The notes under the pieces: generated by a model
What the model was told of the DNA's origin: nothing
The model's database searches: none
What the model saw: the letters and a program-made list of their open reading frames with translations, nothing else
Part shown: positions 1 to 59,109 of the stretch, in pieces
Layout: every line of letters starts with the position of its first letter
How positions within the stretch are numbered: the stretch's first letter is position 1
Program-made: the position numbers and the translations under genes
Virus record (IMG/VR): IMGVR_UViG_3300029992_000006
Coordinates: 1-59,109 of that record
Source of the DNA: a virus
Taxonomy: Duplodnaviria; Caudoviricetes
Length of the DNA: 59,109 nt
Direction: 5' to 3' (one strand)

Positions 1-58
1 GTACAGTTCGCCCCCTATTGCGGGCTGTGCTATTTACTGTTGATTGCAACCAGTCAAA

Positions 59-370
59 ATGGAAGCCCCACTTAGTCTGACCTTGCTAACCCGTCGTCTA
101 TTAGGGTTAGACGACGGTCTATTAATGACGTTGGATGGCGACGGCTACGGTAGCGGCGGCAGCGGCTACGGCAACGGCTACGGCTACGGCGGCGGCGGCG
201 ACGGCGACGGCTACGGCGGCGGCAGCGACATCGGATACGGCTACGGCAGCGGCGGCAGCGGCTACGGCAACGGCTACGGCTACGGCGGCGGCGGCGACGG
301 CGACGGCTACGGCAGCGGCGACGGCGACGGCGACGGCGGCGGCAGCAGCGGCGACGGCTACGGCAACTAA
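59..370 (+). CDS. Gly-rich low-complexity peptide, cassette copy 1 (LTRRLLGLDDG-LMTLDG leader plus GYG/GDG tail)
   Basis: ATG59; N-terminal motif shared with ORFs at 1451 and 3177; stop followed by TAAGGAG. Confidence 0.55.
   Translation: MEAPLSLTLLTRRLLGLDDGLLMTLDGDGYGSGGSGYGNGYGYGGGGDGDGYGGGSDIGYGYGSGGSGYGNGYGYGGGGDGDGYGSGDGDGDGGGSSGDGYGN
86..145 (+). repeat. 60-nt conserved leader with hairpin, copy 1
   Basis: 3 mismatches to copy 3; arms CCGTCGTCTA 91-100 and TAGACGACGG 108-117. Confidence 0.95.
152..313 (+). repeat. 66-nt direct repeat inside the Gly tract (152-217 and 248-313)
   Basis: Identical copies 96 nt apart, each encoding SGGSGYGNGYGYGGGGDGDGYG. Confidence 0.9.
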
Positions 371-383
371 TAAGGAGAAAGAC

Positions 384-1220
384 ATGCTACAAAACCAAGC
401 CATGATAGCAAATCTCAACATTCGCTCTTGGACAGCGCGCAAGCACGACCGCGCTGTCTCCAACGAAGTGGACGCTGCTCACAACGCACAGGAAGGTGGA
501 CGCTACAACAAGCTGCTGATCGATAAGTCAGCACTCGACCCGCTCACCAAGCATGCAGGGCGTGTACGGGAATATCACTATTCCCTCACCTTGCCATGGG
601 GCGACAACGGCGACCGGCTACTACCAGCCAAGGCGTACATGGACTACACCGCAACTATGAGGAAACTAAAAGATGAATATGCGTCCTATGCTCGTACATT
701 TGAGGCTTCCTACCCCCAACTCGTTGCCGATGCTCGGCAGCGCCTGGGCACCATGTACGATGCCAACGATTATCCCCCTATCAGCGACATACGCGACCGC
801 TTTGATATCCGCGTGGCATTTCAACCAGTCCCTGACGCTAAGGACTTTCGCGTCGATGTGGGGGACGAAGCTCTAGCTGAGATCAAAGCGAGCATCAACG
901 AAGCCGTAGCGGAACGTCAAGCCGGCGCAGTCAAAGAGTGCTGGGTACGGCTCAACGATGTAATCGGCAAGCTGTACACCATGATGATCAAGGACAAGCC
1001 AATCTTTCGTGACAGCATCATCGACAACGTGAAGGACTTGATCAGTATGCTGCCAAAGCTGAATATCACGAACGATCCTGCATTAAACGAAGTCTGCAAA
1101 AAGGTGTCCTTAGTCGTCAACTCAACTTCGCCACATTATCTACGCAAAAGCGCACGAATGCGCAACGACGTGGCGCTGGCTGCAGAAGGGGTGCTGCGTG
1201 AAATCGCCGATCATACTTGA
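384..1220 (+). CDS. DUF3150-like phage protein
   Basis: TAAGGAG before ATG384; WTARK, TLPWGDNGDRLL and LPKLNITNDP motifs. Confidence 0.7.
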   Translation: MLQNQAMIANLNIRSWTARKHDRAVSNEVDAAHNAQEGGRYNKLLIDKSALDPLTKHAGRVREYHYSLTLPWGDNGDRLLPAKAYMDYTATMRKLKDEYASYARTFEASYPQLVADARQRLGTMYDANDYPPISDIRDRFDIRVAFQPVPDAKDFRVDVGDEALAEIKASINEAVAERQAGAVKECWVRLNDVIGKLYTMMIKDKPIFRDSIIDNVKDLISMLPKLNITNDPALNEVCKKVSLVVNSTSPHYLRKSARMRNDVALAAEGVLREIADHT

Positions 1221-1449
1221 TGAATTTACCGATATGGACCCGACAAGAGACCCAGGCTACACAGCCATGAAGAATGCCCTCCATCGAATGCGCAATGGAA
1301 CCGACCAATTTGCAACACAAGCGGCACAGATTCTGACGATGAACACCAGCCAACGGAAAGCCTTCTATCGGCGCATGAAGAACGGCATGAATACCCCATT
1401 CATCAACGAGGTGCGGATGCAGACATTGGTGATGCGGCTAGGAGGATGA
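1198..1449 (+). CDS. hypothetical protein
   Basis: Fills the operon; start uncertain. Confidence 0.6.
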   Translation: MKSPIILDEFTDMDPTRDPGYTAMKNALHRMRNGTDQFATQAAQILTMNTSQRKAFYRRMKNGMNTPFINEVRMQTLVMRLGG

Positions 1450-1450
1450 G

Positions 1451-1669
1451 ATGGATACCCTCTTTAAACTAACCCGTCGTCTATTGGGGCTAGACGACGG
1501 GATATTAATGACGTTGGATGGCGACGGCTACGGCAGCTACCACGGCAACGGCAGCGGCTACGGCGTCAGCGGCTACGGCGACGGCGGCGGCAGCGGCGGC
1601 GGCGTAGGCGGCGACGGCAACAACGGCTACGGCGACGGCGACGGCCATGGTAGAGGTTACGACAATTAA
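1451..1669 (+). CDS. Gly-rich peptide, cassette copy 2
   Basis: GGAGG SD before ATG1451; same leader; stop overlaps TAAGGAG. Confidence 0.65.
   Translation: MDTLFKLTRRLLGLDDGILMTLDGDGYGSYHGNGSGYGVSGYGDGGGSGGGVGGDGNNGYGDGDGHGRGYDN
1469..1528 (+). repeat. 60-nt conserved leader with hairpin, copy 2
   Basis: 11-bp arms 1473-1483 and 1491-1501; 1 mismatch to copy 3. Confidence 0.95.
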
Positions 1670-1679
1670 GGAGCAAGAA

Positions 1680-1901
1680 ATGGCCAAAACGGAATTACCG
1701 AAGACCCACTACTACGATATGGCACTTACCCTACTCGCACTGGAAAACAAGAAATGGATATCGAACAAAAATACATATAACCACTGGGACCCCGAAACGC
1801 GGCTCTGGTGGATCAAGCGAGTAGAGGAAGAAGCCGCTAAAGGCTTGCCAATGGCAACTGAATTGGTTGCCAAGGCATTGATGATAAGGATGACGAAATG
1901 A
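1680..1901 (+). CDS. hypothetical protein
   Basis: TAAGGAG before ATG1680. Confidence 0.7.
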   Translation: MAKTELPKTHYYDMALTLLALENKKWISNKNTYNHWDPETRLWWIKRVEEEAAKGLPMATELVAKALMIRMTK

Positions 1902-2077
1902 ATACACATTACAAAGTATATTGGGAGATCGATATTTTCGCCGACTCCCCAGAAGCTGCTGCAGAGGTAGCATTGATGGCCCAGCGCGACTCTTCCTCGA
2001 CATGCACCTATTTCACAGTGTACGATGTCCGTACCGGAACTTCGATTGACGTCGACCTAAACACAAGCGGAGAATAA
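1898..2077 (+). CDS. small hypothetical protein (MNTHYKVYWEIDIFADSPEAAA..., 59 aa)
   Basis: Read manually; ATGA overlap with the upstream gene; fills the gap to the vWA gene. Confidence 0.7.
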   Translation: MNTHYKVYWEIDIFADSPEAAAEVALMAQRDSSSTCTYFTVYDVRTGTSIDVDLNTSGE

Positions 2078-2078
2078 G

Positions 2079-3176
2079 ATGAACGAACAAGCCAAAGCCA
2101 AAACCAAGCTCACCCGCGCCCGAGCAACGCTGATCCTCGATCAGCCGTTCTTCGGTGCGCTGGCTCTGCGCCTGCACCTCGTCGAAGACGAAAACACAAA
2201 GACCATGTCTGTGGACGGTAAGACGATCCGCTACAACCCGGACTTCGTGAACGAGTGCAGCGCTGGCCTCACCAAAGCCGTCGTCGCCCATGAGGTCATG
2301 CACTGCGTCCTTGATCATATGGGACGGCTTGCCGAACGCGACCACCGTAAATGGAATCAGGCTGCAGACTACGCCATCAATCAGATTCTGGAAGATGTCG
2401 GTTTCAGCTTCGAAGGCACCGGCCTTCTCAACCCTGCATTCAAAGGTAAATCCGCTGACGAGATTTACACACTCCTGCCGGATACCCCAGAAGGGCAGAG
2501 CGACCCACTCGACAATATGACCCCAGGCGATCCTGACCCTGCGGCCAAGGCTGAAGCTGCGCGCGACTGGAAAGTTGCCACCATCCAAGCCAAGGAAGCT
2601 GCCAAGATCATGGGCAAGCTACCACAAGAAATCGAACGCCTGATCGATGGCCTGCTGGCCGCACAGGTCGACTGGAAAGAAGTCTTGCGCCGCTTCATCA
2701 ACGAACGCAGCAAGGACGACTACTCTTGGGCACGTCCGAACCGGCACATGATCGTGCATGGCGTGTACATGCCCAGCCTGTATAGCGAGAACATGGGCGA
2801 CATCGTGATCGGCATCGATACATCGGGCAGCATCAGCAACAAGGTACTGGAAAAATTCAGCGCGGAGTGCGACGGAATCATCGCTGAAACGCGACCGGCG
2901 AACGTGCATGTCATCTATTGTGATGCCGCTGTAAACCGGGTACAGGTCTTCGCTCGCGGCGAGCCATTTAAACTGGAAGCATGCGGCGGAGGTGGCACGC
3001 GGTTCTCGCCCGTATTTGAAAAGGTCGAAGAACTGGGCATCCGTCCGGTGTGCCTCGTCTACTTGACGGACTTGTACGGGGATCATTCTTTTGATCCTCC
3101 TGATTATCCGACGCTCTGGTGCTGCACGACTTACAATGTTGGGGCATTCGGCGAGACCGTAAGAATAGAGATTTAA
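2079..3176 (+). CDS. DUF2201-type HExxH metallopeptidase-like plus vWA domain protein
   Basis: AHEVMH; MIDAS DTSGS; GGGGT; YLTDLYG. Confidence 0.9.
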   Translation: MNEQAKAKTKLTRARATLILDQPFFGALALRLHLVEDENTKTMSVDGKTIRYNPDFVNECSAGLTKAVVAHEVMHCVLDHMGRLAERDHRKWNQAADYAINQILEDVGFSFEGTGLLNPAFKGKSADEIYTLLPDTPEGQSDPLDNMTPGDPDPAAKAEAARDWKVATIQAKEAAKIMGKLPQEIERLIDGLLAAQVDWKEVLRRFINERSKDDYSWARPNRHMIVHGVYMPSLYSENMGDIVIGIDTSGSISNKVLEKFSAECDGIIAETRPANVHVIYCDAAVNRVQVFARGEPFKLEACGGGGTRFSPVFEKVEELGIRPVCLVYLTDLYGDHSFDPPDYPTLWCCTTYNVGAFGETVRIEI

Positions 3177-3278
3177 ATGTGTGCCCTCGTTAAACTAACC
3201 CGTCGTCTATTGGGGTTAGACGACGGGATATTAATGACGTTGGATGGCGACGGCGACGGCTACGGCAGCGGTAGTTAA
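3177..3278 (+). CDS. Gly-rich peptide, cassette copy 3 (33 aa, MCALVKLTRRLLGLDDGILMTLDGDGDGYGSGS)
   Basis: Read manually; ATG directly after the vWA stop; stop overlaps TAAGGAG. Confidence 0.55.
   Translation: MCALVKLTRRLLGLDDGILMTLDGDGDGYGSGS
3195..3254 (+). repeat. 60-nt conserved leader with hairpin, copy 3
   Basis: Arms CCCGTCGTCTA 3199-3209 and TAGACGACGGG 3217-3227. Confidence 0.95.
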
Positions 3279-3286
3279 GGAGAAAT

Positions 3287-3463
3287 ATGATGAGAACTCA
3301 ATTCGTACCAATAACTCCAGGAGGATCAGCCTGTGTACATCTGGCCTCGAAAACGGAGGTCGAGGCGTGGAAGAAACTGCTGAAAGATGCGGCGCACATG
3401 CCATACAAAACCAAAGAGAATTTCCAGAAGCGTGGATATACCGTTGAAGAATGGCCGGAGTAG
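3287..3463 (+). CDS. small hypothetical protein (MMRTQFVPITPGGS...HMPY...RGYTV, 58 aa)
   Basis: Read manually; TAAGGAG before ATG3287. Confidence 0.7.
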   Translation: MMRTQFVPITPGGSACVHLASKTEVEAWKKLLKDAAHMPYKTKENFQKRGYTVEEWPE

Positions 3464-3468
3464 ATAAA

Positions 3469-3681
3469 ATGAAAGTCAAAGAACTGATCTTGCGCTTGCA
3501 AGCCTGCGATCCTGAATTGATAGTCGTCGTAGACGGCTACGAAGGGGGCGTGACCGAAGTGCAGAACATTGTAGATCGCAAGCCCCTCAAACTGAACGTC
3601 AACGAAGATTGGTGGTATGGCGAGCACGAGATCGATAGCGCCGACCATGACTGCTTTGCAGTTTATATTTCAAGGGGCTAG
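3469..3681 (+). CDS. small phage protein (MKVKELI...VDGYEGG)
   Basis: GGAG SD; N-terminal motif common in phage early genes. Confidence 0.75.
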   Translation: MKVKELILRLQACDPELIVVVDGYEGGVTEVQNIVDRKPLKLNVNEDWWYGEHEIDSADHDCFAVYISRG

Positions 3682-3684
3682 ATA

Positions 3685-4093
3685 ATGGGCTACCGTTCAG
3701 ATGTCGCATACGTGATCGCCGGCAAGAAGGAAGCCATCATTGCCTTCCTGCTGGTGTGCAAAATGGATCACCCTGAGGTCAACCTCGCTATCGACGAATG
3801 TACAATCGGAAGACTGGAGAAAGGCGTGCTTTTCATCGGGTTCTGCGCCAGCGATGTGAAGTGGTGTCCTAATTACGAAGACGTTAAATGTCATGACGTT
3901 CTTTGGAGTCTCGCCCAAGACCAAGAAACCTTGGAAGGTCAAAAGTGCATTATCGGAGAAGACGACAACGACATCACCAATGATAATTTTGGGGGATGGT
4001 GAGTTTGAGCTTTGGAGCCGTTTATCGATTAGTCGTAGCCTCAACATTGATCTGAATCTTGGAAAAGAGCATGATATACGGGAGACAGCATGA
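3685..4093 (+). pseudogene. MGYRSDV-type phage protein, apparently frameshifted at T4G5 (3987-3995)
   Basis: ORF stops at 4002; the +1 frame continues to a stop overlapping the next ATG (4090-4093). Confidence 0.55.
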
Positions 4094-4797
4094 GCGGAAT
4101 TAAGGAGCAAATGGAAGTGGCGTATGCTCTATCAGATTGCATACTCGCCGAAGTCGAACAAACCGAGTTCACATTCGATGAACTTTCCGAACGCGCCAAG
4201 GAAAAGGTGCGCGGTAGGTACCGCGAAACCCAGCTCGACTATGAATGGTGGGAGTATGTATATGAGGACGCTGTAACGCTCGGCGCATTAATCGGTATTG
4301 AGGTCGGGACAAATAGATCAGCTCCGAAGAACGGAAAATCCTACACTGAACCAGACATCAGTTTCTCTGGCTTCTGCAATCAAGGTGACGGCTGCTGCTA
4401 CTCCGGCACTCTCCACATTGATCAACTGCAAGGATGCGAGGCTAAGGTCAAGGCAGAATGCAGTGACCCCCTTCTACTCAGCATAGCCAGAGATGGAGAA
4501 GCCTTGTTTCGAGACATTCTGGTCGCCCGTGTCGCTCAACGTATGCAAGGTGTGGCAAGCGAGGACGCCATGACTGAATACAGCCGTTTCAGCATCATCG
4601 GTAATAGCCGGTATTACGCCACATGCACGGATAACGACGACGAACAATTCGACCTCGATGACTACGTCTCATCATTCGCCGACTGGATTTACGGACGCCT
4701 CGAAGCCGAGCATGACTACCTAATGAGCGATGAATGTATCGACGAGTCGATCAAGCAGTATGAGACGCTTTATGACGAATTCGGCTCTGAAGTCTAA
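4090..4797 (+). CDS. acidic hypothetical phage protein
   Basis: GGAG SD; 235 aa; YEWW, FSGF-QGDG and LEAEHDYL motifs. Confidence 0.8.
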   Translation: MSGIKEQMEVAYALSDCILAEVEQTEFTFDELSERAKEKVRGRYRETQLDYEWWEYVYEDAVTLGALIGIEVGTNRSAPKNGKSYTEPDISFSGFCNQGDGCCYSGTLHIDQLQGCEAKVKAECSDPLLLSIARDGEALFRDILVARVAQRMQGVASEDAMTEYSRFSIIGNSRYYATCTDNDDEQFDLDDYVSSFADWIYGRLEAEHDYLMSDECIDESIKQYETLYDEFGSEV

Positions 4798-4933
4798 GTA
4801 AGACAATAGAAAGATAGAAGGGTATACTTAGATTCAACGCTCGACCACGGACATTGTTAGCAAGGCTTCACATGCTGAATGGCGGGTGCTACCCCGTTCG
4901 ACCAACTTCTGTAAGGGAGATTCAGCAGGTGAA

Positions 4934-4958
4934 TTTTTTTTTTTTTTTTTTTTTTTTT
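4934..4958 (+). repeat. poly-T homopolymer, 25 nt
   Basis: Counted directly. Confidence 0.9.
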
Positions 4959-4973
4959 GTCTGGAAATCTAAG

Positions 4974-5462
4974 ATGAGTCTAACGCAGCAGAGAGTGAGA
5001 GAGCTTTTCGATTATGACCCAGAGACCGGGGTTATGACCCGGCGCATTACGCCTTCCGCCCGCGCCAAGAAAGGCGAGATCGCCGGCTACGACGATGGTA
5101 AGGGTTATCTTCAAGTATCAATCGCCGGCAAAAAATACCGGCTCCACCGGCTCGTTTGGTTCTGGGTTCATGGTGTATGGCCAAAGAACGATGTTGACCA
5201 TCGGGACCGTAACCGCTCGAACAACCGGATCAAGAATTTAATGGCTGCGACGCGTGCCGAAAACTGCCATAACGCAGGGCTTGCGGCGCATAACACCTCT
5301 GGGTTCAAAGGCGTCAGCTGGTCAAAGAACATGAACAAGTGGGAAGCCAGGATCACCCTGAATGACTGCGGAAAAGTCCTCGGGTATTTCGACACACCAG
5401 AGCAAGCTTCTGCGGCGTACCTCGCCGCCAAACCAGCATATCACCCAACGGCGCCGATATGA
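4974..5462 (+). CDS. HNH homing endonuclease with AP2-like C-terminal domain
   Basis: LFDYDPETG; HRLVW; VDHRDRNRSNNRIKNL; NTSGFKGVSW...WEARI...LGYF. Confidence 0.9.
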   Translation: MSLTQQRVRELFDYDPETGVMTRRITPSARAKKGEIAGYDDGKGYLQVSIAGKKYRLHRLVWFWVHGVWPKNDVDHRDRNRSNNRIKNLMAATRAENCHNAGLAAHNTSGFKGVSWSKNMNKWEARITLNDCGKVLGYFDTPEQASAAYLAAKPAYHPTAPI

Positions 5463-6178
5463 AAACAATCCAGATAGTCCCAATCCCTCAGTGGTCAGCC
5501 TCAAAGCTCAAGACCTTCAGTCAATGCAAGCTCCGCACTCAACTTCAGTACGGGCAAAAGATTCCTGAGCCACCACGAGAGTTGAAGCCCGGGCAAACAG
5601 AATTTCCGAATGAACGCGGCAGCCGCATCCATTTGGAGGCCGAAAACTATGCGCAAGGGCAAGGCGAGCTTACTCCGGCACTGACAAAATTCCGCCCCGA
5701 GTTCGACTCACTGAAACAGCTCTATGCGGATGGGAAAGTAGAGATCGAGCAGGAGTGGGCGTTTGATCGTCGATGGGTTCCAGTCGAGTGGCGGTCTCCT
5801 GATGCCTGGCTTCGCGCGAAGCTCGACGTGATCGTTTTTCTGTCTGAGTATGAGGCAGTAATTGCGGACCATAAGACGGGCAAAAAGTTTGGCAATGAAG
5901 TCAGCCATATGCAGCAGATGCAGATTTATCAGCTGATCGCATTCCTACGCTACCCGAAGCTCGAATTTATAACGGTAGAACTTTGGTACCTCGATCAGGA
6001 CGATCTGACCCAGGCATCGTTCACTCGTGCCCAGGGGCTGCGATTTAAACCAGGCATCGAACGCCAGGCGCGAGCGCTAACCGACTGTACTGAGTTCCCT
6101 GCAAATCCCAACATTTTTACCTGCAAGTGGTGCCCCTACGGACCGACCGGCACCGGCCACTGTGAAAGGGGTGTGTGA
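5459..6178 (+). CDS. PD-(D/E)xK (RecB/Cas4-like) exonuclease
   Basis: WSASKL; RGSRIH; KLD...DHKTG; Q..Y; CKWCPY. Confidence 0.85.
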   Translation: MKTIQIVPIPQWSASKLKTFSQCKLRTQLQYGQKIPEPPRELKPGQTEFPNERGSRIHLEAENYAQGQGELTPALTKFRPEFDSLKQLYADGKVEIEQEWAFDRRWVPVEWRSPDAWLRAKLDVIVFLSEYEAVIADHKTGKKFGNEVSHMQQMQIYQLIAFLRYPKLEFITVELWYLDQDDLTQASFTRAQGLRFKPGIERQARALTDCTEFPANPNIFTCKWCPYGPTGTGHCERGV

Positions 6179-6396
6179 TGGGTGCATCAGACTGGGCATC
6201 AGGCACTGGCGGCTTGGCTTCCTCCGTGCGAAACCCCGGAAAAGCTAAAGCCAAGAGGGAAGAAAAGACGGGAGCGGTCATGGCTAAGAAAATCGCCAGT
6301 CAGCTCGACTATGAATCAGCGCGCCGTGCCAGCCAGAACAAGTTCTCGCCGGAAGAGATGCAGGCGGCAATTCTGAAATTCCAGGAGGCAACATGA
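6175..6396 (+). CDS. hypothetical protein
   Basis: Overlaps both neighbours by 4 nt. Confidence 0.6.
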   Translation: MMGASDWASGTGGLASSVRNPGKAKAKREEKTGAVMAKKIASQLDYESARRASQNKFSPEEMQAAILKFQEAT

Positions 6397-7751
6397 TCTA
6401 CAAACCAATGGCCCATCAGAAAGTCTCCCTGAAGGCGATGGAGAAGACCGACATCGTTTTCGACATGAGTGATCCGGGATCGGGCAAGACATTCGTGCAG
6501 ATCATGGCCTACGCCAAACGTCGCAAACGTGCTGGCGGCTGCGCCCTGGTCATCGCCCCGAAGTCCCTGCTACGTTCGGCATGGGAGGATGACTTTCGGA
6601 AATTCGCCCCGCAGATCATCTGCTCAGTAGCCTATGCAGAGAACCGGGATAAAGCCTTCGCTGCCGACGCCGATGTGTACATCACTAACATCGACGCGGT
6701 AACATGGCTACTGAAACAGAAGCCAGCATTCTTCAAGAAGTTTGACACTCTGATCATCGACGAGGTGAGCGCGTATAAGCACCACACCAGCGCCCGGTCC
6801 AAGGCGTTGAACAAGATCAAGAAGTATTTTCGGTACCGTTCGGCCATGTCCGGCACGCCGAACAGCAACACGATCTGCGACGTGTGGAATCCAGTACAGA
6901 TTCTCGACGACGGCAAACGGCTCGGCAGGCAGTTCTTCGGCTTCCGTGCAGCGGTCTGCGCGCCGGAACAAGTCGGCCCACGTCCTGAAATGCTTAAATG
7001 GACAGACAAAGAAGGCAGCGAAGAAGTGGTGTATGGACTGATCGCCGATATCACGATCCGGCACCGCTTCGAGGACTGCATCGATATTCCGGCCACGCAC
7101 AGCTACACGATGACCTACCACCTGACACCCAGGCAGAAGAAGGCATACCGCGAAATGGAGTCGACACAGATCATGTGGCTGAAGAAAGAAGCTGCGGTAA
7201 CTGCGATCAACGCAGCCGCCGTCACCACAAAGCTTTTGCAAATTTCTAGCGGTGCCGTGTATGAATCGTCGGAGAAATATCACGTTGTCGATACAGGCCG
7301 ATATGAGCTGATCCTTGATCTCGTCGAAGACCGCAAACACCCGCTTGTGTTCTTCCTGTGGAAACACCAGCGCGACGAACTCGTCAAACAGGCCGAGAAG
7401 CGCGGTCTGACGTACTGCGTGCTGGATGGACAGGCCACGGATAACGAGCGCACAGCAATGGTCAAGCACTATCAGGCAGGATTTTACGACGTGATGTTCG
7501 CCCACCCAAAGAGCGCAGCACATGGGCTGACGCTGACCCGTGGCAGCACTACGATCTGGGCCTCACCGACGTATGACCTGGAGCACTTCAGCCAGGGCAA
7601 CAAGCGGCAGGCGCGCGCCGGCCAGAAGGACAAGACCGAGATCATCGTGATCTTGGCCGAAGGCACGATTGAAACGAAGGTCTACGCACGACTGATGGAG
7701 AAGAACACGAAAATGAGCAATTTACTGGACTTGTTTGGGGAGGCGGCATGA
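6393..7751 (+). CDS. SNF2-like superfamily 2 helicase
   Basis: PGSGKT; IIDE; SGTP; HGLTL; QGNKRQARAGQ. Confidence 0.9.
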   Translation: MIYKPMAHQKVSLKAMEKTDIVFDMSDPGSGKTFVQIMAYAKRRKRAGGCALVIAPKSLLRSAWEDDFRKFAPQIICSVAYAENRDKAFAADADVYITNIDAVTWLLKQKPAFFKKFDTLIIDEVSAYKHHTSARSKALNKIKKYFRYRSAMSGTPNSNTICDVWNPVQILDDGKRLGRQFFGFRAAVCAPEQVGPRPEMLKWTDKEGSEEVVYGLIADITIRHRFEDCIDIPATHSYTMTYHLTPRQKKAYREMESTQIMWLKKEAAVTAINAAAVTTKLLQISSGAVYESSEKYHVVDTGRYELILDLVEDRKHPLVFFLWKHQRDELVKQAEKRGLTYCVLDGQATDNERTAMVKHYQAGFYDVMFAHPKSAAHGLTLTRGSTTIWASPTYDLEHFSQGNKRQARAGQKDKTEIIVILAEGTIETKVYARLMEKNTKMSNLLDLFGEAA

Positions 7752-7981
7752 ATCTGAGTACGCCTGAAAATGTCGAGCTACTGCAAGCAGCAGTCGAGGC
7801 AAAAGTTGCTTACTGGGACGCAATCTGCAATCTGGAACATGCGTTAAAAGTTGATGATGATCTCTCTGATCGTGCTAGTGATGCAATCCATGAATGGATT
7901 GAGTCAGCCGCCGTAAGCGGCGGAAACGATATCACAATGGACGACCTCAAAAGCGTAATCGAATTATCGGAGGTCGAATGA
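7748..7981 (+). CDS. small acidic hypothetical protein
   Basis: GGAGG SD; ATGA overlaps on both sides. Confidence 0.7.
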   Translation: MNLSTPENVELLQAAVEAKVAYWDAICNLEHALKVDDDLSDRASDAIHEWIESAAVSGGNDITMDDLKSVIELSEVE

Positions 7982-10047
7982 GCTGGTCCAACGCAGTCAC
8001 CCAACCAGTGCAGGATGTCTCCGCTCGCCCAGCTATCCAGCTTGCGAAGATAGACTGGGCGCATCTCGTCGCACTTGATTTTGAATCATATTATGACGCA
8101 GATTACACCTTGTCCAAATTATCCACATCCGAATACGTCCGTGACCCGCGCTTCAAGGCGCATATGGTCGGCATCAAGATTGGGAACCGGAAAACCAAAG
8201 TCGTGCCGACAAACAAGATCGGTGCGGTTCTTAGAGCTATTGACTGGAAACGACATGATCTCCTTTGCCACAATACTGCCTTCGACGGCTTTATCCTTAG
8301 TCATCATTTTGGTGTTGTACCTCGTGTTTATCACGACACGTTATCAATGGCTCGCGGTCTCCACAGCAACGATATTGGTGCTTCTCTCGACGAAGTTGCT
8401 GGTTACTATGGAGTTGGGAACAAAATCGCCGACGTACTCGAACAGACCAAAGGCGTCCGAGACTTGCCCAAGCCCCTCTACAACGCCTGCGCGGAATACT
8501 GCGCTCAGGACGTTGAACTATGTCTGTCCGTCTTCAAGCGCATGCTGGAAGTCTACCCAGCCAGGGAGATTGACCTGATCGACATGACGATCCGCATGTT
8601 CTGCGATCCGGTCTTGAAAGTTGACATCCCCCGCGTCGAAAAGGAATTGGCGCGGGAGTTGAAAGAGCGGGAAGACCTGCTGCTCTCCGTCGATGTCAGT
8701 AACGTCCCAGACAAGGAACTGAAACTCGCCGAGCGCTCGCTGCCGGATCACGACAAACGGCTACTCAAAGCCAAGAAAATCATAGGGAGCAATGAAAGAT
8801 ATGCTGATCTTCTCCGTGCGGAAAACATCGAGCCGCCTACGAAAATCTCACCCGCATGGATTAAAAAACCAAAGGAGGAGCGTACTGACGAGGGTAAATA
8901 TGCGTATGCGTTCGCCAAAGACGACCAGGATTTTATCGAGCTACCGGGTCGGACAGAAACATGGTCTGGTGATCTGGACCTTAACAAAAAAGCGGACATT
9001 CAAAAGCTCGCTGCGCGTCAAACACGTATTCAACAACTTGTCGACGTTCGGATCGCAGTTAAATCCACCACGAATATCACGCGCGCCGAACGGTTTTTGA
9101 AGGCCGGTGCAGACGGCATGCCGCTGCCGGTTGGGTATGCCTACTACCGTGCGCATACAGGCAGATTCGGCGGCAACAACAAAATGAATATGCAGAACCT
9201 CAAGCGCGGCGGTGAGTTGCGGCTGTCGATTCTCGCGCCGCAGGGCCACCAGATAATTGTTGGTGATGCTGGGCAGATCGAGTGCCGCGTTAATGGTTGG
9301 CTCTGGGGTCAAGACGATCTGATGGAGTCCTTTCGCCAAGCAGATGCAGGTGTTGGCCGTGACGCGTACTGCAACTTCGCCGATTTCGTTTATGGCCGTG
9401 AAATCACCAAGGCAGACAAGATGGAACGGTTCGTCGGTAAGGTCTGCATTCTTGGCCTCGGCTTCCAAATGGGCGCTCCCAAGTTCCAGATCACACTCGC
9501 CAAGGGTGCGCTCGGTGGCCCTCCGGTGTTCTTCGATCTCGACCGCTGCAAAGCCATTGTCAATACTTACCGGCGCAAGAACCACAAGATCGTCAACGGC
9601 TGGGCGTTCTGCACACGCATCATTGAAGACATGGCTGCTGGACGGACTGGCTCATATAAGTGCCTGCACTGGGAGAAAGAGCGCATCTGGCTCCCGAATG
9701 GGATGTGCTTGAAATACCCAGACCTGAAAAAAAGCATGGGCGACATGGGCTGGGAGGAATGGTCGTACCAGTCCAAGCTCGCCCGCAAGAAGATATATGC
9801 AGGCCTGCTCGATGAGAATATTGTCCAGGCGCTTGCCCGCATCATCGTCATGGATCAAATGGTGGAGATCGGCCAGAAACGTCGTGTCGTTATGACAACC
9901 CACGACGAGATCGCCATTATCGCCCGCACACGTTCCGCCCCAGTCGCATACCGCGAACTGGACAAGATCATGCGTACACCGCCCTGGTGGTGCGCCGATC
10001 TGCCGATGATGTCCGAGGGTGGCTTCGCCTTCAACTACAGCAAATAA
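7978..10047 (+). CDS. polA: family A DNA polymerase with 3'-5' exonuclease domain
   Basis: Exo motifs LDFES, HNTAFD, YCAQD; HTGRF; motif A DAGQIECR; motif B RFVGKVCILGLGF; motif C THDE. Confidence 0.93.
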   Translation: MSWSNAVTQPVQDVSARPAIQLAKIDWAHLVALDFESYYDADYTLSKLSTSEYVRDPRFKAHMVGIKIGNRKTKVVPTNKIGAVLRAIDWKRHDLLCHNTAFDGFILSHHFGVVPRVYHDTLSMARGLHSNDIGASLDEVAGYYGVGNKIADVLEQTKGVRDLPKPLYNACAEYCAQDVELCLSVFKRMLEVYPAREIDLIDMTIRMFCDPVLKVDIPRVEKELARELKEREDLLLSVDVSNVPDKELKLAERSLPDHDKRLLKAKKIIGSNERYADLLRAENIEPPTKISPAWIKKPKEERTDEGKYAYAFAKDDQDFIELPGRTETWSGDLDLNKKADIQKLAARQTRIQQLVDVRIAVKSTTNITRAERFLKAGADGMPLPVGYAYYRAHTGRFGGNNKMNMQNLKRGGELRLSILAPQGHQIIVGDAGQIECRVNGWLWGQDDLMESFRQADAGVGRDAYCNFADFVYGREITKADKMERFVGKVCILGLGFQMGAPKFQITLAKGALGGPPVFFDLDRCKAIVNTYRRKNHKIVNGWAFCTRIIEDMAAGRTGSYKCLHWEKERIWLPNGMCLKYPDLKKSMGDMGWEEWSYQSKLARKKIYAGLLDENIVQALARIIVMDQMVEIGQKRRVVMTTHDEIAIIARTRSAPVAYRELDKIMRTPPWWCADLPMMSEGGFAFNYSK

Positions 10048-10058
10048 GGAGAAAGACA

Positions 10059-10742
10059 ATGGGATACCGCTGCGCCCGACCGGGCAGAATGACCTACGCC
10101 TCTTGCGAGGCAGCACTAAAGACGGCGCGCAATCGCAGCAACGGCAAACCGATAGCAGGTAATCTGCGCATCTTCGAGCGCCATAACCATCTGGCAGTGC
10201 AATATTACAGCACCGACATCGTTCGATACTACTCGGATGGGTCGATTGAAATCAGTACCAGCCACACCCAGTACTGCACTCTTGACAAGATCGGCAGGCT
10301 GACCGGCAAGTGGGTCGGCACAAGAGCTTTGCCGCTATTCAATAAGCGCAAGCCCGACCCAGAAAAGCTCCATGCTGTCGATGGTGTGGTATTCAGCGGG
10401 GTGAACGGCTATCTGCGCTTCGGCCCTGATGGTAAGGTCGATACCGCGTCTGTACGCGGGCAGAATATCGCGATCATCACGAACTCCGCAGCGATCCGCG
10501 CAGCCCGCAAGAAGGCCAAGACGATCTGCGACCAGTTGGTACTACGCAATAAGCTGGGCGTAACCGGCAGACACTCGCTCTCATTTCAATGGCTCCAGTA
10601 CAACCTGGATACCCCGCTCGACCGGATCAACTATGACGTGTATTCCGACGCTCCGCACGCCGTGTATGACAGAGCATCACCTCACTGGTTCGCCGGTCGT
10701 ATCGGCGCGTCAGAAACAATTCAATTCAAGGAGTTTGCATGA
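10059..10742 (+). CDS. hypothetical protein
   Basis: TAAGGAG before ATG10059. Confidence 0.75.
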   Translation: MGYRCARPGRMTYASCEAALKTARNRSNGKPIAGNLRIFERHNHLAVQYYSTDIVRYYSDGSIEISTSHTQYCTLDKIGRLTGKWVGTRALPLFNKRKPDPEKLHAVDGVVFSGVNGYLRFGPDGKVDTASVRGQNIAIITNSAAIRAARKKAKTICDQLVLRNKLGVTGRHSLSFQWLQYNLDTPLDRINYDVYSDAPHAVYDRASPHWFAGRIGASETIQFKEFA

Positions 10743-11056
10743 CCCTCAAAATCGAATGCGCCGAACACTTCGCCGCAGTAATGGATTTCGCTGTCAACCA
10801 GGGATGTCTACTGAAGTTGGCAGAACGGCTTGACTACCTAGCTCGTTACGGGGAAGGCAACAATGTCTGCCACTTGCACAAAGACTTCGCTCCGAACAGC
10901 TTCGGGTTCGTGATGATGCGCCCAGACGGTTCGCGCTGGTTCAATGGCGGACTGATCTATTCCGGCCCAGGCCAACCGCTTGACGGCTCCGGTCCAGCGT
11001 TGACTGTGGGGATTGGAATCGACTCGTCAAAGCACGGATGGAGCATACATACGTGA
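10739..11056 (+). CDS. DUF4120-like protein
   Basis: DFAPNSFGF, NGGLIY and WSIHT motifs. Confidence 0.7.
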   Translation: MTLKIECAEHFAAVMDFAVNQGCLLKLAERLDYLARYGEGNNVCHLHKDFAPNSFGFVMMRPDGSRWFNGGLIYSGPGQPLDGSGPALTVGIGIDSSKHGWSIHT

Positions 11057-11139
11057 TGTTTTTTCGCACGCCGCGTTCTATTTATTTTTATAGATCGTAA
11101 TATAATCTTGCACGTATCTAATTATTGGGAGTAATATTC

Positions 11140-11553
11140 ATGAATGCCGCAACCATCACACCGATCAGCAAAGCCAAGCCAATGACACTCGGTAAAACCA
11201 TCGACACCCTATGGGAACTGCGCGAAAAGAAGCGCATGAAGGAAGCCGAGATCAAGGAAATCGAGGGGCTTATTGCCGCCTCGGAATCTAATCTGTTAGA
11301 TAGACTGGATGCCGAGGATTCGAAGAAGGCTGAAGGCAAGTGCGCTTCCGCCAGCATCACGGAGTCCGTCACTTTCAACATCGCGGATTTCGACGCTTTC
11401 GCCAAGTACGTGGCGAAAACCAAGTTTTTCCACCTGTTTCAACGCCGTGTGAGCGTCACGGCGGCTCGTGAAATTTTCGAGCAGAAAGGGCAGGTTCCCG
11501 GCCTCGTCCCGTTCACCGCCCGCAAGATCAACCTGCGTTCCCTCTCCAAATAG
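11140..11553 (+). CDS. hypothetical replication-region protein (coiled-coil N-terminus)
   Basis: GGAG SD; TATAAT at 11101. Confidence 0.75.
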   Translation: MNAATITPISKAKPMTLGKTIDTLWELREKKRMKEAEIKEIEGLIAASESNLLDRLDAEDSKKAEGKCASASITESVTFNIADFDAFAKYVAKTKFFHLFQRRVSVTAAREIFEQKGQVPGLVPFTARKINLRSLSK

Positions 11554-11563
11554 AAAGTAAATC

Positions 11564-12328
11564 ATGGCAACCAAAAAGCCCGCAGCACCAGCAAAAACAG
11601 GAACCGCAGTCGCGGTCAAAAAAGCCGGCAACATCGTCGATATCCGCGCACTGCTGGCGAAAGAAATCGAAGGCCTCGCTTCCCGCGTCGGTACCCCCGG
11701 TGGTGACAGCATCAAGGTCACGCAGGACAAGAAATTCGAGTTCCCCGACGGCACCAAGTCCACAGGCCCGATCAAGCTGGTGATTGTCGATTTCGTCAGC
11801 GTCAACAAGTTCTATGAAGGCGCATACGACCCGAACGCCATCGTGCCGCCAGCCTGCTTCGCTATCGGTCAAAACCCGACTCAACTGGTACCCAGCAAGA
11901 ACAGCCCGGTCGCTCAGTGCTCGTCCTGCTCGGCGTGCGCGATGAATCAGTTCGGCTCTGCTGGTGCTGGCAAGGCATGCAAGAACAGCCGCGTGCTGGC
12001 CGTGCTACCTCCTGGTGCTGTTGAAGACACCCCACTCTGGATACTGAATGTCTCACCGACTGCATTGAAGTCGTTCGACGCCTATGTCACCAGCGTGGCA
12101 CGCTCGTTCCAGCTACCGCCAGTCAGTGTTGTCACTGAAGTGTCATTCGACGACAGCGTGACCTACGCGTCGCTGCGCTTCGGCAATCCTGAACCGAACG
12201 AAAACCTCGTCGTCTGTTTCGGGCGCAAGGAAGAAGCGATGGCGCGGTTGTTGACCGAGCCGGATGTGTCCCAGTACGATGCACCTGCCCCGCCGAAGAA
12301 AGCAGTGTCCCCAGGCCGGCGCAAGTAA
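11564..12328 (+). CDS. putative ssDNA-binding/recombination protein
   Basis: PPACFA, CxxCxxN and GKACKN motifs; position near polA. Confidence 0.55.
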   Translation: MATKKPAAPAKTGTAVAVKKAGNIVDIRALLAKEIEGLASRVGTPGGDSIKVTQDKKFEFPDGTKSTGPIKLVIVDFVSVNKFYEGAYDPNAIVPPACFAIGQNPTQLVPSKNSPVAQCSSCSACAMNQFGSAGAGKACKNSRVLAVLPPGAVEDTPLWILNVSPTALKSFDAYVTSVARSFQLPPVSVVTEVSFDDSVTYASLRFGNPEPNENLVVCFGRKEEAMARLLTEPDVSQYDAPAPPKKAVSPGRRK

Positions 12329-12404
12329 TTAACAATCGTTCACAGTTTCTACCATGTTTATGGGATACCGCACTCTAGTCAGCCCCTGATAGAGTGCGAG
12401 CCAT

Positions 12405-12423
12405 AAAAAAAAAAAAAAAAAAA
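12405..12423 (+). repeat. poly-A homopolymer, 19 nt
   Basis: Counted directly. Confidence 0.9.
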
Positions 12424-12434
12424 CAATATCTAAA

Positions 12435-12662
12435 ATGACAAAACCCCGCGAGTGGTTCATCAACCAAGCACTCCTATCTGTTTCCAGTCTCAATGCGATA
12501 TTGCCTGAGCTGACTGCAGTAGAGATCGATGCCTGTCTCGATCTCGAATCCCAATCTACTCGGCGCAAGTCGATAGTAGTCCGACTCATCGCACGGGCTG
12601 TCAAGCTCAATGCAGCTGAGTTCGCTTTAAAACTGCAGTCCAAGTATGCCGCGTCCCTTTAG
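12435..12662 (+). CDS. hypothetical protein
   Basis: 75-aa ORF in operon orientation; no clear SD. Confidence 0.65.
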   Translation: MTKPREWFINQALLSVSSLNAILPELTAVEIDACLDLESQSTRRKSIVVRLIARAVKLNAAEFALKLQSKYAASL

Positions 12663-12717
12663 GCCGGCAAAGTAAACGCGCATCCCGCGCAAAGTAGTTC
12701 ACAACAGGAAGAAAATC

Positions 12718-13098
12718 ATGGCACGTACTCAATCAAAAATCTTGTCCCAAACCGAAATCAAGGCCGTCAACACTGCTGCCGCCACCAAGCTGAAAGAAGC
12801 CAAAGCGGCGCAAAAGGCTGCGCGGGATGCAGTCGGGGCTGCGCTGAAGGCGCGTGACGCCACCGTTGCCGCTGCTCACAAGGAGTATACAGCGTTTCTC
12901 AAGGCGCACACGAAGGAGGCTGAGGCCGCTACCGCTGCGTACAACAAGAACGTGGCTGGTTTCGTCAAGGCGCACAACGTAGCGTCGAAGGACTTGCTCA
13001 AGGCCGCAGCAGCCGCTGACAAGGCTGTGGCTGTCGCTGAGAAGGCAATGCCTCCAAAACCAGCAGCGAACGACGCGCAACGCCAAGCAGCAGCGTAA
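12718..13098 (+). CDS. Ala/Lys-rich helical (histone-like) protein
   Basis: AGGA SD; amino-acid composition. Confidence 0.65.
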   Translation: MARTQSKILSQTEIKAVNTAAATKLKEAKAAQKAARDAVGAALKARDATVAAAHKEYTAFLKAHTKEAEAATAAYNKNVAGFVKAHNVASKDLLKAAAAADKAVAVAEKAMPPKPAANDAQRQAAA

Positions 13099-13154
13099 TA
13101 CCGCAGCACCGTAGTACCACCCCGACCTCTGGCGTCGGGGGAATGGACAACTAA

Positions 13155-13721
13155 ATGGATGTAGGCATGATTAAGATGAACTATCCGGCCATCATGATTG
13201 ACCTTGAAACTTTAGGCACTCGTGCTGACGCTGTAATCATTAGCATCGGAGCGGTCAAGTTCGACCCAAACTCCGACGCTCACGACAATAACGGGTTCTA
13301 CTCGTCAGTGTCGGTTGACAGTAATACCGAAGCAGGCCGCCATATCAGCGAAGCGACGTTAAACTGGTGGATGGAACAACCTCTTGACGCACGCGCGGTG
13401 TTTCAAGAGCCAAAAAACACGCTGGCTTCTGCCCTCGATAATTTCGTGGACTGGATTGGCCCCGGCAAGTATCAGATGTGGAGCAACGGGTCGGACTTCG
13501 ACATCCCGATGATCGGCCACGCACTTGTGACGCACGGCAAGGAAATACCGTGGGACTTCTGGGACAACCGCTGCTTCCGCACCATCAAGAACTTACCGAT
13601 GTGTAAAAACGCACCGAAGGTTCTCAACCCAGGCAAACACAACGCACTGTCGGACGCGCTCACGCAGGCGAAACAACTCCAGCAGTATTTTAAAATCATT
13701 TACGGAAGGAAAGCAGCATGA
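13155..13721 (+). CDS. DEDDh 3'-5' exonuclease (DUF5051/Rv2179c-like)
   Basis: IDLETLG; WSNGSDFD; HNALSDA; exact start uncertain. Confidence 0.85.
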   Translation: MDVGMIKMNYPAIMIDLETLGTRADAVIISIGAVKFDPNSDAHDNNGFYSSVSVDSNTEAGRHISEATLNWWMEQPLDARAVFQEPKNTLASALDNFVDWIGPGKYQMWSNGSDFDIPMIGHALVTHGKEIPWDFWDNRCFRTIKNLPMCKNAPKVLNPGKHNALSDALTQAKQLQQYFKIIYGRKAA

Positions 13722-13912
13722 GGCTTTATCAGACGACAGGAGAAAACGGCGAGGTTGTATCCCACTGGTCCGGCGCGCAGGCCGACTCCAGCAAAGACCG
13801 CGTGGTACTGAAGAAAGCGGGTTGCGGCAGAATCGAAACCCACGAGTATGATATCCCGACCGACAAGGTCGGCTTGTTGAAGTGGCTGAATGACAACAAG
13901 GTGGTCGTGTGA
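13718..13912 (+). CDS. hypothetical protein
   Basis: Overlap-coupled to neighbours. Confidence 0.65.
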   Translation: MRLYQTTGENGEVVSHWSGAQADSSKDRVVLKKAGCGRIETHEYDIPTDKVGLLKWLNDNKVVV

Positions 13913-14208
13913 ACATTGACGACACCCTCGCTGAACGTGGCAAGCGGTACGGCATGTTCGTTGAACATGCCGCCATCGCGCAGAACATTCAAGATGTGAT
14001 GCGAGTAGTTCCTGGCTGGGGCCGGTTGGCCTCAGACCAGAAGCAGGCGCTGACCGTCATTGCTGACAAGATCGCCAGGATGTTGAACGGTGATCCGGAC
14101 TGGATCGATAACTGGCACGATGTGATCGGGTACGCGAAGCTGGTCGAGACTCGCATGCTTGCCGATCAGGCACCGAAAGAACCGTTGAAGGTAGCGCGTG
14201 GCAAGTAA
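13909..14208 (+). CDS. DUF6378-like protein (all-alpha NTP-pyrophosphatase-like)
   Basis: LAERGKRYG; KIARMLNGDP; DNWHDVIGY. Confidence 0.75.
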   Translation: MNIDDTLAERGKRYGMFVEHAAIAQNIQDVMRVVPGWGRLASDQKQALTVIADKIARMLNGDPDWIDNWHDVIGYAKLVETRMLADQAPKEPLKVARGK

Positions 14209-14593
14209 GCCCGAAACCACCTTTTATACAGGTGTCCATAAATACCTCCCGACTTGGCTGTACAAGGTAAAAATGTACAATCCATTTGTCGGGGGGATTT
14301 TTGATTTTTGGATTTCAGGCAAGCACGACCTCTGGGTGGAATATAAATTCCTTGTCCTCCCCAAGCGCGACAACACCATGATCGACATCACACTTTCCCC
14401 TCTGCAACTGCAATGGGGTGAGAACAGACACCTCGAAGGCCGCAACCTCGCCGTCATCGTCGGCTGCAGGGAAGGCGGCGTCCTGTTCAGAAACAGACGG
14501 TGGGAACTGCCGATCTCCTGCGCCGAATTCAAAGCATTACTCCAAACCCGAGCAGAACTGGCGAGGGCCATCGTCGAGCTTACCGGAAGTTAA
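14198..14593 (+). CDS. VRR-NUC / Holliday-junction resolvase-like nuclease
   Basis: PE...GIFD...WVEYK...LSPLQ. Confidence 0.7.
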   Translation: MASKPETTFYTGVHKYLPTWLYKVKMYNPFVGGIFDFWISGKHDLWVEYKFLVLPKRDNTMIDITLSPLQLQWGENRHLEGRNLAVIVGCREGGVLFRNRRWELPISCAEFKALLQTRAELARAIVELTGS

Positions 14594-14754
14594 CATGAAC
14601 TTCGTACATTTATTCACCGCCGTGCGGGTATTAACCGCCACGCATCGGCTAATCGTGACCGCTCTTCTAATATACTGTCTGATTTCGCGGGCAAGACAAG
14701 GCCAACTCGAATCTGAATGCCTCCGCCAACACCGCTATTAACCAGGGAAAGACC

Positions 14755-15150
14755 ATGAGAACAGAAGCTGGGCTTTTTGCCCTCCTCGAAAAAATACTGA
14801 AAGAAGCCGATCAGCCAATGACATGTAACATGCTGTACGACCGCGCAGAAGTTAAGTTATTCGCCGAGTCTGCGCACCGAGTATCCGATTACCTTGGCGG
14901 TCTCTGGCGCAAAGGTCGAGTCACGCGCTCGGCTGCTCCAAAAGTCGAAGGCGACAACGCACGCTGGGCGTATTCAGTGGTAAGCCAGAAGCCAGGCAAA
15001 GCTCCGCGCCTGAGTGGCGAAGAGTCGCATTTAAGCCTTGTGCCGAACGCTCGGTCGATCCTGAGCAAGCCCGGTATCGAGATCAGTGAAAACGGCAACC
15101 TGATCGTGATCGACCTACCGCAATTGACCCTGACCATACGGATGAAATGA
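14755..15150 (+). CDS. hypothetical protein, possible winged-HTH
   Basis: 131-aa ORF; VSDYLGGLWRKG. Confidence 0.6.
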   Translation: MRTEAGLFALLEKILKEADQPMTCNMLYDRAEVKLFAESAHRVSDYLGGLWRKGRVTRSAAPKVEGDNARWAYSVVSQKPGKAPRLSGEESHLSLVPNARSILSKPGIEISENGNLIVIDLPQLTLTIRMK

Positions 15151-15153
15151 GCC

Positions 15154-15447
15154 ATGCTGACCGTGAAACAAGCCGCCGAAGTGCTTGGGATCAGCCCGAG
15201 CACAGTGTATGGCATCGCCGCCCCAGCCGGCCAGCTACCGTGCTATCGCGTGGGACGTGCTGTTCGGTTCGAGATGTCAGATATTGAGGAGTATAAACAA
15301 TCATGCCGGTGCGCCCCATTAAACCCGGAAAGCGTAGGAAGCTCACGTTTAGTCGCGTTATCACCGAGCAGCGGGCTTCGAGATATCTTCCTGAAAGCAG
15401 GTCTCGCGCACAAGTCCAAGCCTACACCCAATAAGGAGTTCACATGA
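15154..15447 (+). CDS. HTH_17 excisionase-like DNA-binding protein
   Basis: LTVKQAAEVLGISPSTVY...LPCYRVGRAVRF. Confidence 0.85.
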   Translation: MLTVKQAAEVLGISPSTVYGIAAPAGQLPCYRVGRAVRFEMSDIEEYKQSCRCAPLNPESVGSSRLVALSPSSGLRDIFLKAGLAHKSKPTPNKEFT

Positions 15448-15629
15448 ACAGTATCTCCACCCCACGCCTACTGACACTCGCCGCATGGGCGGAAACAATA
15501 TGCGGGGAGCACGCCCCATGTATTACCACGCTGCGCCGTTGGGCCAGGGAAGGCAGAATCACCCCGCAGCCGGTCAAATACGGCAAGTTGTACTTTGTCG
15601 AACGGCACGCCAAATATCAAGGTGACTGA
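15444..15629 (+). CDS. xis: lambda-type excisionase
   Basis: LLTLAAWA...TLRRWAREGRITPQPVKYGKLY; directly upstream of the integrase. Confidence 0.85.
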   Translation: MNSISTPRLLTLAAWAETICGEHAPCITTLRRWAREGRITPQPVKYGKLYFVERHAKYQGD

Positions 15630-15630
15630 A

Positions 15631-16734
15631 ATGAGCCGACTGCGCGACCCGAAGCACAAGGGGTTTCCCCCCAACCTGTACATTAATAGCGCCGGGTATT
15701 TCTTTTACCGAAACACGCTGAACGGCAAGACCAAAGGACTCGGGCGCGACAAAGCCAATGCCTTCCGCGAGGCGCGAAACGCCAACGCGGTAGTGGCCAC
15801 CCAGGCCCCCTCTCCGCTGGTCGACTGGGTATCCGGCGTCAAGCAGCATACCCTCAAAGAATGGGTGCCATTGTACAAGGAGCTGTGGATCGGGAAGAAG
15901 AAACCCGCCGAACAGACATTGCGCATGCAGCTCACCTACCTTGACCGTATCGCTAACGCCGAGTTTTCCTGGATGGAACTGAAGGCTGTTACCACGGCGC
16001 ATGTCGCTAAATTCGTCGATGCCGTCGAGCAAGAAAGTGGTGCTGCCACTGCTGGTTTTATTCGGTCCCGTCTCAGCGACGTATTCAAGATGGCAATCTC
16101 CAAGGGCGAGGTAGCGGACGGTAAAAACCCCGTCGATTCCACTTACCGGCCAGCATACGAAGTCAAGCGCGACCGACTATCGCTTGAGCAGTATCATGCT
16201 GTCAGGGAAGTCGCGCAGCCGTGGCTGGTCGATGCGATGGACTTGGCCCTGCTGACTGCACAGCGCCGGGAAGAGATCGCTGGAGCTATGTTCGCCGACT
16301 TCCGTGATGGGTTCATCTACTTCGTCCCTGGTAAGATGCAGGGAAAAGTGCGGCTGCAGCAGGACGCCAGCATCGGTCTTGCCGTTGTGAACAGGACAAT
16401 TGCCGATGTGATCAAGCAGTGCCGAAACCGTGCGGTCAGCCAATTCATGGTCCACCACCAGAAACGCCACGCGACAGCGAAGCCCGGTGACGGGCTTTCG
16501 GTAGCAGCAATCACCCATGCGTTCAGTACAGCTTATAAAAAAGCCAAGGTTGTGCCGACAGTTGGACGAACGCCTGCTTCTTTCCATGAAATACGCAGTT
16601 TGTCCGAAAGATTGTATCGGGATCAGTATGGTCCTGAGTTCGCCCAGGCAATGTTGGGGCATAAGAATGCTACCATGACGGCGGAATATGACGATTTGCG
16701 CGGTTCCGGCTGGCAAGTTATTAGCGCCAAGTAG
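15631..16734 (+). CDS. int: tyrosine integrase, lambda type with arm-binding domain
   Basis: PPNLY...FFYR...GKTKGLG arm domain; TAQR; FHEIRSL; LGH; Y in AEYD. Confidence 0.93.
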   Translation: MSRLRDPKHKGFPPNLYINSAGYFFYRNTLNGKTKGLGRDKANAFREARNANAVVATQAPSPLVDWVSGVKQHTLKEWVPLYKELWIGKKKPAEQTLRMQLTYLDRIANAEFSWMELKAVTTAHVAKFVDAVEQESGAATAGFIRSRLSDVFKMAISKGEVADGKNPVDSTYRPAYEVKRDRLSLEQYHAVREVAQPWLVDAMDLALLTAQRREEIAGAMFADFRDGFIYFVPGKMQGKVRLQQDASIGLAVVNRTIADVIKQCRNRAVSQFMVHHQKRHATAKPGDGLSVAAITHAFSTAYKKAKVVPTVGRTPASFHEIRSLSERLYRDQYGPEFAQAMLGHKNATMTAEYDDLRGSGWQVISAK

Positions 16735-16744
16735 CACCTTCGTT

Positions 16745-16975
16745 TTTGGAATCTATTTAACGAATTTTTAACGAAGCGACCAACAATGGCTCAGGCCGTG
16801 GCTTCCCGGCCTCCCGACATTTTCATGGTATAAACCCGCTCTAAAAATAACATTATGCAACAAAATCAAATACTTAGTGCATTTGCGTCTAACAATCTAA
16901 CGCTATCTTACGCAATCTAACGTGATAATAAGAGGCTGTAAAATCAATGACTTAACGAATCTATTTTAACGAAAA
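16745..16975. promoter_or_regulatory. putative attP
   Basis: TTAACGAA pairs at 16757/16768 and 16952/16966; WATCAANNNNTTR (IHF) matches at 16864-16876 and 16942-16954; AT-rich and adjacent to int. Confidence 0.7.
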
Positions 16976-16980
16976 TCACC

Positions 16981-17205
16981 ATGAACAACGAATGGACAAA
17001 TCAGGATTCTACCGCAGCCCGCTCCCAAGGCTGGGATGTGTTTGAAATCTGGGACGGGAGGCTGGAGTACGAGATACAGAAAAATGATAAATCCAACATC
17101 TTTTTGTCCGACGAAGCCGCCCGTCTGCACGTTAAAACTTTTTCAAATATCAACGACCTCTGCCGGAAGGCATGGGCACTCGCGTTCAGGAGCAAGACAA
17201 AATGA
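16981..17205 (+). CDS. hypothetical protein, distant paralogue of ORFs 18934 and 19164
   Basis: QGW...FLSDEAARLHV pattern. Confidence 0.65.
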   Translation: MNNEWTNQDSTAARSQGWDVFEIWDGRLEYEIQKNDKSNIFLSDEAARLHVKTFSNINDLCRKAWALAFRSKTK

Positions 17206-17420
17206 CAACTCCTAACCGCCTGTTCAATGAGTTACTAGAATACAACTCTTTCAAAACAGACACTACCCTAGCGGCATGGCTCGGCATTCCAAGGTCAATG
17301 TTGAGCATGATGCGCGCCAAGGATCGTGACATAGGCGCTGGCCTCATCCTGAAGGTCTACGACCGCACCGGCTGGTCGGTTGAACGTATCCGCCAGCTGG
17401 CGGGTGCGGGGCCGCTATGA
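17202..17420 (+). CDS. XRE/Cro-like HTH regulator
   Basis: TDTTLAAWLGIPRSMLSMMR...IGAGLILKV. Confidence 0.7.
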   Translation: MTTPNRLFNELLEYNSFKTDTTLAAWLGIPRSMLSMMRAKDRDIGAGLILKVYDRTGWSVERIRQLAGAGPL

Positions 17421-17716
17421 AGCGTTCTGAGCACCCCTACCGCGCCAAAGAAACCCTGTTCGATGTCTCGTTTGAGATGGGGTACGCGTGGAGCAAACAG
17501 ACCCTGGAGGCGCAGGAATACATATTGGACACTATTGGTGGTTCCAGGGGTCTTGCAGAACAGGCTGTCCTATGGGCAGAGGAGTTCGAAACGATGTACC
17601 GACTCAAGGAAACCGACCCGCAAATCGGGGATTACCTCCAAGAACTAGATGAATTTTTCACAACCAAGTGGTCGGCGTTCATCGCCGAGCACGTAGCCAA
17701 AAGGATGACGGAATGA
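17417..17716 (+). CDS. hypothetical protein
   Basis: ATGA-coupled on both sides. Confidence 0.7.
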   Translation: MKRSEHPYRAKETLFDVSFEMGYAWSKQTLEAQEYILDTIGGSRGLAEQAVLWAEEFETMYRLKETDPQIGDYLQELDEFFTTKWSAFIAEHVAKRMTE

Positions 17717-18603
17717 AACCAATGCTCGCCGTGGATCATGATCCAATGAAACTGAAGTATCCATGCTACGCCAGCCCCAAGCTAGACGGCCTGCGCGGTC
17801 TGGTACATGAAGGTAAGCTGCTGTCACGAAGTCTGAAGCTGATCCCGAACAAGCACGTCCAGGCGATCTTGTCGCAGCCCATGTTCGAGGGTATGGACGG
17901 TGAGCTGATTGCCGGCTCGCCGACCTCACCCAACGCCATGCAGGAGGCGACCAGCTTTTTCATGGCGCGGGATAAGGTCTCCGACGACTTCACGTTCTTT
18001 GTGTTCGACCTGCACAACGACCCTGACGAACCGTACATTGCCCGCCACGATGCCCTGATCAAGCGGTTCAACGGAGCCGCTACGATTGGCATGAACCTGC
18101 GCCTCCACGAACGTCGGCTGATCAACGATGAGGCCGAACTGCTGGAGTATGAAGCTGAGTGTCTGACCAAAGGGTATGAGGGGCTGATCCTGCGGTCACT
18201 GCACGGGCGCTATAAATTTGGTCGCTCAACATGCAATGAGGGCCTGCTGATGAAGGTGAAAAGATTTACCGACAGCGAGGCCAAAGTGATCGGGTTCGAG
18301 GAGCAGCTCGAAAACACCAATGAGAAGCAGGTCAACGAACTCGGTCGTTCCAAGCGATCAAGCCACAAGGCTGGCAAGGTCGGCAAAGGAACGCTGGGTG
18401 CGCTGGTTGTGCAGGATATCGTTTCCGGTGTGCAGTTCAACGTGGGTACCGGCTTGAACGACTGCATGCGCGATCACATCTGGGCAAACCGGCCCGAGCA
18501 CGAAGGCAAGACCATCAAGTACAAGTCGTTCCTGGTCGGCGTGAAGGATGCGCCCCGTCACCCTGTGTTCATTTCGTTTCGCTCACCTTTGGATATGTCA
18601 TGA
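17713..18603 (+). CDS. lig: ATP-dependent DNA ligase
   Basis: PKLDG; DGEL; FVFD; EGLILR; KVK; OB-fold VGTG; RHPVF. Confidence 0.93.
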   Translation: MKPMLAVDHDPMKLKYPCYASPKLDGLRGLVHEGKLLSRSLKLIPNKHVQAILSQPMFEGMDGELIAGSPTSPNAMQEATSFFMARDKVSDDFTFFVFDLHNDPDEPYIARHDALIKRFNGAATIGMNLRLHERRLINDEAELLEYEAECLTKGYEGLILRSLHGRYKFGRSTCNEGLLMKVKRFTDSEAKVIGFEEQLENTNEKQVNELGRSKRSSHKAGKVGKGTLGALVVQDIVSGVQFNVGTGLNDCMRDHIWANRPEHEGKTIKYKSFLVGVKDAPRHPVFISFRSPLDMS

Positions 18604-18742
18604 ACCCAATCATCCCCGAAGAACCAATCGATATGCAGCTCCGGCTGCAGTGGCCGCTGATCTGCCGCACTGCCTGCAGAGCCATGATCCTCAAGATGAC
18701 TTTCGAGGAAGTGGTCTATGCAGCGATGAAAGCGACTGCGTC

Positions 18743-18937
18743 ATGATCGACCACCTCGCAGCCGAACCGACCGGGTTCAATTACACCGACAAGCCACCAC
18801 GCGGTGTGAAGCTAACCCTGCTCACTAAGGGCAAGGTTCAGGTCACGGGCGTGTGGGTGGACGACGGCAGCTTCATTGCGTGGGCACCTCTGCTTCGCCG
18901 AAATCGGGCCAAGGAAAGGGAACTGGGGATTTTATGA
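18743..18937 (+). CDS. small hypothetical protein
   Basis: ATG18743; PPRGVKLTLLT...AWAPL; a 48-aa ORF (18600-18746) precedes it. Confidence 0.6.
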   Translation: MIDHLAAEPTGFNYTDKPPRGVKLTLLTKGKVQVTGVWVDDGSFIAWAPLLRRNRAKERELGIL

Positions 18938-19167
18938 ACCCGTTCGAAGACCATGAAACACGATTCAGTGAAGGCTGGTCGTTCCTCCAGTCACCGATTG
19001 GTCGGCGTAGCCGCCTGCATCCGAACAGGATCATAGGGTATGCGAGCGACACGCCGTTCGCCACCGATCAAGAAGCCCGCGACTTCGTCGTCAAGCGTGC
19101 CGCCGAGGGCAGCGAGTATCATCAGGTGTGTCTCGCGTACATCATGCAGGAGAGGATGACAAAATGA
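18934..19167 (+). CDS. hypothetical protein, tandem paralogue A
   Basis: EGW...PFATDQEARDFVVKRAAEGSEYHQVCLAY. Confidence 0.75.
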   Translation: MNPFEDHETRFSEGWSFLQSPIGRRSRLHPNRIIGYASDTPFATDQEARDFVVKRAAEGSEYHQVCLAYIMQERMTK

Positions 19168-19415
19168 GCGTGCTCTATCCTAACGATACTCGCGGGCGTG
19201 CTGAAGGGTGGAAGTTCAGCACGCGCCCACGATTCGCTGGCGACGAACGGGTCGTCATCAAGAAGTATTACGGCAACAAGAAAGACCGCGACGCGAAAAG
19301 GCCGTTCGCGACTGACGAGGACGCTGTTGCCTTCGTCATGGAGCGTGCTGCCAGCGGCAGCGGGTACCATCAAGAATGTTTAGCCTACGCGCTCGCGCAA
19401 CGACTTAAATACTAA
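19164..19415 (+). CDS. hypothetical protein, tandem paralogue B
   Basis: EGW...PFATDEDAVAFVMERAASGSGYHQECLAY. Confidence 0.75.
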   Translation: MSVLYPNDTRGRAEGWKFSTRPRFAGDERVVIKKYYGNKKDRDAKRPFATDEDAVAFVMERAASGSGYHQECLAYALAQRLKY

Positions 19416-19661
19416 AGCTAAAGCCCTCACGGGCTTTACACAAACACTGGGCGATCATTTATAATCGCGGCGCATAGCCCGGAAATATACCACTTCCATT
19501 TTTGATCCACCTCTACCTTCTATATACATATTATTACTCCCTTCTCTTCTCTTCTTCTATTAATTTATTTAAAGTAGAATGGAAGAATAGAAGAGGTATA
19601 TAGATAAAGGGTTTGCGGGCGATTTGCTACTTCCGTTCTTCCGGTTTCAAGCCCAATTTCC

Positions 19662-22600
19662 CTACTCCGACACTGGCTCGGACGGCCCACCCGCTGAATG
19701 ACCCTTACCGCCTGTGTCCAGCCAGTCATTAAACGGTACAGGCATGAGTGCGTTGGCGTACTGCGACGACCCGCCACCACTGCCCACCGCTCTCGCCAGC
19801 CGTTCAATTTCCGACACATCAGGCCCGAGTGCATTGAGATAACCACCGTGTGACCGGATGCCGTTGAACTCGTCAGCGGCGTACTGACCAGTGGACAGCA
19901 GCCCCGCTCGTGAAGTCTCGTGTGCCAGCCAGTCGCCCGTGTCCCAGTTCTGCTGGTACGCCGGCATCGACCCGCCGCCTATTATATACGCCTTCATCAT
20001 GTCCGCAGCGAACATCACCGGTACGTAAGCGCCGAGCGCGACGAGAGGCTGGTTGTTTCCGTGCGCAGCTTCATGGGCCACGCGCTTGAGGATCGTGTCG
20101 TGAAACGCGTAGGTGTACGACTTCATGTGCGCCATCAACGCGAAGTACGGGTCGTTCATCCATGTGGCCTTCTTCGTGGCGTCAGGCCGAACCACCGCGC
20201 CGTCCACCCAAGTGTTGACCGCCATCTTCATCTTGGCGACCTGCGTGTCGACCTTCGCCTCTAGCGCGTCGCCGGAAATCCCCTGCGTCTTAAAGTGTTC
20301 CCGCAGCTCGTCGGCGTCCGTAACCAGCTCGCCGTTCTTCACGACCGCTTCGCCCTTCTTCAGCCCCAGCTCCTCCATGTACCGTGCGCTGTGCCCGTTG
20401 TAGCCGTCGTTGTGACGAGCGATGAACTTCGCCGCCGCCACCGCCGCGCCTGCGCGCATGTTCCGGCCCTGCTGCTCCATCAGGTTATACTTGAACAGCA
20501 TGTCGTTGACTCTGCGCGACCAGTTCCCCAGCCCAGTCACACCGTAAGCCGACTGCACCGCATGGCCCAGCATGGCGTTCTCGATCACGCCCATGTCCTC
20601 GGCGAATTTATCCTTGGCGTCAGGCTTCGAGTCGGTGATCAGATTTTTGGCTATCTTAAAGATGCCGTCCTTGTACGCGCTGGCCGCGTCGCCCCATGTA
20701 CCGCCGCGTACCTTGATGCCTATCGGGTCAACCATCCCGGAGAACCAGCCCAACCCCAGCACGCGCAGGTTGTTGGCGACCATGAGGCCGGACATCAGCC
20801 TGCGGGCCTTCGGTGACAGCTCACTACCCAGCGAGCCGTTCACGCCGTTCATGTAGTTGTCGAACTGTTTGATCTGCTCGTCCGTGGCACCGTGTTTGAG
20901 AATAGCCTGCTGCCGTGCAGCGTTGATCTTCCCGTTGTCGTCGTCGAACCGCGCCGCCCACTCTGCCCGCTTGATGCCCTGGTGAACATAGGATGACATC
21001 ACGCGCATCGGGTCGTCGATCAAGAATGGTGCGCGCTCGGCGGCGGTGAAGTGCTTGAATACTCGCTCCTTGGCGAACACGTTGCCGGGTTTCGTATCGG
21101 GGCGCACGTCCTGGATGCCCAGCTCGTTGCCGTCGTTGCGCATCAGGTGATTCATGATACTCTGCGGGGTACCGTCGAACCCTTCGCGCCTGATCGCCTC
21201 CGCAGCCATCTTCAGAAACTCGGGCTGGTGGCCGGCAATGTAAGCAGCGTCCCACTGCACAGGGGTGTGGTCCTTGATGAACCCGATCTTCACCCCAGCC
21301 TTCGTCATGCCGTCATACACGTCCGTGAGCGTCTTGCGCAGGATCGCCTTGATCTCCGCGTGCTCAGGAGTATCGACCTGCCCTTTTTCTCTGGTCTGCA
21401 TCTGCGCCCACGCCGCTTTCTTGTCGGCGTCGGAGAACTTCGACAATGAAGCCGCCAACTGATTCATCGTGTCACGCGCCTTCTGCGTGTAAGTCGGAAT
21501 GAACCCGCGATCCTCGCCTGTACGATTGGCGTGCTGGCCGGTCAAGTCCACCATTTTCGTCAGCGGGTCGATGTTCATGTCCCGGATACCTTGGCTACCG
21601 ATCCCCAACACCCGCTGTCCGAGGTTGTACATCGGCTTCATCGCTTCGCCGATGTGGTGCAGCGACTCGTTCCTGCCTGCTCTGATCAGCGCGTTATGCA
21701 CGGCGCTGCGGTCGCCGATATTCCTCACCACGTCGCCGGAGCTGAAATACTTCATGATCTGCACGGCACGCTCGTCGGAAGTCCAGATACCCAGCGTGCG
21801 CTTGATGAAGTCGCCGATGCGCTGGAATATGCCCTTGACCTCGCCGCCGACCTTCAGCTTGCCGGCCTCGTGGAACTGATACATGTAGGCAGCACGCTCC
21901 TCGGCGCTATCCTGGCACTGCTTCCACGCAGCTGGCTCATCCTTCAGCAGCTCGCGCAGCTGGCCCCTGACGGACGGGGAGGAAGCCGTTTTCGCCAGCG
22001 CGTCGTTGACCTCCTTCATGCCCATCTTGCGCATGTGGTCGAAGAGCGCGTGCATGGACTCATGCAGCGCCACGCTCCCAGGGTCTTTTGCGAAGACTGA
22101 CACCTTGATCCCAGCTCGGGCCAGCCCGTCAGCAAGCTGCGGCGTGAATTCTCCCGCGTGCTTCATGGTGCTGCTGAACATCCTGGACACCAGCGGCCCG
22201 AGCCGGTCATTGATGATCTTGGCGACCTCGGCTTTCTGCGCGTCGGTGATTCGCCCGGTACCAATCGCTGTGTCGGACTTGGAAGCGTCGGCTTTCCACT
22301 CCCCGGCCAGCGCTTGTTTCGCCGGGTCCATGCCGATCAGTTGATCAGGATCGTGAGCGATCAGGTCGGAGATTTTTGTGTTGAGGGCATCGACAACCTG
22401 CTTGGTGTTGGCATCGCGCTCCCAGCCTTTTTTGTCGACCAGTCGGGACACGGCAGACTGCAGACTTTTCGCGTCGGTGGACGCTTTCACGCGTTCAAGC
22501 GTGGCGTCACGGCCTGCGTCGGTCTTAACGGTATCTCTGAATGCCTTGGCAACCTGCGCCTCGGTCTTCGGGAACACGCGCGGCTTACCTTCCGCAGCGA

Positions 22601-25600
22601 GGGCGGCGTTGCTCTTGGCGAGCTTGTTCTGGCTGGCATCGAGGGACTTGGTTAAGCCGTCTATCGTGCCGCCCACAGCCTCGATCCGCTTGGTGTCTTT
22701 CAGCTCGCTGTACAGCTTGGCCTGATCCTTCGGCGGCATCTTATCCCAGTTCTTCAGCAGCCCACGCGCCTGCGCGATGACGGCGCGGTCGCTCGCACTT
22801 TTGGCACCGACGCCAAGTGAGTTAATCTTGGTCTCCACGAGGGACTTGCCCAGAGCGTTGACCTCGCCGTTCTTGTCTAGTCCTCTCGCTTTATCAGCGA
22901 TGGCGTGGTTCGGCACAGCGTCGGCAGCGTCGATCCCGCGCACCGCAGCGGAAACCCTACCGAGATCGTCACCATGCTCTTTGTCGGCGAGGTGGATATT
23001 ATCGTCGTTGGGGTCAATCTCGGTTCTACCTAACCCCGGCTCGCCAGCTTCCTTGATCTGGTCGCCGCCCTGAAAGTCCGGTGCCCAGTCAGCTGGTTTT
23101 ACCCGTTGTGGGTCGCCGCTCTTGACCGCTTCGAATCGAGCGGTCTCCGCGCGTGCGTCAGCCCCGGCCTGGATTCTGTCAGCGCTGGCACTTTTCTGGT
23201 CGGCGTTGACCTTCTCCCACCCGAGGTCGTAAGCGTCAGCCCCTTTAAACCCAGCGGCCTTCATTCTGGCGGTCACTTCATTCAGCCAATGTTTCGCCTC
23301 GGCGGCAGCTTTCGGCCCCAGCCCCTTAGCCGCGCTGACCTTTTTCACGGCTTCGACGGTGGTTTTGATCTCAGCGTCCGACATGCCGAGTTTCTTCTGC
23401 ACCTTGGATACGTTGGCCTGATGGTTGCTCGCCTCCACATCCAGCGTGGATATGGCGCGACGCTGTTCGGCGTTGGACATCGGCTCTTTAGCAGTCTTGC
23501 CGGTGGCGTCGGCCTTGTCCAGCTCACTGCCCATATCAGGCCGCTCAAGCGCCGGCAGATTTTTCAGGTCGCCGTAAGTCACACCCTTGGCAACCACTGT
23601 GCTGTCGCTCGGCTCGATGCGGGCACCAAGGCGATCAGATAGAGCAGCCACGCCCGCATGAAAGTTATCTCGCAGCGCGTGCAGCTTCTCGTTCCTCGCT
23701 TGCGCCGGATCGCCCACGCTCTCGCTGACATCACTGTGGCCCATCTTGCGCTGAATGACACCAGCGATCCGCTTGGCGTCCAGGTTGAGCGTCTTGCCGT
23801 CGCCGCCCTTGACCTCCATGCGGCTGTCGGAGTTCGGGTATTTGTCCGTGTCCAACTTCATGTTCTGCACGTCGTCGGCAGTGAAGGCGTCGCGGCTCGT
23901 GCGCCCCTTCGCCGTGACCAGCCCGTAGTTCTCCGGCTTGCCCTTCGTCTGCGCGTTCAGTTTCGTGGCCGGTACGCCATTCTCTCTGGCGTGGTCCGTA
24001 GCGGAAACCCAGCCGATGGCTGCGTCAGGATGAGCAGCTGCGGCCTGTGCTGCGACATCCGACGCCGTGCTGCGTGTGGCGTCGCCATATTCGGCCTTGT
24101 GGGCCTCGTCACTCAGCATGTACTGCGGGTTCGCCTTGTCCTTGCCCTGGCCGTAATAGTTCGTGTACTCCGGGTCAGTTGCGTCGAACGACGCGCCGGG
24201 GTCTACTCCGGGGGCATCACTCAGCTCGCTCTCGCTCTTGGCCGCGCCGGTAACGGACGAACCTTCGTCGCTGATCTCGCTGCCTTTTTCGCTCTCGAAC
24301 AAATCGCTGACCTGCCGAGGATCGTTGAAGGTGTCCCGCATCACGTTGTCGATATGCTCCGTCAACATCTTGCTCTCGGCAGGATTCAGCCCTCTCGTCA
24401 AGTCGTCGTTAAAATACGACTTCAAATAGGGGATCAACTGATTAACGTAACCGGGCTGCACGTCTTTGTCTTTCAGCATGCCGGTCAGGCTGTCCGTCAG
24501 CGTCTTCTTGTCGCTCGCCGCTTTCATGACCTGATTTACCGCCGTCAGGAAATTGTCTTTGCCCTCCCCCGGCTCCATCTCACCGTACATGTGAACTAGC
24601 GCTGTTGGCGGCTTGCCGTTATCCTGCAGCATATCGGCGACATCCTGCACACGCCACGGTTCAACCTTGCCTGCCTTGGCTTTCGCCACGAACGCCGCCA
24701 GTGTTTTAGCGTCGTCCGCAGCCGCACCTTCAGGAGCGTTGGTGCTCATCATGCTCATGCTGACATCAGGGGGCAGTTCATCCGGCAGCGGCGGCTCATC
24801 AGCAGGCAGGTTCTTCGGCGCTCTCTCCGCACGACGGCGAGCCATCGCTGCATTCGTCGCGTCGTCCTTGGCCTTGATATCGGCCTGCAGCTGGTCCATC
24901 GCCATCATGGCTTCTTCAGGCGGCTTGCCTTCAGCCGCTGCTGCGAGATCGGGAGGCGCGGGCGGAGTGAACACTTTCGTCGCTGCGTCCATGCGCGCAC
25001 CGAGCGGCGCGGACTCCGACGTACCCAAATCATCGGGTGCAGGCACCGCTGGTTTGTCCAGCGCCACCGGCACTCCGCTGCTCTTGCTGACCGCTCCATC
25101 CTTCCCATTGCCGAACACCTTGCTGGTTATGCTGCCGCTGGCGGCTTCACCGGGTTTTGGTTCGGCTTTCGCGCCCCGCATGTCACCGGCAGCGCCCAGC
25201 ACGCCGAACGGCGCACCCATAGCACCGCCCTCAATAGCCGCTTGCTTGTCCTCTTCCAGATCGTTCGACGCGTCGCGGTTAGGGTTTAAATGGCTCGCCG
25301 CCTGATGGCCGATCTCCGTTGACGCAGCCATCGCTGCAGCGTTGCCGGCCACCGCGCCCGGTACGTTGTGGGCCAGTCCCTCAAGGAATGGCGTAGCAGT
25401 TTTAGCAACACCTTCGACGGCGGGAGCCAAGAACTTACTCTCAATCGTGCCAGGGGCAGCAGCCGTAACAAGGGACTGTAGGCCCCCGCCAACGCCTGCG
25501 GTAAGGGTTCGGTCCAGCCACGGCTTTTTAGCCTGTTCTGGGTCGTTTTGCTGGGCCTGAAGCTGCTCTCCGATCATGCCGGGAGCCATACCGGCAGCGT

Positions 25601-25991
25601 TGCCGAGCACCGCGCCCTCTGCGGACACTCCACCGGGGAAATACCTTGCGGCGAGTGCTCCGGCTGCGCCTGCGGCGACGGTCGGTGCCATCGCGCCGAG
25701 GTTGTACATGCCCCAGTTACCGAAGTCGCGAAGGCCATGCACATCGGAGAAATGCTGCACTGCACCTTGAGAGTCAGCCGCAGCTGCCTGCTGGTTGGCT
25801 ACGGACTGCGCACGCTGGTCTGCGGCGAACTGATCGGCCCCTAAGCCCTCACCGGCCTGACCGAGCAGCTGGTGGGTTTGGCTTTTGACGCCTTCCCAGC
25901 CTGCACGGAGACCCTTAACTAATGATCCATCCCCACCCGTCGCGTCCGTGGAGTAGGTCGGAGCTGGCATCAAGTCCTGGAGGCCAGCCAT
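19662..25991 (-). CDS. large internal virion/ejection protein (polyvalent type, HExxH domain)
   Basis: 2109 aa; last gene of the late operon; Ala/Gly-rich hydrophobic N-terminus; VALHESMH. Confidence 0.75.
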   Translation of the reverse strand: MAGLQDLMPAPTYSTDATGGDGSLVKGLRAGWEGVKSQTHQLLGQAGEGLGADQFAADQRAQSVANQQAAAADSQGAVQHFSDVHGLRDFGNWGMYNLGAMAPTVAAGAAGALAARYFPGGVSAEGAVLGNAAGMAPGMIGEQLQAQQNDPEQAKKPWLDRTLTAGVGGGLQSLVTAAAPGTIESKFLAPAVEGVAKTATPFLEGLAHNVPGAVAGNAAAMAASTEIGHQAASHLNPNRDASNDLEEDKQAAIEGGAMGAPFGVLGAAGDMRGAKAEPKPGEAASGSITSKVFGNGKDGAVSKSSGVPVALDKPAVPAPDDLGTSESAPLGARMDAATKVFTPPAPPDLAAAAEGKPPEEAMMAMDQLQADIKAKDDATNAAMARRRAERAPKNLPADEPPLPDELPPDVSMSMMSTNAPEGAAADDAKTLAAFVAKAKAGKVEPWRVQDVADMLQDNGKPPTALVHMYGEMEPGEGKDNFLTAVNQVMKAASDKKTLTDSLTGMLKDKDVQPGYVNQLIPYLKSYFNDDLTRGLNPAESKMLTEHIDNVMRDTFNDPRQVSDLFESEKGSEISDEGSSVTGAAKSESELSDAPGVDPGASFDATDPEYTNYYGQGKDKANPQYMLSDEAHKAEYGDATRSTASDVAAQAAAAHPDAAIGWVSATDHARENGVPATKLNAQTKGKPENYGLVTAKGRTSRDAFTADDVQNMKLDTDKYPNSDSRMEVKGGDGKTLNLDAKRIAGVIQRKMGHSDVSESVGDPAQARNEKLHALRDNFHAGVAALSDRLGARIEPSDSTVVAKGVTYGDLKNLPALERPDMGSELDKADATGKTAKEPMSNAEQRRAISTLDVEASNHQANVSKVQKKLGMSDAEIKTTVEAVKKVSAAKGLGPKAAAEAKHWLNEVTARMKAAGFKGADAYDLGWEKVNADQKSASADRIQAGADARAETARFEAVKSGDPQRVKPADWAPDFQGGDQIKEAGEPGLGRTEIDPNDDNIHLADKEHGDDLGRVSAAVRGIDAADAVPNHAIADKARGLDKNGEVNALGKSLVETKINSLGVGAKSASDRAVIAQARGLLKNWDKMPPKDQAKLYSELKDTKRIEAVGGTIDGLTKSLDASQNKLAKSNAALAAEGKPRVFPKTEAQVAKAFRDTVKTDAGRDATLERVKASTDAKSLQSAVSRLVDKKGWERDANTKQVVDALNTKISDLIAHDPDQLIGMDPAKQALAGEWKADASKSDTAIGTGRITDAQKAEVAKIINDRLGPLVSRMFSSTMKHAGEFTPQLADGLARAGIKVSVFAKDPGSVALHESMHALFDHMRKMGMKEVNDALAKTASSPSVRGQLRELLKDEPAAWKQCQDSAEERAAYMYQFHEAGKLKVGGEVKGIFQRIGDFIKRTLGIWTSDERAVQIMKYFSSGDVVRNIGDRSAVHNALIRAGRNESLHHIGEAMKPMYNLGQRVLGIGSQGIRDMNIDPLTKMVDLTGQHANRTGEDRGFIPTYTQKARDTMNQLAASLSKFSDADKKAAWAQMQTREKGQVDTPEHAEIKAILRKTLTDVYDGMTKAGVKIGFIKDHTPVQWDAAYIAGHQPEFLKMAAEAIRREGFDGTPQSIMNHLMRNDGNELGIQDVRPDTKPGNVFAKERVFKHFTAAERAPFLIDDPMRVMSSYVHQGIKRAEWAARFDDDNGKINAARQQAILKHGATDEQIKQFDNYMNGVNGSLGSELSPKARRLMSGLMVANNLRVLGLGWFSGMVDPIGIKVRGGTWGDAASAYKDGIFKIAKNLITDSKPDAKDKFAEDMGVIENAMLGHAVQSAYGVTGLGNWSRRVNDMLFKYNLMEQQGRNMRAGAAVAAAKFIARHNDGYNGHSARYMEELGLKKGEAVVKNGELVTDADELREHFKTQGISGDALEAKVDTQVAKMKMAVNTWVDGAVVRPDATKKATWMNDPYFALMAHMKSYTYAFHDTILKRVAHEAAHGNNQPLVALGAYVPVMFAADMMKAYIIGGGSMPAYQQNWDTGDWLAHETSRAGLLSTGQYAADEFNGIRSHGGYLNALGPDVSEIERLARAVGSGGGSSQYANALMPVPFNDWLDTGGKGHSAGGPSEPVSE

Positions 25992-28303
25992 TATTGACCT
26001 CCTTGCATGAGCGAGGAGAATTCGTCGCCTGACGGCTGACCCATGATACGGTCGGAGTTCACCTTGTCGACAATACGACCAGGGATAACCTGACCGGAGC
26101 GTTTTGCCCCAGAGGCATCAGTATAATCTGGCGTCTGGTAGTCACCGTTTGTCATCCTCTTCATACCTACGAGGTTATGGGGCATTACCGTCTTCATGTA
26201 ATCCGCCATGAATGGGTTCCAGGTCGAAGCGTTGGAGTTGATCTTGGAAATCAGTTTGCTCCCAGCCAGCAGCTGCTGGCGCTTCAGCGGATCGAGCGCG
26301 GCATAGCTCTTGATGCCAAGCGCAGCCATTGACTGACCAATGCCAGTTCTCTGCTGCGCCACGGTAGCGTCGTCGAACTTCCCTGGCTCGGAGCCGGGGT
26401 TCTGCTTCTGGAGGTCAGTCGTCAACTGGGTATCGGATTTTTGGTTCTGCTCGAAGTTCTGCGCATCCTGTTCGCGCTTGTTGGTTATATCCTGCTGACC
26501 GAGCAGATCGCGGTGGTTCATCTGCGCGATAGCCATCTGCGCCCGCGCCTGATCACGCAGGGCTGCGGAATTGATCATGCTGGCTTGCACAGTGCTCTGG
26601 TTGTTTTCGCGCTGCACGTCATGGCCGTACATTTCCGAGCCGTAACGGGAGTCGATTTCCCGGCTGCGCAGCCCTTGATCGCCAGTAACCTGTTGTTGCT
26701 GAATGTTCAGCCCCTGCTGGCGCATAGCGGCTTTCTGCATGCCCCCACGGTAAGCGAGATCGGCGAGTGAGTCGCCTTGACCAAGACCACCAGAGTTGCC
26801 TGATTGAAGCCCCCGCCCGGCTGCGAAATCTCGCATCGCCTCACCCGGCCTGTCGTCGGCGTACTGCGTCGGCGCGTAGGCTGCGCGCAGGTTAGCAGCC
26901 ACGGAGCCGGGGGATGACCCCTGCTGCGTACCGGAGCCGGGGGAGAAAAACACGCGCTTCCCGCTCGAATTGGTCATTGAGCCGTAGCCGGGGATAGGGT
27001 TGCCGCTACCATCTGTCGCCATACCGTCTTTACCGACGATGGGGTCAGGAACAGGAACAGGAGCAGAGGCTACGGTCGGCGCTGGGGTGCTGGGGGTCGC
27101 TGGGGTTGTCGGCGCTGGGGTTGTCGGCGCAGAGACAGTATCCGCCCCTCGCGAGTTAGCCTGAGCAGCGAGCACGGCAGCGCTTGGGTTTTGGTCTTTA
27201 TAGTAGGAGTCGGGTCGTCCTGGGGTCTGTGTATCTCCACCCGGCATGTGTGCGGTACCGGCTTCTTGGTGCAGCAGCGGCTGGCCATTCCACCAGCGGC
27301 TTATCGCTTCGCCAGGGCTTGCCAGCCCGTCAGCCAAAGATGGGTTGCTTTTGGTGATCGATTTACCGATCTGATTGCCCATCAACGCCGCACCGCCAAC
27401 GGTAGCAGTGAGCGGGGCGGCAAGCCCACCGGCAAGCGCTGGTACGAAGCTCCCCGCAGACCCAAGCCCGAGCGCAGTACCGCCAGCGAGACGTGTAGAG
27501 TTGTCGGTGTTGACCCCATTCAAGTGCATGTCGCGCGCGGCGTCTGCAGCAGCGTATGTGCCACCCAGTACGCCACCCACGTTCGCGGCTCTGCCCAGCC
27601 AACTACCCATCGAGCGCACCCCATTTGCCGCGCGGGAAACGATACCTGGAGCGGATTCTGTGGTTGTCGATGCGGCAGGAGCGGCCTGCGGTGCGGCACC
27701 GAGGGTAGTGGTCAACTCAGGCGCTGCGGGGGGCGTGGGGGGCGTGGTGGTGATGCTCGGGTTATATCGCGTGTAACCAGCGGCAGGGTCAGCTGCGCGG
27801 ACGCCAGTGGGAGCGGCGAGCGCTGGGTCAGCTGCGAGGGTGTCGAAGCTGCGGGGGCTGACGGTGTAATTACCGGCAGGTACAGGTCCGTGAGCGACGG
27901 TCTCTTGAGCATTCGCTGGGGCGTCGCCGTTGGCTATCTTGCTTGCCATCCAGTCACGGGCCTCGCCTATCATGTTCCCTGCGTCGCCCATAAACCCGCC
28001 GTCAGCCATGTGCTGCATGCCGCCCCGCAGTCCGTTGTTCACAGGCGTGTGTGTGGCGTCCTTCAGCGCATCCAGGTTGGCTTTGCCGACGTGCGCGACG
28101 GTATCAGCCGGCAGCACGTACTCTCCCTTGGAGATCATGGCAGGAACGCTGTCGCTGGTGCCGGTGCCAGGGCCTTGAACAAAGCCCTGCTGGCGAAGAC
28201 CCTGCCCACCGTTAGATAGATGCAGAGGTTGGGTTAAGGCAGGTTGAGTGCTGCGCAGGCCCATCTGGGCCTTGGCTTTGAAGGATTTCTGGATGTTGTT
28301 CAT
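25991..28303 (-). CDS. internal virion/ejection protein
   Basis: GPGTGTSDSVPAMISKGEYVL motif; Gln-rich coils. Confidence 0.7.
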   Translation of the reverse strand: MNNIQKSFKAKAQMGLRSTQPALTQPLHLSNGGQGLRQQGFVQGPGTGTSDSVPAMISKGEYVLPADTVAHVGKANLDALKDATHTPVNNGLRGGMQHMADGGFMGDAGNMIGEARDWMASKIANGDAPANAQETVAHGPVPAGNYTVSPRSFDTLAADPALAAPTGVRAADPAAGYTRYNPSITTTPPTPPAAPELTTTLGAAPQAAPAASTTTESAPGIVSRAANGVRSMGSWLGRAANVGGVLGGTYAAADAARDMHLNGVNTDNSTRLAGGTALGLGSAGSFVPALAGGLAAPLTATVGGAALMGNQIGKSITKSNPSLADGLASPGEAISRWWNGQPLLHQEAGTAHMPGGDTQTPGRPDSYYKDQNPSAAVLAAQANSRGADTVSAPTTPAPTTPATPSTPAPTVASAPVPVPDPIVGKDGMATDGSGNPIPGYGSMTNSSGKRVFFSPGSGTQQGSSPGSVAANLRAAYAPTQYADDRPGEAMRDFAAGRGLQSGNSGGLGQGDSLADLAYRGGMQKAAMRQQGLNIQQQQVTGDQGLRSREIDSRYGSEMYGHDVQRENNQSTVQASMINSAALRDQARAQMAIAQMNHRDLLGQQDITNKREQDAQNFEQNQKSDTQLTTDLQKQNPGSEPGKFDDATVAQQRTGIGQSMAALGIKSYAALDPLKRQQLLAGSKLISKINSNASTWNPFMADYMKTVMPHNLVGMKRMTNGDYQTPDYTDASGAKRSGQVIPGRIVDKVNSDRIMGQPSGDEFSSLMQGGQ

Positions 28304-28361
28304 AGGGCCTCACGAAGAAGCCCTAATTTTACATCGTTAGATAGATATTAGATAGATGGCA

Positions 28362-28556
28362 CTATACCGAGCCGCCCTTCACGGAGTGAGCGAATATGGC
28401 GACGGACCAAGCGGACCCGAAAGCCGACAAGGCGATGGTTCCGAGAAGTTGCCAGTTGCTGCACTGAGATACATAACTGGGCGCAGCAGCTATCCACATC
28501 ATCAGCATCATGATTGCGGGCATGAGATAAAGGGCTTGGAGGAAACGAGTTTTCAT
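28362..28556 (-). CDS. small membrane protein (2 hydrophobic segments)
   Basis: MKTRFLQALYLMPAIMMLMMWIAAA...LLGTIALSAFGSAWSVAIF. Confidence 0.55.
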   Translation of the reverse strand: MKTRFLQALYLMPAIMMLMMWIAAAPSYVSQCSNWQLLGTIALSAFGSAWSVAIFAHSVKGGSV

Positions 28557-28566
28557 TTTTTGCGCC

Positions 28567-29652
28567 TTATGGGCAGTTAGGCGCTGGATTGCCGATAGGG
28601 ACATTTGTCGGTGTGCAGGAGGCAGGGGGCGATGACACGACCGCGCAGATAGAGCAAGATGAGGGGGTAGCGTTGTTAGTACATGAGCTGGGAGTCGGAG
28701 TTCCTGGTACGCCTAGAGAGGCACATGTGCATATTCCACCCCCGGGCGGGGTACAAGTCGCAGTAACACTGAGCACTGGGGCAGCGGCAGCGGCACAGTA
28801 TGATCTGCACGCCCCCAGCGTCCCCTCGCTCACCAGCGGCTGCAGCAAATCCTGCGGCGACATAAATGCCACCACGTCGTCGAACGGCCCACCGAATGCG
28901 GTCGACAGTTCTGTATATGGCCGCATGATGAAAACTAGCGTCCCTGGGGTCGCATTAGTGGTTTCGTCGGCGTGGTTGACCGGCGCGACAGGCGGCGCTG
29001 TGTTGCGGACTCCTTGCAGCGTCAACGCCCCAAAACCGTTTTTACCGGACGAGAGAATCACCACCACAGCGTTATAAGTGATCGGCACAAGCGCGTCCAC
29101 TCCATCCCCTTGATCGATCTGGATTGTCTGGCGGTTTGAAGTTGCCGAGCTTACGAGGCTAGTGATGTCGAAAGCGTTGGCGGACGCTGCTAATGATGTC
29201 CAGTTCTGGTTGAGATTCTTTGGCATGGGGGGTACCGGCACTGTAACTGGCGCGGGGACGATAGCGGTCGCCGCCGTCGCCACACGGTAGGTAAAGAAGT
29301 TCCCCCATCCATCTTGTGCGATATCCTTCGAAACCCCAAGCGACGCCCAAGGGATTTCGCCATAGGGATTATTGATACATCCACGACCTGCTGGTAGCCC
29401 CAGTATCTCAAGCCCGGTCGGCACAGGTGGAACCGCAGTGCTCATAGCACTCGGGCATGGGAGTCTACCGTTCGTCCGTAAAAACCCGATCAGCGCAATC
29501 TTAATCTGCGCCTGCTTTGAGGCGGTTTCGGCGTAAGCTGAATTATTCAGTTTAGCGATCCATGTCTTGAGGCTCATCGTCAGCATGATGCCGCCGATGA
29601 GCACAACAATAGCCATTTCAGCCAGGGTAAACGCGCGTTGGGGTATTTTCAT
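28567..29652 (-). CDS. prepilin-type N-terminal cleavage/methylation domain protein (type IV pilin/pseudopilin-like)
   Basis: MKIPQRA|FTLAEMAIVVLIGG; GRLPCP; GEIPWASLG; DGWGN; SGKNG; FDDVV. Confidence 0.88.
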   Translation of the reverse strand: MKIPQRAFTLAEMAIVVLIGGIMLTMSLKTWIAKLNNSAYAETASKQAQIKIALIGFLRTNGRLPCPSAMSTAVPPVPTGLEILGLPAGRGCINNPYGEIPWASLGVSKDIAQDGWGNFFTYRVATAATAIVPAPVTVPVPPMPKNLNQNWTSLAASANAFDITSLVSSATSNRQTIQIDQGDGVDALVPITYNAVVVILSSGKNGFGALTLQGVRNTAPPVAPVNHADETTNATPGTLVFIMRPYTELSTAFGGPFDDVVAFMSPQDLLQPLVSEGTLGACRSYCAAAAAPVLSVTATCTPPGGGICTCASLGVPGTPTPSSCTNNATPSSCSICAVVSSPPASCTPTNVPIGNPAPNCP

Positions 29653-29668
29653 ACCTGCTATGATACAC

Positions 29669-31843
29669 CTACGACGAGCCGCCCGCAGCCGTAAAGTTAT
29701 TGACGTCCGTAGCAATCGCCAACACTTGACCCAGATTCGCTTGAACGGTTTGCGCCAGTACCTGCGCGCCGGCAATGGCATTGTTCGCGTCGATCTGGAG
29801 CAGCGCTTTCGAGTAGTCGTTCGACAGGAACTGGGACTCGTAGGCAGCTTTCAGCTGTATCTCCGCCCCGGCGATCTCGATCTTGCCCAGGCTGTCATAC
29901 GCGCTGGCGACCGACCGGAACGCCTCAGTACGGGCGGCGAACGAGCGGGACTGCGCGTCGTTCGTCAGCGACGTGCCTTGCGCCTGCGCACGATACACGT
30001 CAGAATTCGTCTGAATGATCGCCAGATTCGCCTTCAGGTTCTCCACGGCGATCTGCGTGTTCGCTTCGTTGATCTGCGCCTGCGCCTTGGCATACTCCGC
30101 CTGTACTAGCTGGGCGTCTACTTGTGTTTTGTATATCTCGGCCTGCACCATGTCGCCACGGGTCTGGGCCTCGTACCCCTGCAGCTGCAGGGTCTGGGCG
30201 CGGATCATTTCAGCGTAGGCTTCAACCTGGCAGCGGAACGTGTCGAGCTTCAGGTGCTCCACCTGCGCCAGCCCCTCCAGCGCACTGATATCCGTGCGGT
30301 ACATGTCCACCAGCACCTTCTGCGCTTCGGTCTCCGCGATGTAGGCAGATATCTGGTTGCGCTGCACGTTGACCTGTGTGTCAGCCAGTATCTGCTGAAC
30401 CTGGGCTTCTGTGCGGTACAGCTCGACTGGTATTCTCTGTGCGTCCATCTCGGCAGAGTAGACAGCCACCTGATTGCGCTGCACGTTGACCTGCGTGTCG
30501 GCGAGCATCTGCTGAACCTGGGCGTCCGTGCGGTAAATTTCGAGCGGCAGCTTCTGCGCCTCGATCTGGTCAAGATACAACTGAGCCTGCGTTTTCTGTA
30601 CTTCAGTCTCGGTACGCACCACCTCCAGGCTCAACCGTTGAACTTCCAGCGTGGCGACCGCCGCCCTCACCTCTTCGCCATACGCCTGCACCTGAACGGA
30701 GAACGCCTTCGTGAGCGCGTCGAACTTGGCGAGGCTGGCATTATAGACAGCGATGCCGAACTCAGCAGTAGCCTTCGACGCGTTCAGCGCGCGCTCCATG
30801 ACGGCGCTGTACAGCGCTGTCGTCAGCGCTTCGTACTCCCGCGCCTGATCTATCGTGAACTTCCTGTTCTCCACGTACATGTCGGCGCGCTTCAAGGCTG
30901 TGTCGCGTGACAACGTGCTCATCTTTTCCAGCGTGGCCTGATTGCTCGACGCCATCTGCGCCAGCATCGCACCGGGCGGCATAGCGAAGCCCCGCGCAGC
31001 CATCGCACGGGCAATGTCAGCCGCCGCTGCCACGCCTGCGCGTAGCTCACGATCCTGCGCACGCTGCCAGATCGCCAGCTCGTCGGCTGTCTCGATGCCG
31101 TACCCACCGTTCGCCAAGTCGTTCGCGAGCTTCTGCTGGCCGGCCAGTAGCAGCAGCGAGCTGTACCCGCTCTCACTGAACGCGAACAAGTCCGTCGGGT
31201 CAGGGAGCAGTTCGCTCGGAGCCAGCGCGGTCAATGTCGGCAACGTGATCGACGTGATCGTAGGCATCACGATGTTGTTGAACACTGGCGCTGCCGGCAG
31301 CGTGAGGGCCGGACGCACAGGCGTTGTGACGGCTATGTCCGCGAGCGACGGCACCGAAGGCAACGACACGCTCGGCGCGTTCGGCGCAGTGACTGTGATC
31401 GTCGGCAGCACCGGCACCGTGGGCAGGCTGATCGTGGGGGCGTTTGGCACGACGGGGAAGTCAATCGTGGCGAGCGCGCTTGTGAACGGCGCGGTGCCTA
31501 CCACCGGCGCTACGGGGTTCAACAGAGTCGGTAGGCTGGGTGCGACAAAAGTCGGCGGGGTGATCACCGCGTTCGAACTGATCGGCGTCGGCGCTGTCGG
31601 ACGAGTGTACGCCGGAGTCGTCGCCAGCGTGGGCGGCACGAGAGACGCATCATTCAGCAGGAGCTGAATGCTCGCCTGTAGTGAACTCGTGTTAAGTGTG
31701 TCGGATAGAGTAAATTTGGTGTTCCCCGGTAAATTCGTCAGGGCCGACAGCTGCGTGATAAACGCCTGCATCTGTGTCGATGCTGTCCCAGCTGCGGTTG
31801 CTGCATTCTGCTGCATGCTCAACGGGCTTACATTGTCGCTCAT
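29669..31843 (-). CDS. virion structural protein (Pro-rich plus coiled-coil)
   Basis: 724 aa; internal 39-aa repeat (YRT.AQVQQ.LADTQVNVQRNQ). Confidence 0.7.
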   Translation of the reverse strand: MSDNVSPLSMQQNAATAAGTASTQMQAFITQLSALTNLPGNTKFTLSDTLNTSSLQASIQLLLNDASLVPPTLATTPAYTRPTAPTPISSNAVITPPTFVAPSLPTLLNPVAPVVGTAPFTSALATIDFPVVPNAPTISLPTVPVLPTITVTAPNAPSVSLPSVPSLADIAVTTPVRPALTLPAAPVFNNIVMPTITSITLPTLTALAPSELLPDPTDLFAFSESGYSSLLLLAGQQKLANDLANGGYGIETADELAIWQRAQDRELRAGVAAAADIARAMAARGFAMPPGAMLAQMASSNQATLEKMSTLSRDTALKRADMYVENRKFTIDQAREYEALTTALYSAVMERALNASKATAEFGIAVYNASLAKFDALTKAFSVQVQAYGEEVRAAVATLEVQRLSLEVVRTETEVQKTQAQLYLDQIEAQKLPLEIYRTDAQVQQMLADTQVNVQRNQVAVYSAEMDAQRIPVELYRTEAQVQQILADTQVNVQRNQISAYIAETEAQKVLVDMYRTDISALEGLAQVEHLKLDTFRCQVEAYAEMIRAQTLQLQGYEAQTRGDMVQAEIYKTQVDAQLVQAEYAKAQAQINEANTQIAVENLKANLAIIQTNSDVYRAQAQGTSLTNDAQSRSFAARTEAFRSVASAYDSLGKIEIAGAEIQLKAAYESQFLSNDYSKALLQIDANNAIAGAQVLAQTVQANLGQVLAIATDVNNFTAAGGSS

Positions 31844-31846
31844 ACC

Positions 31847-34093
31847 CTAACTCCCTATGCGCCGCGCACTGACGGCTGTGTTGAACCCGAGCTGCCCAAA
31901 GTCGAAGGCCGCTCCGTTTTGATTGTTTATGGCGAACTGCCAAGACTTCCCGACGAGGCCCTTCGGCGTGATGATCCGCCGCTGGATGAACGTGGCAAAC
32001 TGCTGCGCGGTCATGGTCAGGATCACGGGTATGCCCTCATCCACCGTGATCGTGAGCGTCAGATTCCCCGCCGTGCGGAGCGTCATGTAAGCGTCGCTGA
32101 TACGCTTGAGCTTCGGCTCCTTGAAGTCCAGCATGCCGAAGCTCAAGCCCGCAGCGACCGGCGCAGCATCGTCCGTAGCCGTGGGTACGTCGAGCTGGCT
32201 GAACCCGTTCGGCCCTGCCCCGTAATACACGCCGCCCAGCGAGCAGAACGAGTTGAACGGGTAGTTCTGGTATGTGGACAGCGCATTGTTATGAGTGTTC
32301 AAGACCATGACCAGCTGCTGCTCAGTGGCCTGAGCCAGCACGGTGATCGCGGCAATGACTTTCGGCAGCTTCGCGGAGATCGTACCCACCGCACCGAAAC
32401 CAGCATTCAAGGCGGCGTTGATCTTTGGCAGGCTCGTGGCGATGGCGCCGTGGGAGCCGCCGTTACACTGCACGCTCGCTGCGATTCTCGGCGTGATCAC
32501 CGAGACTGTAGCGGCGTAACCCACAGCGCCGACGAAGCTCGACGACACCTTCGGCGTCAGCACACTGAGCGTCGCAACAGTGCCAGCGAGTCCGTTGACG
32601 GATGGCTGGATCAGAGGCAGACCGGCGCTAATCGTAGCAGCAGAGCCTGAGAAAGCGGCGAAAGACGTACTTAACGTCGGAAGCGTAGCAGCTATCTGCT
32701 GAACCCCGCCGCTCAGTGCTGGCTGAATCAGCGGCAGTCCGGCGTTGATCGTACCAGCCGAGCCTGCGAAAGCAGTAACTTCAGCGCCTAGCGTCGGTAG
32801 CTCGGCGGCGATCTGCTGAACCCCTCCGCTTAGTGCTGGCTGGATTAATCTCAGGTTCGCGTTGATCGACGCGTAGGTGTTCGACATGACCGTGATCGAC
32901 GCGGTGATCTTCGGTAACGTCGCTGCTTCCTGGTCGTTCCCCGCGTAGACAACCGGAGTGATCAGCCGCAACCGCGCGGTGATGTGGTTGTTCCACGCAG
33001 CGAACGCTGAAGTAACCTTCGGCAGCTTCGCTGATACGATTCCGGTTACAAGCAGGGTGGACGTGACTGGTGCCCCCGTCCCCGAGCCGACCGCACCACC
33101 ACTGGCTCGGTAGGAGGTCGTCACTGCATGCGCTGCAGCTCCGCTTCCGACAGCGCCCCCTGCACCCGCCACCGTAAAATGTGAGTGGTGCAGCACCATT
33201 GTCGCCGCGCCGCTGCCAACTGCTCCGCCTGCACCCACGATCAGAAACTGTGAGTAGTGCGGCACCACCGTCGCCAAGCCGCTGCCGACAGCACCACCTG
33301 CGCCGGAGACGGTGAGATGCCTAGTTGATGCCACCACCGTCGCCACGCCACTGACGACAGCACCACCCGCGCCCGTCACTGCCAGGAGCGAGGAGGTCAT
33401 AGTCATGGACGGTGCCGTGAGCGTCAGGCTCACAATCGCTGGGAAGACGGGTGAGCCTAGCACCCCCACACCGACGAGGCCGGTTAGAGGTGCTGAGGAT
33501 GTCATGGCCACCATCCCCTCTGCGCATGCCCCGGATATGCCGGTCAGAGCACAAAAAACCGAAAGGGCGACAGCTCCGGTGCTGCCCGTAGCCACACTAC
33601 CTGCGGTCGGTCTAGTGAGCACCGGAGATGTAACGCCCGTTCCGCCAGTGCCGTTGCTCCCTAGTAAGGCTTGGTGCCCCGGAAGAGACAGTGTACCGAC
33701 GTTACCGGCCCCTACGATGCCCGTGAGCGTAACTGAAGGACCTACGTTGATCGTTCCGGTACCGCCTGTACCTGCACTACCCGCGAGGGGTTGACCACCT
33801 GCGATACCTCCGGTGCCGCCAACGCCGGCGATACCTATCAGTGAGGCGCTACGTGAAGGCGCAACTGAGCCTACCGCGCCCACCCCGGAAACACCAGTAA
33901 GCTGATGCCCCCCAGTAACCGCACCTGTGCCGCCAATCCCGGCATTCCCAGTCAGCGCTACGGTGACGGTAACTGGCTGGCTTATAGCGACGGTGAACTG
34001 CGAGAGGTTAATCGCCGCAGTAGCTGTGAGGCTCGTCACACCCGCCGTCGAAACGGTGAACTGCGAGAAGTTAATCGAGATGGCGGCGGTCAT
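31847..34093 (-). CDS. repeat-rich fibre/filament-like virion protein
   Basis: LTG.xGxG, GAGGAVGSG and I.A.LP repeats. Confidence 0.7.
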   Translation of the reverse strand: MTAAISINFSQFTVSTAGVTSLTATAAINLSQFTVAISQPVTVTVALTGNAGIGGTGAVTGGHQLTGVSGVGAVGSVAPSRSASLIGIAGVGGTGGIAGGQPLAGSAGTGGTGTINVGPSVTLTGIVGAGNVGTLSLPGHQALLGSNGTGGTGVTSPVLTRPTAGSVATGSTGAVALSVFCALTGISGACAEGMVAMTSSAPLTGLVGVGVLGSPVFPAIVSLTLTAPSMTMTSSLLAVTGAGGAVVSGVATVVASTRHLTVSGAGGAVGSGLATVVPHYSQFLIVGAGGAVGSGAATMVLHHSHFTVAGAGGAVGSGAAAHAVTTSYRASGGAVGSGTGAPVTSTLLVTGIVSAKLPKVTSAFAAWNNHITARLRLITPVVYAGNDQEAATLPKITASITVMSNTYASINANLRLIQPALSGGVQQIAAELPTLGAEVTAFAGSAGTINAGLPLIQPALSGGVQQIAATLPTLSTSFAAFSGSAATISAGLPLIQPSVNGLAGTVATLSVLTPKVSSSFVGAVGYAATVSVITPRIAASVQCNGGSHGAIATSLPKINAALNAGFGAVGTISAKLPKVIAAITVLAQATEQQLVMVLNTHNNALSTYQNYPFNSFCSLGGVYYGAGPNGFSQLDVPTATDDAAPVAAGLSFGMLDFKEPKLKRISDAYMTLRTAGNLTLTITVDEGIPVILTMTAQQFATFIQRRIITPKGLVGKSWQFAINNQNGAAFDFGQLGFNTAVSARRIGS

Positions 34094-34102
34094 GCTGCTC
34101 GC

Positions 34103-34483
34103 CTACGTCGCTGGTATCGTAATCGAACCGGACGTAAGATTCACCGTCCCGCCTGTCACGATGCTGAGCGAGGACAGATTCACCTCCGCGCCGGACGTAC
34201 CCACTGTGCAGTACATAATCGTCGTACTGGAGTCGTATATCTCAGCGTACCCCGCCGTGCCGGTAGCCACAGCGGTGTTCGATGTTATAGGCGTGCCCGT
34301 CAAAGCTGTTACACCTGATGCTGGCCCACCCCAGGCCAACGTCCCTGACCACGACACCAAGAGTGTCCCCGTCGCAGCGGTGTCCCCTGTGGCCGGAATC
34401 GCACCGGAATAAATGTTCATATAGCTCAACTGGGAGAATACCCCAGCTAAATCGTTCCGCAGCATCGTAGATACTCTAGGCAT
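34103..34483 (-). CDS. small structural protein, IYSG-family paralogue 1
   Basis: IYSGAIP; TGTLL; ATGTAGY; VGTSGAEVNLS. Confidence 0.8.
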   Translation of the reverse strand: MPRVSTMLRNDLAGVFSQLSYMNIYSGAIPATGDTAATGTLLVSWSGTLAWGGPASGVTALTGTPITSNTAVATGTAGYAEIYDSSTTIMYCTVGTSGAEVNLSSLSIVTGGTVNLTSGSITIPAT

Positions 34484-34492
34484 GGTTGGTTC

Positions 34493-34888
34493 CTATGAAG
34501 GGTTGAAGGTTATAGAGGCGCTTTGGAGGGTTAGGACATCCCCCACATTGACGGCCAGTGTCGACAGGTTTACCTCCGCCCCGGACGTGCCTACTGTAAG
34601 GTACGCGGAGCAGACCGGGGAGGTGTTTGACCATATCATAGCGTACCCTGCCGTCCCTGCCGCCACAGCCGGGAACGAACTGGCTGGCATGGAGAGCGCC
34701 GTAACTACTCCATCAATCGCGGTAAAAGCAATGGGCCACGCTACGGTCAATTCCCAGCTCACCAAGAGTGAGCCAGTCGGGGCCGAGTCCCCACTGACAG
34801 GGATCGGGCCAGAATAGATGCTGAGCGACCGCAGGTCAGAAGACCACGCACAGAAATAGTCCGCAAGGGTGTCAGAAATGAGCGGCAT
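34493..34888 (-). CDS. small structural protein, paralogue 2
   Basis: IYSGPIP; TGSLL; AGTAGY; VGTSGAEVNLS. Confidence 0.8.
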   Translation of the reverse strand: MPLISDTLADYFCAWSSDLRSLSIYSGPIPVSGDSAPTGSLLVSWELTVAWPIAFTAIDGVVTALSMPASSFPAVAAGTAGYAMIWSNTSPVCSAYLTVGTSGAEVNLSTLAVNVGDVLTLQSASITFNPS

Positions 34889-34896
34889 GATGCCCC

Positions 34897-35283
34897 CTAT
34901 GAGATTGGGTAATTAAATCGCATCGCGGTGAGGTCCACTGTGGCCCCCTCCGTAATAGATAATGTCGAGAGGTTCACCTCAGCCCCAGCCGTGCCAACTG
35001 AGCAGTACATCAACGGGATCGTCAACGCTGCTGTCGCGGCGAACACGGCGTACCCCGCCGTACCTGTCGCCACCGCAGCGTTGGACGCGAGCGGCAAACT
35101 GGACGGCGTTACCACCCCCGCCACTGCTGCGTTCATGGTGATAGGCCCCCAGCTCGCCAGCAGCGTACCCGTTACAGCCGCTGACCCGTTGGCAGGAATC
35201 GGCCCAGAGAACACAGCCATAAACTCGAAGGCTGGAGAAGCCATGTTCATCATCTGGTTCGCTAACAGCGTGGATACCTTCAT
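34897..35283 (-). CDS. small structural protein, paralogue 3
   Basis: VFSGPIP; TGTLL; ATGTAGY; VGTAGAEVNLS. Confidence 0.8.
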   Translation of the reverse strand: MKVSTLLANQMMNMASPAFEFMAVFSGPIPANGSAAVTGTLLASWGPITMNAAVAGVVTPSSLPLASNAAVATGTAGYAVFAATAALTIPLMYCSVGTAGAEVNLSTLSITEGATVDLTAMRFNYPIS

Positions 35284-35291
35284 GACCGCGC

Positions 35292-35693
35292 CTATGTCAA
35301 CGTAAACTGAGGAGTCAGCACAACGGAGTCGCCGGTATATTGCGCGATGAATGGCGTAGCGAACAACTCAGCCCAGCGGATAATGCCGTCCGTCGCACCG
35401 ACCACGAAGTACCCATAGATCGTCACCGCAGTCCCCGCCGTGAAGGTGAAGGTCTGCGCTGCGTACACTGCCGTGCCGACCCCGATAACTTCGGACTCAG
35501 TCCACGACGCCATCGACAACGTCTTGGCGGCATAGCCTAGCGTGGACATCTCTGTGTAGGATGCGGCGCTGTCGCCAGCAGCCGGCGTGTAGCTGTTGAC
35601 GAATAGCTTCAGCAGCAAATTGGCCGGCGTCACCAGCCCTAGCGCATTCTTCAGGATCGCGTCTTGCCCCGCTTGCGGGATATAGAGAGTCAT
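35292..35693 (-). CDS. small structural (fibre/decoration-like) protein
   Basis: LKLF...TE...GYA...TFT pattern. Confidence 0.75.
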   Translation of the reverse strand: MTLYIPQAGQDAILKNALGLVTPANLLLKLFVNSYTPAAGDSAASYTEMSTLGYAAKTLSMASWTESEVIGVGTAVYAAQTFTFTAGTAVTIYGYFVVGATDGIIRWAELFATPFIAQYTGDSVVLTPQFTLT

Positions 35694-35704
35694 GATCCGG
35701 CTCC

Positions 35705-36145
35705 TTACTGTTGTGGCAGCGTGAACGACGCAGCGGTGATCACGAACGGAGCGCCCAGCAGCAGCGACAGGTTCCCCAGGTTCATTTCAACACCGGACGT
35801 GGCGATGGCACCGTCGAAGCGGCACTGGGTGGTGGACAGCACGCCCGTGTCACCCACAGCGCGCAGCCGGAACCAGCCAGCAGTGCCGGTAGCCAGTACG
35901 GTGCCTGACCACGTTTGTGAGGACAGGTTCGACAGTACACCGTCTGGGGCAGTAGGCGACCAGGACAAGCCAGTTGTCGTGCCGTCTGAATACAACGTGC
36001 AGAGCAACGTGCCGTTGGGCACGTTGTCCGGGAGCGTAGGCTGAGTGCCGGAGTAAATGTCGATGAAGCCGAGCGCGAACAAGGTGCGGAAATTGCTGGA
36101 CCCCATCAACGCAGTGACGAGACCAGTGGAGAGACGAGCTGCCAT
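35705..36145 (-). CDS. small structural protein, paralogue 4
   Basis: IYSGTQP; GTLL; ATGTAGWFR; SGVEMNL. Confidence 0.8.
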   Translation of the reverse strand: MAARLSTGLVTALMGSSNFRTLFALGFIDIYSGTQPTLPDNVPNGTLLCTLYSDGTTTGLSWSPTAPDGVLSNLSSQTWSGTVLATGTAGWFRLRAVGDTGVLSTTQCRFDGAIATSGVEMNLGNLSLLLGAPFVITAASFTLPQQ

Positions 36146-36163
36146 AATGAGACCTTTGCAAAG

Positions 36164-37387
36164 TTAAGAAAGTGAAACAACGTACTGCGGTGTTTGGGAT
36201 CGGTATTTCAAAAATGCGCCGCCGTGGGTCAAGCCCTGTGGCGGGATAAAACGGCTGACGGTTAAGTCACGTACCAGCCCGCCGTCAGTGCCGACGACGA
36301 CCCCGCGCGTGGACATCCAGAGCACGGTCATACCTTCGCCCTGGCTCCCCTCGATATCCACCATGCCGATGGCGTCGGCGGGGACGCTGACCTCTGTGCC
36401 GAGGATCGTGCCGAGCGGGGACACGGTATGGGAGATGAACGCGTCAGGCTCCATGCCGCTTAAGAACACGGTGCGGATCATGGTGCCGACATAAATACCG
36501 TCCGCCACCACTGAAATTGTCTGAATCGAGGCGCTGAACGGGATAAACCCGGTGCGCAGGTCGAACAGCTCGAACTCGTAGGGCTGGCTATACCAGAGGA
36601 AATTACCACTGGCGACGTAGGCACGACCGTTGAAATAGGCGACGACTTGGCCCGGAGGCGGTGGTCCCCAGAACTGTGTGCGGACGGGGATTGTCTGCTG
36701 CGACATCTCCGTCATGCTGAACGTGGCCTGCGCGTTCGGGATCGTCGCTACCAGCAGCGGTAAGTCGCCGTTCGGCGCGGAGATGTAGACATTCTTCGAC
36801 ACGACCGTAGTATCTGACGAAATACTTAGATTCGAGAACGAAATTCCGCCCCCTAAAGGGTAATCATCACCCGGCGAGGATACCCCCGCCAGAGTGATGC
36901 TGGTGGACGCCGGAGCGCCGGATTCAGCCCCTGCGGCGTCCAGGTAGGTCATGGTGCAGAGGTAGGTGCCGGAGGGCATGCCGCCCGCTACGGCGGTAGG
37001 AATCGGCGCGGCGGGCACGACCTTGCCCCACGGTTTATTGACGCCGTTGACCACGACGCCATTGGTAAGGGTATCAGTCCAGTACACCGGCCCGTTGATG
37101 TTGGCATAGGCCACACGCGGGCCTGTGACGGGGGCGATGGGAGAAGGAGCCGTACCGGGGGCGAAGCGGTTCAGGTTGCCGCCCTGCACAAAGAACGCCT
37201 GGGAGCCGTCAGCCCATGCTGAGTGCGCCGCGCCTGCGTAAAGGGTCGTGGTGCCTAGCCGGGAGTTGCACTTGCCGGTCTCGTCGATATCAATGTTGCT
37301 CGCATACACGAGGTCACCGGAAGCGAAACGCTCCGGGCCTACGTCGTTGCGGACGCCTTTGACGGCTTTGATCTCGGTGTAGGGCAT
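36164..37387 (-). CDS. tail (nozzle/tubular-like) structural protein
   Basis: 407 aa beta-rich ORF in the late operon. Confidence 0.6.
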   Translation of the reverse strand: MPYTEIKAVKGVRNDVGPERFASGDLVYASNIDIDETGKCNSRLGTTTLYAGAAHSAWADGSQAFFVQGGNLNRFAPGTAPSPIAPVTGPRVAYANINGPVYWTDTLTNGVVVNGVNKPWGKVVPAAPIPTAVAGGMPSGTYLCTMTYLDAAGAESGAPASTSITLAGVSSPGDDYPLGGGISFSNLSISSDTTVVSKNVYISAPNGDLPLLVATIPNAQATFSMTEMSQQTIPVRTQFWGPPPPGQVVAYFNGRAYVASGNFLWYSQPYEFELFDLRTGFIPFSASIQTISVVADGIYVGTMIRTVFLSGMEPDAFISHTVSPLGTILGTEVSVPADAIGMVDIEGSQGEGMTVLWMSTRGVVVGTDGGLVRDLTVSRFIPPQGLTHGGAFLKYRSQTPQYVVSLS

Positions 37388-37424
37388 ATTCTATCTAATT
37401 ATCGTTAGACTGGAGTTTACCACG

Positions 37425-38639
37425 TTACGCGTTGGGGTTATAGACGTATCCTGTACCGTCCGCGTCCAGCGTGTGGTAGCGGTCGGAGTACACGTGAGCA
37501 CCATTAACGAATGTGCCGTTACCAGATTCATCAAGCGGCTCGGGGATCGCCGAGTTCCACGCCTTGAACGACGATATTCCGGCAAAAGCGTACCCGAACT
37601 TGATGGACGCAGCGACCGAGTTGATCGCGTGCGCGCAGATGCCAGCGGTTGACCGTGACCCTAGCCACGCGGAGTTTGACGTGTAATATGGATAATCGTT
37701 CAGGGTGACAGCGTAGGTATTGCCGGTCGCAGTAAGCACCATCGTATTCTGACCGACGACGATCATTGTGCTGGGAGTTTCCCCGGCAGGCCCTATAGTC
37801 TCCACAGGGAAGCTAAAACCCTGCATGTCGCCGAACTCACTATTCGCTAAAACCCCACCGGGGAAGGTTTGCGTTGCTCCGACGATAGGTACGGTATCGG
37901 CAACAGCTACGCATGCGCCGACGATCCCGGCACCTGTTCCGCCGCAGATAATGCCAGCGCTGGTGACGAGGGCTGGGGCGACGGAGGCCGGAAAATTGAA
38001 TTGTCCATACCCAGCCGCTGCAACCTGGCTTGCTTGTACGGATATAACACCATTGAGAGCGGCGAGGGCGGCTTTGGCATCGGCGGCGCTGACGGCAGCG
38101 GCGGCTACGGCAGCGGTGTAGGCGGCATAGGCGTAGCCGCCGTCGGCGGCGCTGACGGCAGCGGCGGCGGCGGCGGCGGCTACGGCGGCGGCGGCGGCGG
38201 CGACGGCGGCGGGTTCGACGGCGGCTATGTACCCAGCGCCAACTGTGTTGGCCACGTTAAAGACTATCGCCGCCGTGAAATTCGGTGGTAGGGAGCCAAG
38301 ATAAGAGTTCGTTATGCGCGGAGTAGCTCCGAGCTGGTTACTTACGCCAGAATACCCAACTATGCTGAGACCCGCGTAAGTCGATGATAAGGAATTGATC
38401 AGCGTATCCTGCGCCACTCCAGTCGGGTCGCGGCTGAATGGAACTGCTTGGTTACTGCGTATCGCCCAACTGCCTGTAGTGTCGCTCCAGTAGCCGCCGA
38501 GACCTTCAGCGTCCGCACGGTCAAACATGTCAACGGCGAAATCGATCGCAGAACCGGTCGATTTCGCCGCGTTATTCTGCTTCATTATGGACGCGACCAT
38601 CGCCCGAATCTGGTACAGCAGTGTAGTGTCGAAGCTCAT
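37425..38639 (-). CDS. probable structural protein with poly-Ala insert
   Basis: 404 aa; GAGG SD; D.FDRAD...LG motif. Confidence 0.65.
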   Translation of the reverse strand: MSFDTTLLYQIRAMVASIMKQNNAAKSTGSAIDFAVDMFDRADAEGLGGYWSDTTGSWAIRSNQAVPFSRDPTGVAQDTLINSLSSTYAGLSIVGYSGVSNQLGATPRITNSYLGSLPPNFTAAIVFNVANTVGAGYIAAVEPAAVAAAAAAVAAAAAAAAVSAADGGYAYAAYTAAVAAAAVSAADAKAALAALNGVISVQASQVAAAGYGQFNFPASVAPALVTSAGIICGGTGAGIVGACVAVADTVPIVGATQTFPGGVLANSEFGDMQGFSFPVETIGPAGETPSTMIVVGQNTMVLTATGNTYAVTLNDYPYYTSNSAWLGSRSTAGICAHAINSVAASIKFGYAFAGISSFKAWNSAIPEPLDESGNGTFVNGAHVYSDRYHTLDADGTGYVYNPNA

Positions 38640-38758
38640 AATAGTTCCTCGGGTTTAAGGGTGAACCGCCACGGACGTAGGAAGGACACCCGTGGCGGCT
38701 CGGTAGGAGTTTTGCAGGCGACAATGTAAACCCGCTCGCAGCCCACTCCTACTAGGGC

Positions 38759-39562
38759 TTATGCAACCATTTTGAGCGCCGCAGCCGTGGCGTTGTACCC
38801 ATCGGTAAATAACCGCGTGCGGATTTCGGCGCTCATGTTTCTGTCCAGCCCGTTCGCGTAGCCTGTCTCGACGACGGCGTAGCGCGCGCCGTTCTCAGCC
38901 CCCATGCCAACATGGGCATCCTCGTTGGCGTTCAGCAGCATGTTCACGTCCCGCTCAAGCAAGTCGATGTACGAGTCGCCCTTGCCGGTCAGCGGCTTGG
39001 ACTTCGCTACCAGATGAATGCCGAGGCGCGGCACGTCGTCCACGACCAGCTTGTCGGCGGGGATATTGTCGACAAGCCCGCCGTCCTGCAGGAACGTACC
39101 GCCAAATGGCACAGCCTCGTACACCAGCGGGATACATGCCGAGCACCGCGCGGCGAAAGCGATCTGCGTGGCGCCTGTAGTCTTTTGACTGAACTCGAAG
39201 CCGACTTCGTTGCTCGCGTCGGACGCCATGATGGTCAACGGCACCGTCAAATCGTCGAACGTAGCGCCGTTCGTGGTCTTCGTGATCCAGTCGAGCAGGG
39301 TATCGCCCGAGCAGAACCCCTTACCGCCAAGGATCGACAGCACGCTAAACGTCAGCATGTCCGACCAGTCCCGCGTCATGGTCAACGACTTCATTGTGTC
39401 GAGGTCCATGCCGCTCGCCGCCAGCGCAGCGACGATTGAACCACCAGACGTTCCAGCGTATTCAATAGGCGTGAAACCAGCGTCCCGGATAGCCATCAGA
39501 GCGCCGACATGGGCCGGGAATTTAAACCCGGAGCCTGAAAGTGCCAACCGGAGCGCCTTCAT
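38759..39562 (-). CDS. patatin-like phospholipase
   Basis: LSGSG oxyanion loop; GTSGG nucleophile elbow; DGG catalytic Asp. Confidence 0.92.
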   Translation of the reverse strand: MKALRLALSGSGFKFPAHVGALMAIRDAGFTPIEYAGTSGGSIVAALAASGMDLDTMKSLTMTRDWSDMLTFSVLSILGGKGFCSGDTLLDWITKTTNGATFDDLTVPLTIMASDASNEVGFEFSQKTTGATQIAFAARCSACIPLVYEAVPFGGTFLQDGGLVDNIPADKLVVDDVPRLGIHLVAKSKPLTGKGDSYIDLLERDVNMLLNANEDAHVGMGAENGARYAVVETGYANGLDRNMSAEIRTRLFTDGYNATAAALKMVA

Positions 39563-39855
39563 TACGCTGCTGCCTGAACAGGGACAGGGGCAACTGGAAC
39601 TGCGGGAGCTTCCACGGGGGCCGCTGCGATGGACGCACGAACTGCCTGCACGGATGAGACGACGACCGGCAGAGCGTTGGTGATGGCAGTCACGGTTGGG
39701 CTGACCGTACCGGAAATAACCTGCGTAGCAGTCAGGGTTGCGCCGACGATAGACGTTACAGCAGCGGTGTGCGCCAGAGTGTTAGCCTTCGGGAAGATCG
39801 CTTCGAACGCTTCGAGCAGATCAGTGATAAGGGTGAGTGCGGTGATTCCGTTCAT
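39562..39855 (-). CDS. hypothetical amphipathic protein in the lysis region
   Basis: AGGAG before ATG39855. Confidence 0.65.
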   Translation of the reverse strand: MNGITALTLITDLLEAFEAIFPKANTLAHTAAVTSIVGATLTATQVISGTVSPTVTAITNALPVVVSSVQAVRASIAAAPVEAPAVPVAPVPVQAAA

Positions 39856-39865
39856 GGTGGTGCTC

Positions 39866-40060
39866 CTAGTCATTGTAATTACAGGTGGTAAAAGAGACGG
39901 ATTCGATCTCCGACAAGTGCTCCCGGACGGTAAGCTGTCCGCTTTTTGCTGCTGGCATCCCGGACGGCGAGTGCCAGGAATTAATGACAAATTCAGGGTG
40001 ACAGGACACGTCCGCGCACCCGGCGAGACAACAGGCGATGAGGCCGTTAAGGAGCCACAT
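39866..40060 (-). CDS. putative lipoprotein (o-spanin-like)
   Basis: Lipobox LAGC; position after the holin candidate. Confidence 0.5.
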   Translation of the reverse strand: MWLLNGLIACCLAGCADVSCHPEFVINSWHSPSGMPAAKSGQLTVREHLSEIESVSFTTCNYND

Positions 40061-40244
40061 CGCCGTTGGCGTTTTTTGGTGGCTGCATGTCCCGCAGAAC
40101 CAGCCAGATCACCCCGTTCACGACGCTGATCGTGAACGTCACGAAGGCCCCAAGCAGCGACCTATCGACGAAGTAGGCTGTTGCTCCCCAGACGGCATAG
40201 GTGAGTACGCCGATGGCGGTCAGAAGTACGTCTCTCGGGGTCAT
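40047..40244 (-). CDS. putative holin (2 TM)
   Basis: Two hydrophobic segments; ATGA overlap with the endolysin. Confidence 0.55.
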   Translation of the reverse strand: MTPRDVLLTAIGVLTYAVWGATAYFVDRSLLGAFVTFTISVVNGVIWLVLRDMQPPKNANGDVAP

Positions 40245-40678
40245 TTGAACTCTCCAACGTCTGCAGTTCTGCGGTTGAATAGCCCCTGAGAGAAGACGCC
40301 GCCACACTTGTCCCACGACATAAACTGCGCTTTAGCGCCGTCGAAATCACCCGCGTTGAGTAGGCGCAGCAAGGTCGACGACTGGAAATGACCGCTGCCT
40401 TCGTTGAACACGAAGTCCACCAGCGCGTCAAACTCGCCCTGCGTCAACCGCACGAGGGCATGTTCTTTGACCACCCGGACAGCCCACTGAATATTTGTGG
40501 TCAGATCAGCTATCGCTTTCTCCAGCGTGATCGGCACACCCATGACAACATTGTGCGTGTTGCCGTAGCCATCAGTCGGTGTGCCGCCGCCGTCCAGATA
40601 TGGGATCAGCCTGCAGCCCTCGCCGTTTTCGGTAATTTTCAGGCCTGCGCCGTCGTACTGCAGATCGTCGTTGATCAT
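40241..40678 (-). CDS. endolysin, GH24 lysozyme
   Basis: E-x8-D-x5-T triad (EGCRLIPYLDGGGTPT); FDALVDFVFN; STLLR. Confidence 0.92.
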   Translation of the reverse strand: MINDDLQYDGAGLKITENGEGCRLIPYLDGGGTPTDGYGNTHNVVMGVPITLEKAIADLTTNIQWAVRVVKEHALVRLTQGEFDALVDFVFNEGSGHFQSSTLLRLLNAGDFDGAKAQFMSWDKCGGVFSQGLFNRRTADVGEFK

Positions 40679-40686
40679 TTCATCTC

Positions 40687-41064
40687 CTAGTGGATACCAA
40701 AATGGTAGAGCGCTGCTGCTACCGCGCCAGTGAAGCCCGAGGCAAGCAGCATCCTGATTACCTCGCCGATCCAACGGTTGTTGGACTTCAGTGCTTCCTC
40801 CAGGCGAACCTTCTCGGTAGTGATACGCGCGGAGTCCATCGCGTCGTATTTCTCCCACAGCTTGTTCTGCCCTGCCTTCGCCAGAACCATGTCGGCCTCA
40901 AGAAGCGCAATCCGCTGCGTACTCTCGACCAGTTTCTCGTATGAGGCGGCTATTCGCTTGATATCCTCAGATATCCCACCCACGGTGGAACTGAGAGCTT
41001 TTACCCGTTCGTCCAGCCTACCTACTGTTATTTCGTTGCTCTCGGGTACCATACCAACCTCCAT
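40687..41064 (-). CDS. coiled-coil protein with C-terminal TM (holin/antiholin-like)
   Basis: GRLDERV coil; hydrophobic C-terminus; adjacent to the endolysin. Confidence 0.55.
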   Translation of the reverse strand: MEVGMVPESNEITVGRLDERVKALSSTVGGISEDIKRIAASYEKLVESTQRIALLEADMVLAKAGQNKLWEKYDAMDSARITTEKVRLEEALKSNNRWIGEVIRMLLASGFTGAVAAALYHFGIH

Positions 41065-41486
41065 TAAAATTTAAGTCCAAGCCCTGCGTAGGCATTCATC
41101 CGAACCGCGTTAATCTCCAAGCCGAACGACGCGCCCTGCCAGAAAATCCGGTAATCCTGCGGCAGCAGATACGTGATCAGCCCATGGATAAGAGCAGACG
41201 CAATAAAGTAATTTCTTACCCGTACCGCATCTGGGTCGGTGCTACCGAGCCACGGGTTTGTTTCCTGGAAGGCGCAAGTCTCATGGACTGGGCACGCCGA
41301 CCGGATGCTGTTCGTTTGATGGCTGTCGATGACCAGCAGCGCGTCGAACGCCCCCTCCATGATCAGCGTGGTAGGAGACAACGCCGTCTGATCGAACTGA
41401 AACGCATTAGGCGATATGTCGTCAGCGTAGGCCGGTGCGCAGCTCGAAAGAACGAGCAGCGAGAGAGCAGCGAATAGTTTTTTCAT
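41064..41486 (-). CDS. exported/membrane protein
   Basis: Signal or lipobox MKKLFAALSLLVLSSC; ETNPWLG. Confidence 0.65.
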   Translation of the reverse strand: MKKLFAALSLLVLSSCAPAYADDISPNAFQFDQTALSPTTLIMEGAFDALLVIDSHQTNSIRSACPVHETCAFQETNPWLGSTDPDAVRVRNYFIASALIHGLITYLLPQDYRIFWQGASFGLEINAVRMNAYAGLGLKF

Positions 41487-42352
41487 CTTGAGGCTTTCAC
41501 GTTAAGGTATTGGAGAACTACCCAGTCAGTTGCGACGGTCAGGTAGAAGTTGATCTGGAATGTCTTGGCGGCGGTCGTGTCGATAGCGGCGTTGCCGTTC
41601 ACGACTGAACCGTAGTTCGTATTGCTGTTCAGGTAAAACTGACTGTTTGCAACGCCCTGATTGGTCAGCAAGAGCTTGTTCTGCAACGGCGAGATCGTCG
41701 TCTGATGTGTGGAGGTCAGCCCTGTGCCGCCGAACGATGGCTGCAGATATTTGCTGCCGGCACTGGAATAGTTCGTGCCGAGAAAGTCCACGTCGAGTTT
41801 GCCATAGGCCCCCATTACGTTGCCCTGGATGGAGAAGTTCGGGCCTGCGACGTAGGCAGCGGTCGTCTGCGTGAACGCCCCAGCGCCAGTCGTAACCAGC
41901 GTCGGGCTACCAGGGATCGTCGGCACGCCGCTGGTGTAAGTGTTCGAGTAGACGAGGCCGGAGGTCGTACTTGACATGGTCACGTAGTACCAGCCAGCCG
42001 CGCTGCCAGTCCATGCGCCTGCCGGGAAATACTGGTAGCTGGACGCGTAGACGACATCCAGCGCGGTGCCGTAAGTGATCGCGCCGGTCGTTACAGCGAT
42101 GGAGCTGCTAGGCGGGAACACAAACGGAAGCCCACTAGCGTATAAATTCACTTCGCCGTTGACTGGCGACCAGACCGTTCCGTTGCTGCGCCAAGAAGAG
42201 CCATTCGTACCAACATCCGAGACAAACACCTCCGCGCCAGTATTGCCGGCTGCGGGTGCAGGAAGTGTGGCGAACGTGTAGGAGGGGGCGATCACTCCGC
42301 CAGCGGGGGTGATCGTCGACCCGAAGGAAATAGGCCCGTTGAAATCTGTCAT
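41483..42352 (-). CDS. tail fibre/spike-like protein
   Basis: TFATLPAP...VFVSD...W.SNGTVW module; Thr/Gly-rich. Confidence 0.65.
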   Translation of the reverse strand: MTDFNGPISFGSTITPAGGVIAPSYTFATLPAPAAGNTGAEVFVSDVGTNGSSWRSNGTVWSPVNGEVNLYASGLPFVFPPSSSIAVTTGAITYGTALDVVYASSYQYFPAGAWTGSAAGWYYVTMSSTTSGLVYSNTYTSGVPTIPGSPTLVTTGAGAFTQTTAAYVAGPNFSIQGNVMGAYGKLDVDFLGTNYSSAGSKYLQPSFGGTGLTSTHQTTISPLQNKLLLTNQGVANSQFYLNSNTNYGSVVNGNAAIDTTAAKTFQINFYLTVATDWVVLQYLNVKASR

Positions 42353-42356
42353 GGTG

Positions 42357-45350
42357 TTAGCTCCAGTTAGCCAAAATCGTTACGGGGGCGTTCAGGACGA
42401 GGCCGCTGTTGAACACGACCGACCACACGAAACCATCAAAAGACAGCGTGTAGTCAGTAGTGAGCGTCTTGAGAATGCCGTTTGCGTAGACAAAATTAGC
42501 TTGATACCCGAGTGGCAACGGGAATGTCGTTTGCGCTGCTGTCGCAGTGGCACTGACCGGCACCAACGCTCGGCCAAGCGCAAGGCGCGCTTCTTCCGCG
42601 CGCCGCAGCTCGTCGCGCAGCAGGTACGCCGGCTGGTAAAACGCGCCGTTCGTTGCGCCGCCGACCAACACCGCGCCTTGATTTGCGGATAGCGACGTGA
42701 CTGCGCCGCCGATGGATGCCGTGCTGCTCACCTGAACCAGATTGTTAAACGCGGTCACGCCCCACGATGTGCCGACTTGCAGCAGATCGGTGTTTTGGTC
42801 GTAAGCCAGCGCGGTGACGGCTGTGCTTGATCCTGCGAGGGTGCATTGGGCGTTGGGTTGGAATAGCGCGAGTTCGTCTTTGTAGATTTTGCCGATCTGA
42901 TTGGCGCTTGCCGCCGTGGCACCGATACGCCAAAGGGCCATCGACATTTCATAGTTGGTTATATTAAACCCTGAGCCGATCTGGAGTGCGCCGTTCAGGG
43001 TGGCTAGGGAGCCGAGGATGGAAGTCCCGGAGAATACTAGGGAGCCATTTTGATAAATTGAGATAAGGTTGCCTGCGCGGATGACGGCTAGGTGCATCCA
43101 CACCCCGGAGCTATAGGGGAGGAGGCCGGCTTGGCTGCCTTGTATAGATAGAGTTCCAGATGATCCGTACAACAATACCATGGGGGTGAGGGGATAGGTT
43201 GTGCCTCCTGAAGTAACTCTGCCGATTTGTATCCCAAAAGTGTTTGTTCCTATGCAGTTCAATAGAGTTTGCGTCGATCCGGAGACTGTGTTGGACATCG
43301 CCCAACCCATTACGCAGAAGTCGCCTGTCATGTCCAGATTTGCGCTGTATGGTTGAGTGAGGTTATTCGCAGAGCTGAACCCGCTATAGCCGACCAGCCC
43401 CGCGCCCGAAGCAACCGGCGCTTTCGTCAAACTGCCGTTGACGATAATACCGTTGTTTTTAACGCTGCGGTCTGCCTGCGCGAGTTGGCAGGAGATGGAA
43501 TCAAAGTATGCCGTTAGGCTGGCGGTATTTTCATTGTAGTCACAGGTAATAGTGGTAGTCGTTGAGGACGCCACAAACGTCACTGATCCGCTTACTGCCG
43601 TGGCTGATGAAGAATTCAGCGCAAAAGGAGTGCCTGTAGCATCGCAAAATACCCGAATATTTGCAGAACATGTGCCTCGTCTAGCTGTGGCTGACAGCGT
43701 GTACGCTTTTCCCACGACCGTAGTAATTGCCTGGAAAAGTTGGTGTGAGTTAAGGGTGCCGTCTCCAGTAAGTACCAATTCATTTGAGGCAGTGCTTAAT
43801 GTGGAATTATGTGCCGTCCAGCCGGTCGTCGCCGTGAACGGCCCAGGATTCGTCACCAGATTGCCTGATGCCGTGATCGTCTCGACCGCCGTGTCAGCCA
43901 GCCAGCAGCCGCGAATGTCGCCGACCATCCAGCCTGAATTGTAGGCGTTGGTCAGGTAGGCAACCATGCCTAACGATTCAGCAGTTGGGTTCTCTCGTAC
44001 TAATGTAACTTGCGTCGCGCCAGCAAGGGCAATTTGCTTTCCCGCACTTAGGGGTGATCCAGTAGCGCCGACGTTTGGAATAGATGCTTGATTAAGTCCT
44101 GAACCTGTGAAGCCGCTTGTGATGCTTGTTACAGGTAGAGACCTAAAACCCCACTCAGCTCCCCCATACTGGTAATTGAGCCGTCCATTATTGAATGAGG
44201 GGGAGCTGCACGATAAAGTATACGCACCGTTCACCACCACACCTGTATTCTGGATGACGCTGATGCCCCCCGCAGTCGCCACGGCAATCGTCGGGATAGG
44301 CAAGCCGGTAGCCGGATCGAACGGTGCGCCGGGAAGGACTATTGCGGCGATGTCGTTGACGCTCGCATTGACTATTTGCCCGTACTTCGTACCAAAACCT
44401 ACATACGCAAGACCTTGATTGCGTTGAGATATCGTTCCAACCTCCGGCCCCGAGTATGTAAGGCTGGTGTATATGTAATAACCTGAATCAGTAACAAAGT
44501 TGACTAGCACCAATGCTTGATTCGTATTCGATCCGCACCAAAGTTGGCCGTTCACAGCCGCTATACTTGATAGCCCCGTTCGTACCATGTTCGCGTTTGC
44601 TACACCGACAAACACCATCCACATCGGGCAAGAAGGCACCGTCAAGTCATAAACCACAACGCGCCCTGCTTCGGCGATGATCGCAACCTGTTCCGGGAAC
44701 TGCGCCACATTGCCGCGATAAACCTGCGTCTGCGTAGGCGAACCAACCGTGCCGCCGATGGTATAAAACAGTCCGTCAGCCGTGGACTGGTAAAAGTCGC
44801 CAACCGCTGCACCGGATACCGCCCATGCTGCCGCAAGACTGGCACGCTGACCGCGCCATGTGCCGGTGCAAAGCGGCTCGTTCATCCAGCTTGTTTGCTG
44901 ACACCGCCGACGCCATGCTCCGCCGTCAGAATCCTTGCTGGTGTCGTAAATGATCGCTTTGACGATTGCGCCGTAGTGCAGTGACGTTGATACCGGAACG
45001 AGAGACTCCGCCGATGACGCCAACACCGAGGCGTAAGCCGCCGTTATGTCGATGAATACCTGCACCGTACCTGCGGAAAAACTAACGAGCGCCCCTGCGT
45101 TGCTTGAGCCGGTCACGGCGGTGCGGGTCAACGTGTTCCCAGACGTGGTGTAAGTGCCCAGCCCCGTCTCCCAGTTGCCGGTTGGGTTGCCGTTGCTGTC
45201 CACCGCCTGAATAGAGTAGTAGCAAGTGCTGCCCGTCGAGCATACAGAACCGAACGACTGGAACCCGGTCATCGCCCCCGCGAGCGACAGCGGGTTTGTT
45301 CCCGTCACCGTCGCGCTCTCTTTGACGCGATCTGCAATAATCAAGGTCAT
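42357..45350 (-). CDS. tail fibre / receptor-binding protein with LamG-like domain
   Basis: ADRVKE...WETGLGTY N-terminal anchor; WMHLAVIR...IYQNG...LQIG. Confidence 0.8.
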   Translation of the reverse strand: MTLIIADRVKESATVTGTNPLSLAGAMTGFQSFGSVCSTGSTCYYSIQAVDSNGNPTGNWETGLGTYTTSGNTLTRTAVTGSSNAGALVSFSAGTVQVFIDITAAYASVLASSAESLVPVSTSLHYGAIVKAIIYDTSKDSDGGAWRRRCQQTSWMNEPLCTGTWRGQRASLAAAWAVSGAAVGDFYQSTADGLFYTIGGTVGSPTQTQVYRGNVAQFPEQVAIIAEAGRVVVYDLTVPSCPMWMVFVGVANANMVRTGLSSIAAVNGQLWCGSNTNQALVLVNFVTDSGYYIYTSLTYSGPEVGTISQRNQGLAYVGFGTKYGQIVNASVNDIAAIVLPGAPFDPATGLPIPTIAVATAGGISVIQNTGVVVNGAYTLSCSSPSFNNGRLNYQYGGAEWGFRSLPVTSITSGFTGSGLNQASIPNVGATGSPLSAGKQIALAGATQVTLVRENPTAESLGMVAYLTNAYNSGWMVGDIRGCWLADTAVETITASGNLVTNPGPFTATTGWTAHNSTLSTASNELVLTGDGTLNSHQLFQAITTVVGKAYTLSATARRGTCSANIRVFCDATGTPFALNSSSATAVSGSVTFVASSTTTTITCDYNENTASLTAYFDSISCQLAQADRSVKNNGIIVNGSLTKAPVASGAGLVGYSGFSSANNLTQPYSANLDMTGDFCVMGWAMSNTVSGSTQTLLNCIGTNTFGIQIGRVTSGGTTYPLTPMVLLYGSSGTLSIQGSQAGLLPYSSGVWMHLAVIRAGNLISIYQNGSLVFSGTSILGSLATLNGALQIGSGFNITNYEMSMALWRIGATAASANQIGKIYKDELALFQPNAQCTLAGSSTAVTALAYDQNTDLLQVGTSWGVTAFNNLVQVSSTASIGGAVTSLSANQGAVLVGGATNGAFYQPAYLLRDELRRAEEARLALGRALVPVSATATAAQTTFPLPLGYQANFVYANGILKTLTTDYTLSFDGFVWSVVFNSGLVLNAPVTILANWS

Positions 45351-46639
45351 ACGAAGAACTCCTGCACGGTAGGTGCGGTGATGTAAAGGTTGCGTACTAC
45401 GGGGGCGACGACATAGAGTTCTTGGATCAGCCCAGGCTGCTCGGCGGTAATGGTTACGCTCGCAGAGACAGTGCCGACTGCGCCCGTCGCGACGTTTCCA
45501 GCGAGCGCGGTGATCGGTGCGGCAGCGCCTGTGCCGCCAGCGCCGTTGTTCCCTGCCAGCGCTGAAGAAATGGTTGGCGCGGTTAAGCCCGCCGCGCTTG
45601 TGGCAGTAATTCCTGCGAGACTTGCGGCCCGCGCCTGAGTAATAGCGCCGACGCCGCCTGCACCACTTGCGCCGGCGAGCGACGAAGAAATGGTCGGCGT
45701 AATTGAACCGACTGCACTCGTACCAGCCACCCCTGTGGGCGTCAGCGAGGTAGACGATATGGCAGAGCCAACTGCGCCAGTCGCAGCTAGGCCAGTGACA
45801 GCAAAGGTTTTGGAGGGGATAACTGTTCCGACCGCGCCCGCGCCAGCCATACCACTGAGTGCAGCGCCTCCTGGGATGATGACTGCGCCCGTCGCAGCTG
45901 TGCCAGATACGCCGGTAAGTGCTGAGGAGGTAGACGCTGTAGCGGAGCCGACTGCGCCCGTTCCGGCCACGCTGGTTATAGCTGCAATTCTGGACGAGGT
46001 GAGCGATCCAGCCGCCCCCATTCCAGCCACGCCCATAAGCGCAGGAGATGTCGCTATCTGCCCGGTTGCTCCCGCGCCTGCGACGCCCGTGATCGCCGAG
46101 GCCGAAAATACCGAAGCTGTACCTACTGCCCCCGTACCGGCCACACCTGTCAGTGTCGAGGAGATAGACGGAGCCGCTACCCCTACCCCGCCCGTTCCCG
46201 CTACGCCGGTCAGCCCGACAGCAAGGGAAGAAACTGCTGTACCTACTGCCCCCGTACCGGCCACACCTGTCAGTGTCGAGGAGATAGACGGAGCCGCTAC
46301 CCCTACCCCGCCCGTTCCCGCTACGCCGGTCAGCCCGACAGCAAGGGAAGAAACTGCTGCACCTGACGCCCCCGTACCGGCCACACCGCTCACAGCTTGC
46401 GAGTACGCTAACAATCCCGACGCGCCCGTACCGGCAACGCCTGAAATCGTCGGAGCAGTCGTGTGTGTTACGCCACCAGCCCCGCCCGTACCGGCCAGCC
46501 CCGCGAGACCCATCGCCAGCGCGAAGAGAACCGAGCCGACCACGCCGGACATGGAAACACCCGTCAACCCAACGGTGACGTTTCTGTTTCCTGTCTGCCC
46601 CGCGAAAGGGGCGCTTGCGACCGGCGAAAAGCCAAGCAT
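45347..46639 (-). CDS. Gly-repeat filament protein (about 20-aa LTGVAGTGAVG repeats)
   Basis: MLGFSP.A..PFA start; regular repeats. Confidence 0.75.
   Translation of the reverse strand: MLGFSPVASAPFAGQTGNRNVTVGLTGVSMSGVVGSVLFALAMGLAGLAGTGGAGGVTHTTAPTISGVAGTGASGLLAYSQAVSGVAGTGASGAAVSSLAVGLTGVAGTGGVGVAAPSISSTLTGVAGTGAVGTAVSSLAVGLTGVAGTGGVGVAAPSISSTLTGVAGTGAVGTASVFSASAITGVAGAGATGQIATSPALMGVAGMGAAGSLTSSRIAAITSVAGTGAVGSATASTSSALTGVSGTAATGAVIIPGGAALSGMAGAGAVGTVIPSKTFAVTGLAATGAVGSAISSTSLTPTGVAGTSAVGSITPTISSSLAGASGAGGVGAITQARAASLAGITATSAAGLTAPTISSALAGNNGAGGTGAAAPITALAGNVATGAVGTVSASVTITAEQPGLIQELYVVAPVVRNLYITAPTVQEFFV
46116..46359. repeat. perfect 120-bp tandem duplication
   Basis: 46116-46235 identical to 46236-46355. 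Confidence 0.95.
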
Positions 46640-46664
46640 GGCGAGCTACCCCTGACGACGTGGT

Positions 46665-47135
46665 TTAGTTGATTTGAACGAGCGCGTTGCCAGTGGTGTT
46701 CGCTGGCATGGTCAACGTGAATGTGCCAGCAGTCACCGTCTGCGCACCGAACGTGTACACGCCTATCGCCAGCGAGCCGGTCGAAGACGCGTTGTACAGC
46801 AGCACCGTGTCGAACGCGGTAGTCAGAGTCACGGTCGGGTACACAATGGAAGCCGATGGCGTCCACAGCGCACCTGTGCCGGACACTGATGGCGCAGTCG
46901 CATTTGTTACCGTTACGCCGCCTGCGGTGTACCCAGTGCCGGTCACTTCGCCTGTCGTCGAGTACGCCGTAGTAGCCGCGCCCATCGAATTGTTCGTCAC
47001 AAACAGCGCGGCTTTCACCACGTCTGCGGTCGTGACAGTACGCACGCTGTTCGCGGACTGGGTACCGAGAGCGTGGGTGCCTTTCAGAAGCTCAGACTTA
47101 AAACTGGAGGGCATTGCTTGTACGTTGGCCGACAT
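46665..47135 (-). CDS. small structural (fibre/decoration-like) protein
   Basis: SFKSELL; KAALF; GEVTGTGYTAGG; GTFTL. Confidence 0.8.
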   Translation of the reverse strand: MSANVQAMPSSFKSELLKGTHALGTQSANSVRTVTTADVVKAALFVTNNSMGAATTAYSTTGEVTGTGYTAGGVTVTNATAPSVSGTGALWTPSASIVYPTVTLTTAFDTVLLYNASSTGSLAIGVYTFGAQTVTAGTFTLTMPANTTGNALVQIN

Positions 47136-47159
47136 GATGAAACCTCTCTATAAAATTAA

Positions 47160-47369
47160 TTAGCCAATGGCGGCTGTGGAACCTTCTGCCCAGACCAAGG
47201 GCTTCTTCAAAGTCATGTGAACGTCGTTCTGCACCACCGCGCCGAACAGCTTGTAGCCCGTGATGGTCGTGGTTTCGGTTTCGTTGTCGAGCACGACCTG
47301 AAACGGCTCAAGCGCCATGTCGTCGATTTCGCAATTCGTTCCATTGATGCTGCAAGTGATCTTTGCCAT
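47160..47369 (-). CDS. small hypothetical virion-region protein
   Basis: AGGA SD; fills the gap. Confidence 0.65.
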   Translation of the reverse strand: MAKITCSINGTNCEIDDMALEPFQVVLDNETETTTITGYKLFGAVVQNDVHMTLKKPLVWAEGSTAAIG

Positions 47370-47377
47370 GTCAGTTC

Positions 47378-47965
47378 CTAGTTGATAGTGATGGTGCCCG
47401 CAGCCACTTGCGTCGTGACACCTGACGCGAGGGTGATCTGCAGGGAGAAGTAGCCGGTCGTCCAGGTGAGGCCGACCGTCGAGAAAGAGGGGGTGATCGT
47501 CATGCCGACAGGATCGACGGTGATGCCTGAGCCATTCGTCAGACTCAGCAGCACGTTCCCGACCTCCGGGTTCGGGTTGTCGAGGATATTCATCACCGCC
47601 GTCGCGCCGGTCAAAACAACCGGCGTGGAGTAGACCAAGAACCCGCCTGACGTGTAGGGCTGGTAGCCCGCGCTGTTGACATCGTTCAGCGCCACCGTGT
47701 TCGATGACAGCACGCTGACTGCCTCCCAGTCGCGCTCGCGCGGTGGGTAGTTGTTCGTGTTGATCTGGTTCATGCCGCCTGCGGATACGACTGATGCGCG
47801 CCAGCCAGTGACCATGCCGTGACCGTCCGCCGTAATGACAGCGGGCGCGGCGTTCGTGATGCCTGTGACCGGCACGCTCGTCAGCACGTCAGTACCCCAG
47901 CGGAGCACGACCACGAACGTCTCCCCAAGGGCGACATTCAGGCAGAGGTTGTCCAGGTAGCCCAT
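47378..47965 (-). CDS. structural protein with FCCH-like beta-barrel
   Basis: ITNAAPAVITADGHG...G motif. Confidence 0.65.
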   Translation of the reverse strand: MGYLDNLCLNVALGETFVVVLRWGTDVLTSVPVTGITNAAPAVITADGHGMVTGWRASVVSAGGMNQINTNNYPPRERDWEAVSVLSSNTVALNDVNSAGYQPYTSGGFLVYSTPVVLTGATAVMNILDNPNPEVGNVLLSLTNGSGITVDPVGMTITPSFSTVGLTWTTGYFSLQITLASGVTTQVAAGTITIN

Positions 47966-47967
47966 GA

Positions 47968-48420
47968 TTAATCCGGCATGTAGCCGACGGCGAGCTGCAC
48001 GTCGTTGACGGTCGCGTAGGTTGGCGTACCGATGACCTCAAGCACTGCATAGAACGCTGGGCTGGCACCGGAGAACGCCTTCGCGCAGTCCGCTGTGGTT
48101 TGCGCAACGGTCAGACCGCCGACAGTCGTCACGTCGGTCAGGTGCAGAATGCCGATGACCTTGCCGAAATCTGCGGAGTTGATCGTGATCGCTGCGCGAT
48201 CCGTGAACGTCGAACTGGCCGGCAGCGCGTTAAACAGGATCAGGTTGTAAGTGCATGTCTGCGTACCAGCGCAGTTCACCTGGGCGTCGAGTATGCGCCC
48301 TGATGTGGACTGGACGGGCGATACCGGGATCGTGATCAGGCCCCCGACGCAGTACGCGCTTGTATAAGCGGCAGCGGTGACGGTCAGGGCTATCGGGGCG
48401 AGCTTGGTGTTCTTCGACAT
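47968..48420 (-). CDS. hypothetical virion protein
   Basis: ATG48420; AY...VGG motif. Confidence 0.7.
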   Translation of the reverse strand: MSKNTKLAPIALTVTAAAYTSAYCVGGLITIPVSPVQSTSGRILDAQVNCAGTQTCTYNLILFNALPASSTFTDRAAITINSADFGKVIGILHLTDVTTVGGLTVAQTTADCAKAFSGASPAFYAVLEVIGTPTYATVNDVQLAVGYMPD

Positions 48421-48428
48421 GTTCAGCC

Positions 48429-49124
48429 TTAATAAACGCGTGGTCTGTAGTGAGAGCCTCCACCGTGCATCGGGATGCCGCCGTAAGCCGTGATGCGTGT
48501 CTTGTGCATGGCGCGGGCTTTTTCCTTCAGTGCCTCGCCGCAATATTCTTTGAACTTCATCTCGAAGTCCGCAGCCCTGCCCTTGTCGAATGTTTCCGCG
48601 TCCTGCTTGCTGTAGCCGCGATACTTCATCCAGTACATCAGGCCATCTTTATGCTGCTCGTCGACCTCAAGCTCTTGGTCGCCTTCGTCGGTAATCCTGT
48701 GCAGCGGCAGGCGATCTACCAGCAGCTGCACGGTGTCAACAGTGGCCGGCGCTGGGTAAAACCGCGCATACTCCGGCTCCATGCCGATAATCAAATACTC
48801 TGGCATGCCCGTTCGCCCGTCGAATCGGATACGTCGGGTACGCATATCCTCGAAGTTGATGACCTCGATCAGCCTGCCGTCCGAGACCCGGTACGCATCA
48901 CGTATCTTCAGAATCCGCTTGTCGATCTTCACCCTGTCCGTGGTGAGCGTCATCGGCAGCATCGTGAAGGGCGACGTGGTATCTGCCAGCCCCCCTATCA
49001 ACTTGACGAACTTGTTCTGTGCGCTATCGACGAACCCGTACACTTCTTCATCGGACCAAAGATACGGCTCTACCGTATCGTTCATCTCGGTGCGGAACAT
49101 CTCGTACAGGTCGTCGGAGTTCAT
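48429..49124 (-). CDS. head-tail adaptor-like protein
   Basis: FR...D...PYLWSD; YPAP; YSKQDAETFD. Confidence 0.7.
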   Translation of the reverse strand: MNSDDLYEMFRTEMNDTVEPYLWSDEEVYGFVDSAQNKFVKLIGGLADTTSPFTMLPMTLTTDRVKIDKRILKIRDAYRVSDGRLIEVINFEDMRTRRIRFDGRTGMPEYLIIGMEPEYARFYPAPATVDTVQLLVDRLPLHRITDEGDQELEVDEQHKDGLMYWMKYRGYSKQDAETFDKGRAADFEMKFKEYCGEALKEKARAMHKTRITAYGGIPMHGGGSHYRPRVY

Positions 49125-49498
49125 GCTTCGCTGCCGCCCTTGCCTTCTTTGAACTCCTGCCACAGCTTGTCGCGCTCTTTGCTGTCGAGTACGAAGCCCA
49201 GCTGCGCGGTCAGCGCCTTGATATGCGGTACGCCGGTACCCATGAAGCTGTCGCGCTTGGCGCCGTTCACCATCTGCTCGAACGCTTCCATAATCGTGGC
49301 TCTGCGGGCGACTGGGTCTGACGGCTCCCTCGACTCGAACGTCTTTGGCTCGGGTAGTTCTTCCTCCGGCTGCGCGCCGAGGGCAAGTACCTCTGGCCAC
49401 ATACCAGGCGGCACATGGGTGCTGACGCCCTTCTTGAACTCGACGGAGCGCCCTGAGAGGGATCGCACCGTCTTGTCTCTATTCAGTGTGAAATTCAT
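49121..49498 (-). CDS. hypothetical protein
   Basis: AGGA SD; ATGA overlap. Confidence 0.7.
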   Translation of the reverse strand: MNFTLNRDKTVRSLSGRSVEFKKGVSTHVPPGMWPEVLALGAQPEEELPEPKTFESREPSDPVARRATIMEAFEQMVNGAKRDSFMGTGVPHIKALTAQLGFVLDSKERDKLWQEFKEGKGGSEA

Positions 49499-49520
49499 GT
49501 CGATGGTCCTAAGTAATTAG

Positions 49521-49542
49521 AAAACAGGGGCCGAAGCCCCTG
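49521..49542 (-). terminator. intrinsic terminator after the capsid genes
   Basis: CAGGGGC-TTCG-GCCCCTG-TTTT on the - strand (cUUCGg loop). Confidence 0.8.
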
Positions 49543-49561
49543 GCTATTCACCCAGTGAAAC

Positions 49562-50062
49562 TTAGGTGATCTGCACTTCCTGAGCGCGTCCGTCGATGGT
49601 GTACATCACGCGAATTCGGAACTTGCCTGCTGTGGCGTTAGCCACGGTGTAGGCGAGCGTCATGCGCAGGTTCGAGCCTGTATTCGGGTCTTCCGTGACC
49701 AGAGACGTCAGGGTCAACGCTGTACGGCCAGTTGCCATCAGATTGACTGCGGATAGTAAATCCGTAGTCGAACCGGCGATACCAAGTGAGAGCGTGGCGG
49801 CGGTACAGCCGGCATAGGCGGTGTCGACGATCAGCTCACCACCCGTAATCACCGCGCCTGTTGGCATCGGGATACAGTCGAATGTGATGGTGTTCGCTAC
49901 TGGGCCGGTCAAGCCGGCTTGCGTAGGGTCAGTAGCCAGGGCCACCGTGGACCCCAGCGTTTCAGCAACCAAGCTAACCGAGTCATAGACCCAATTGTTA
50001 TAGTTGCCGATGAACTGAGCGACCAGCGGGTACTGGGCAGAACGGGATGCGATGAGATTCAT
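49562..50062 (-). CDS. capsid decoration/cement-like protein
   Basis: Immediately after the MCP; beta-rich. Confidence 0.6.
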   Translation of the reverse strand: MNLIASRSAQYPLVAQFIGNYNNWVYDSVSLVAETLGSTVALATDPTQAGLTGPVANTITFDCIPMPTGAVITGGELIVDTAYAGCTAATLSLGIAGSTTDLLSAVNLMATGRTALTLTSLVTEDPNTGSNLRMTLAYTVANATAGKFRIRVMYTIDGRAQEVQIT

Positions 50063-50074
50063 GGCTGGTTATCC

Positions 50075-51187
50075 TTATTTCTGAGCGACGTAGCACGACA
50101 ACACACCGAAATCCTGCACGGTGTTGTTGTTGTAGATGTTGCCGAAGCGTGGTTTCAGGAAGCCCAGGATTTTGCCGACGGCGATAGCCTGTTGGTTCTC
50201 GAAGTCGAATCCTTTTTCTTCCCACTCTGGGGCACCGATGTCTGCCATGCCGAGCGCTTGAGCGCCACAGAACAAAATCTGAGCACCTTCGACGGTACCG
50301 GACGCGCCGTACTTGGAGCCGGAAGCAGCGCCAGTGGTACACGGTACGTGTCGGAACTCGTGCAGGTAGATACCATCGATCTTGACCGAGGAACCGGAGA
50401 ACAGCTTGTCGTTCACGTCCTTGTTCTGCGAGTGCCGCAAGTTCAACAGGTAGGTCGGATCGAGCTTCAGGTTCGCCATCGCGGAAGGCGTCAGGAACGC
50501 GTGGAAAGTTTCTTCGCCGCTTTCCATTACGCCACGGATGTAGTTGTTCTTGGCGGCTGCTTTAAGGCCGACGAACATTTCCCATGACACTGTATCAACT
50601 GCAGTAACAGTGCTCGACGCACCACCGGCAACCAGCACCTTGTTGGTGTTGTCCCAGCGGAATACGCGTAGATTGGTCGGCGCAGTAACATCGGCAGCGA
50701 ATTCGAGGTACGGCAGATCGGAGCCAACGCGCAGTGCGCCGTTGGTCTGGTAGGCGTAAGAGATGCCGCCCAGCGTCAGGAACGCCATCTGGTCGATACG
50801 ATCCGAGAGCCAGTACGCCAGCACGTTGCGGGCATTGCCACGGAATTCGACAATAGACTTCTGATCGGCGATGCGACCTTCGTGGCGGTTAGCGTGACGC
50901 AGCTGATCGACGCGAATGACCTGATCAAAGGTCTGCATCGCTTCTTCGTTGCCTTCCAGTGTGCGGTCGCCTGCGATACCGTCACCGACCAAGTCGGCGA
51001 GCAGTGTAATTACGGCGCGTGCGCCCTTTTCGGATTTCTTCAGCTCAGTGATGTGCTGAACCATCGCACCGGGGCCGTTGCCCAGGAATTTGCCGATGAA
51101 TGATTGGTTACGGGCATTCTTCCAGAGATCACGACTCCACATCGTTTTCTGGTTGTTGGTCAAAAGCCCAAAATTGGTCAATGCCAT
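50075..51187 (-). CDS. major capsid protein, N4-gp56/DUF4043 type
   Basis: GARAVITLLADL.GDG; LEGNEE; DQLRHA; FCGAQAL; DFGV. Confidence 0.92.
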   Translation of the reverse strand: MALTNFGLLTNNQKTMWSRDLWKNARNQSFIGKFLGNGPGAMVQHITELKKSEKGARAVITLLADLVGDGIAGDRTLEGNEEAMQTFDQVIRVDQLRHANRHEGRIADQKSIVEFRGNARNVLAYWLSDRIDQMAFLTLGGISYAYQTNGALRVGSDLPYLEFAADVTAPTNLRVFRWDNTNKVLVAGGASSTVTAVDTVSWEMFVGLKAAAKNNYIRGVMESGEETFHAFLTPSAMANLKLDPTYLLNLRHSQNKDVNDKLFSGSSVKIDGIYLHEFRHVPCTTGAASGSKYGASGTVEGAQILFCGAQALGMADIGAPEWEEKGFDFENQQAIAVGKILGFLKPRFGNIYNNNTVQDFGVLSCYVAQK

Positions 51188-51300
51188 TTGGCACCTCCGT
51201 AAGTTGATTGAAATTAGTCACAACTGCTGCTGTGTCGAATTTCGTCTCGACCTACGAGGTGGCCCGTATCGGGAGCCAAGCGGGGTACTACATGTTCGTG

Positions 51301-51345
51301 ATTCTAAAACAAAAATAGATAGACTGCAAGCAGTCTATCTATTTT
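51301..51345 (-). promoter_or_regulatory. sigma70-like promoter overlapped by a 34-bp palindrome upstream of the MCP
   Basis: - strand TTGCAG-N17-TAGAAT; 16-bp arms 51312-51327 and 51330-51345. Confidence 0.55.
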
Positions 51346-51366
51346 ATTAGACTCGTAAAGCTGGGT

Positions 51367-51774
51367 TTAGGCGCTTAGTAGTGCGTGCCACACAGCCGGT
51401 GCGTCGGACACGCAGAAGAACGTGACCGTCTTCCCAGCCGCCAACGCATAGGCGGCATTCACAGCCAGCGCGTTGATAGCATCGCCGACACCGGGGAAGA
51501 CATTCAGGCTGTTCGCTGCAGCTGCATTAGCGACGGTAATCGAATTACCGGCAACCGCAAGGGGAAGCAGAACCGAATCGCCTGCTGAGGCCACTGTAGT
51601 GACACGGGCGATCTGGGTGGTGATAGGATACCCGGTGGTCTGTCCGCCGCCAGCATGAGCTGTTACGGCATCCATGTAGGTCTCCACGAAGAACCCTGGG
51701 GTGGACATGTTGCCCCCGGCGTTTCGTGGGCTGTTCATGGCTTGTTCTGCTGCGTCTCTTGATCCGATGCTCAT
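51367..51774 (-). CDS. head decoration-like protein
   Basis: TAHAGGGQ; VTTVASAGDSVLLP; VFP..GD.IN. Confidence 0.65.
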   Translation of the reverse strand: MSIGSRDAAEQAMNSPRNAGGNMSTPGFFVETYMDAVTAHAGGGQTTGYPITTQIARVTTVASAGDSVLLPLAVAGNSITVANAAAANSLNVFPGVGDAINALAVNAAYALAAGKTVTFFCVSDAPAVWHALLSA

Positions 51775-51816
51775 AATTTTCTTTCAAGTGGTTGGTACGG
51801 TTAAGTATGGGGCCGG

Positions 51817-52800
51817 TTACAGCTCGTCGCCCCGCAGTTTAGCTAACGTCTTCTCGTCAATAGCCGCGAAGTCCTTCTGGCTCATAGCCATAGCGCGTTC
51901 AGCGGTCAACGCGCCGCCCTGCTCGTCGCTATTCACCCCGACTTTCGTCAGCGAGGCTGGGGTCTTGTTCACTGCGTCGATCCCTGCCTTCAGGGCGGCT
52001 TCCCTGCGGGCGGCAGCAACGTCTTCTTTTTTGACGTTCGGCGTCACTTCAGTCGCGATCTCCTGCTTCTTCGTGCCGGCACCGAGCATCTTGGTTACGG
52101 CTTTCTGCAGCGCCGCCGAGGGAGCCAGCCCTTTGCGCTCGTAGGTGGCCTTCAGGTCCAGGATATCTTCGACCTGCTCGCTGTCATATGCCTCGTCGTT
52201 AGGGTTCAGCACCGGGTACGCCGACTCCAGCCGTTCCACGACGGTGTCGTAGCGCACACGCTCGACTGCGCGCACTTCCGCCTGCTGCACCTTCATATCT
52301 GACTGGTACTCGCGCACATCCCGCTCCAGACGGCGAATTTCGCTCATCTTGGCAGTGGCCTTTTCGATCTCGCCGTCAGCCAGGAGCTTGTTGTACTCCG
52401 CCTCCAGGCCGACGATCTTCGTCTCGGCGGCATTCAAGTCCTGGTTGACCTTGACGACTTGCTCGCCCTGCTTGTACTTAGCCAATTCAGCGACGAGCGC
52501 GGCGCGCTCTGCGCGCTCTTTCTTGAGGATCGCGTCGTGACGCTCGAAAGGAACGGGTTTTTGCTTCGCTTTCAGCGCTTCGGCGGCTTTCTCTTCGTCC
52601 GTCTGGTCTAACTTCGTCTCGTCGACGACCTTGTCATCTTTGAGCGGATCAACAATCGTGGCAGGATCGACTTTGTCTGCCGGAGCACCGTCGCCGAGGG
52701 TGACTTCGTTGCCCCAGTCTTCAGCGCCGCCGCCTTCGTCGCCTGCGGCGTACATGAAGAAGGGGGCGAGGAGGAATTTTAGGAGTTTGGAGTATTTCAT
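51817..52800 (-). CDS. capsid scaffolding protein
   Basis: Between portal and MCP; VPFER motif; charged coiled coil. Confidence 0.75.
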   Translation of the reverse strand: MKYSKLLKFLLAPFFMYAAGDEGGGAEDWGNEVTLGDGAPADKVDPATIVDPLKDDKVVDETKLDQTDEEKAAEALKAKQKPVPFERHDAILKKERAERAALVAELAKYKQGEQVVKVNQDLNAAETKIVGLEAEYNKLLADGEIEKATAKMSEIRRLERDVREYQSDMKVQQAEVRAVERVRYDTVVERLESAYPVLNPNDEAYDSEQVEDILDLKATYERKGLAPSAALQKAVTKMLGAGTKKQEIATEVTPNVKKEDVAAARREAALKAGIDAVNKTPASLTKVGVNSDEQGGALTAERAMAMSQKDFAAIDEKTLAKLRGDEL

Positions 52801-54962
52801 GTCTTTGTTCCTGGTTGTGGTTTAGGTTGGCTTCTCGCGGCGATTCTGTCGGAGACCGCCTTCTCCGCTGCTGCTTTTTGATCCAGCTGCGCTTTCATGT
52901 TCATCTCTTCCCGCTTCATCTGCAGCTCTGCGTGCAGCTTCTCCTGCTCCAGCTGGAATTTCTGCTGGGCCATCTGCTGCTCGTGCTGGAACTTCCGCTC
53001 GTTCAGGGCGATCTCCGCCTGCACTTTCGCCTGCTCTGCCTGGGACTCTGCTTCCGGCCCTTCAATCGGGGTCATGGCCTCTTTCTGGGTAGCGACGCCC
53101 TCTTTCCTCGCCTTGGCATCCTTCAGCACAGCGTCCGCGTCTTTCTGCTTCGTTTCAGCCTCAGTCTTCGTGACCTCCGCTGTCTGCTGGCGCAGGGCCA
53201 GCTTCTGCTGCTCCTGGGCTTCCGGCGACTGGGAAGCTGCCTGCATCTGCTTGATGAGATCGTTCTTGTTGAGCAGCCGGGACGTGTTGATGATGAACGC
53301 GTCAGGTATGTTGATGCCGAGGTCTTTCTTCATGGAGACCGCCTGATCGAACTGGCTGTCTTCCAGCGTCTCGCGCTGCGGCACCGAACTGATCGTCACG
53401 TCGAACTCGCCCAGCATCAAGTCGTTCACGACAGTGCCGTCGGGCTGCACCTGATTGATCGTGACATTTTCTGTGCCGCCCCCAGGCGTGTCATGGGTGA
53501 TGGTGAGGATGCGTTCTTCTGTGTAGAAGGTCTGTACGAGGTCCAGCACGTTCCGGGCGATCATGAAGTCCGTCCGCACCAGACTGTCCAGCGGCTTGGC
53601 GAGGTTCGTGTTGGCGGCTTTCTTCTTTTCCTGAATCGCCTTAGCCGCAACATCCTCCCTGTCCTGCCCCTGCTGGCTGTCGGTGATGCCAGAAATCGTT
53701 TTGATGCTCTCCTCGGCCTTGTAACTGATCCGGTCGAGACCCTGCGGCGTGGCGTTAGGCTGCAGCTTCTCAATATCGTCCAGTGAATTGGCCATCTCGA
53801 TCACCAGCCCTGTCTCGGCCCCGCGCTGCTCCAGCTCCTCTATCGACATCGTGGCAAGCGCCCCGCTCTTGACCTTGTAGCCGCCGTTCGCGCTGCTGTT
53901 GACGACGTGCAGCTCCTGCGATGTGACCTTGTTCAGCAGCTCCTGCGGGCCGACCAGATTCTCGACCAATCCGATAGTGGTGCCGCGCCGGAAGTACGGG
54001 AAATAAGGGATGACTGTGAAGTGCTTGTATGGCGACCAGTCATCGTGCAGCACGACGTTGTCACAGATCACCGTCCAGCGGATACGTTTGACGAGCCGAG
54101 GGATGACCTGATAACCGAACTGCTGGACGACTGCGGCGATGCGGTCACGATCCCAACCCTCTGGAACCGGGCGCATATTCCCCGTTTTTGGGTCGATGAA
54201 GTGTTTCTGGCGGTCCATAATGCGGTGCTGGCGCTCAATCACGCGCAGACTGCGCACAACCGGCGACTCGTCGTATGCCTGAGCCTGCCCGCCGTAGTTG
54301 GCGTTGAATGGCAGGCCGAACCTGTCACGGATGTTGTCAATGGAGTCGTAGCCGTAGGGGTAGTAGCTGTCGTCGCGGTTGCGCAGATACTCCGCATCTT
54401 CCTTACTGTACAGGATGGCGATATCGTCGGCAGTCATCCACTTCGTGACAAACACCTCGTTCCAGCTGTCCGGGTCGTGCTCCTCGGCGTCGTTGTCGAC
54501 GATCACGTTCTTCGGGTTGATCGTCTCGATCCGCACTTCGCCCTGCATGGAGGCATTAAAGTCCAGCCTGACATCAAGATACCCACGGCTGGTGATAATC
54601 CCGTCTGCGAACATGTCGCTACGCCGCCAGTCAAGCTGATTATTGTCAGATATCTGTTTGAACACCTTCGTCAGCACGTCGGCGGTGGCAGGGTCAGCGC
54701 CGGACTTAGGCCGGAAACTGATCTCTGAGCGGTTATATATCTGCTCCCCCATTACGTTGCCGATGGTGGAGATGATTTTATTGATCGTCAGCGCGGGGCG
54801 GCGCGCGGCGCGAAGGGCTGCTCGATCTGCCTCAGTCCACTGGTTGCCCTGGAAAAATTGCTCGCAGGTATCGGCTTTCAGGACGTACTGGGCATGCCCG
54901 TTGTCCCTACAGTAGGCATAGCGATACCAGACCTTTGAAGCCGACTCGGTGTTAAGGGGCAT
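52797..54962 (-). CDS. portal protein (N4/P22-like)
   Basis: F.GNQW; RPALTINKI; PQELLNK; follows TerL. Confidence 0.9.
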   Translation of the reverse strand: MPLNTESASKVWYRYAYCRDNGHAQYVLKADTCEQFFQGNQWTEADRAALRAARRPALTINKIISTIGNVMGEQIYNRSEISFRPKSGADPATADVLTKVFKQISDNNQLDWRRSDMFADGIITSRGYLDVRLDFNASMQGEVRIETINPKNVIVDNDAEEHDPDSWNEVFVTKWMTADDIAILYSKEDAEYLRNRDDSYYPYGYDSIDNIRDRFGLPFNANYGGQAQAYDESPVVRSLRVIERQHRIMDRQKHFIDPKTGNMRPVPEGWDRDRIAAVVQQFGYQVIPRLVKRIRWTVICDNVVLHDDWSPYKHFTVIPYFPYFRRGTTIGLVENLVGPQELLNKVTSQELHVVNSSANGGYKVKSGALATMSIEELEQRGAETGLVIEMANSLDDIEKLQPNATPQGLDRISYKAEESIKTISGITDSQQGQDREDVAAKAIQEKKKAANTNLAKPLDSLVRTDFMIARNVLDLVQTFYTEERILTITHDTPGGGTENVTINQVQPDGTVVNDLMLGEFDVTISSVPQRETLEDSQFDQAVSMKKDLGINIPDAFIINTSRLLNKNDLIKQMQAASQSPEAQEQQKLALRQQTAEVTKTEAETKQKDADAVLKDAKARKEGVATQKEAMTPIEGPEAESQAEQAKVQAEIALNERKFQHEQQMAQQKFQLEQEKLHAELQMKREEMNMKAQLDQKAAAEKAVSDRIAARSQPKPQPGTKT

Positions 54963-54974
54963 ATTTTCTCTCTG

Positions 54975-56525
54975 CTACGCCGACATGTGCGACGCGTTCG
55001 CGCGGGTACCGCGTAATCTGTCTTTCCAGGACTTCTTGCCCTTCGCCTTCGGCATCTGCGGCGGCTCACTACCCACTGCCATCTGCGCCATCCACGCCAT
55101 ACTGTCAACACAATCATCGTGTACGCCAGCCGGGAAGCGCAGCATCTCATTTCTGACCGTGTCGTACCACTCGCCTGTGTGGTTGAAGCTCACCATGCCC
55201 TGCTGCATCCGGCCCTGAAGCGCCCTGCCTCGCGCCAGCTTGTCCGTAATCGGTCTGAGGACAACGATGGAGGGGTAGAAATTCGTCTCCCGCATGCGCT
55301 TTTTCAGCAGGGCCTCAATCGAGCGGTAAATCTGCCCATCCTCGACGCCAATCGTTAGACTCGCATGGTACCACTTCTTAGATAGATTTAAAATAGATTC
55401 GACGATAAAAAAAGCGTCAGCAGACTTGAACCGCACCACCTCCGCTACGTGCAGCACATCGTCGTAATCCTGCAGACCTACCGTACCGACCGTGTAATCG
55501 TTGTGAGCTTTCTCACTGATGGCGAAATCCCACGCGATGTAGACCCGGCTCTGGAGTAGCAACGGGATCGGCCCACGTTTGAACTGATCCTTGGTGAAGT
55601 AGCTGCCGTCGTCGGGTACCGGGTTCTGCTGGTACAACGCAGCCCAGAAGCGGTTGGCGATGGTCGCCTTGATCCGGCGAAGTTTAACGATATCGTAGCG
55701 GGCTTCGTGGAGGCAGTCGCCTTTCTGCCGCAGCAGCCGACCGTTCGCCGGGGCGGTGTCGTAGACGATTAAGTCAGTGTCGGTATCCAGATACTCGTCG
55801 TGCTCCGCAATCGCCGGGTATTTGACGATCTCGAACTGGTCAGCCTCCGGGTCGGCGATCATGGCCTGCTGCAGCTTGCCAGCCAGATCGTCATCGTGCC
55901 ACCATGTCTGAATGACAAGTACGCCGGCACCTGGGGCCAAGCGCGTGTAAGCCGTCGAGCCGTACCAGTCCCACAGGGACTCGCGCGTGGTGGCGCTGTC
56001 CGCCTCTTCCGCGTTCTTGATCGGGTCATCAATGACCAGGATGTGCGCGCCCTTGCCTGTGATCCCACCGCCGACACCGGCTGCGACGTAGCCGCCTGTG
56101 TCCCCGGCGATAGCCCACTCTTCCGTGGAGCGGTTGTCGGGGTTCAATCGGGCGTCGAACACAGTCTGAAACGCAGGGTCGTCGAACAGGGCCTTGATCT
56201 TCTTGGAGAACCCCATCGCCAGGGAGATGTTGTACGAGCAGGCGATGAATTCGTGATCCGGGTGTCGTCCAAGGTGCCACGCCGGGAACATCTTGGAGGC
56301 CAACTCACTCTTACCATGACGCGGCGGCATCAAGAGCATCAACCGTGGGCTTAAGCCAGCCGCTACGTCGTCGCTGAACCTCTCCAACCGCCTGCAGATA
56401 TCCTCATGCACCCAGCCAGCCATGTACTTCGGGTTCATGCGCCGCACGAACGACAGCAGCTTTCTGCGCGCCATGATCCGGCTCGCCATCTCCTGCTTGG
56501 CGGCGAGCGCGGGCTTAGTCGTCAC
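54975..56525 (-). CDS. terL: terminase large subunit
   Basis: MPPRHGKS; IDDPIK; LYQQNP; WDFA; FPAGVHDDCVD. Confidence 0.95.
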   Translation of the reverse strand: MTTKPALAAKQEMASRIMARRKLLSFVRRMNPKYMAGWVHEDICRRLERFSDDVAAGLSPRLMLLMPPRHGKSELASKMFPAWHLGRHPDHEFIACSYNISLAMGFSKKIKALFDDPAFQTVFDARLNPDNRSTEEWAIAGDTGGYVAAGVGGGITGKGAHILVIDDPIKNAEEADSATTRESLWDWYGSTAYTRLAPGAGVLVIQTWWHDDDLAGKLQQAMIADPEADQFEIVKYPAIAEHDEYLDTDTDLIVYDTAPANGRLLRQKGDCLHEARYDIVKLRRIKATIANRFWAALYQQNPVPDDGSYFTKDQFKRGPIPLLLQSRVYIAWDFAISEKAHNDYTVGTVGLQDYDDVLHVAEVVRFKSADAFFIVESILNLSKKWYHASLTIGVEDGQIYRSIEALLKKRMRETNFYPSIVVLRPITDKLARGRALQGRMQQGMVSFNHTGEWYDTVRNEMLRFPAGVHDDCVDSMAWMAQMAVGSEPPQMPKAKGKKSWKDRLRGTRANASHMSA

Positions 56526-57150
56526 GCATCACCTCATCGAACGCCACATCCTCGATCTCACCCTTGATCAGCTTCAGCAGATCGGCGTCGGAGGCTCGTT
56601 CGAGGCGCTTCATAGTGAGGTCGCCCGTGATGTTTATGTCAATTTTTTTGGTGTTTTCTTGATAATATCCGCACATTCTTCCGATTTCCCGCCATGCGCC
56701 TGTCAAAGCGGTCGGGTCGGCCAGTGTGCGAGCCATGTCAGCAGCCTCCAGGAAGCCGTCCATGACCTTTTTACGGGTCATCTGTGCCGCAGCCACGTAC
56801 AGGGCTTTTTCGGCGTCGTATATCCTTAAAATCGCCGGGTCTTTTGCCAGCCGGTAACACATTGCTCCACTATCGGCATAACCCGCGCGGTAACTGGCGC
56901 TCAGGATCGTCTCGCCAGCAGCCCACTCTTTGACGAAAATTTTCTGTTTTTCGGTGAGCGGTCGATTAGGGTTTTGGGTTTCGATGATGGCGATCTTGCC
57001 GCCGTTGGTCGGTGTCTTGCGGAGCGCAGCGATGCGCTTAGCCTGCCCTTCCGGGGAGGCATTTTGTTTTGACCTTAGTCGGGGTTTCGGGGTGAGGTCG
57101 TCCCTGGCCCTGATTTTCAGGTCGGCGGGGTCTTTGCGTTTGGTCATCAC
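56515..57150 (-). CDS. terS: terminase small subunit
   Basis: LTEKQKIFV...ASYRAGY HTH; upstream of terL. Confidence 0.85.
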   Translation of the reverse strand: MMTKRKDPADLKIRARDDLTPKPRLRSKQNASPEGQAKRIAALRKTPTNGGKIAIIETQNPNRPLTEKQKIFVKEWAAGETILSASYRAGYADSGAMCYRLAKDPAILRIYDAEKALYVAAAQMTRKKVMDGFLEAADMARTLADPTALTGAWREIGRMCGYYQENTKKIDINITGDLTMKRLERASDADLLKLIKGEIEDVAFDEVMRDD

Positions 57151-57452
57151 GCGAGTCTAACTTAGATCGTAAATCTTTTCAGAAAAATTTTTATGAAAAT
57201 TTCTGGGTTACGTCGGTCTGGGTCCCTCACCTACCCCTCGTCATCAGCCGCCCCCACTTCGGTTTCCGCACCCAGCGCCCGGATAAGGAGTCTCTTTTAC
57301 CCCGGCCACGCAGCAAGGAACTCCAAGCATTCCGAACCCCGCTCCGAGTTCTTGGCGCTCGCCACCACACATCCAACCACAAGGACACGGTGAGGCTGTG
57401 TCCTTGGTCTGTCTGCCTTGGTGTTGTCTATACATTAACCAAGGAGATAGTC

Positions 57453-57698
57453 ATGGCATCAGCACTCACCAAGGCGCAGCTGGAAGCGGAGAACGCAGCA
57501 CTACGCGCAGAGATCGCGACATTGAAGGAGCAGGCGCTCAATGCTGCGTCAGTAGCAAGCTCCGTCAACCGGATGCACAAGCAGGCATCGGGTGCGCCGC
57601 AATACGTCAAACCCCAGTGGCAGATAGATCGTGCTGCCGCCATGGAAGCAGCGCGCGCGTTGGCGATGACCAAGCACGTCATTGCCAAGGTTGGGTAA
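57453..57698 (+). CDS. early hypothetical protein
   Basis: AAGGAG before ATG57453. Confidence 0.75.
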   Translation: MASALTKAQLEAENAALRAEIATLKEQALNAASVASSVNRMHKQASGAPQYVKPQWQIDRAAAMEAARALAMTKHVIAKVG

Positions 57699-57700
57699 TT

Positions 57701-57749
57701 CTGCAAGGACGCGGTAAGGCTGCGTCCTTGCTCTTTTTGCTTTTGTGTT
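57701..57749 (+). terminator. hairpin plus T-rich tail, copy 1 of a 49-bp repeat
   Basis: GCAAGGACGCGG-TAAGG-CTGCGTCCTTGC-TCTTTTT. Confidence 0.7.
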
Positions 57750-57769
57750 CATTACCTAGGAGAACGAAC

Positions 57770-57925
57770 ATGGAATACATCAACGTGTGGGCAGACGGGT
57801 CGTGGTGCTTCGACTCAGAACTATCAGAAATGAAACACAGGAGCGATGACGTTACGCGCGTAGCAATCCCAGATGGTGCGTGCGACGAACAGATGGACGA
57901 GTTGGCGATGAGCGCTGTTTCTTAA
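57770..57925 (+). CDS. small acidic early protein
   Basis: AGGAG before ATG57770. Confidence 0.7.
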   Translation: MEYINVWADGSWCFDSELSEMKHRSDDVTRVAIPDGACDEQMDELAMSAVS

Positions 57926-57928
57926 ACC

Positions 57929-57977
57929 CTGCAAGGACGCGGTAAGGCTGCGTCCTTGCTCTTTTTGCTTTTGTGTT
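57929..57977 (+). terminator. hairpin plus T-rich tail, copy 2 (identical)
   Basis: Exact 49-bp match to 57701-57749. Confidence 0.7.
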
Positions 57978-58011
57978 GTTCCCTATCATTCAATCACTCA
58001 GGAGAATCATC

Positions 58012-58476
58012 ATGGCCACAGCTGTACAAACTAAAGTAATCGAAGCAATGCGCAACGCAAAGAAACAACCGATTGATCTCGGCGCAAATCTCAATCAACC
58101 AAAACCAGTTGCTGCTACCGAAGCAGAGTTGGCCGAACCAAGCATGGCGCAGATCGTTTGGGATTTGACGCGCAACATGATGCCGAGCACACGCAGCATC
58201 ATCGCATACGTCGCGCACATTTCGATCCTCACCGTCGGCACCATCGGCGCGTGGAGTTTGGTCAACTCGATGTTGGTCGGGGCGGTTGCGTTGAGCGGCG
58301 GGATGTTCTTGGCCTTCGTGGTTGGCTTGCTCGCGATGTGCATCGCGGTGTGGGCCGCGTCGAAGCTCGGTCACGTCGCGGCTGGATATATTTCCTCCGG
58401 TGCGATTGATCGCCATCTGTCGAACGCTAAAGAATCGGTGCTCGGAATATTTCGCGCAGCACCTAAGACAGCGTAA
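58012..58476 (+). CDS. early membrane protein
   Basis: AGGAG SD; 2-3 hydrophobic segments. Confidence 0.75.
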   Translation: MATAVQTKVIEAMRNAKKQPIDLGANLNQPKPVAATEAELAEPSMAQIVWDLTRNMMPSTRSIIAYVAHISILTVGTIGAWSLVNSMLVGAVALSGGMFLAFVVGLLAMCIAVWAASKLGHVAAGYISSGAIDRHLSNAKESVLGIFRAAPKTA

Positions 58477-58522
58477 CTAAAACTCAGGCCGCAGAACATC
58501 GCGGCCAGTTAAGGAGAGCATC

Positions 58523-58813
58523 ATGATTATAGAAAGTGGTTTGATCGTAGCACTCGGACTCACGTTCATGTGGTTCAAGTGCCCATGGAAAAAAAGAATG
58601 TGGATGCTATCGAATCCTTTGCTAATGGATGTCATAGTTTTCATAATGTTGAACATTTTACATTGGGGCTCATTTTCTGGTGTGATGGTCGCAGCGACTG
58701 GTTCTCTGATTTGTTCTGGACTCATAACTGTCGGACGTAAATGTCTCGGGCACATTGATGCACGGATTTATTATCCGGGGATTTGGCAAGTGGATGCAGA
58801 GGAGTTGAGATGA
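58523..58813 (+). CDS. small membrane protein
   Basis: TAAGGAG SD; hydrophobic; LHWGSFSGVM. Confidence 0.75.
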   Translation: MIIESGLIVALGLTFMWFKCPWKKRMWMLSNPLLMDVIVFIMLNILHWGSFSGVMVAATGSLICSGLITVGRKCLGHIDARIYYPGIWQVDAEELR

Positions 58814-58980
58814 CCAACGACACAGCGGAGATAGGCAGACTACGGATCGAAACCATATATGCGCGGCTGGTCGTTGTGAAGAACACCATCACCGACAAGC
58901 AGTACGCATTGAAACAGCTTCGACTCGCGATGGAAGAAATCAAAATCATGTTTGGCGAAAAACCGAATGAACAATTCTGA
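58810..58980 (+). CDS. hypothetical protein
   Basis: GGAG before ATG58810. Confidence 0.6.
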   Translation: MTNDTAEIGRLRIETIYARLVVVKNTITDKQYALKQLRLAMEEIKIMFGEKPNEQF

Positions 58981-59109
58981 ATACTACTACGACGCACCTC
59001 AAGACGACGAAGACGTGCTTGAGGTGAATTGCATCGACCCGGAACGTCAGTACAGCGGCGACCCATTCGACATCATCGCAGCGATGGAAGAGGAAACAGG
59101 ATGCCCACT
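58967..59109 (+). CDS. acidic hypothetical protein, truncated by the window end
   Basis: MNNSEYYYDAPQDDEDV... open to the end. Confidence 0.5.
   Translation, partial: MNNSEYYYDAPQDDEDVLEVNCIDPERQYSGDPFDIIAAMEEETGCP

What the first reader, a model, noticed from the sequence alone, without database searches (positions are those of the whole stretch)
59..3286. Three-copy cassette: conserved hairpin/peptide leader, length-variable GGC-NNC tract, TAAGGAG and a cargo gene
Seen: a 60-nt leader recurs at 86, 1469 and 3195 (1-4 mismatches between copies). Each copy is followed by a tract of GGC alternating mainly with TAC/GAC/AGC/AAC, about 220, 140 and 20 nt long. The tract ends in a stop at or next to TAAGGAG, the SD of an unrelated gene (384, 1680, 3287). 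Differences between leaders are synonymous or L/I in the frame LTRRLLGLDDG(I/L)LMTLDG and leave a 10-11-bp hairpin intact, so both peptide and structure appear constrained. Inference: a modular element I cannot assign to a named family. Options are (a) a Gly-codon leader peptide that tunes downstream translation, (b) a family of variable Gly/Tyr-rich effector peptides with a fixed docking head, or (c) a recombination handle for shuffling early genes.
Basis: partly seen in the sequence, partly recalled or inferred. Interest (0 to 1): 0.85.

Follow-up and report, generated by a model that had tools for sequence, protein, structure and literature searches.

The report
Phage small-protein family with glycine-repeat tails
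The three repeated "cassettes" are three copies of a small, unnamed phage gene whose protein has a conserved 25-residue head and a fast-changing glycine/tyrosine/aspartate repeat tail; the family is new to the databases and its function is unknown.

Summary
A 27-nt hairpin pattern occurs three times on the + strand, with 0 expected by chance. Each copy is followed by a Gly-codon tract and a stop next to TAAGGAG.

The copies are the 5' ends of three ORFs of 103, 72 and 33 aa. Related Oxalobacteraceae prophages carry 2-4 copies each.

Selection acts on the peptide:
- Head dN/dS is 0.07 between genomes. Variable columns by codon position are 8/4/19.
- Gly codons are GGC here, GGG in a Janthinobacterium prophage and mixed in a third phage.

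The 11-bp hairpin exists only in this window, with no compensatory pairs.

No Pfam, PHROG, NCBIfam, PDB or Rfam match was found. Only 9 representatives turned up among 1.84 billion proteins.

Best reading: a narrow family of disordered early phage proteins with a docking head and a repeat tail that evolves by slippage and gene conversion. That it is a coding family is well supported. The mechanism is inferred. Interest is moderate.

The parts
59..370 (+). Copy 1 gene (w1), 103 aa: head 59-139, (Gly-X)n tail 140-367, stop 368-370 and a second TAA at 371-373
   Evidence: ORF and translation. Its start overlaps the end of an upstream ORF that is cut by the window start (3-80). The tail holds a 96-nt unit repeated 2.4 times.
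1451..1669 (+). Copy 2 gene (w2), 72 aa: head 1451-1522, tail 1523-1666
   Evidence: GGAGGA lies 5 nt upstream of the ATG. The tract is bridged at equal length by a contig of run X13.
3177..3278 (+). Copy 3 gene (w3), 33 aa: head 3177-3248, 9-residue tail 3249-3275. It starts directly after the stop of the DUF2201 gene.
   Evidence: The exact protein is on record from 25 contigs, longest 66,961 nt.
91..117 (+). Hairpin inside the head codons (Arg-Arg-Leu pairing with Leu-Asp-Asp-Gly codons), copy 1
1473..1501 (+). Same hairpin in copy 2, 11-bp stem and 7-nt loop
   Evidence: The scan also calls it terminator-like on the minus strand.
3199..3227 (+). Same hairpin in copy 3
384..1220 (+). DUF3150-like gene. 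A family copy lies directly upstream of it in 4 of 4 genomes.
   Evidence: Pfam match below cut-off, E 5.6e-4. Orthologues at 36-69% identity. Junctions.
2079..3176 (+). DUF2201 gene: HExxH metallopeptidase-like domain plus VWA-like domain with an intact DxSxS motif. It is flanked by family copies.
4090..4797 (+). 235-aa phrog_5162 protein. A family copy lies directly upstream in the 3 relatives; here three small genes lie between.

Best explanation
The three 'cassettes' are three paralogous protein-coding genes of a small, unnamed phage family (33-130 aa). Each protein has two parts. The first is a conserved N-terminal head of about 25 residues: a short basic helix followed by Gly-Leu-x-Asp-Gly-x-Leu-x-Thr-Leu-Asp-Gly. 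The second is an acidic, aromatic-bearing (Gly-X)n tail that is predicted to be disordered. The genes sit in the +-strand early/replication block of an integrase-bearing phage of Oxalobacteraceae. They are tightly packed with their neighbours, so the stop next to TAAGGAG is ordinary operon packing. Shown here: coding, peptide-level constraint on the head, composition-level constraint on the tail, tail turnover by tandem duplication, and homogenisation of paralogues within a genome. Inferred: the head is a docking motif for one conserved partner, from the phage or the host, and the tail is a generic, multivalent, sticky or metal-binding disordered module. On this reading the proteins act as early effectors or scaffolds, not as RNA or DNA signals. 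The long hairpin is a lineage-specific by-product, possibly an imperfect inverted repeat made perfect and then spread by gene conversion. My odds: about 0.9 for the coding-family part and about 0.3 for the docking-head/effector-tail mechanism.
For: Distribution:
- 11 copies in 4 phage genomes: 3 in the window, 2 in L004/L020, 4 in L012 and 2 in L019.
- 9 further members are known as proteins. All 20 have the head plus a Gly-rich tail.

Head:
- dN/dS is 0.067 between genomes and 0.13 within.
- Variable columns by codon position are 8, 4 and 19 of 19 each.

Tail:
- Gly codons are 40 of 42 GGC in w1. They are 23 of 24 and 32 of 34 GGG in L019, and mixed GGC/GGT/GGA/GGG in L012b-d.
- Across the 20 members the tails are 24-56% Gly, 10-20% aromatic, 9-22% acidic and 0-7% basic. 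Net charge is always negative, from -2 to -13.

Structure and turnover:
- AF2 gives only a helix at residues 2-11, with mean pLDDT 43.6.
- w1 holds a 96-nt tandem unit.
- Within-genome head pairs share on average 50.0 of 60 nt. Same-position pairs between genomes share 43.0, and different-position pairs 42.9.

Context:
- Two positions are conserved: upstream of the DUF3150-like gene, and upstream of the phrog_5162 gene.
- The head was found in no protein longer than 94 aa in a length-unrestricted profile search of 1.84 billion representatives. That search gave 9 hits.
Against: - No partner is known.
- No direct proof of translation. The RNA-library contigs cover only 519-815 and 1658-1827 and may be DNA carry-over.
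- The 33-aa copy has almost no tail, so either the tail is dispensable or that copy is decaying.
- In this window several substitutions all strengthen the stem relative to the relatives' state. This could mean the hairpin is used in this lineage.
- The tight stop-SD-start junction is shared between paralogues: an identical 20 nt in L004a and L004b. This is also what a translational-coupling device would look like.
Confidence: 0.6

Rival explanations
1. Translational-coupling leader ORFs. The peptide is secondary, and the ORF with its run of Gly codons delivers or meters ribosomes to the strong SD of the next gene.
For: The stop lies 5-20 nt before the next start in 10 of 11 copies; the eleventh (L012a) overlaps the next family copy. 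TAAGGAG overlaps or abuts the stop in all 3 window copies. The stop-SD-spacer is identical in L004a and L004b although the downstream genes differ. There are 20-40 Gly codons of a single type per tract in 3 genomes.
Against: The head peptide is under strong purifying selection, which a mere ribosome shuttle does not need. The Gly codon differs between lineages and is mixed in L012. Non-Gly tail composition is conserved. Tail length ranges from 9 to 76 codons. No +-strand terminator lies between the ORF and the next gene. Tight junctions are normal in phage operons.
Confidence: 0.12
2. Processed peptide precursors, RiPP-like. The conserved head is a leader that is cut off after Thr-Leu-Asp-Gly, perhaps by the neighbouring HExxH protein, and the variable tail is the product.
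For: Several paralogues per genome have a near-invariant leader and hypervariable C-terminal parts. The family flanks a putative metallopeptidase gene in 4 of 4 genomes.
Against: No maturation enzyme or export system appeared among the 45 window ORFs scanned. About 11% of the genome is missing. The tails share no set of modifiable residues: Ser and Cys are absent from the L004b tail. There is no double-glycine-type site. The DUF2201 module occurs in 463 phage records, while tblastn with w2 and with its head found no family member in that collection.
Confidence: 0.07
3. A nucleic-acid element. The palindrome is an operator, an antisense terminator or a recombination site, and the ORF is incidental.
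For: The perfect 10-11-bp inverted repeat occurs 3 times and nowhere else in 59 kb, with z -3.4 to -4.2. The scan calls copies 2 and 3 terminator-like on the minus strand. Recombination between copies is evident.
Against: The repeat is absent from all 8 copies in the 3 related genomes. There are no compensatory pairs, and pairing equals the shuffled control. The three window copies are not independent, because they homogenise each other. Peptide conservation explains the residual 5-bp complementarity of the Arg and Asp-Gly codons.
Confidence: 0.08
4. Junk. These are expanding simple repeats in decaying ORFs with no function.
For: The tails are simple repeats of very unequal length. One copy is only 33 aa.
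Against: Head dN/dS is 0.07. The family persists at two syntenic positions in 4 genomes. Tail composition is held while codons change.
Confidence: 0.05

Closest known systems
Multi-copy RiPP precursor families (prochlorosin / Nif11- and NHLP-type leaders; recalled, not searched)
   Same: Several paralogues per genome, with a near-invariant N-terminal part and hypervariable C-terminal parts.
   Different: No modifying enzyme or transporter was seen. There is no double-glycine site. The variable part is a low-complexity Gly-X repeat with no shared modifiable residues. The genes sit in a phage replication operon.
Prion-like / FUS-type low-complexity domains and Gly/Tyr-rich proteins (recalled)
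   Same: Gly-rich spacers carry regularly spaced Tyr/Phe and polar Asn/Ser/His residues. There are almost no aliphatic or basic residues, and disorder is predicted.
   Different: The tails are acidic (9-22% Asp/Glu), very short and phage-encoded. Self-association is untested. One survey of prokaryote and phage low-complexity regions reports aromatic residues and Asn as heavily under-represented there (PMC6821194, passages seen), so this composition is atypical.
Phage DUF7666 proteins with repeat tails (e.g. ES18 gp53)
   Same: These are small phage early-operon proteins built from an N-terminal domain plus a low-complexity repeat tail. 22 of the 58 hits are DUF7666 proteins; the two fetched (P0002, P0011) carry Gly-Tyr-Gly-Asp tails like these. 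ES18 gp53 lies just after the antiterminator gene.
   Different: The head is unrelated: a 95-aa folded domain against a 25-aa motif. ES18 gp53 has a different repeat. Their function is also unknown.
Amino-acid-operon leader peptides / attenuators (recalled)
   Same: A short ORF with a run of one codon lies directly upstream of another gene.
   Different: There are no alternative terminator/antiterminator hairpins. The peptide head is conserved, and the codon identity is not conserved between lineages.

Membership tests
Leader-peptide transcription attenuator | Short ORF with a run of regulatory codons | tested here: met
   Gly codons number 42, 23 and 4 in the three window tails, nearly all GGC.
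Leader-peptide transcription attenuator | Alternative terminator/antiterminator structures between the leader ORF and the regulated gene | tested here: not met
   The stop lies 8-13 nt from the next ATG in the window. No +-strand terminator-like site lies there.
RiPP precursor family | Conserved leader, hypervariable core, several paralogues | tested here: met
   Alignments A1 and A2.
RiPP precursor family | Cognate maturation enzyme, leader peptidase or exporter encoded nearby | tested here: inconclusive
   No known RiPP enzyme appeared among the 45 window ORFs scanned. A putative HExxH protein is adjacent. About 11% of the genome is missing.
Twin-arginine (Tat) signal peptide | Ser/Thr-Arg-Arg-x-Phe-Leu-Lys-type motif followed by an uncharged hydrophobic stretch and an Ala-x-Ala site (recalled definition) | tested here: not met
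   Thr-Arg-Arg-Leu-Leu-Gly-Leu is present, but the following 11 residues hold 2-3 Asp and there is no Ala-x-Ala.
Structured RNA / conserved regulatory hairpin | Structure kept in relatives, with compensatory changes | tested here: not met
   0 pairs changed on both sides. 73.6% of cells are paired against 73.1% in shuffles. Relatives have z +0.2 to -2.5 and different folds. No Rfam match.
Prion-like low-complexity domain | Gly/Ser/Asn-rich sequence with spaced aromatic residues and few charged or aliphatic residues | tested here: inconclusive
   Gly is 24-56%, aromatic 10-20% and aliphatic 0-22%, but Asp/Glu reach 9-22%.
Prion-like low-complexity domain | Self-association or phase separation | not testable with these tools
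   Needs purified protein or imaging.
RTX-type calcium-binding repeats | Nine-residue Gly-Gly-x-Gly-x-Asp-x-hydrophobic-x repeat (recalled definition) | tested here: not met
   The period is 2 (Gly-X), with no hydrophobic position. Asp-x-Asp/Asn/Ser-x-Asp/Asn/Ser-Gly strings occur 0-3 times per tail.
Any curated protein family (Pfam, PHROGs, NCBIfam, PDB sequences) | Significant profile match | tested here: not met
   Pfam gave 0 families. PHROGs gave only E 0.08-0.64 on tails. NCBIfam gave only a low-complexity hit far below cut-off. PDB gave 0.

The most novel reading that the evidence does not exclude
The family is a phage-encoded 'sticker-and-spacer' scaffold. The constant head docks on a replication-module protein, for example the MIDAS-bearing VWA/metallopeptidase protein or the DUF3150-like protein that the copies flank. 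The Tyr/Asp/Asn/His-Gly tails then drive multivalent self-assembly, possibly bridged by Ca2+ or Zn2+, into a condensate that organises or shields early phage functions. Paralogues with different tails would tune its properties.
Probability: 0.1. Interest if true: 0.8.

Novelty: new variant of a known kind. Interest (0 to 1): 0.45.

Why it matters
Small phage early proteins are a main source of host-takeover and anti-defence factors, and most have no known function. This family gives an unusually clear read-out. The head is a short linear motif under strong purifying selection. It is joined to a tail where only composition is kept and where turnover can be seen happening, with the same peptide repeat built from GGC in one phage and GGG in another. 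That makes it a tractable case for asking what disordered Gly/Tyr/Asp tails do in bacteria. It is also a warning for annotation. Gene callers may miss these ORFs or misread them: in this window the Ala/Thr frame of the tract runs open into the next gene. If the function proves generic, the same tail type on unrelated phage domains such as DUF7666 would extend the finding well beyond this clade.

Tried and rejected
- Nucleotide and protein searches of cultured phages found nothing for the region, for w2 or for its head. The exact hairpin pattern is absent from IMG/VR.
- Rfam and tRNA scans found nothing.
- Complex prediction of w2 with the DUF3150-like and DUF2201 proteins gave no verdict: score 0.01 against a mark of 0.32. 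This is evidence neither for nor against binding.
- The AF2 model of the DUF3150-like protein was good (pLDDT 86), but Foldseek against the PDB gave nothing at E <= 0.001. The neighbour therefore gives no functional lead.
- The ESM Atlas returned only unnamed, mostly viral clusters at 0.94. That is a lead and not evidence.
- Literature searches returned no paper on such proteins. They covered DUF7666, six tail-motif strings, 'bacteriophage + glycine-tyrosine', 'prophage + glycine-rich + tyrosine-rich', DUF3150 and DUF2201. Supplements are closed and subscription journals are not covered.
- Read-level tract-length variation could not be assessed, because all four runs laid are kept as contigs, which break at the tracts. 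The parts without RNA cover say nothing.
- A fusion of the tract's Ala/Thr frame with the DUF3150-like gene (ORF 135-1220) is rejected. That frame is closed in L004 (my reading of the junction), and no longer ORF in that frame is listed in L004, L012 or L019.
- A Tat signal, RTX repeats and a G-quadruplex role were considered and rejected. Only L019 has GGG runs.
Full report
**What is there.** The window is a 59,109-bp IMG/VR virus record, linear and estimated 89% complete.

Its + strand from 1 to about 19.4 kb carries replication and recombination genes:
- a DUF3150-like gene;
- a DUF2201 metallopeptidase/VWA gene;
- an HNH_3+AP2 endonuclease;
- a PD-(D/E)XK exonuclease;
- a helicase and a family-A DNA polymerase;
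- an Rv2179c-like exonuclease;
- an integrase and a ligase.

The minus strand from 19.7 to 57 kb carries the terminase, portal, major head and tail genes.

The 27-nt hairpin pattern occurs at 91, 1474 and 3200 on the + strand, with 0 matches in 100 shuffles. Repeat finders recover the 93-nt leader family and the 6-, 12-, 33- and 96-nt periodicities of the tracts.

The leaders are the 5' parts of three ORFs: 59-370 (103 aa), 1451-1669 (72 aa) and 3177-3278 (33 aa). Each begins with Met plus 3-7 residues. The head then reads Leu-Thr-Arg-Arg-Leu-Leu-Gly-Leu-Asp-Asp-Gly-(Ile/Leu)-Leu-Met-Thr-Leu-Asp-Gly and continues into a (Gly-X)n tail.

**Is the assembly sound?** The region is held by 22 peat-metagenome runs at half or more of the sampled words. 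I laid 4 of the 24 runs listed: X13 and X16 (DNA) and X23 and X24 (RNA libraries).

- In X13 and X16, contigs at 100% identity link each head copy to its own unique upstream sequence (1-140, 370/406-1520, 1658/1966-3246).
- One X13 contig crosses the copy-2 tract with the same 124 nt.
- No contig crosses 141-369, so the length of the longest tract is unverified.
- Contigs run on beyond the window's first base, so copy 1 is not at a genome end.
- RNA-library contigs cover 519-815 and 1658-1827 only. That is a weak hint of transcription at best.

**Relatives.** Searching with the neighbouring proteins and then with the family alignment found three further phage lineages:
- L004/L011/L022, which equals L020, in a 136-kb contig of Herminiimonas sp. 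CN;
- L012/L021;
- L019, which equals L024, in a 144-kb contig of a Janthinobacterium MAG.

They hold 2, 4 and 2 copies.

Other loci with homologues of the DUF3150-like or DUF2201 genes showed no copy in my Gly-richness scan (L005-L010, L013-L018).

Protein searches added members known only as proteins. P0003, P0005, P0006, P0007 and P0010 are among the 19 sequences I fetched of the 58 hits. P0059-P0062 come, sequences.

The profile search of 1.84 billion representatives had no length limit. It returned only 9 proteins at E <= 0.001. All are 33-94 aa and all have a head plus a Gly-rich tail. The family is narrow, and the head is not a piece of any larger protein in that library.

**Peptide or nucleic acid?** Three tests agree on the peptide.

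1. Over the 19 head codons of the 11 DNA copies, pS is 0.68 and pN 0.11 between genomes, giving dN/dS 0.067. All 19 third positions vary, against 4 second positions. The four L012 copies encode almost the same head with many synonymous differences.

2. The tail keeps its peptide pattern while the DNA repeat changes. Gly is GGC in the window and L004. It is GGG in L019 (23 of 24 and 32 of 34). It is a mixture of all four codons in L012b-d.

   Across 20 members the tails are 24-56% Gly, 10-20% aromatic, 9-22% acidic and 0-7% basic, and always net negative.

3. The hairpin is not conserved. On the 11-sequence alignment no pair changes on both sides. 73.6% of cells pair, against 73.1% in shuffles. 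Four of the 11 pairs are unpaired in 7-8 of the 11 sequences.

   Fold z-scores are -3.4 to -4.2 for the window's copies. For the 8 relatives they are +0.2 to -2.5, with different predicted folds.

The short complementarity left in the relatives comes from the Arg and Asp-Gly codons. Compared with the relatives' state, the window lineage has several changes that all extend the stem, one of them the Thr-to-Asp replacement.

That could reflect use of the hairpin in this lineage. It could also be a single templated correction of an imperfect inverted repeat, a mechanism I recall and did not test. Because the three copies homogenise each other, they count as one event.

**Evolutionary dynamics.** Two genomic positions are conserved.
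- A copy lies directly upstream of the DUF3150-like gene in 4 of 4 genomes.
- A copy lies directly upstream of a roughly 235-aa phrog_5162 protein in the 3 relatives. In the window three small genes lie between.

Yet head DNA is more alike within a genome than between positional counterparts. The means are 50.0 of 60 within a genome (n=11), 43.0 between same-position pairs (n=12) and 42.9 between different-position pairs (n=12). Six of the 8 positional copies have a same-genome copy as their nearest.

L019a and L019b even share a long tail segment. L004a and L004b share the 20 nt from the stop through the SD to the next ATG.

So the paralogues undergo gene conversion, and the tails grow by tandem duplication: w1 holds a 96-nt unit at 2.4 copies and 88% matches.

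**What it may do.** No family or structure matches. That covers Pfam, PHROGs, NCBIfam, PDB sequences and Rfam. AF2 predicts only a helix at residues 2-11 and disorder beyond, with mean pLDDT 43.6.

The head carries Lys/Arg-Arg among Leu/Phe residues, and the tail is acidic. I read the head as a short linear docking motif and the tail as a generic disordered module. Tyr/Phe/His 'stickers' sit between Gly spacers and Asp/Asn/Ser residues.

That composition is known from self-associating low-complexity domains and from divalent-cation loops. Both comparisons are recalled and were not tested.

The neighbouring DUF2201 protein keeps its HExxH motif and an invariant Asp-x-Ser-x-Ser motif. It would be a plausible partner or protease, but the complex job gave no verdict. 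I found no maturation enzymes among the 45 window ORFs scanned.

The attenuator reading fails for lack of any terminator/antiterminator space. A plain coupling role cannot be excluded, but it does not explain the conserved head.

**A wider pattern.** Many tail-only hits are unrelated small proteins with the same kind of tail. Of the 58 hits, 22 carry DUF7666. That domain is found in 60 cultured-phage records. One is ES18 gp53, which sits in the early-left operon and has a different repeat.

One published survey reports that phage low-complexity regions are rare and average 33 aa. It also reports aromatic residues and Asn as heavily under-represented in them (PMC6821194, passages seen). Tyr- and Asn-rich tails of up to 76 residues are therefore atypical.

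**Verdict.**
The feature is a peptide family with a fixed head, and the hairpin is not conserved.
- The family is real, new to the databases searched here, narrow and of unknown function.
- I rate it a new variant of a known kind, namely small phage early proteins built from a head plus a low-complexity tail. Interest is moderate.

Noticed in passing
window 4934-4958: A run of 25 T lies 15 nt upstream of the ATG (4974) of an HNH_3+AP2 endonuclease gene. That gene is inserted between the phrog_5162 and PD-(D/E)XK genes. It could be a homopolymer artefact or a real tract.
   Followed up: no
L019 8060-8205 and 12655-12850: In the Janthinobacterium prophage the tails are built from (GGG-NAC)n. This gives regular G3-N3 runs on the coding strand, a G-quadruplex-like pattern. 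It is absent from the window, where the unit is GGC-NAC.
   Followed up: partly
window 1501-1473 and 3227-3199 (minus strand): The head hairpins of copies 2 and 3 are followed on the minus strand by a weak T-rich run, and the scan calls them terminator-like. They could stop antisense read-through from the late operon.
   Followed up: no
window 135-1220: The Ala/Thr-reading frame of the copy-1 tract is open into the DUF3150-like gene, giving a spurious 361-aa ORF. The frame is closed in L004. This may explain why the exact 103-aa and 72-aa proteins are not in the protein collection while the 33-aa one is.
   Followed up: partly
L004 5984-6003 and 9094-9113: The two copies of the Herminiimonas prophage share an identical 20 nt from the stop through the SD to the ATG of two unrelated downstream genes. 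The converted unit therefore includes the next gene's ribosome-binding site.
   Followed up: partly
proteins P0002, P0011 and 20 others; L023 1501-2349: DUF7666 proteins, a phage domain, carry Gly-Tyr-Gly-Asp tails like those here. ES18 gp53 has the same domain with a different 9-residue repeat and lies just after the antiterminator gene.
   Followed up: partly
window 1-30: A terminator-like hairpin on the + strand lies just upstream of copy 1, inside the 3' end of an ORF cut by the window start. Contigs of other runs continue upstream of base 1.
   Followed up: no
window 37425-38639 (minus strand): A 404-aa protein without a PHROG match has a long Ala/Val-rich low-complexity stretch. Its opposite strand reads as a Gly-rich ORF, which my scan first flagged.
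   Followed up: no
window 19662-25991 (minus strand): A 2,109-aa ORF lies at the start of the late block. I did not scan it against any family library.
   Followed up: no
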